Below, piece after piece: positions 1 through 27,458 of a stretch of 27,458 bases of DNA. Each line of letters opens with the position of its first letter. The first letter of the stretch is position 1. The notes beneath the pieces were generated by a model. That model was not told the DNA's origin, made no database searches, and saw only the letters and a list, made by a program, of their open reading frames with translations. The translations under genes were made by a program, and so were the position numbers. The stretch covers positions 1-27,458 of IMG/VR virus record IMGVR_UViG_3300025398_000077. One strand, given 5' to 3'. The DNA is from a virus. Taxonomy: Duplodnaviria; Caudoviricetes.

Positions 1-455
1 CAGTTTTCCGTTTCTTGGATACCTACAAACAAAACAGCCCCCGCCTCGGCACTATCCCGGTCAGAGATGGCGGACTAGCGGGCTATCAGGCGTAGAGATG
101 GTGAGTAGGGAGGGATGTGGGGCGTTCGATGTGTTGGCATTGACTAATCAATTCTCCCGCTACCGTGACTGACTGAGCTACCCGACATCACTGGCCACCC
201 GGTGCAATGAGTACTGGCGCTGCCTTGCCAGACCGGCCCGCCATCAGATTGATCGATGCTATCGACGTCGGCCATCACTAAACGAGATAACCCTAGAGTT
301 TTATCTCTAAACGTGATGCCGATCCGAACTCTATCTACTTTAGTGCTATCTCTACTAGTGATGCGCACTATCTCTAAAATGTATCGCTTTCTATGCCCTA
401 TAGGGTGTAGTATCTAGTTATGGCATTAAACGAGACAATGAAAGAGGGAAACGCC

Positions 456-812
456 ATGATTGACAAAAAAGACATTGAAACAGCTGTTAGCACCAGGCCG
501 CTGACCACAGAAGATTGGGGCCTACTCGCGGCGGCCTTGCAAGAAGCGATTAGCCAATGGGAATATGACAACGTAAAGCTAAACGATTACAAAACTAGTG
601 CAGCTAGTGCCGCGTACCGTACCTTAGCCAAAATACATGCCGCGCTAGTTATGGTTGAATGTGTGCGCTGTGACATCATCGAAACAGTAACGCTAGGTGA
701 CGCCATCGCGCGGGGCTATGACGCCTTAGAGGGTAGCTATGTCTGCCTTAGTTGCATCGAATACGAATTGGCAGAACTTGAGCAACTTTTTATTGATGAA
801 GAGGGTAACTAA
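456..812 (+). CDS. hypothetical early protein (two CxxC motifs, acidic C-terminus)
   Basis: ORF 420..812; ATG at 456 follows the GAAAGAGGG RBS at 440-448; CVRC and CLSC motifs. Confidence 0.7.
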   Translation: MIDKKDIETAVSTRPLTTEDWGLLAAALQEAISQWEYDNVKLNDYKTSAASAAYRTLAKIHAALVMVECVRCDIIETVTLGDAIARGYDALEGSYVCLSCIEYELAELEQLFIDEEGN

Positions 813-1015
813 TGGCTCGCGAGACATGTCAAGGATGTTGGCACCCGGCGCCGCGCGGCACCAGACTAGGCACCTGGTCCGGACTGGCAGATTTCGACGC
901 CACGCCCGCCCGCCCGCGCCGGTTCGCTAACTGGCGCCTATGTGTTCGATGCGCCCGTGACTTAGGCGTAACTCTCAAGTACGCCGCCCCGATCGTTGGG
1001 ATGCCGCAAAAATAA
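812..1015 (+). CDS. hypothetical small Cys-containing protein
   Basis: TAATG overlap with the upstream stop; CQGC...CVRC motifs. Confidence 0.6.
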   Translation: MARETCQGCWHPAPRGTRLGTWSGLADFDATPARPRRFANWRLCVRCARDLGVTLKYAAPIVGMPQK

Positions 1016-1027
1016 AAGAAACTGGCA

Positions 1028-1080
1028 CCTAGTAGCGGTTAAAGGCCGCGAGCGGGGTTCAATCCCCCGGACTAGGACTA
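1028..1080 (+). ncRNA. tRNA-like element 1 (no anticodon arm)
   Basis: CCTAGT/ACTAGG outer stem; GCGG-ttaaagg-CCGC hairpin; T-arm CGGGG-TTCAATC-CCCCG; ACTA tail. Confidence 0.7.
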
Positions 1081-1160
1081 CTTGCAATAGGCGGGAGTAT
1101 CGCCTATAGTAAGTAATGAGATGCGGCTGGAGGAGCCGCCTAAATGAAAGAGGAAGAACA

Positions 1161-1328
1161 GTGCAGACATTTAAACTAACCATAAGGCTAGGCAATGCTG
1201 AGATGCAAGACGGCCAAGACATTAGCGACGTGTTCGACGACGTCGCCGCCGACCTGAGCGCGGGAAGAACTCGCGGTTGTGTTAAAGATGTGAACGGTAA
1301 CACTGTTGGAGAATGGAGCCTACTCTAA
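1161..1328 (+). CDS. hypothetical protein (55 aa)
   Basis: GTG at 1161 after GAAAGAGG RBS (1146-1153); in frame with ORF 1116..1328. Confidence 0.75.
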   Translation: MQTFKLTIRLGNAEMQDGQDISDVFDDVAADLSAGRTRGCVKDVNGNTVGEWSLL

Positions 1329-1828
1329 TGGTCAAGACTTATACCCTGGTGCGCATTGACGCGGCGAGCATCACCAAGTCCGGCCGCGAGCTATTCGCCA
1401 AGATGCCCCAAGACATCCAAGACGACGACACGGAGGGCCGAGTCGTTAAGATTCTCTCCCTAATGGCGCGTAATGGCGCTAATGCATGGCGAGCGATGGA
1501 GAACGGGAGCGGAGCTAGTCCGCGGGCCGATCTCTACTGCCGTCGCGCCTGGAGCGTTGAAGGTGACGCGCGAGCGGCCGAGTTCGCTAAAGCTGATAAG
1601 GCTAATGACGAATGGGTAAAGCATTGGGAGCGGGTCGAACGGGGTTGCGAGAAGCGCCTAGACGCGTTAGCCGCGCTACTGTCGGACATTACTGGCCACT
1701 CCTGGAGGATCGACACGAGTGGCGGCGGTATGGGTGACGTACTGGTAATCCCGGCGACGCTGACGGGAGGCCGTGACAACACGACTACTTACCACACTAA
1801 CGAGCGCGCGATTTGGTTAAACGGCTGA
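1328..1828 (+). CDS. hypothetical protein
   Basis: TAATG coupling at 1326-1330; long ORF. Confidence 0.75.
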   Translation: MVKTYTLVRIDAASITKSGRELFAKMPQDIQDDDTEGRVVKILSLMARNGANAWRAMENGSGASPRADLYCRRAWSVEGDARAAEFAKADKANDEWVKHWERVERGCEKRLDALAALLSDITGHSWRIDTSGGGMGDVLVIPATLTGGRDNTTTYHTNERAIWLNG

Positions 1829-2001
1829 TGGAAGCGCGGCACCCGTTCTATACAGTCCTAATGGTCATTGTGTCGTTCATTGCGGCGCTACTCATTGCCA
1901 ATAAGGTCCCATTGTCTCACCCGCATTTAAGAACACTGACATTCTGGGCCATTTACGGAGTATTGAGTTTCACGGCCTACTTTATTCTAGAGAATAACTA
2001 A
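1828..2001 (+). CDS. small two-TM membrane protein
   Basis: TGATG coupling at 1826-1830; two hydrophobic segments. Confidence 0.7.
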   Translation: MEARHPFYTVLMVIVSFIAALLIANKVPLSHPHLRTLTFWAIYGVLSFTAYFILENN

Positions 2002-2006
2002 AGGTA

Positions 2007-2058
2007 TCTGGGCGGCCTGGTGGCCCGTTGCGCGGTTCGATCCCGCGGCTTGGAGCGA
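2007..2058 (+). ncRNA. tRNA-like element 2 (no anticodon arm)
   Basis: TCTGGGC/GCTTGGA 7-bp stem with G-U pairs; GGCC-tggt-GGCC hairpin; T-arm CGCGG-TTCGATC-CCGCG; GCGA tail. Confidence 0.7.
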
Positions 2059-2118
2059 TTAGCACCCGTGCTAATAAGTAAGTGAGAGACACTTGCGACT
2101 AATGAAAGAGGAATAAAT

Positions 2119-2730
2119 ATGTTGTCGATTACCCTGAGCGCCGCGACGTTCATAGACCTCGCAAGCGCGGGAGCGTTTGCAAGCACCGATAAGGCCCGCC
2201 CGTTGTTAACCGGCGTGCTACTGGTCCCGACTGGTGGAATCGTTAAGGCCATTGCGACCGACTCATATAAACTGGTGACGATTACTCGCGAGCTGGTCGA
2301 GCTGACCGGAGACGCCGCGCCTATCCTGGTGCCTGCTGACGTACTCGCGAAGGCCGCGAAAGATGCCGCTAAGTCTCGCGTCAATGTCGAGATCGTGGCC
2401 GACCCCAAGGCCGGTTCTTTCACTATCGCAAGCATGTCCGGAGCCTGGACTTATGGCGGCCGACTGGTCGAAGGTAATTACCCTGACGTAGAGACGCTGA
2501 TCCCCGCCGCTAATGGCATTACGTGTCCTGAAGGTGAGAATGTAGCCTTTAATGTGTTCTTCCTGGCTGACGTGACCAAGGTGGCGCCATGGTCAACCCT
2601 GAAGGGGCGCGAGAAGAACGGGACTGACGCGGCCATGCGCATTACGGCCCTGAATGACCGTAACCGGCCCATTCGCATTGAGTCGCGAGACGGCCAGACT
2701 ATCGTGCTGGTGATGCCCGTTCGCGTGTAG
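2119..2730 (+). CDS. DNA polymerase III beta sliding clamp-like protein, truncated (about two domains)
   Basis: DnaN-like motifs RPLLTGVLL, ATDSYKL, GNYPDVETLIP, AFNxxFLAD and C-terminal VLVMPVRV; only 203 aa. Confidence 0.8.
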   Translation: MLSITLSAATFIDLASAGAFASTDKARPLLTGVLLVPTGGIVKAIATDSYKLVTITRELVELTGDAAPILVPADVLAKAAKDAAKSRVNVEIVADPKAGSFTIASMSGAWTYGGRLVEGNYPDVETLIPAANGITCPEGENVAFNVFFLADVTKVAPWSTLKGREKNGTDAAMRITALNDRNRPIRIESRDGQTIVLVMPVRV

Positions 2731-2739
2731 CACCGGGTA

Positions 2740-2791
2740 GCTGGTGGCCGAGCGGCGGCGTAACTAGGTTCGATCCCTGGCACTAGCACTA
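2740..2791 (+). ncRNA. tRNA-like element 3 (no anticodon arm)
   Basis: GCTGGTG/CACTAGC 7-bp stem; GCCG-agcgg-CGGC hairpin; T-arm CTAGG-TTCGATC-CCTGG; ACTA tail. Confidence 0.75.
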
Positions 2792-2833
2792 CGTCGAGAG
2801 ACGTTACACAAGAGACAACGAAAGAGAGAGACA

Positions 2834-3448
2834 ATGACTAACCAACTAAGAAGCGATGGCGACACACTAGAACTAGAGGATGGCCGCGTGCTGAGATTGC
2901 GCGTTACTGCTGACGACTGGACGCTAGACCAAGATGGCGACTGGTTCGGTCGAGTGGGATGGTGGACCAAGGACGAGCGCCCAGACTGGTGCGATGGTAG
3001 CGCGGAGATTCTGGACCGCGACGGAGCGACTCGCCTATGGTGGATGCCGCCGACTGATGCCAAGAGCGATGACGTGCTGAAGCGTAACCTACGCGCCGAG
3101 ATTAAGGAGATTCTGGCCTATGGTTACTCCACGTATACGCTTGAAGTGTGCGAGGGCCGTGACGCCTACGGGCAGCTCATTGTCCGAGACTCCGAGAGTA
3201 TCGGCGGCGTAGCGCCATTGTGGGATGGTAGCGACGTCGATGACTTGGTGGACAACTTGCGCCTAAACCTTAATGTGGAGACTAGTCTCGTCGGCCACGA
3301 TACTGACGGTACGGCCTGGATGACGGTACGCGCCTATGTGGAAGTAGAGGTGATGGCCGAGGACTCCGAGGACGCGTTGATGTACGCCCGCCTAGCGATG
3401 CCAGACTATGACGTCGACTCGTTCACTTATGAAGTGATCCGCCGCTAA
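2834..3448 (+). CDS. hypothetical acidic protein
   Basis: 204-aa ORF, D/E-rich, purine-rich RBS upstream. Confidence 0.8.
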   Translation: MTNQLRSDGDTLELEDGRVLRLRVTADDWTLDQDGDWFGRVGWWTKDERPDWCDGSAEILDRDGATRLWWMPPTDAKSDDVLKRNLRAEIKEILAYGYSTYTLEVCEGRDAYGQLIVRDSESIGGVAPLWDGSDVDDLVDNLRLNLNVETSLVGHDTDGTAWMTVRAYVEVEVMAEDSEDALMYARLAMPDYDVDSFTYEVIRR

Positions 3449-3454
3449 CGATTA

Positions 3455-3504
3455 CCCGGTGCGGGATGGCCGCCATGGTAGGTTCGATTCCTACGCCGGG
3501 ACTA
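3455..3504 (+). ncRNA. tRNA-like element 4 (no anticodon arm)
   Basis: CCCGGT/GCCGGG stem; GCGG-gatgg-CCGC hairpin; T-arm GTAGG-TTCGATT-CCTAC; ACTA tail. Confidence 0.75.
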
Positions 3505-3535
3505 CTCTAAATGAGTAACTAAAAAAGGAGATGAA

Positions 3536-3724
3536 GTGAAACAGCTTGACAACGTAATCGGCCGCATAGGTACGATGCAGGAGAACGGCCTAGTGTTTAA
3601 GGTCAGTATTAAAGAACGTAAGAACGCCTACGGTAATGAGCGCTACCTAGTGACACCCGTGTCCGGGTACGGTCAGACCTGGGTTAATGCCGCTCGCGTA
3701 CGCGTACTGGAAGTAATAGAGTGA
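3536..3724 (+). CDS. hypothetical small beta-rich protein
   Basis: GTG start after AAGGAG RBS. Confidence 0.75.
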   Translation: MKQLDNVIGRIGTMQENGLVFKVSIKERKNAYGNERYLVTPVSGYGQTWVNAARVRVLEVIE

Positions 3725-3867
3725 TCGACTGGACCGAGCTGGACTGTTACGCCTACCGGGAAGGAGCGCGACCGGAGGATGAGCCGGAGTTCGTCGAGGC
3801 CTACTACGCGCTGGACTTAGAACTTGAAGCGGATGTGTTAGGAGACGTGACTCCCGACTCCAAGTAG
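3721..3867 (+). CDS. small highly acidic protein (48 aa)
   Basis: GTGA overlap with upstream stop; manual translation MIDWTELDCY...DVTPDSK, 15 D/E. Confidence 0.6.
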   Translation: MIDWTELDCYAYREGARPEDEPEFVEAYYALDLELEADVLGDVTPDSK

Positions 3868-3905
3868 ATGTGTTGTGAAACGCATCCCAGAGAATTACTA
3901 CAATT

Positions 3906-3951
3906 AAAAAAACACTAAGGCCCGCCGGTAATTCGGTGGGTCTTAGTGTTT
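3906..3951. terminator. intrinsic terminator, probably bidirectional, between convergent blocks
   Basis: AACACTAAGGCCCGCCG-gtaatt-CGGTGGGTCTTAGTGTT hairpin with an A-run on the left and TTT on the right. Confidence 0.8.
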
Positions 3952-3954
3952 ATG

Positions 3955-3965
3955 TGGTACACTTA
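3955..3965 (+). promoter_or_regulatory. extended -10 promoter (TG-G-TACACT)
   Basis: TGGTACACTTA; the identical 11-mer is on the - strand at 4826-4836 upstream of ssb. Confidence 0.6.
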
Positions 3966-3969
3966 GTTT

Positions 3970-4051
3970 GCTGGTCCGGGGGTAGGACTTCTCCCCCTGT
4001 AATGATTCGACTTGTCCCCCTCTTTCCAAGTGCGAGTCCCCCCGGATTGGC
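3970..4051 (+). ncRNA. candidate small RNA with C/U-rich anti-SD loop
   Basis: Terminal stem GCTGGTCCGGGGG/CCCCCGGATTGGC with G-U pairs favouring the + strand; inner ACTTG-tccccctctttc-CAAGT hairpin; starts ~7 nt after an extended -10. Confidence 0.55.
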
Positions 4052-4055
4052 CTCC

Positions 4056-4436
4056 CTAGATAAGCCGTGAGCGCTTTCGGTATCGAGCTACGCGCACCTT
4101 AGATGCCGCGTTATAGGCGTCAATGCAGGGCTGGCAGAACTGGTGTGCTGGGTCTTTGAGACGTCGCCTACGATGCCAGGCGTGACCGGCCTCCGTGCCA
4201 TGCTCCGGAGACTTGCGATTAGGTGGCTCGTATCCGAGCGATACAGCGACGATGCGTAATTCTGCATACGACAAACCGCCCCACACTCCCCACGCTTCCT
4301 GATGTTCGAGCGCCCAATGCAGGCAATCAGTCTTGATGGGGCAGGTAGCGCAGATCTCGCTTGCCTGTTGTGTGAGGCGGTCGTCGAAGAAGAGGTCAGT
4401 AAGCCCGATACAACGAGCCTTTGACCACTCAGTCAA
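4056..4436 (-). CDS. whiB: WhiB family transcriptional regulator with C-terminal HGT...CxxC module
   Basis: C..LFF..CxxCP....C..WAL...GVWGG signature. Confidence 0.9.
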   Translation of the reverse strand: MTEWSKARCIGLTDLFFDDRLTQQASEICATCPIKTDCLHWALEHQEAWGVWGGLSYAELRIVAVSLGYEPPNRKSPEHGTEAGHAWHRRRRLKDPAHQFCQPCIDAYNAASKVRVARYRKRSRLI

Positions 4437-4439
4437 GGT

Positions 4440-4781
4440 CTACCAGTCGGCTTCCGGCGTGGTCTTGGCGTCCTTAGCAGCGAAGCGAAGCTCGTTGCCT
4501 ACAGCGTCAGCCACGAGGACAGTCTTGGAGACGGGCTTGCCCTCTTTGTTTTCGTAGCGGTCTTGGTTGAGGTAGCCGTGAACGATAACACGGTCGCCCT
4601 TCTTCAAGGTGTTCACGCCGTTGGCGAGGTCGCCCCAGGCTACGCAGTCGAAGTACGAAACGTACTCTTCGTCGCCCTTCTTGCGGTTCACCGCCACGCT
4701 GAAGTTGGTGACTGAGGTTCCCTTGTTGGTGAACTTAATCTCAGGGTCGGCGGTCAAACGGCCAATCAAAGTGGTAGACAT
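4440..4781 (-). CDS. ssb: single-stranded DNA-binding protein
   Basis: LIGRLTADPE..F, FSVAVNR, FDCVAWG, KGDRVIVHG OB-fold motifs. Confidence 0.92.
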   Translation of the reverse strand: MSTTLIGRLTADPEIKFTNKGTSVTNFSVAVNRKKGDEEYVSYFDCVAWGDLANGVNTLKKGDRVIVHGYLNQDRYENKEGKPVSKTVLVADAVGNELRFAAKDAKTTPEADW

Positions 4782-4825
4782 CTTTCTTACCTATGCTTTC
4801 TATTCGTGTGCTAGATGCACATAGG

Positions 4826-4836
4826 TAAGTGTACCA
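4826..4836 (-). promoter_or_regulatory. extended -10 promoter for ssb, followed by a leader hairpin (4786-4829)
   Basis: TGGTACACTTA on the - strand; CTTACCTATG/CATAGGTAAG inverted repeat. Confidence 0.55.
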
Positions 4837-4838
4837 GA

Positions 4839-5180
4839 CTAATAGCCAGCTTGCTTGAGTAGGTAAATCATTTCTTCAAGCGTAACGACAGCGTAGGCCA
4901 CCCGGGCTGGCTTGTTACGTCGCTTGATTACAGCAATGCCGACGTCGGCTTTAGCGTTCGCACGCTCCACCGCAGTCTCGTCCATAATGCTCGCAAGGTT
5001 GATGGTCTTTAGGTTCTTGCACTCGATTATGATGGCGTGAGCGAAACCGTTGAGATCGCCCTTGTCCACCGTGTTGCCTGCACCGTAGCGCCGCTCCACC
5101 TGGGGGTAGCCCAGTTCGTTAAAGACTTTGGCTACGTCACGCTCCCATTGAGAACCACGAGCCTTCTCTGGAGTAGTCAT
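4839..5180 (-). CDS. Holliday junction resolvase-like PD-(D/E)XK nuclease
   Basis: KARGSQWERDVA, DKGDL, IIECKN motifs. Confidence 0.8.
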   Translation of the reverse strand: MTTPEKARGSQWERDVAKVFNELGYPQVERRYGAGNTVDKGDLNGFAHAIIIECKNLKTINLASIMDETAVERANAKADVGIAVIKRRNKPARVAYAVVTLEEMIYLLKQAGY

Positions 5181-5608
5181 TGTACTTTATACCTTTCCCA
5201 TTTGCCTGGGTTTGTTATGTTGCGTTCGTATTCGCCGCCAACAACCTTTATAGTCAATGTTGAACGCGGGCAAACATCAGCAGGAATAAAATAATCGCCC
5301 ACTGGGGTGCTTGCAAAAAGGTAATCGAACTTAGAGGTGTCCAGTTTGGTCGCGGTAACGTAATAATAATTGCGTTCAGAACGCTGCTCGGATTCCATTC
5401 GCTTTATCTCAACACGCTTTAGTTCGCCGTTCATATCAACAACGTAATCAAAACGTGTGTGACCGTCCAGACCACGGTATAAATCCCACCCTTGAGCAGA
5501 TGCCCAAGCAATGAAACGGCCCTCACCAATCATGCCAGTTTGGTGGCATTGCCTATCTTGATTCTGGCCTTTTTGGTTGGAGCCTTTCGCCTTCTCAGGC
5601 GTTGTCAC
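5177..5608 (-). CDS. PD-(D/E)XK endonuclease, putative free-standing homing endonuclease
   Basis: GMIGE..F, FDYVVD, RVEIK, FDYLF motifs; AT-richer DNA than neighbours. Confidence 0.7.
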   Translation of the reverse strand: MTTPEKAKGSNQKGQNQDRQCHQTGMIGEGRFIAWASAQGWDLYRGLDGHTRFDYVVDMNGELKRVEIKRMESEQRSERNYYYVTATKLDTSKFDYLFASTPVGDYFIPADVCPRSTLTIKVVGGEYERNITNPGKWERYKVQ

Positions 5609-5759
5609 TCTCGGCCTTCAACGAGTCAAGCGCCGTCTGAATCTGGTTACGAGTAACGCCAGCCTTTAGCAGAGCAGGCAAGAACTCGCCCATAAGGGCG
5701 TCAACAGCTGCTTCGGTTGCCTTGTCGGCAATTTCTTGGGTGATTAAAATCTCTGACAT
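5595..5759 (-). CDS. hypothetical protein (54 aa)
   Basis: Manual translation MSEILITQEIADKATEAAV...; AAAGGAG RBS. Confidence 0.65.
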   Translation of the reverse strand: MSEILITQEIADKATEAAVDALMGEFLPALLKAGVTRNQIQTALDSLKAESDNA

Positions 5760-5772
5760 AACGCTCCTTTGG

Positions 5773-6321
5773 TTATCGGACTAAGCCTAACACACGCTTA
5801 AATCCTTCGGGCATGGGTACAGATTCCTCATGTTCTTTGCGCTTCTTCTCGAAGAACTCCTGGTCAGCGACCTCATAATTGGGTCGTGAAACGTTCGCTG
5901 GATGGCTCTGTTTTGCGCCCTCAGTCACGCGCTTAAGTTCGTCTGCCACGCGTCGAGCGCCCATCGTGTCGTAGTGCTTGCGAAACTTGAGTGGCGATCG
6001 GATGACGGTACTCCAGAACTCGTGACTCAGGCACCAGTCCACCATCGACTCGGCGGCCTCGACCGATACCTTGTCAATGCGTAGGAGCTTTTCCATCGGA
6101 GCGATGTTGGTGACGTTCACCTTAAAGGGCTTGTACGAGTTAGCCACCAGACCAGCGTTGAGACGTTCACACAATGCCTCAGCAGCGGCCCAGAAGGGCG
6201 TCTCACGGCTTTTCTTGATGGTCATGGACTCAGCCACCTTGACCTGCTCTTGCACCTGTTCCAGCGTCAATACGCCGTCTTGGATAAACAGGCAAAGGGC
6301 TTGCTTGTAAACGTCGGTCAC
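5773..6321 (-). CDS. phage replication-protein-like (initiator C-terminal-type domain)
   Basis: DWCLSHEFWSTVIRSPLKFRKHYD resembles the C-terminus of 10694..11458. Confidence 0.6.
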   Translation of the reverse strand: MTDVYKQALCLFIQDGVLTLEQVQEQVKVAESMTIKKSRETPFWAAAEALCERLNAGLVANSYKPFKVNVTNIAPMEKLLRIDKVSVEAAESMVDWCLSHEFWSTVIRSPLKFRKHYDTMGARRVADELKRVTEGAKQSHPANVSRPNYEVADQEFFEKKRKEHEESVPMPEGFKRVLGLVR

Positions 6322-6503
6322 TTGCCAGCCGCCCAGTTAATAGGCACTTCCGGCTCGTAAGCAACCAGTACCTTGATTACGTCGCAGGGGTAGGAGGCTG
6401 AGTCGTAATCGCCCACCTCTTCGTTCCAGTATCCGCAAGCGAAGCAGTAGGAGCCGTACTGACGGTGCTTCTCTCGTAGGGCTTGGCGTTCGTCGGGGGT
6501 CAT
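6318..6503 (-). CDS. REKH/PCDVIKVL family paralogue 1
   Basis: MTPDERQALREKH..CFAC..YPCDVIKVL. Confidence 0.75.
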   Translation of the reverse strand: MTPDERQALREKHRQYGSYCFACGYWNEEVGDYDSASYPCDVIKVLVAYEPEVPINWAAGK

Positions 6504-6592
6504 AGTTCACCTTTCAAGGTAAATTCGGCTGCCTGTAGCCACTCAAGGTCGTCCTCGCCCGCCCGCATTGTGTCACGTTGTAATTTATTCAT
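6500..6592 (-). CDS. tiny hypothetical ORF (30 aa)
   Basis: ATGA overlaps at both ends. Confidence 0.4.
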   Translation of the reverse strand: MNKLQRDTMRAGEDDLEWLQAAEFTLKGEL

Positions 6593-6726
6593 TTTTCGCC
6601 TTTTGAGCCTGACGGGCTATCTAGGGCTTCACCCGTCAGAGTGGACGTTAGTATTTCATTACGGTGATTAACTCCGATGAATCCCCTAAATCCACTTTGT
6701 AAAGTTTTAAATTTTACTTGCGTCAT
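6589..6726 (-). CDS. tiny hypothetical ORF (45 aa), AT-rich
   Basis: ATGA overlaps at both ends. Confidence 0.4.
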   Translation of the reverse strand: MTQVKFKTLQSGFRGFIGVNHRNEILTSTLTGEALDSPSGSKGEK

Positions 6727-7250
6727 AATTTCATTTTGCACTTCACGCAATAGAGGCAGTCCATCACCACAGGAGGCAAGTTTAGGTAGTAAAAAGAAGT
6801 TTCAATAGTTTTTGTTTCATTGTGGTCGCAACTAGGTAATAGTTTCTCTCCGCACTTGGGGCAGTAGGTGAAGGCAAAGTCAGTCTGGCCGTGTTCGATA
6901 ACATCCCAGCCTTCGGGCAACGTCATTAGTCCGATGATGTGGGTGCACTCAACTTTAGTTTTTAGGTCGTTAGGCTTTAGTTCTTCGGTAGCGTCCAGTA
7001 CCTTGATTACGTCGCAGGGGAACATTACGAGGTCGCCGGCGATGTCACCGCAGAACGTGCAGTGCCAGAACCATTCGCTGTATTTGTGGATTCCATCTTC
7101 AGAGGCTCCGCACTTTACCTGAGCCCCTTCTCTGAGGGAGGCCAGCAGAACTTCGCTATGGGGCCACTCGCACTTGATGCAGTAGGGCTCAAGGCCGTCC
7201 TCGTCTCTACGGTGCTTCTCTCGTAGGGCTTGGCGTTCTTCTTTAGTCAT
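6723..7250 (-). CDS. REKH/PCDVIKVL family paralogue 2 with additional Zn-ribbon modules
   Basis: MTKEERQALREKH..CIKC..CTFC..FPCDVIKVLDA..CPKCG..CVKC. Confidence 0.75.
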   Translation of the reverse strand: MTKEERQALREKHRRDEDGLEPYCIKCEWPHSEVLLASLREGAQVKCGASEDGIHKYSEWFWHCTFCGDIAGDLVMFPCDVIKVLDATEELKPNDLKTKVECTHIIGLMTLPEGWDVIEHGQTDFAFTYCPKCGEKLLPSCDHNETKTIETSFYYLNLPPVVMDCLYCVKCKMKL

Positions 7251-7560
7251 CGTTTCCACCTGCCCAATTATCCGATTCGGCGTCGGCAACAGAACCCTTG
7301 AAACCATCATCGTATCCACGTTCGTAATTTATCGCCGCCTGAAAGTTTGCTTCTTTCAGTGCATCCAGCACCTTGATTACGTCGCAGGGGTAATCGGCTG
7401 GGTAGCCACCGTCTTTGGTGCAGAAACCGCAATAGTCGCCAAGATAGGTGTGCTTCTCTCGTAGGACTTTACGTTCTTCGGGGGTCATTGTGGCTGAACG
7501 TTCACTAGCGCCTTCTGTGGTCGAGCGGTCACTTGTGTTGTTTTCGTATCGGTTTGTCAC
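7243..7560 (-). CDS. REKH/PCDVIKVL family paralogue 3 (start GTG 7560 or ATG 7488)
   Basis: MTPEERKVLREKH..CGFC..YPCDVIKVLDA. Confidence 0.7.
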   Translation of the reverse strand: MTNRYENNTSDRSTTEGASERSATMTPEERKVLREKHTYLGDYCGFCTKDGGYPADYPCDVIKVLDALKEANFQAAINYERGYDDGFKGSVADAESDNWAGGNDD

Positions 7561-7694
7561 GAGTGCGCCCAGAAACCGTAGGTGCAGACCCCGAACAAGA
7601 ACGCCCAGCAACCGAGAGCCAGGGCGTAGGCGAAGCAGTAGGAGCCGTACTGCCGGTGCTTCTCTCGTAGTTCTTGGCGCTGTTCCGGTGTCAC
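7557..7694 (-). CDS. REKH family paralogue 4, N-terminus fused to a hydrophobic tail (45 aa)
   Basis: Manual translation MTPEQRQELREKHRQYGSYCFAYALALGCWAFLFGVCTYGFWAHS; GTGA overlaps. Confidence 0.6.
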   Translation of the reverse strand: MTPEQRQELREKHRQYGSYCFAYALALGCWAFLFGVCTYGFWAHS

Positions 7695-7873
7695 TTGCAC
7701 TCCTTGCCACAGCCGAGGCAGGTCACGGTGTCGCCGTTGCCGTCAATGAGATCAGCGTCGGCATCACGGAACCAGCCAAACAGTTTCGCCCAGCACTCGG
7801 GGCAGAAGATTTGCCAGACACCGTGGGTGAACAGACCGTAGGCGATGGGCTTGGTCGTGGGCTTGCTCATCAT
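7691..7873 (-). CDS. small Zn-ribbon protein
   Basis: CPEC...CLGC motifs; coupled to neighbours. Confidence 0.7.
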   Translation of the reverse strand: MMSKPTTKPIAYGLFTHGVWQIFCPECWAKLFGWFRDADADLIDGNGDTVTCLGCGKECK

Positions 7874-8184
7874 GCACCTGCCTTCTTCAGGTCGGCGAGG
7901 TCAAAGTCCTTCTGCTCTTGGCTCACGTCGAGCGTTCGGCTGTTGATGCGGATGCCGGTGAAGGAAATGCTCTCGGTAAAGCCGATGTTCTCACCTGCGA
8001 GGGCCATCTTGACCTTCATGGCTTCCTTGTCGGCGCTCATGACGTAGACGTTGCCGTCTTCACGAATCTCGGCGGTTGCCGTGCGGAACTTTGCGATGAC
8101 TGCCTGCGCCTCCTGGAGCGATACCCCAACCCGTTCCGGCTGCAGGTAGATGTGTCCGTTGCGCTTGTACCAAGTTGCTTCCAT
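7870..8184 (-). CDS. hypothetical protein
   Basis: Strong GAGGAGG RBS; first gene after a promoter. Confidence 0.8.
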   Translation of the reverse strand: MEATWYKRNGHIYLQPERVGVSLQEAQAVIAKFRTATAEIREDGNVYVMSADKEAMKVKMALAGENIGFTESISFTGIRINSRTLDVSQEQKDFDLADLKKAGA

Positions 8185-8223
8185 GTGTCCTCCTCAGAAC
8201 TTCGGCGCTTTGCCGATACCTAG

Positions 8224-8253
8224 AGCGTACTGTCCGAGCGTAGGACAAGTCAA
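8224..8253 (-). promoter_or_regulatory. sigma70-type promoter TTGACT-N18-TACGCT with a palindromic operator in the spacer
   Basis: Spacer TGTCCTACGCTCGGACAG; near-identical copy at 14921-14938. Confidence 0.75.
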
Positions 8254-8284
8254 GCATTTTTTTAAAGTTTTTTGCGCCTTGCAA

Positions 8285-8734
8285 TTACTGGGCTTTTGCC
8301 CGTCGAGTGGCGTGGTAGCAGGCGGTGCACATCCCTGAGCGGATCCGGTCGGCTGGCGTGTTCTCCACGATGCGCCCACAGGTCTTGCACTCAGAGAGTT
8401 CGGCCTTCTTCGCTCGCTCCTTGCCGGTCTGCACGAAGCGCACGAGGTCATCGACCTTCAGCGCCATGCGAGCCATCTCGTCAAGCAGGCGTGAGATGTC
8501 GCGCACGGAATCGAAGATGGGGTCGGCAATGTCGGCCTCGCTCATCTTGCGAACGACTGCCGAGAGGGTCGGGTCGGAGTGCGTTCCCCTCGCCCTGGGG
8601 CCGGAAGGGGTAGCGTCCTTCTCGGCCCTCGTGCCAGCTCGTCGGCAGAGGTCAAGCATCACGCCGTCGGTCAGTCGGCTTAGAGACTTCTCGATGATGC
8701 GGCGGTCACGGATGAGGCGGTCGGCGTTCTTCAT
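8285..8734 (-). CDS. hypothetical protein with C-terminal Zn finger
   Basis: CKTC...CTACY; RBS GGGGAG. Confidence 0.75.
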   Translation of the reverse strand: MKNADRLIRDRRIIEKSLSRLTDGVMLDLCRRAGTRAEKDATPSGPRARGTHSDPTLSAVVRKMSEADIADPIFDSVRDISRLLDEMARMALKVDDLVRFVQTGKERAKKAELSECKTCGRIVENTPADRIRSGMCTACYHATRRAKAQ

Positions 8735-8793
8735 TTGTCTCCCCAGAGGTAGAGGGCAAGCCCGACGGCAAGAATAATAAAGACCAGTATCAC
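8731..8793 (-). CDS. 20-aa single-TM peptide
   Basis: MILVFIILAVGLALYLWGDK; GTGA/ATGA overlaps exactly fill the gap. Confidence 0.55.
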   Translation of the reverse strand: MILVFIILAVGLALYLWGDK

Positions 8794-9125
8794 TTCGTCC
8801 TCCGTACTAGTTCGACGATTCTATCGAAGTCGCTGGGCTTCCAGATGTAGACCTCGGCGCAGGGTATCTGCTGTAGATCCGCGAGCACTTCGTCCTGGGC
8901 CGGCGAGGTGCGACCCTTCTCACGCTTGAGCTCGGCGAAGATGAGCCGAGTGCCACGCCAGGCAGTGATGTCGGGGTAGCCAGCGAGCGAGACACGTCGA
9001 CTGTCCGGCACGGAGTAGACCGACCAGCCCTCAAGCCGCATGAGGTGAGCGACCTGCTCATGAAAGTCCTTCTCTAGCATCGAGTTCTTCCACGCCGCTT
9101 TGCCGAACAGGGGGTCAGTTGCCAT
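8790..9125 (-). CDS. VRR-NUC domain nuclease
   Basis: EKDF..QV, GYPDI, FAELKREKGRTSPAQ. Confidence 0.85.
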   Translation of the reverse strand: MATDPLFGKAAWKNSMLEKDFHEQVAHLMRLEGWSVYSVPDSRRVSLAGYPDITAWRGTRLIFAELKREKGRTSPAQDEVLADLQQIPCAEVYIWKPSDFDRIVELVRRTK

Positions 9126-9309
9126 CCGTGCCCTCCTCGGGGAATTGGTTACGGCTGAGCCACTGGTCGATGATGAACTCGATGCCGGCCTCTTTCGCTC
9201 GGGCCTTCATGCGCTTCTTCTCCTTGCGCGAGTGGCGCTGACTGCTCACGATGCTGAGGTCGTAGATTCCCCACTTGCCGAGGTGAATCCGTCTATCCCT
9301 GGTAGCCAT
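9115..9309 (-). CDS. hypothetical basic protein
   Basis: ATG 9309 with AGGGAG RBS, within ORF 9115..9468. Confidence 0.6.
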   Translation of the reverse strand: MATRDRRIHLGKWGIYDLSIVSSQRHSRKEKKRMKARAKEAGIEFIIDQWLSRNQFPEEGTDGN

Positions 9310-9640
9310 ACATCTCCCTTGCTCGTTGTGCTGCGATGAGGTCTGCCGACGTTGCCCATGAGTGGACGGTGAAGCCGTGCTCTTGAGCAAAGGCTGGGTG
9401 TCCGGTGATGAACGTGTGGCAGTTGCGACAGAGGGCGAGGACGTTCTCCTCGTCAAGGATGGAGCCACCTCGGGCTCGGGTCAGTATCTCATGCACGTCA
9501 GAAGCGTAGTGTGAGCAGATGCGCTCGATGCGAGCCTCGCACTCGGGGCGCTGTTCGAGAATCTGGTGGACGAACATCCGGCGCTTCACGTTGAGGGCTT
9601 GGCGTTTCTTTGAGACGGGGTTCAGTTTAGATCTCTTCAT
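9293..9640 (-). CDS. HNH endonuclease
   Basis: CE....C...DVHE...RARGG....NVLALCRNCH. Confidence 0.85.
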   Translation of the reverse strand: MKRSKLNPVSKKRQALNVKRRMFVHQILEQRPECEARIERICSHYASDVHEILTRARGGSILDEENVLALCRNCHTFITGHPAFAQEHGFTVHSWATSADLIAAQRAREMYGYQG

Positions 9641-10028
9641 TGCCCTCCTCGTCCGGTAATTCAGGTTCGTCGAGCTCAAACTTCTCGTCAGGGAACCAGT
9701 TGCCCTCAGGCCACTTGCCGTTTGCTTCGAAATAGCGGATAGTCCACGCGAGGCACTTGTTGCAGAAGTGCGGATGCGCTCCCCAGTAGGCCTCGGTGCG
9801 AGTAAGACACCAGCGCTCGCAGCCGTCGCAGATGCCAGGGAGCCAGTGCGCCGCTTGCTCGTAGTGGGCGACTATCCAGCCAATCGTCTCGGGGCTGTCG
9901 GTTCCCATGATGGCGAGGCGCTGGCCCATCGGGTTTGCGTTGATGGAGATGCCATGCTCGAAGCAGTACGACATGAGCAGAAGGAAGTTGTCTGGCTCCT
10001 GGGGGTTGTCTGCCGAGGGAATCTTCAC
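9627..10028 (-). CDS. hypothetical protein
   Basis: 133-aa ORF with CDGC/CNKC motifs in an operon context. Confidence 0.7.
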   Translation of the reverse strand: MKIPSADNPQEPDNFLLLMSYCFEHGISINANPMGQRLAIMGTDSPETIGWIVAHYEQAAHWLPGICDGCERWCLTRTEAYWGAHPHFCNKCLAWTIRYFEANGKWPEGNWFPDEKFELDEPELPDEEGNEEI

Positions 10029-10037
10029 GTCTTGAGA

Positions 10038-10700
10038 CTACACCAGCGCCGGAACTCCTGCCTCCCCATCATCGTCTCCTTTGTCAGGGTCGAAGGCATC
10101 GCCTAGCCCGAGCCGGAAGATTTCACGGTTCTTGCGCTTGACCTCCTCAAGGTCTGGGGCTTCGCCGGCCTCGAGCTCCGGCGTTCCGGCCTTTGCCTTC
10201 TCGAGAGCCTGCTTCCTTTCGGTGTCGAGAGCGACGGCGGCGTTCACTCCCTCAAGCATCGTCTGCTGGATTTCCCGAACGTAACGGCCCTCGGAGATTT
10301 TGTAAGCCTTACGGAACTCGATGGCCCAGAAGTCGGCGTCCTTGTTGCACAGGTTTCGCCAGCCGATTCCTTCGATGGCTTTAGCGATGGCAGGGTGCGT
10401 CCACTTCGGCTCGTTGTCTCGGCCCCATGAGTTGATGCCCTGTTGCACCTCTCGGAGTGCTTCGTTCTCGTCCGGCATAGGGCCGGTAAGGATTTCGGCG
10501 CAGACTGCCAGGAACTGAGCCGAGTTCGGGAGTTCCGTCATCGTTGCCTTGCACTTACGAGCTGCTGAGACAACGAGGTCGTAGTCGAGGTTCTTCAGCG
10601 TGTCGTGCCACGCGTTCACGATTGCGTCTTGCGGCACTCGGTTGTTAGATCCCATCAAGTGCCCTACGACCTTGAGCGTTTGTTCTGGTGTCATTACCAT
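10038..10700 (-). CDS. putative replicative helicase loader/inhibitor
   Basis: Directly downstream of the initiator; N-terminal MT..Q....W...L..LDY......P pattern typical of phage loader proteins. Confidence 0.6.
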   Translation of the reverse strand: MVMTPEQTLKVVGHLMGSNNRVPQDAIVNAWHDTLKNLDYDLVVSAARKCKATMTELPNSAQFLAVCAEILTGPMPDENEALREVQQGINSWGRDNEPKWTHPAIAKAIEGIGWRNLCNKDADFWAIEFRKAYKISEGRYVREIQQTMLEGVNAAVALDTERKQALEKAKAGTPELEAGEAPDLEEVKRKNREIFRLGLGDAFDPDKGDDDGEAGVPALV

Positions 10701-11458
10701 TGGTAGTCCTCCTCAGCGTTCTTCGCCCAATCGCGAAGTTTGGTTAGTTTGTCGTTCTTGAATCGTGATTTCAGGGTGGGATAGTGCTTCTTGAAAGTGA
10801 GCGGCGTGAGAATCACAGCGAGCCAGAACGAATCTTGCATCGCCCACTCGAGGATGTCGGTCAGTTCCTCGAGGTCGTTGCTTCGCAGCATCGCCTGGAA
10901 ACCGTTGACTTGGGCCTTCGTCACCTTGAAGTTAGGAAGGCCGTTGTCGTTGAGACGAGACTGGAACAGGTCGATGAGACCGAGCACCTCCGCGCTCGCC
11001 AACGGCGACGCAGAAGTTAACTGTTGTTCCTTAGTTGTCTCTCCTTCATTGATACTCCTTCTTGTTAGTGCATTTTTGCCCTGACCATAGTGCAAATCTG
11101 CACTATCCCTTAGTGCATAATTGCCCTGACCATAGTGCACGGTTGCACCCATCTCAGCGCTCTTAGGCCAGATGTAGTATTCCGAAGAAGTGTAGGAACC
11201 GTCCTGCCTTTTTTGGCGAATTGCTAGGACTGCGCCGACCCTAATGAGCTCGTTGATGGCTCGCTTCACGGTGTCCGCAGACACGCCAACTGTCTTGCCG
11301 ATGGTCTTGTGTGAGGGCCACGCCGCTTCGTTCGCTCCGACAAATCGGTCGATAACTCCGAATATCCGAACGGCGGTTGTGCTCAGTTCAGGGTGGTAAA
11401 GAATCCACTCAGGGATGACCGCAAAGCGGTGATTTCGTTTTGATAGACTCGCTTGCAC
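10694..11458 (-). CDS. replication initiator with N-terminal winged HTH (start GTG 11458; ORF extends to 11542)
   Basis: FAVIPEWIL, AWPSHKTIG...S.DTVKRAINEL...G; AGGAG RBS before 11458; internal iterons. Confidence 0.8.
   Translation of the reverse strand: MQASLSKRNHRFAVIPEWILYHPELSTTAVRIFGVIDRFVGANEAAWPSHKTIGKTVGVSADTVKRAINELIRVGAVLAIRQKRQDGSYTSSEYYIWPKSAEMGATVHYGQGNYALRDSADLHYGQGKNALTRRSINEGETTKEQQLTSASPLASAEVLGLIDLFQSRLNDNGLPNFKVTKAQVNGFQAMLRSNDLEELTDILEWAMQDSFWLAVILTPLTFKKHYPTLKSRFKNDKLTKLRDWAKNAEEDYQW
11066..11149. repeat. four iterons (AGTGCA-N4-TGCMCY), putative replication origin
   Basis: Copies start at 11067, 11089, 11112 and 11134 (22-23 bp period) inside the initiator gene. Confidence 0.75.
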
Positions 11459-11541
11459 GAGTGACTCCTGTCCGCTAGGTGTTGCTCGAGAGGGGCGTAG
11501 GGGGTGACTACCCTGCGCCTCTCGCTCTTTTAATGATACCA

Positions 11542-12120
11542 CTACTTCTCCCCCTTCCGGCGGCGCTCACGGGCCGCGTTCCATGCGTCCGAGTGCGCTT
11601 TGCGACAGGCTACACAACGAACCTTGTGACCGGCCTTAGATCCGCCCAGGAGCGCTGCCTGACGTGCAAGCAACTGGTAGCCGTAGTCCGTGCCGCAACT
11701 CGGGTGAAAGCCCTCGGGGTCGTAGGAGATGAGCTTCGCCACGCGCCGCTCGTAGGTGGCGTGGGCTCGCTCGCAGTCCTCGCAATAGAACTCCATCTCT
11801 AGGCTGTAGAGGTAGCCCTGCTCGCTTCCGCAGTACGGGTGCCTGATGCGCTCCTCGACATCTCGACGCTCTCGGGCGATGGTGATGTGGCGCTCCTTGC
11901 GGATCTGTCGAAGTTCAGAGGCCGTCGCTCCGCCCCAGATGCCATAGACCTCGTTCTCTAGGCCCATCTGAAGGCAGGGCTCTTGGTAGGGGCACTCCTG
12001 GCACAGTAACTTCGCCTGCGCCTCTAGGAGCATCCTGATGCCCTTCTCCGTGCCTTCTGGTGGGTAGAACACCTGCGTCTTGCCTCGGCAGAGAGGGTTG
12101 GGGAACTTGTGAACCTTCAT
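11542..12120 (-). CDS. whiB: WhiB family regulator with two C-terminal CG(T/S)..GY...CxxC modules
   Basis: C...FYP...CQECP....C....GIWGG. Confidence 0.88.
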   Translation of the reverse strand: MKVHKFPNPLCRGKTQVFYPPEGTEKGIRMLLEAQAKLLCQECPYQEPCLQMGLENEVYGIWGGATASELRQIRKERHITIARERRDVEERIRHPYCGSEQGYLYSLEMEFYCEDCERAHATYERRVAKLISYDPEGFHPSCGTDYGYQLLARQAALLGGSKAGHKVRCVACRKAHSDAWNAARERRRKGEK

Positions 12121-12503
12121 GAGGCCATCGTCCGTTCGCGCTTGAAGTTGTAGTCGTAGTGCGCCAGCAGGCACTTCTTGCAGGCTGGGATGGTCGGGTC
12201 TATCTTGCGTCGACGGTGAAGCCAGACGTAGCCCTTGTTCGTGCCACAGCCTCGGTGAGGTTCCTGCACGATGACCTCGGGGCGCTCGACGGTGATGCCT
12301 CGCTCTTTGCGTATCTCGACCCTCTGCTCGGGCGTAGTGCCTCCCCAGATGCCAAACTCCTCGTGCTTGAGGCCTCGCTCTAGGCAGGCGGTTTGCAACG
12401 TGCAGTTCTTGCACAGTGCTAGGGCTCGACGGCGGAACTTGGACTGCGTGGAGTAGAAGATGCGAACGTCCACGCCGTAGCAGGCGTTCACTCCGTAATC
12501 CAT
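12117..12503 (-). CDS. whiB: WhiB family regulator with one C-terminal CGT..GY...CxxC module
   Basis: AC....FY...CKNC....C...GIWGGTTPEQR. Confidence 0.88.
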   Translation of the reverse strand: MDYGVNACYGVDVRIFYSTQSKFRRRALALCKNCTLQTACLERGLKHEEFGIWGGTTPEQRVEIRKERGITVERPEVIVQEPHRGCGTNKGYVWLHRRRKIDPTIPACKKCLLAHYDYNFKRERTMAS

Positions 12504-12679
12504 GCGAGCAGGGTTGCCATAGCGACGGCGGCGAGGCATCCAGCGCCGATGCACCAGAGAGGGTTGGCGGTGGTCGTGAAGCCGTGGGTCTTCGCCGCCT
12601 CGGTCAGCCAGCCGGTCACGATGCCGGTGACGTAGGTGAGAGCGATGCCGCCCTTACGGTCGATGGGTAATTTAGTCAT
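12488..12679 (-). CDS. small membrane protein
   Basis: ATG 12679 with GAGGAGG RBS; two hydrophobic stretches. Confidence 0.7.
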   Translation of the reverse strand: MTKLPIDRKGGIALTYVTGIVTGWLTEAAKTHGFTTTANPLWCIGAGCLAAVAMATLLAWITE

Positions 12680-12716
12680 TTTGTCCTCCTCAGAACTGTG
12701 CAACGTGCACGGCTTC

Positions 12717-12746
12717 ACCCTACTCGCTCGGATCCACGTTGCGCAA
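12717..12746 (-). promoter_or_regulatory. putative promoter TTGCGC-N18-TAGGGT
   Basis: Lies between a terminator and a strong RBS; same geometry as the 8224 and 14915 promoters. Confidence 0.5.
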
Positions 12747-12755
12747 GGATTTTTA

Positions 12756-12791
12756 GAAACGAGAAACCGGCCCCCGAAGGAGCCGGTCTCG
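12756..12791 (-). terminator. intrinsic terminator
   Basis: ACCGGCTCC-TTCG-GGGGCCGGT hairpin then TTCTCGTTTCT on the - strand. Confidence 0.75.
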
Positions 12792-12850
12792 CAGGTTGCC
12801 AGGTGTGGAAGAACACCCGTGGGGCTTCCTTGTTTCGTGGGGGACACGAC

Positions 12851-13123
12851 TTAGGGGAGCAGCAGGCCCTTCTTCTCCGCAGCTCGACGCTGAGCACGGT
12901 TCGGGCGCTGGCTGGCTTCGATTTGGGCGATGAGGCCCTGAATCTGTAGGTGGGCGTGGAGCAGGGCGTACTGCAGCAGGTTGTGCTGGCTCAGGTCTTT
13001 GACCTTGCCGCCCTTCGTGCCTCCGTAGACCGTCTCTGCGTCTGCTGGGGTGAGTTCAATGTCGCCGTAGTTCTCAATGAGCCCTGCGAGAATCGCCTTC
13101 ACGCCTTCCGAGGTGGTCGCCAT
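12851..13123 (-). CDS. hypothetical protein
   Basis: TAATG coupling to ssb; C-terminal NRAQRRA motif. Confidence 0.75.
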   Translation of the reverse strand: MATTSEGVKAILAGLIENYGDIELTPADAETVYGGTKGGKVKDLSQHNLLQYALLHAHLQIQGLIAQIEASQRPNRAQRRAAEKKGLLLP

Positions 13124-13524
13124 TACCACGCCTCCTCTGCGGTGCTCTTGACGGCGTAGGAGTTGGCAGGGGTGGAGCGGTTGGTCTGCGCCGTCGCCCA
13201 GCGCAGGTCGGGGCCACACGCTTCGACCTTCACCTCGGTCACACTGCGCTTGTTGCCGTCCTTGTCATCGTAGGAGCGCTGTTCGAGCGTTCCCGTGACG
13301 ATGGCGCGGTCGCCCTTGCGGAGACTGTTCTGGATGTTCTCGGCAATCGTGCCCAGCGCCGAGCAGTCGAAGAACGAGGTCTGCTCCTGGGGCTCGCCTC
13401 GCTTGTCCTTCCACTTGCGCGTTACTGCGATGCTGAACTTCGCCGCCGCCGTTCCTGAATCAAGGAAGCGGATCTCTGGGTCTCGGGTGATGTTCCCGAC
13501 GAGTGTGATGGTGGCATCAGCCAT
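13123..13524 (-). CDS. ssb: single-stranded DNA-binding protein
   Basis: ITLVGNITRDPEIRF, FSIAV, TSFFDC, KGDRAIVTG.LEQRSY. Confidence 0.93.
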   Translation of the reverse strand: MADATITLVGNITRDPEIRFLDSGTAAAKFSIAVTRKWKDKRGEPQEQTSFFDCSALGTIAENIQNSLRKGDRAIVTGTLEQRSYDDKDGNKRSVTEVKVEACGPDLRWATAQTNRSTPANSYAVKSTAEEAW

Positions 13525-14078
13525 TAGTTTGTCTCCTCTTTGTTGAGTTCGTTGATAATTGCACTGCACTCTTCCTCGGTGAGCTCGTACAGCCCAGCGA
13601 GTGACCGCCCAGCCTTCGCTTCGAGGTAGAACTTACGGTCGGCGGTGTCGGGGTGGCTCTTGAGAAGCAACTCGCGCACCTTCTTCTGGCTGTCGCTAAG
13701 GGGGTTTGCCGCCGGACGCTCAGCGACCTGCTGGCGGTTGCGCACTTCCTCGCTGGATGCGATGCCCTTCTTCGTGTCGACGGCGAGGGCTGCGACCATC
13801 GCTCGACCCCATGCGGCGGTCTCAGCGTTCTGGACTTCGCTGTCTCGGGTGTACGGGGTCGGCCCAGGTACGGGCTCCCACGCCGTGCCGATGCCTGGAC
13901 GCTCATCGTCGGGAGTGCGGTACGCCGCAGCCGTGTAGACCACCCACGACTTGTTGGCAAAGTCGATGAACTTGATGTCCACCTGCTGAAGCGATCCGTT
14001 CGGGAACTTCTCGCGGAACTCGACGATGCGCGTGGCTACGTCGATGTAGTCCAGTGGGCCCTTGAAGTCCTTAGCCAT
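13524..14078 (-). CDS. putative ssDNA-annealing/recombination protein (Rad52/Sak-like)
   Basis: YIDVATRI..FREKFPNG and NAETAAWGRA motifs; adjacent to ssb. Confidence 0.6.
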   Translation of the reverse strand: MAKDFKGPLDYIDVATRIVEFREKFPNGSLQQVDIKFIDFANKSWVVYTAAAYRTPDDERPGIGTAWEPVPGPTPYTRDSEVQNAETAAWGRAMVAALAVDTKKGIASSEEVRNRQQVAERPAANPLSDSQKKVRELLLKSHPDTADRKFYLEAKAGRSLAGLYELTEEECSAIINELNKEETN

Positions 14079-14251
14079 TACGCCACCGCCTCGAACTTGA
14101 AGTCCACGTTGTCGCGAACATAGTCGGTCAGTTCGTCAATGCTCTCAACACGGTCAGCCCAGTCGAGCTGCTTGCAGGCAGTCTTGGCCTGCGATAGCGA
14201 CGTGATAAGCAGCGCGTACTGCTTAGCGTCGAGTTCTAATACCAACTTCAT
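14078..14251 (-). CDS. hypothetical protein (57 aa)
   Basis: Manual translation MKLVLELDAKQYALL...; GAGGAGG RBS; coupled at both ends. Confidence 0.7.
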   Translation of the reverse strand: MKLVLELDAKQYALLITSLSQAKTACKQLDWADRVESIDELTDYVRDNVDFKFEAVA

Positions 14252-14433
14252 TTTCCCTCCTCAGGGTTAGTGGCCCACAAGTGAACCGATGATTTTGAGA
14301 CCGATACGCCGGTCTCGTTCGTGAGGCTTTGCGCTATCTCTCGATAGGACAGTCCTCGCGACTTTTCTGCTGCGATGAAGGCTACTACAGGTTCGCCCAA
14401 TCGCTCCTCAATTAGAACCGATAGGTGTGACAT
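14248..14433 (-). CDS. small HTH DNA-binding protein
   Basis: GLSYREIAQSL....GVSVSKSSVHLW. Confidence 0.75.
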   Translation of the reverse strand: MSHLSVLIEERLGEPVVAFIAAEKSRGLSYREIAQSLTNETGVSVSKSSVHLWATNPEEGK

Positions 14434-14665
14434 TAGACCACTTCCCCAGCAGATCCGTGAGCTCGTCGCAGACGGAGTTGAAGTGCACCACGGTTGTCTT
14501 GACTTCGCTGTCCAGGGGCATCTTGACCGCCTGAATCACGCCGTCGCCGACTGCGAGTTGGACGTAGGCGTTGTAGTCGTTGCCCTCGATGCACCAGACC
14601 TCTGCATCTTCGTCGGTGTCTACGACCCTGAAGCCGTACTGTGTAAGTGTGTCTCGGATGCTCAT
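14408..14665 (-). CDS. hypothetical protein
   Basis: ATGA-coupled ORF. Confidence 0.7.
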   Translation of the reverse strand: MSIRDTLTQYGFRVVDTDEDAEVWCIEGNDYNAYVQLAVGDGVIQAVKMPLDSEVKTTVVHFNSVCDELTDLLGKWSNVTPIGSN

Positions 14666-14889
14666 GCGTTCTCTTTCTTCTTGATGGGGGTTACGAGGCT
14701 AGGGATGAAGTGCCGGTACTTGGAGTGTTGCCACGTTCCACCGATGCACGTCACCCACTGGCACTCGCCGTCTTCACTCAAACGGGCTGAGTAAAAGGTG
14801 AACGAGCCACGTTGGAAAGCCACCTTCACGGGGTCTCCACGCTCTAGCCCGTTCCACGAACTTACGACTAGCCCTTTGGCTGTTGCCAT
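14662..14889 (-). CDS. hypothetical protein
   Basis: AAGGAGG RBS; first gene after a promoter. Confidence 0.75.
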   Translation of the reverse strand: MATAKGLVVSSWNGLERGDPVKVAFQRGSFTFYSARLSEDGECQWVTCIGGTWQHSKYRHFIPSLVTPIKKKENA

Positions 14890-14914
14890 GCTTCCTCCTT
14901 AGGTTCATGCTTAG

Positions 14915-14944
14915 ACCTTACTGTCCTAGCGTAGGACAATGCAA
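14915..14944 (-). promoter_or_regulatory. promoter TTGCAT-N18-TAAGGT with perfect palindromic operator TGTCCTA-N3-TAGGACA
   Basis: Spacer matches 8230-8247 at 17/18 positions. Confidence 0.75.
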
Positions 14945-14949
14945 GTATT

Positions 14950-15003
14950 AAAAAAAGAAATCCCCTCGGCGGTTTGAGTGCATCAAAGCCGAGGGGATTC
15001 TTT
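14950..15003 (-). terminator. intrinsic terminator ending the late/structural transcript
   Basis: ATCCCCTCGGC/GCCGAGGGGAT stem followed by a U-run on the - strand. Confidence 0.8.
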
Positions 15004-15041
15004 GTCCTGAGGAAGGAACGGTACGAGACCGCACCACCATT

Positions 15042-15551
15042 TTAGGGTGTAACTGTGTACGCCGAGAATAACTGCGCTGGGGTCACGATGTAAATGTCGC
15101 CCCAGTCCTGGAGCCAGCCGCCGTAGCGCAGAGCCTCGGCGACCAGAGCTGAGCATATCCATGAATCCTGCGAGCGAAACGACGGGAACCAGTTAGGCGT
15201 GAGGATGTCCAGGACGTTTGACACGATGCTCCCCCAGCCGTAGTGACTACCGACCTGCGCACGGGCGAAGGCAAGGATGTCGGAGCGGCTGTGGGTCGGC
15301 AAAGGCTCGACGAGGATGTAGTCGCCCACGGTCTCGATGCGCTTGCCCTGCGTCACGCCAGAGGGCTCGGCTTGGATGATGGTGACTACCCACTCATCGC
15401 CGTCGTGCTCCACCGTGTCTACGATGAAAGCGTGGTTCCAGTGAGAGGGCTTCACTCCCCAGCGCAGGCGCTCGCCGAAGCGGATGGCCTTACCCATGAT
15501 TCCGTTCGAGTGGGCGAAGCCAATGTCGCCTGGCTGGGGAATCGGGCTCAC
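15042..15551 (-). CDS. permuted papain-like NlpC/P60 amidase (YaeF/YiiX type)
   Basis: QPGDI, SHWNHAFI (His first), FARAQVG..Y, WICSALVAEA (Cys last). Confidence 0.8.
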   Translation of the reverse strand: MSPIPQPGDIGFAHSNGIMGKAIRFGERLRWGVKPSHWNHAFIVDTVEHDGDEWVVTIIQAEPSGVTQGKRIETVGDYILVEPLPTHSRSDILAFARAQVGSHYGWGSIVSNVLDILTPNWFPSFRSQDSWICSALVAEALRYGGWLQDWGDIYIVTPAQLFSAYTVTP

Positions 15552-15799
15552 TTGGCTGGGGTCTCGGTCGGGGTCTTGCCTGCGGCCTTCACCGGCAGAG
15601 CGCCGAGGAGCCACGACAGTTTGGGGTACTTGACTTCGAGCTGACGGACGATGCCGTAGTAGACCGTCGAGATGACGGGCAGGAGGATAGCCAACTCGCC
15701 AGCCGGAACGTGCTTCTCCAACTTGGTGAGGTAGGCGATGACGGATCCGACCAACACCGGAACGAAGGTGCGGATGATGTTCTTGTAGTAATTGCTCAT
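15548..15799 (-). CDS. putative holin
   Basis: IRTFVPVLVG...YYGIVRQLE...WLLG; two TM segments; actinophage holin-like. Confidence 0.7.
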   Translation of the reverse strand: MSNYYKNIIRTFVPVLVGSVIAYLTKLEKHVPAGELAILLPVISTVYYGIVRQLEVKYPKLSWLLGALPVKAAGKTPTETPAK

Positions 15800-15942
15800 G
15801 CTGCTGCTTTCTTTATGCACTTGTGACTGTCGGCCTCTAGGACGAGGTTCGGCAGTCGGTTGAAGGGGATGTTTGCTAGCGCCCCCGAGCTCAGAAGAAT
15901 CATCTTCGAGCACTTGTCGCATTGGTAGATGAGGTTAGCCAT
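15796..15942 (-). CDS. small hypothetical protein (48 aa)
   Basis: Manual translation MANLIYQCDKC...HKC; ATGA overlap with the holin. Confidence 0.5.
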   Translation of the reverse strand: MANLIYQCDKCSKMILLSSGALANIPFNRLPNLVLEADSHKCIKKAAA

Positions 15943-15982
15943 AGGTGTCTATGGTACACCTCGCCCCCGTGTGTTTGTCCGT

Positions 15983-17158
15983 CTATAGGACTGCGAGGTC
16001 TGACCAGCCCTTTTGGTCGTGGTTGCCGACCAGCATGGTGAGAGTGCCAGGGGTAGACCACTTGCCGGTCATGTCGGAGAACCACTTAGATCCGCCGTCG
16101 AGACTGGGGCACTGGAAGCGGAAGAACGGCCCGAAGTCATCGACCGCTAGGTGGTGGCGGTGCGCCGTCACCCAGAGCCGAGGCATCACGCCGGTCTCGT
16201 ACTGCAGGCGCTGAGACTGCCCTCGGAGCCACTCGTGCTCCTTGCCGCTTATCTTGTGACCGTGCGTAATCGCCACCGGAACACCGGAGAGCGTGACCAT
16301 CTGCACCATCTCGTCGTGGGCGATGTGCCACTCACTCGGGCCGGCGTTGCCGAACACTCGTTGCAAGGTGTCAGCCAGGTAGCCGCCAGCGTTGTCGCTG
16401 TCAGACGTGACCGCCTTTGAGCCACCGTTGCGCGTCCACTCGCCGTGATTGCAGAGCACTGAGGCGAATATGTCGGGGTCGAGCGCCGCCACTCCCTGCG
16501 TCCACAGGTCAAGGACGAGGTTTAGTTGCGCCCTGAGCGTGAGCTCGACGGTGAAGGTCTGGCTCGCATAGTTGCCGGAGCAATTTTCGATAGGGTCGCC
16601 GCAGTTAAAGATGGCGACTTTCTCGATGTTCCTGCCGGCCTTGCGCAGTTCCTTGATGCGAGCGAGGCAGTCCTCGAACGATTGCTGGACACGCTCGACG
16701 GTCGCCGCCACTCCACCGTTCTCCGACTTGGCTATCTGCCAGTCGGCCCAGTTTATGAGGAACGTGCAGGGCTCAGCGTCGCTGGTGGGCTTGGTTGCCT
16801 TCGGTCGCCACTTGTCTATCTTGGCGCGAAGTGCGTCAACGTCGGCCTCAGTCGCCTGGGGCGTTCGTCGGGCGAACCTCGCCCTGTAGGAGTAGAGCCA
16901 GACCACGTCTCGGTCGCCTGATTCCGTGCGCTTGGACTGCTGCCACTTGGACATCCGCACCGTGTCATCGACAACGTAGAACACGGCAGGGTCAAGCCCG
17001 AAGCCCTCAAGGATTGAATCCCAGTCCACCGAGAGTTCGATGGGGGCGTAGAGTTCGCCGGTCTGGAACTCGCCGCCGTCGGGCCCGACCTCGACGGAGG
17101 ACTTGACGGTCTTCTCTTGGCGAAACTCAAACTCGCTTAGATCCGCGCACATACACAC
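15983..17158 (-). CDS. calcineurin-like metallophosphoesterase (possible nuclease)
   Basis: ADWQ, GDPIEN, NHGE, HGH, AHRHH motifs. Confidence 0.85.
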   Translation of the reverse strand: MCMCADLSEFEFRQEKTVKSSVEVGPDGGEFQTGELYAPIELSVDWDSILEGFGLDPAVFYVVDDTVRMSKWQQSKRTESGDRDVVWLYSYRARFARRTPQATEADVDALRAKIDKWRPKATKPTSDAEPCTFLINWADWQIAKSENGGVAATVERVQQSFEDCLARIKELRKAGRNIEKVAIFNCGDPIENCSGNYASQTFTVELTLRAQLNLVLDLWTQGVAALDPDIFASVLCNHGEWTRNGGSKAVTSDSDNAGGYLADTLQRVFGNAGPSEWHIAHDEMVQMVTLSGVPVAITHGHKISGKEHEWLRGQSQRLQYETGVMPRLWVTAHRHHLAVDDFGPFFRFQCPSLDGGSKWFSDMTGKWSTPGTLTMLVGNHDQKGWSDLAVL

Positions 17159-17367
17159 TCCCCTCGGCAGTGCAGGCGCGTGGAGTTCACGCGGAACTGC
17201 GCCCCTCGGCGCTCACAGGCGCGGTGGATGCTTGACGCGGTGATGTCGGGCATCTCGATAGCCGCTAAAATCGTCTCGCGGTCATCCTCGGGGAGTTCGT
17301 CGATGAATCTCCCGACCACACATTTCTGCGTGGGCTTCTCGTAAAACTCCGATAGGTCAACTGCCAC
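17137..17367 (-). CDS. small hypothetical protein (C...HxxGxCxC)
   Basis: GAGGAGG RBS; extended -10 TGATACACT at 17397-17405 on the - strand. Confidence 0.75.
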   Translation of the reverse strand: MAVDLSEFYEKPTQKCVVGRFIDELPEDDRETILAAIEMPDITASSIHRACERRGAQFRVNSTRLHCRGECVCARI

Positions 17368-17402
17368 AGTTCCTCCTCAGGTTATGCACAGCCCTGAGTG
17401 TA

Positions 17403-17747
17403 TCAGAAACCAACTGGCGAAACCGTGACCTCTCCCTGCCAGACCGCAGAGGTGTGCGTCGTGTCCGTACCGCTAGAGGGCTGACCCGACCAGATGACCG
17501 ACCAGACACCAGCGAGACCCGTGGTAGCGAGGTCGGCGTGGAACACTCCGGCGCTGTCGTTGACGATGGTGCCCGAGGGGTCGCCCGAGCCGTTCGTCCA
17601 GGTGTAAGTCGTGGAGGTCTGCCCTTGCACCGAGACTTGAAGCGTCACGATGTCGGGGTTGACTTTCGTGCCCGAGATGCTGGTGAAGGGGTAATCGGTG
17701 GTGGTGGCCCTGATTACAGCGCCCTCGAAAAAGGTGTAGGAGCTCAT
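17403..17747 (-). CDS. hypothetical virion-associated beta-sandwich protein
   Basis: T/S/G-rich; follows the tail fibre genes. Confidence 0.65.
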   Translation of the reverse strand: MSSYTFFEGAVIRATTTDYPFTSISGTKVNPDIVTLQVSVQGQTSTTYTWTNGSGDPSGTIVNDSAGVFHADLATTGLAGVWSVIWSGQPSSGTDTTHTSAVWQGEVTVSPVGF

Positions 17748-17998
17748 GCGTAAAACGTGCCTTTCGTAGTAGCGGAAGTGAACATGCCCTCGACGTTGCC
17801 GGCGTAGAACGTGCCGCGCACCGTAGATCCGTAGAACGTGCCCTCGACGGTTGCGCTGGCAAATGTGCTAGCAACGCTAGCGCCGTAGAACGTGCCCTCA
17901 ACTGTGCCAGGGGAAGCCTTGAAACCGACCTTGCCGAGAAACCAGCCGATGAAGCCTGCGCCGAAATAGGGGCGCGTGTAATTCTTGCGTGAGGTCAT
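17744..17998 (-). CDS. small protein with tandem 9-aa repeats (xxVEGTFYG)
   Basis: Six imperfect repeats; DNA repeat CCGTAGAACGTGCCCTC. Confidence 0.65.
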   Translation of the reverse strand: MTSRKNYTRPYFGAGFIGWFLGKVGFKASPGTVEGTFYGASVASTFASATVEGTFYGSTVRGTFYAGNVEGMFTSATTKGTFYA

Positions 17999-20445
17999 GC
18001 CAGACCGACCCAGATGGGCGAGCCGCTAACTGCTGGGGTTCCCGAGATGGTCGTGGGAAGCGAGGCTACGGTCAACGTACTGCAACGCTGGTTGAGGGTG
18101 TTCGCCGCGACTGTGTTGGGGCCGACGTTGATGGCTGCCGCCGTCGCCTGGTTAAAGGCGAACAGGTGACTCGCCGCCGCCGAGTTTGTAATTATGCCGA
18201 GCCAGTAGACACCCGAGGTGGTCGGGGTGTAGGCGGTGCCGAAACTGCCGGAAGCCTGCGTGTTGGTCGTGGTCGTGGCGATGTTACCCGTGACAGCCAA
18301 CTGCGTCGTGGCGCTGTAGAGGCCGACCGTGACGTAACTGCTACCGACACCCGTGGCGGTGATGACGTAGACGTTGGAGTACGTCACGCCTGCCTGAAGG
18401 TAGACCGCCATGAAATAGACCACGCCGGTCGTCAGCGTTAGACCACCCGTCGCCACCGTGTTCGTGCCCGCGTCATACGTCCACGCCTTCAGTCCATTCA
18501 ACGCTGGCGGGGTCATGGCGACTGGGGTGACGTAGGAGAGCGCCGAGCCGTTCGAGGTCAGCACCGTGCCGTTAGAGCCGACGGCGGTGAGGTTCGTGCC
18601 ACCGTTCGCTACTGGCAGTGTTCCCGTCGTGACGTGAGCCACAGATACGACGGTCGGGCTAGTCGATGTGCCGCTGAGGTCGCCCGCCAATTGGATAAGG
18701 CCCGAGGTTGTTGTAGTCGCCGCTACGGGACCGTAGGCCCAGCCAACACCGCTCGGACCGGTTTGTATGTATTGCCCGACCGACCCAGCAGCGAGGTTGG
18801 CAACTGGTAAAGAACCGGTCACACCCGTCGAGAGCGAGATGTTGGTGATGGTGTTGTTCGACCCGTTGATGGTTTTGTTCGTCAGGGTGTCCGAGGTTGC
18901 TTGACCGACAAGGGTGTCGTTCGACGTTGGCAACTGAAGGGTCCCGCCGCCGTTAAGAATTGCTGAGATGGTCGGGCTGGTGAGCGTCTTATTCGTGAGC
19001 GTCTGGGTCGCGGCGTTGAGAGTGAAGGTGTCGTTCTGCCCCGAAGGGATATTGAGGACGTATGTGGTCGATGCCGAGCCTGCCGTCGTCGGCTGAAGTT
19101 GAACGTAGGTCCCCATCGTGTTCGCTTGGTATTGGAGATACCCCGGAGTCGAGCCAGAGACGAGGCCGATGGTCGGGCGGTCAAGGCTGGGAGTGCCGAT
19201 GCTGGGGCTGGCCTGAAGAACAACTGTCGAGCCCGAGCCAGTCACGCTGGACAGCCCGAACGTGATTTGCCCGTTGGAGTAAGTCACGGAGAGGCGACCG
19301 TTCCCGTCCGTGTTAAACGAGGGAACAGCCGAGGCCCAGTTGCCCGACGATCCGGTGGTCTCGACGATGCCGAGCCAGTACGCCTTCGGTGCAATCCAGA
19401 CGGGGTTGTTCGCGCCAGCCTCGTCGATGCTTTGTCCGGTGCTGGGGTACAATTTCAGCCAGTGAGTGCTGTCGGTGTTGTCTACCCAGACCGCCTGACC
19501 CGTTGCGGAGATGTAAGGCAACTCAACGCCAGTGCCTGCGCCGCCGTTGGTCGTAGCCGTAGCGCCCGAGACGATGTTGTAGTTGTACGCCAGAGCGCCT
19601 GCAGAGGTCTGCGTGGAGCCTGCCGCCGTGACTGCGCCGGTCGTGCCGACCGTGCCGTTGCCAGCCGAAGCCCATGAGCCAGGCGTACCGCTTGCCGTGC
19701 AGACCCAGAACTTGCCGTACTGGTCAACGATGAAGTCGCCCGTGACGAACGTGCCGGAGGTCGGTGCGCCGTTAGTGGTTGCGCCGACGAAGCGAGCGCC
19801 AGCCGTTGCACCCGTGAGGCCCGTGGCTTTGTGGTCTGTGCCTACGATTTCGCCGCCGCCAGTGATGGCGTTGCCACCCATAGCGATAGCGCCCGACATC
19901 GTGCCACCAGCGAGAGGCAACTTGGTTGCTTCGGCGGCCTCCGCGCGTGTGGTCTCGGCAGAGATGGCGGTGCTGAGCGTTGATTCAGCCCCCTCAGCTC
20001 GTGTGACCTCGGCAGAGATTTGGTAGGCGTTTGAGGCGATTTGCTTGTTGAACTGTAGGCTTTCGGTCGCCGTCGCCACGGGGAACACGTTGAAGTTCGT
20101 GCCGTTGCCAGCCGAGTGTGCCTGGGCGGTCGTGCCGTCGTAGCCTCGCCCGTTGAGCGTTCCGTCAGTCCAGACTGTCACTACCCCCGTGGACGGGTTC
20201 AGCGCCGAGCAGAGAATCTTCTCCTCAGTCGCCGAGCCGAAGTCCACGTCCACCACGAACGGCCCAGACGTGCCCAGAGGGTTCGTCGTGAGCACACCAG
20301 TAAAGTCCAGCTCGTACCACGTCGAGGCAGAGCCCAGCGTAAAGGTCTGGCCCGTCGTGTAGGTAGCAGCGAGCGTCGAGGCGAGGTAGGTCGGCTGAGC
20401 GCTACCGGCGTAGGAGCGGATGGTGGTGGATGAGGGGTAGGACAT
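17995..20445 (-). CDS. tail fibre / receptor-binding protein
   Basis: 816 aa, T/G/S-rich; AEVTRAEGAE coiled repeat, LPLAGGTMSG, TLTNKT repeats, LPVANGGT. Confidence 0.85.
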   Translation of the reverse strand: MSYPSSTTIRSYAGSAQPTYLASTLAATYTTGQTFTLGSASTWYELDFTGVLTTNPLGTSGPFVVDVDFGSATEEKILCSALNPSTGVVTVWTDGTLNGRGYDGTTAQAHSAGNGTNFNVFPVATATESLQFNKQIASNAYQISAEVTRAEGAESTLSTAISAETTRAEAAEATKLPLAGGTMSGAIAMGGNAITGGGEIVGTDHKATGLTGATAGARFVGATTNGAPTSGTFVTGDFIVDQYGKFWVCTASGTPGSWASAGNGTVGTTGAVTAAGSTQTSAGALAYNYNIVSGATATTNGGAGTGVELPYISATGQAVWVDNTDSTHWLKLYPSTGQSIDEAGANNPVWIAPKAYWLGIVETTGSSGNWASAVPSFNTDGNGRLSVTYSNGQITFGLSSVTGSGSTVVLQASPSIGTPSLDRPTIGLVSGSTPGYLQYQANTMGTYVQLQPTTAGSASTTYVLNIPSGQNDTFTLNAATQTLTNKTLTSPTISAILNGGGTLQLPTSNDTLVGQATSDTLTNKTINGSNNTITNISLSTGVTGSLPVANLAAGSVGQYIQTGPSGVGWAYGPVAATTTTSGLIQLAGDLSGTSTSPTVVSVAHVTTGTLPVANGGTNLTAVGSNGTVLTSNGSALSYVTPVAMTPPALNGLKAWTYDAGTNTVATGGLTLTTGVVYFMAVYLQAGVTYSNVYVITATGVGSSYVTVGLYSATTQLAVTGNIATTTTNTQASGSFGTAYTPTTSGVYWLGIITNSAAASHLFAFNQATAAAINVGPNTVAANTLNQRCSTLTVASLPTTISGTPAVSGSPIWVGLA

Positions 20446-20454
20446 CTAGGTTCC

Positions 20455-21120
20455 TTAGAGGCTGTCGTTGATGATGACCGTCGAAGAGTTGATGGTGGCG
20501 ACTGAGGTGGTGACTTTCAGGTACCACATGGACGGAACACGGACGGGGATTACCTGCGAATAGACCACGGCGTTATTGGCAACGGCGGGGAAGATGACCG
20601 TGGAGGCTGCCGACGTAGATCCGAGCGCGACCGTCACTGTGCCAGCCGTGCCACCAGTAATAACGACGTAGTAGGTCGCCCAGGTCGAGGCGGTGTTCTG
20701 GACTGCCGTGCCCGAGGTCAGCGTGACCGTGCCACCGGCTGAAGGTACGCCGCCCTGAACCGAGGTCGAGACGAGCTGCACCTGTCCGGTGGTCGAGCCG
20801 CCTGGGGTGTGGGCTGCAATGGTGGTGGAGGCGTAGCCGCGACCGTTGCCGAGTGAGGACGAGTAGACCGTGACGTGGTTGGTGTCGTAGTTCGCCGCCG
20901 AGCAGAGAATTTGCTCGTTGTCAATCTTGAGCACGAACGGGCCCGAGGCGCCGAGGGGGATGGTAGTCATCGCGCCGGTTGCGTCTACCTGGTAGAGACC
21001 CTTGAGGCTGTAGACCTCGAACGTCTCGCCAGTTTTGAAGCCTGAGGCGATGGGGCCGACCAGCCACGTTGTCGAGGGCGTAATGCTTGGGGCGACGAGG
21101 TTGGAGATGCTTACTGACAT
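20455..21120 (-). CDS. tail-associated protein sharing its N-terminal domain with the tail fibre
   Basis: PLGASGPFV...EQILCSA...NGRGY..T...AH matches the N-terminus of 17995..20445. Confidence 0.7.
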   Translation of the reverse strand: MSVSISNLVAPSITPSTTWLVGPIASGFKTGETFEVYSLKGLYQVDATGAMTTIPLGASGPFVLKIDNEQILCSAANYDTNHVTVYSSSLGNGRGYASTTIAAHTPGGSTTGQVQLVSTSVQGGVPSAGGTVTLTSGTAVQNTASTWATYYVVITGGTAGTVTVALGSTSAASTVIFPAVANNAVVYSQVIPVRVPSMWYLKVTTSVATINSSTVIINDSL

Positions 21121-21141
21121 GGGTTTCCTTTGCTTAGGGGG

Positions 21142-21429
21142 TTAGAGGTTTTCCTGCGACCACTTCGTCGCGTGTTCGGTGGTCAGTTTCCCGACCAGCC
21201 CGATGGGGAGGATGCCCAGCCAGCCACGCCAACCGAGGTGGATTAACTGGACACCCGAGAAGGAGGCGAGGACGATGTTCACGATGTCCGAGAACCCGTC
21301 CATGTTGCCGGCAAGTTTGTGCCGGCCCTGCGAGATGGCTTTGGTGAGCACGGTGTTGAGCACGTCGCGAAGAATCATGCACACGGATCCGATGCCCGAG
21401 TAGAGCAGAACAAGGAGCCAGGTGTGCAC
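21142..21429 (-). CDS. small membrane protein
   Basis: Three hydrophobic segments. Confidence 0.65.
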   Translation of the reverse strand: MHTWLLVLLYSGIGSVCMILRDVLNTVLTKAISQGRHKLAGNMDGFSDIVNIVLASFSGVQLIHLGWRGWLGILPIGLVGKLTTEHATKWSQENL

Positions 21430-21818
21430 TAGTTCGCCTTTCGCAGTTCTTCGAGCATGACGCGGTGCTCGGCGAGCATCTGGCGCGTGGCTTCGCTGAC
21501 TTCGAGGTGGTACTTCGCCAACTCCGACGAGATGCGGTCGGCTCGCTTGGCGGCGATGAGCAAGATGGCTCCCTGCAAACCTGCCAGGGTGGAGAGGGCG
21601 AGGTTGAGCAAGATGAAGGGGTAGGGGTCAAACGGGTGGCCCGTCTCGACGTTGTAGACCATCCACGTCGCCATCAGGCAGACGAAGCCGAAGACGAAGG
21701 GCCAACTCCCCATGCCGTGCCTCATAGCGTCGGCGGCGCGTTCTCCGAGGGTGCGCTCGTTACCTGTTCGGACGGCTGGATGGAACTGCCAGTGACTTTC
21801 GCGCTTCATAGCGAGCAT
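21429..21818 (-). CDS. DUF1003-family membrane protein
   Basis: TLGERAAD....GSWPF...W....FDPYPFILLNL.LS. Confidence 0.85.
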   Translation of the reverse strand: MLAMKRESHWQFHPAVRTGNERTLGERAADAMRHGMGSWPFVFGFVCLMATWMVYNVETGHPFDPYPFILLNLALSTLAGLQGAILLIAAKRADRISSELAKYHLEVSEATRQMLAEHRVMLEELRKAN

Positions 21819-21848
21819 TATCCTTGCTAATGGTTGATGGAGCGAGCG

Positions 21849-22181
21849 TTAAAGGCCCTTGTGAGCGCCCAGGTGCTTGTCGAGCTCAGTCTGCACGATG
21901 TCGAGTTTGTTGTCGAGGCGCAGGACTGCGGCTTCGATGCGGTTGATGGCATCACGCATGGAGGAGCCGCCGTTAGGTCGGTACTGCTTCTTGATTTCCT
22001 CGATTTCGGCAGCCAGGCGCTCGGAGGCGAGGTCGGAGGCTTTGACCGCGACCTTGTGGTGGACGAAGACGCGGATCTGGTTGATGGTCTTGAAGCCACC
22101 CCAGACGATGCCGACGAGGAAGCCGATGCTCACGATGAAGTTAATCCACCAGTTAGCGGTGTTGAGGCTCAAAGCAATCAT
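21849..22181 (-). CDS. membrane protein with coiled coil (lysis cassette, holin/antiholin-like)
   Basis: N-terminal TM, PNGGSSMRDAINRIE motif; follows the endolysin. Confidence 0.7.
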   Translation of the reverse strand: MIALSLNTANWWINFIVSIGFLVGIVWGGFKTINQIRVFVHHKVAVKASDLASERLAAEIEEIKKQYRPNGGSSMRDAINRIEAAVLRLDNKLDIVQTELDKHLGAHKGL

Positions 22182-22894
22182 GACTTAGGCCCCTCGATGA
22201 TTTCCTCGATGAGGTGCTCCATCTTGGCAATCGGGCCCGAGTGGACAGCCTCGGCGCTCTCGGCCTCGTGAGGGGCAACTGGGGCGCTCTGCGTGGCTTC
22301 TGGCTTCGCTTCGATGTGCGCAGGCTCGACCGGCGGCTGGGGCTTCGGCTCGGCGGTGGCTACCGGCTGCACTTTTGGAGCAGTTACGCTTGCACTTTCG
22401 GCAACTTTGACAACGGGCTTGTCAAGTTCGTGGGGGGTGCGCACCTTGTTTGCGCCGGTGTGGAAGCGCAGGTAGGTCTGGGGCTGGCGACCGTCTTGGC
22501 TGACGTAGACGAGGCTCGGGTCTCCCTGCTGGCCCATCGAGATAGTGAGGGGGTCGTGCCCTGGCTCAACGACGAGGGCGGTGTGCCAGCCGGTTCCAGG
22601 GCCATAAACGATAACGTCGCCGGCCTGCACCTGCTCACGGGGGATGATGAGCCCGTGGCTAAGCAGTGTGCCGGTGTAGCCCTCATGGTCGTAGTGCTGA
22701 CCGTTCGGGTCATCTGCGCCAGCGAGCCAGTAGCAGAGCGTCACAAACGCTGAGCAGTCGCAGTCAATGGGGAACTTCGGGGGCCAGACACCGATGGCGC
22801 TCATACGCGCTGGGCCTTCGCTGTAGTTCATCTCGGCTTTGTGCTCCATGAGCCAGTGGGCCCATGCGACGATTGCCTGTCGAGTGTCTGCCAT
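22178..22894 (-). CDS. endolysin, NlpC/P60 cysteine peptidase
   Basis: DCSAFV, GYTGTL, GDVIVYG...HTALV; Pro/Ala/Glu-rich tail. Confidence 0.85.
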   Translation of the reverse strand: MADTRQAIVAWAHWLMEHKAEMNYSEGPARMSAIGVWPPKFPIDCDCSAFVTLCYWLAGADDPNGQHYDHEGYTGTLLSHGLIIPREQVQAGDVIVYGPGTGWHTALVVEPGHDPLTISMGQQGDPSLVYVSQDGRQPQTYLRFHTGANKVRTPHELDKPVVKVAESASVTAPKVQPVATAEPKPQPPVEPAHIEAKPEATQSAPVAPHEAESAEAVHSGPIAKMEHLIEEIIEGPKS

Positions 22895-22902
22895 GTTTCT
22901 CC

Positions 22903-23379
22903 TTAGTTAATGCCGATGACGGTGATAGATCCGAAAGCGGCGGTTGCGGTTCCCGTGCCGAGCTTCGAGTAAAGGTTGAGCGAGAACGACTGCAAGCCAA
23001 CACCCTGCCCGAGAGCATTGGGCTGGTAGATGTACGCCCCCGAGAAGGCGTTGGCGCTGGTCGTGGTCACGTCGCCAATCTGGTAGGCGTAGAACGGCAC
23101 TGCCGAGGCGTTGAGGCTGAGGCCGGCGAAGATTTGCGTCGATGCTGATGCCGCGCTCAAGGTCTGGGCGAACGAGAACAGCACGAGGTAGGTGTTAAAC
23201 CCTCCCGAGACCGTGACCGAGGTGAGCAGTCCACCTGCGTAGGCGTTGGTCAGCCCGACACCCGTGTTCGTGGGTGTGCCCGATGACCACACGCCACCCT
23301 GTCGCCAGAACGAGCCGTCCTGTCCGTCGCCGAGTGAGGTGAGCGTTGCGCCGTAGGTCGAGGTGTTGCGGATAACCAT
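22903..23379 (-). CDS. minor tail protein
   Basis: G/S/T-rich; coupled to the upstream tail gene. Confidence 0.65.
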   Translation of the reverse strand: MVIRNTSTYGATLTSLGDGQDGSFWRQGGVWSSGTPTNTGVGLTNAYAGGLLTSVTVSGGFNTYLVLFSFAQTLSAASASTQIFAGLSLNASAVPFYAYQIGDVTTTSANAFSGAYIYQPNALGQGVGLQSFSLNLYSKLGTGTATAAFGSITVIGIN

Positions 23380-25625
23380 TATGACCTCACGGGGTACGGG
23401 TCGAGTGTGTAGGTGGTGTGGAAGTAGCCAGGCTCAGCCTGAAACTCGTGCTCGATGCTCTCGATAGCCATCTGCAGATTCACCACGCCGGCTCCGGCAG
23501 CGTTCGGCATCGTGCGCTTAAAGGTCACAACGTCGCCGAAGTTCACGGACAACTGCAGGCTCACGTTCGCACCGTTGCCGGTCTCGCTCATCAGCCGGAC
23601 GCTGTTCACTCGGGGCAGTGGGCCACGGAAGATGTAACCGAGGAAGTACGCCGCCGAGAGTGCGTCGTTGAGCGAGGTGGAGACCGTCGAGGACTTGCTC
23701 AGGGTCGAGAAGCCCCATCGGTTCTCGGCTGAGGTGTTCTCGTAGATTTGGTCTACGCCGGACTGTGGGGTGATGCGCACCGTTGTCCAGGTGTCGGCAT
23801 CGTCGAGCACCCAGTCCAGCGAGGTTGCGTCGTAGGCGTAGCCCGAGTTGTCATCGCTCAGCGTTCCCGAGGAGGAGAACGTGCGCGGTGTCCATGAGTA
23901 CGTCGGCGCGGCTGGTGGGGTGTTCGGGGTGAACGACCAGGTGCCGTAGTAGTTCTGCGTAAAGAAGTGCAGCGATCCGTCAGGCCACTGGAAGAACGAG
24001 CCAATGTCGGTGTCCGTCACCTGCTGAATCAAGTCCAGCGCCGTCGAGGTGGTCACGGGGCTATCCCAGTAGTAGGGCTCGACTGCTGCGTAGCCGTTGC
24101 TCGATGAGCCTGCGACGTAGGCGTTCGTACTCTGGTAGGCGTTCGAGATGAGCAGGGTGTTCGGCAGGTAGCTTGAGCTCGTCGCCGTAGAGACCGTAGC
24201 GAGGGCGGAGATGCTGCCGCCGGTAATCGTGCCCATGCCTGCCAGGGTCAGAATCTCGGCGATGCGGTCGCCCGAGAGCACCTTGCTTGTCGTGACGGGG
24301 TAGCCCAGTTGCAGGAGCGTTCCGGCTCGGTAGCGCTGCTGAATTTCTTGGGGCAGGGTCGAGGTGCTGGCGTTGTTCGAGACCACGATTTCGTCGATTT
24401 GCCCGTTGTAGGAAGCCACGCCCGAGGCGTTAGCGCCGACGTAGAGCGACCCTGCGGCGAGTTGCGTCGAGGACAGCCCGAGGGAGTAGAACACGCCGTC
24501 GCAGTAGAGCTGGGGCACTGAGGAGGTGTTGCAGACGATGCCGACGTGATGCCAGTAGCCGTCGTTGACCATTGTGGCAGTTGCGGCGAGCACTCCCCCG
24601 ACCGTCGCGGTCAAGACACCGGCCTGCGTGATGGTCATGGTGATTATGTTGCCGCCCGAGTTCACCGTGAGGATGGAGTTGCCCTGCACCTGCTGGCCCA
24701 GAATCCAGAAGTCAACACCCGTGCAGAAGGACGGGGCGACGATTTGCAGGGTGGCTCCGGCGATGTTGGACGCGCCCGAGAGGTCTGCGCAGCCGTCGGT
24801 GTCGTAGATGATGACACCGTGCTGAGGGTAGGAGACCTGCCCGACGAACGACCCGTTTGACCCTGCAGGGCCGTAATCGTAGAGCGTAGTCAGGTAGGCG
24901 AGGCCGGTCGAGGTGCTGTCACCCGTAACGGACGCGGCGACGGTGAACGAGGTCGAGGTTGCGGCGGTGATGGTGGCGTTGGTCTGGTTGAGCGTGGTGA
25001 TACCGGCGAGGCCCTGAATCGTGACCACCTGCCCGACACTGAAGGTGTTCTGCGCCTGGTAGACGATGGTAGATCCGTTGCCGTGCGCCGAGGTGACGGT
25101 GACGGCGGAGTAGTTCGAGCACCGATACCATGAGCGCGTCGAGGCCGAGAGCGCGTAGCCCTTCCAGAACGAGGGGCGGTAGAGATACTTGAGGCTCAGG
25201 TACTTGGTCAGGTCTGAGGCTTCGATGTCGAGGTCGGAGTTGAGCTGGTCGGCGACCTTCTCCGTCACCGTGTCGATGATGCCCCAATACACAGAGTAAG
25301 AAATAGTATTGTAAGTGCCCATTATCGCAATAGGCAGGCGAGGGGCGATGACGGCGCTCTGCCCGTTGACTGAGGCGTTCGTAAAGAATCCGTCGCGGTT
25401 GTTGAGCGTCATCTTGAGCGTGGCGGCTTCCACGCGGTCGAGGTAGTGCTGCTTTCCCGTCTTGGTCGTGAAGTCTCGGACGTACTTGGACACGTTCGTC
25501 CAGTAGGTGTTCGATGCGCCCGAGGCAGGAAGCGCCTGCTGGTTCGCCGTCGCCAGGGTAGCGCCCGAGGCGGTCGGGTTGAAGGCAATCCAGATGTCAA
25601 AGGCAGGAAGCGTCGCGAGTGTCAA
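23379..25625 (-). CDS. minor tail protein with LamG/ConA-like domain
   Basis: VNDGYWHHV, LYCDG, YNGQIDEIVV LamG motifs; LNNRDG.F N-terminus; follows the TMP. Confidence 0.85.
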   Translation of the reverse strand: MTLATLPAFDIWIAFNPTASGATLATANQQALPASGASNTYWTNVSKYVRDFTTKTGKQHYLDRVEAATLKMTLNNRDGFFTNASVNGQSAVIAPRLPIAIMGTYNTISYSVYWGIIDTVTEKVADQLNSDLDIEASDLTKYLSLKYLYRPSFWKGYALSASTRSWYRCSNYSAVTVTSAHGNGSTIVYQAQNTFSVGQVVTIQGLAGITTLNQTNATITAATSTSFTVAASVTGDSTSTGLAYLTTLYDYGPAGSNGSFVGQVSYPQHGVIIYDTDGCADLSGASNIAGATLQIVAPSFCTGVDFWILGQQVQGNSILTVNSGGNIITMTITQAGVLTATVGGVLAATATMVNDGYWHHVGIVCNTSSVPQLYCDGVFYSLGLSSTQLAAGSLYVGANASGVASYNGQIDEIVVSNNASTSTLPQEIQQRYRAGTLLQLGYPVTTSKVLSGDRIAEILTLAGMGTITGGSISALATVSTATSSSYLPNTLLISNAYQSTNAYVAGSSSNGYAAVEPYYWDSPVTTSTALDLIQQVTDTDIGSFFQWPDGSLHFFTQNYYGTWSFTPNTPPAAPTYSWTPRTFSSSGTLSDDNSGYAYDATSLDWVLDDADTWTTVRITPQSGVDQIYENTSAENRWGFSTLSKSSTVSTSLNDALSAAYFLGYIFRGPLPRVNSVRLMSETGNGANVSLQLSVNFGDVVTFKRTMPNAAGAGVVNLQMAIESIEHEFQAEPGYFHTTYTLDPYPVRS

Positions 25626-25849
25626 TTCAGTCGCCTCTTAGTCGTGGGTGGCGCAGGCTTAGCCTGGGCGGTCGTGCCGTAGAGGTTCCCCATCCGGCGC
25701 ACGTCCTTCGTCTGGGCGTTTCGGACGTGCATGGCGAGGGCCTTAACGAAGGCAGGGTGCGTGGCTAGTTTCTGGGCGAGAAGGTCGAGGTCGAGCTCGA
25801 TGTTCCACTCGGTATTGTCGCCAGTTAGATCCGCGTCGAACTCAGCCAT
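25622..25849 (-). CDS. hypothetical protein
   Basis: TAATG-coupled to the TMP. Confidence 0.65.
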   Translation of the reverse strand: MAEFDADLTGDNTEWNIELDLDLLAQKLATHPAFVKALAMHVRNAQTKDVRRMGNLYGTTAQAKPAPPTTKRRLN

Positions 25850-27444
25850 TACTTGCCAATCGTTCCATGACCGCGCACGGTGACAGTCACCTTGTGCGTC
25901 GTCTTCTTAGGAGCCACTGGGGTCACGCCGAGCCCTGGCTTGTAGCCGTAGATGCCCTGTGAGCCGCCCAGCCCTCGGTCGTACATCGCCATCGCTCGCT
26001 CGTAGCCTGCGGAGTGGTTACCCTTTGTAAGACTAAGGAGCAGGTACTCAGCGACGAACGGGGCGGCTACGATACCGACTGCGGCTCCGAGGCTTGTGCC
26101 ACCGGCTGCTGCTGCGGCCCCCTCTGCGCCGAGGGCGACACCTGCGCCCGTGGTGGACGTTGCGGCGACTGTTCCGGCTTCCTCGGCTGCGACACCGACA
26201 CCGAACTTGGCTAGGACGCTTGAGAGGACTGCCCACAGTTTTACGCCGATAGAGGCGGCAAACAGGGCGATGGCGGTGTCTGAGGCGATTTTGGCGACGA
26301 GGGGGTGCGCCTTGAAATAGCCGATGAGCTCGTTGGCCCACTTCAGCACGTCGGCGACCTTCGGCAGAAGGTACTTGCCGGCTTCGATGAACAGCGCGTC
26401 CACCTGGGCCATGACAATCTTGAATTGCGGGCCAAGTTGCTTGACGGCCTCGGAGAAGCCCGACTGCAGGGAGCCCTTACCAGCGCCAGCGACTTTCTGC
26501 TGGATGGTGATAAACGACTGCAGGTTCTTGATTAGATCCGAAGCAGCGCCGCCACCGGACTTACCGAACACGGCGTTCACCATCTCGGACAACTTGGCAG
26601 CCGAGCCACCAGCCTGGTCTTTGATGTAGGCGAGCATCCCACCTATGTTGCCCTTGCGAAGGTCGGCGGCAAGGATGTTCTGGCTCAGGTCGGCTTCGTT
26701 GAGTTTCTTGATGTAGGACGTGGTGGGCTGTTCGAGGCTAGCGAAGCCACCAGCGAAGGCTGAGATGGACTTCGTGGGGAGGCCGACCTTAGCAAACTCA
26801 GCGCCCAGGGCGGTGACGGTAGAAAGGTTGAGCCCGTAGTTGGCAAGTGCCACACCGACGCGCCCCGAGAGCATGGATTCCTCAGCTTGGAGACCGCCAA
26901 CGAACTCACGCGAGCCTGCGACGAGTTTGCCGGTCAGGTCGTTGACGCTCATGCCCTTAGCGATTTGGAGCGACTGCGCGGCGACGATGGCTTTGGTGGT
27001 GTCAGCGACTGAGGCGTTCGTGACAACGGCGGCCTGCGCTGCGGCAGTCATTACGTCTATCGCTTTCGCCCCTCGGATGCCAGCCTGCTCGACGGTGAGG
27101 GCGGCGTTCGTTAAATCCGTGGTGCTCACGCCGGTCTTGGTCGAGATGCCGAGGATGGCCTTGCCAAGCTTGTCGGCTTGGTCGGCGGTGAGTCCTGCCT
27201 GGTTCTGCAGTTTGTCGAGCGATTCCTGGAAGGTGTAGGCCTTGTCGACGGCGTAGGCTCCCATAGCAGCGCCGATGCCCAGAACGGCGGTCGAGGCTGT
27301 GTTGGCGAACTTGTTCATCCTGCCGCCAGAGGCTTCAGCGATGCCGCCGAACTCCGCCATCTTTGCGCCGGCCTCGTCCATCTTCGCCATGTATTCACGG
27401 GTGTCCGCAAGAAGCGTGGCTACAACTGTTGGCAGCATCCCCAT
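25849..27444 (-). CDS. tape measure protein (short)
   Basis: Ala/Gly-rich helical protein; N-terminal VATLLADT; position upstream of the minor tail genes. Confidence 0.85.
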   Translation of the reverse strand: MGMLPTVVATLLADTREYMAKMDEAGAKMAEFGGIAEASGGRMNKFANTASTAVLGIGAAMGAYAVDKAYTFQESLDKLQNQAGLTADQADKLGKAILGISTKTGVSTTDLTNAALTVEQAGIRGAKAIDVMTAAAQAAVVTNASVADTTKAIVAAQSLQIAKGMSVNDLTGKLVAGSREFVGGLQAEESMLSGRVGVALANYGLNLSTVTALGAEFAKVGLPTKSISAFAGGFASLEQPTTSYIKKLNEADLSQNILAADLRKGNIGGMLAYIKDQAGGSAAKLSEMVNAVFGKSGGGAASDLIKNLQSFITIQQKVAGAGKGSLQSGFSEAVKQLGPQFKIVMAQVDALFIEAGKYLLPKVADVLKWANELIGYFKAHPLVAKIASDTAIALFAASIGVKLWAVLSSVLAKFGVGVAAEEAGTVAATSTTGAGVALGAEGAAAAAGGTSLGAAVGIVAAPFVAEYLLLSLTKGNHSAGYERAMAMYDRGLGGSQGIYGYKPGLGVTPVAPKKTTHKVTVTVRGHGTIGK

Positions 27445-27458
27445 TGTTCAGTCCTATT

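Follow-up and report, generated by a model that had tools for sequence, protein, structure and literature searches.

A conserved non-coding RNA of ~82 nt, predicted to fold into a three-way junction, is encoded on the plus strand (3970..4051) between the presumed early gene block and the whiB operon of this phage, and the loop of its P3 arm and the ribosome binding site (RBS) tag of the early genes change jointly from phage to phage. Fold statistics, covariance-model matches in relatives and covariation argue for a conserved non-coding RNA gene rather than a chance hairpin, and for a real, as yet unclassified phage RNA. We propose that it is probably a trans-acting small RNA which pairs over the phage-specific tag at the early Shine-Dalgarno (SD) sequences and blocks ribosome loading.

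The window analyzed here is the whole virus record of 27,458 nt, with a completeness estimate of 72%. It encodes two WhiB proteins, two SSBs, a beta-clamp-like domain as well as tail and lysis genes, a gene content that points to an actinobacterial host; a host and prophage search with WhiB yielded only distant matches in bacterial genomes and no assignment. A plus-strand block of small genes, mostly without known family (456-3868), faces a long minus-strand operon ending with whiB at 4056. Since its genes are small, have separate leaders and run in the opposite orientation, this block presumably comprises early genes and will be referred to as such; ArdA is present in the corresponding early block of a relative. 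The RNA element sits in the gap between the two, with the WhiB-family gene at the end of the convergent middle operon (4056..4436, minus strand) 4 nt from the RNA 3′ end, and relatives show the same whiB/RNA arrangement. A terminator-like hairpin (3905..3951, arms 3910-3927 and 3934-3951), which precedes some RNA copies but not every one, has G-U pairs suiting the plus strand and a U-run on the minus strand, and may be bidirectional. The whiB transcript of the window would run antisense through the element and could titrate the RNA. Searches for tyrosine integrase, serine recombinase, HTH_3 repressor and ParA (PF00589, PF07508, PF01381 and PF13614) gave no match in five records per family, four or five of which were at least 90% complete. 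As judged by these recognised repressor and integrase families, which unrecognised repressors could have escaped, the RNA-bearing phages look lytic, which makes a function in the lytic cycle more probable than one in the immunity of lysogens.

The RNA is closed by the 13-bp stem P1 (3970..3982 paired with 4039..4051, plus strand), beyond which lies a pyrimidine-rich tail lacking a U-tract. P1 encloses the hairpin P2 (3983..3999; 3983-3986 paired with 3996-3999, loop 3987-3995), the motif UAAU-GA at the junction (4000..4005), consisting of the linker J2/3 (UAAU, 4000-4003) and the first P3 pairs, and the P3 arm (4004..4038; 4004-4014 paired with 4027-4038, bulged G at 4032). P3 presents the loop TCCCCCTCTTTC (4015..4026), the predicted seed against the early RBS tag, which was ~90% or more unpaired in the predicted ensemble. 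Folding of the plus strand yielded −35.4 kcal/mol and a z of −2.81, with none of 200 shuffles as good, compared to a z of −0.80 for the minus strand. The first-pass annotation, made from the sequence of the window, had placed the −10 element TG-G-TACACT at 3955-3963, a long stem at 3970-3982/4039-4051, an inner hairpin ACTTG/CAAGT and an exposed loop at 4015-4026, all of which proved correct; the arms of the inner hairpin lie at 4010-4014 and 4027-4031. Its stem and inner hairpin were borne out, but helix P2 had been overlooked and the fold is a three-way junction. The second C-rich tract described at 3989-3998 is indeed present but partly paired, because it overlaps the P2 hairpin.

An extended −10 promoter motif, TG-n-TAnnnT (here TG-G-TACACT, 3955..3963, plus strand), predicts a transcription start near position 3970, where P1 begins. 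In 23 out of 23 distinct copies of the RNA the end of such a motif is located 3-8 nt upstream of the model start, compared to a background of 0.4%; a conserved −35 was not seen by eye upstream of it. The plus strand had been assigned earlier from G-U pairs, and this argument stands, whereas folding energy alone leaves the strand open across the family, as 13 of the 23 copies give a better fold when taken as the reverse complement. It is thus because of the promoter and the conserved U-G pairs, not the folding energy, that we regard the plus strand as functional. As no U-tract follows P1, the RNA 3′ end may be generated by trimming or at a U-less terminator.

WhiB relatives collected from viral and metagenome contigs were used as entry to the family. 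A covariance model built from 11 copies matched 19 of 86 and 30 of 66 sources, and the RNA was found in 48 of the 103 loci with a close WhiB match; several of the 55 loci without it stop within 200 nt of the whiB stop codon. The 48 include many duplicates as well as the record of the window itself (L190), and 23 distinct sequences remained. All copies lie antisense directly after the whiB stop, the one of L146 ~300 nt further. Across 22 distinct rows 94.6% of cells were paired, and 12 of 18 pairs showed two-sided changes. The covariation score was 0.518 compared to 0.167 for shuffled alignments (0/500 as high) and at most 0.12 with slid partners, obtained on an alignment fitted to a model that already held 15 of these pairs. 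Two-sided changes occurred in two of the four inner P1 pairs, which are 100% paired in the 22 rows, in three of the four P2 pairs and in seven of the ten P3 pairs counted; the closing pair of P2 is U-G in 18 of the 22 rows and U-A in one. The junction is invariant among copies while both loops vary: the UAAU-GA columns were invariant in 11/11 aligned copies, and the motif was present in every row inspected. The P1 bulge is variable. In a WhiB tree with 33 rows the presence of the RNA requires three changes. Many relatives lack the RNA, including the complete genome G005; four other records carry one copy each.

No Rfam family was detected at the window element, where only weak, unrelated matches were obtained, or in seven relatives, where a single chance-level match (speF) overlapped the L215 copy. 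An exact 16-nt loop scan of viral contigs resulted in 14 matches, none in the context of the RNA, and among the matches listed for two degenerate pattern scans there were no members beyond the WhiB-derived ones. One candidate (L408, 18 bits) was not counted as a member after inspection. Cultured phages in GenBank gave no meaningful match to the RNA, and a search with model R1 through 151 genomes belonging to a single actinobacterial class gave no match, which is a weak result as the search had no positive control. The literature search found no title or abstract describing the RNA; it may be among the unannotated candidates of the IMG/VR structured-RNA survey (PMC10690425), whose alignments lay outside the search.

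RNA-less relatives contain long rod hairpins with pyrimidine loops, some with a P3-like tip (L268:7669-7730 in G005; L135, L138-L141, L245, L033 and L129, within ~1 kb after whiB; L027). The loop of L027 is almost identical to the L015 loop, and the L245 loop matches an RBS located on the opposite strand over 10 nt, compared to just 6-7 nt for the other hairpins. Possibly, these hairpins represent a simplified variant of the RNA. In the clade of loci L129-L144 and L221-L250, the whiB stop is immediately followed by a near-consensus TTGACA...TATAAT promoter in the same direction and by small genes with canonical AAGGAGG sites, which take the place occupied by the RNA in the other clade. In the distant relative L146 (3284-3500) the RNA promoter stands back to back with the early block, and several short repeats lie upstream of the RNA −10.

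In the window, GAAAGAGG occurs five times compared to 0.82 times expected, a count reached in 0/100 shuffles; the sites are the plus-strand RBSs at 440, 1146 and 2104, the P3 loop itself and 9189 on the minus strand. Predicted targets of the loop, all on the plus strand, are the RBSs of gene 456 (440..448, 9-nt match, −14.8 kcal/mol with the loop alone), gene 812 (799..805, 7 nt, −12.3), gene 1161 (1146..1153, 8 nt, −11.6), the beta-clamp-like gene 2119 (2104..2111, 8 nt, −11.5) and gene 2834 (2820..2826, 7 nt, −8.8). The match at 799-805 is new, and the other four confirm those reported in the first-pass annotation; gene 812 has a homologous ORF in L021. The three best loop matches in the window are early leaders, and the matches end 6-7 nt 5′ of the start codon, over the SD. 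The seeds are short (7-9 nt), and when G-U is allowed the loop pairs as well (−13.7 kcal/mol) with two of the 22 middle or late starts as with early ones. Cassette 3536, the last one of the early block, has AAGGAG as a canonical RBS, and its pairing with the loop is poor (−5.7).

Comparison between phages gave good evidence that the loop follows the tag. For 18 representatives the P3 loop was scored against the 22-nt stretch preceding each ATG or GTG start, using ORFs of 40 aa or longer located upstream on the strand of the RNA, and the values of the three best ORFs were averaged. The longest Watson-Crick run was 7.00 for a phage's own early starts compared to 6.00 across phages (permutation p = 1 × 10−5), and duplex energy also favoured the own over other early starts (p = 0.012). 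Middle-gene starts showed no significant own-phage excess (p = 0.15 and 0.39). In a rerun on RBS windows the centred score was 0.91 (p = 5 × 10−5), compared to a maximum of 0.59 for 100 shuffled loop sets and −0.09 for antisense windows (p = 0.82). Four control windows off the RBS gave a small own-phage excess (0.21-0.26, p 0.02-0.05), and part of the signal is therefore compositional. Restricting the test to one phage per lineage left p at or below 0.0008 in 32/32 subsets; with one phage per loop class the median p was 0.0037 (range 0.0003-0.12), staying below 0.05 in 97% of 144 subsets. Among eight disjoint phage pairs, picked using the WhiB tree and including three that are not resolved sisters there, the own loop was favoured in seven, and with G-U allowed six were positive, one was negative and one tied. 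Loop/RBS covariation across related phages, named as a check in the first-pass annotation, was thus found.

Individual phages illustrate the range. L018 combines the loop UUUAUCUUUC with four GAAAGAU(AA) leaders, L202 has two 10-nt and L028 two 8-nt loop matches, and in the complete genome G001 the two best matches (13 and 12 nt) both lie in the early block. Three of the 18 phages (L021, L215 and L146) had no run of at least 7 in the main test; L021 has a longer match with one G-U, and the early block of L146 is divergent and was thus scored on the wrong strand, its first gene having a 7-nt match. L194, which carries the window's loop, came 11th among the 18 when scored on its own region, a region that has DNA in common with L203. 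When leaders were compared with both the loop and the 16S tail, the early ones matched the loop more closely (7.0 versus 6.5 for the tail) and the middle ones the tail (6.6 versus 5.9 for the loop), using a tail reference identical in 12/12 actinobacterial loci. The loops of L019, L026 and L200 have 7 nt in common with the 16S tail and hence discriminate little.

Some further features were observed in the relatives. The early blocks of G003 (L274:14259-16231), G004 (L265:10296-12490) and G005 (L268:8199-10099) contain a class-II glutamine amidotransferase gene neighbouring a larger gene, which resembles an amidoligase gene in G004 and G005; one of the genome's best loop matches falls on a leader of this block in both G003 and G004. 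The structural region of G005 (L267:885-12356) clusters collagen-repeat proteins, a sulfotransferase, an APS kinase and an Asp/Asn beta-hydroxylase, which suggests modified tail fibres. In the 65-kb record of G002 (L270-L273) part of the structural region is apparently repeated, with similar ORF sizes recurring, and the record may be a partial concatemer.

Promoter motif, covarying fold, loop-tag complementarity and the concerted variation of loop and tag are direct results of the analysis, and the mechanism that most probably underlies them is the following. The RNA would be transcribed from a housekeeping-type promoter and would accumulate after infection. Its P3 loop would then pair in the cell over the SD of several early leaders and block 30S binding, and the early module would be shut off as one set. 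The phage-specific part of the tag would spare most middle and late genes, and ribosomes would still read the early tag because ~5 nt of it (GAAAG-like) fit the 16S tail, the remainder being phage-specific. The anti-SD small RNA postulated in the first-pass annotation is thereby strengthened in its promoter, fold and loop/RBS covariation, while repression is what we infer from them.

Covariation cannot give the sign of the regulation, and it would be equally expected if the loop paired with the tags to aid translation, with the junction recruiting ribosomes or a factor. Sequence conservation centred on the junction instead of the loop would suit such an activator or tether, as would the deviation of the early tags from a canonical SD and the canonical AAGGAGG leaders found right after whiB in RNA-less relatives. 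However, the loop-leader duplexes cover the SD itself and end 0-10 nt before the start codon, a position in which a duplex would clash with the 30S subunit; moreover, the early genes would have to be translated before the RNA could accumulate. We consider activation unlikely and favour repression. It is similarly improbable that the RNA represents a generic anti-SD decoy, aimed mainly at host mRNAs in the manner of 6C, with the match to phage leaders as a by-product. The loops do share 4-7 nt with the actinobacterial 16S tail, and 6C RNA is described as binding many mRNAs via C-rich loops without chaperones (PMC6486639). Nevertheless, a host-directed loop should not track the tag of its own phage, as the loops do here without tracking the middle genes, and loops such as that of L018 are poor anti-SDs.

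A functional minus strand, on which the 3′ end of the whiB operon would display a loop identical to the early RBSs as a decoy for a leader-binding protein, appears quite unlikely. Identity would account for the covariation as well as complementarity does, the energies of the reverse complements mentioned above fit it, and the U-run of the window terminator on the minus strand implies that whiB transcripts would cover the element. Against it stand the plus-strand promoter at a fixed distance in every distinct copy and the conserved U-G pairs (the P2 closing pair, and in P3 6/21 beside U-A), which would turn into C-A mismatches on the minus strand; the poor z of the minus strand in the window points in the same direction. 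There is little reason to favour a guide for mRNA cutting or processing either, in which the loop would find the leader and the junction bring a nuclease. The invariant junction and the small hairpin of many early leaders, some with a T-arm element, would fit, but no partner protein was identified, and repression by occlusion requires no extra part.

Many cassette leaders carry a small hairpin ~30-40 nt ahead of the start codon, followed by an A-rich segment and then the RBS tag (e.g., hairpins at 1125-1141, 2076-2090 and 2790-2803 of the window; also in L015, L016, L018, L202, L021 and L028), and near-identical leaders recur before unrelated genes within one phage. The P2 loop showed an own-phage excess in the region −45..−15 (p = 0.0017) and in a second test upstream of the RBS (p = 0.017), with striking cases in L016, L018, L202, L028 and L146. 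Against leader hairpin loops p was 0.10, and in 11 held-out phages p was 0.69. A two-point, C4-like recognition involving P2 is thus suggestive in five phages but failed the held-out test, and with it the idea that the second C-rich tract is a targeting loop.

Four mini tRNA-like elements on the plus strand of the window (1029-1081, 2003-2058, 2730-2790 and 3455-3505), each with a closing stem, a small hairpin and a T-arm but no anticodon arm, lie just before early leaders and nowhere else in the window. Single T-arm elements were seen in L194, L016, L018, L201 and L021 and a similar T-loop in L146; they are possibly processing signals. Y RNAs are marked by a conserved bulged-C Ro site and the partner Ro60, tRNA mimics by a T-arm. 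That the RNA, whose 5′ start GCUGGU we take to be Y RNA-like, is a partner of these elements, as had been supposed, or itself a tRNA or Y RNA mimic is largely refuted, since 12 of the 19 relatives with the RNA have no T-arm element in their early region, neither the P3 nor the P2 loop pairs with the four elements beyond shuffles (8/8 tests), the RNA has no T-loop and no CCA end, ARAGORN finds nothing, the P1 bulge is not conserved and no TROVE/Ro gene was detected in five records.

If repression as proposed holds true, a single 80-nt RNA would shut off a whole gene set via an address written into the SD sequence, which would represent a novel way for a phage to time its genes and possibly to exclude other phages, as well as a compact orthogonal translational switch for actinobacteria. 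More tentatively, tag and RNA could form an RNA-coded lock between self and non-self, with a private tag in all early RBSs and one RNA silencing it. The RNA would time the phage's own cycle and block incoming phages with the same tag, while loop and tag would diverge to escape; rapid joint change of both is what escape from exclusion would produce. Such a lock, which we consider conceivable but doubtful, would amount to RNA-based immunity that needs no repressor protein, and it would explain how start-associated sequences are read. The family amounts to a set of natural compensatory mutants, with about a dozen loop variants, many with a matching RBS tag, and the model can therefore be tested with reporters in an actinobacterium without the need for phage culture.

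Among known systems, the C4 antisense RNA of P1 and P7 is similar in that both RNAs have ~77-82 nt, three stems and a loop complementary to the target RBS. C4 is described as a trans-acting RNA whose loop covers the RBS and whose specificity shifts between related phages (PMC5320573, PMC12197685). It is cut from a precursor by RNase P and has a CCACC tail and a second seed in the junction. Nevertheless, no match to its covariance model (RF01695) was obtained at E ≤ 10, model R1 did not match P1 c4, and the junction of P1 c4 differs from the one found here. C4 shares its precursor with the target operon, whereas the RNA presented here has its own promoter abutting P1 in 23/23 copies and lacks a CCA end; C4 represses one operon, whereas this RNA matches several dispersed upstream leaders, up to 3.5 kb away; and C4 belongs to a temperate phage with repressor and antirepressor, whereas no integrase, HTH_3 or ParA was found here in the five records searched per family. 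Membership in the C4 family was rejected on these grounds.

6C is a host RNA of Actinobacteria with two conserved C-run loops. By contrast, the loops of the phage RNA vary, some lacking a C run, and it is one variable loop that follows the phage's own leaders. The 6C loops are reported to pair with purine-rich mRNA sites independently of chaperones (PMC6486639). RF01066 matched 0/5 records at E ≤ 10, a weak test as the control also gave 0/14 genomes at the cut-off, and 6C membership was rejected.

Phage small RNAs that steer their own lytic programme in trans are barely characterized. In T4, the nuclease RegB and RegA are described as silencing early mRNAs at the SD/start region, easing the early-to-middle switch (PMC3014915); the job we propose for the RNA would be the same, but in T4 it is done by proteins, and according to that 2010 review T4 had yielded no trans-acting regulatory RNA with a functional characterization. 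Non-coding RNA candidates of lytic phages are presented in PMC10914365 without such a mechanism. The closest parallel to the tag itself appears to be found in Cluster K mycobacteriophages, whose SAS/ESAS are described as phage-specific RBS tags that recur at non-structural genes lying behind wide gaps, in many cases preceded by an inverted repeat, and for which a 2011 report left open an RNA or a protein binder (PMC3203893). The leader repeats before unrelated genes observed here are much like the extended start-associated sequences. The SAS differs in sequence from the tag described here, and in the present phages the tag comes with a candidate RNA partner that covaries with it.
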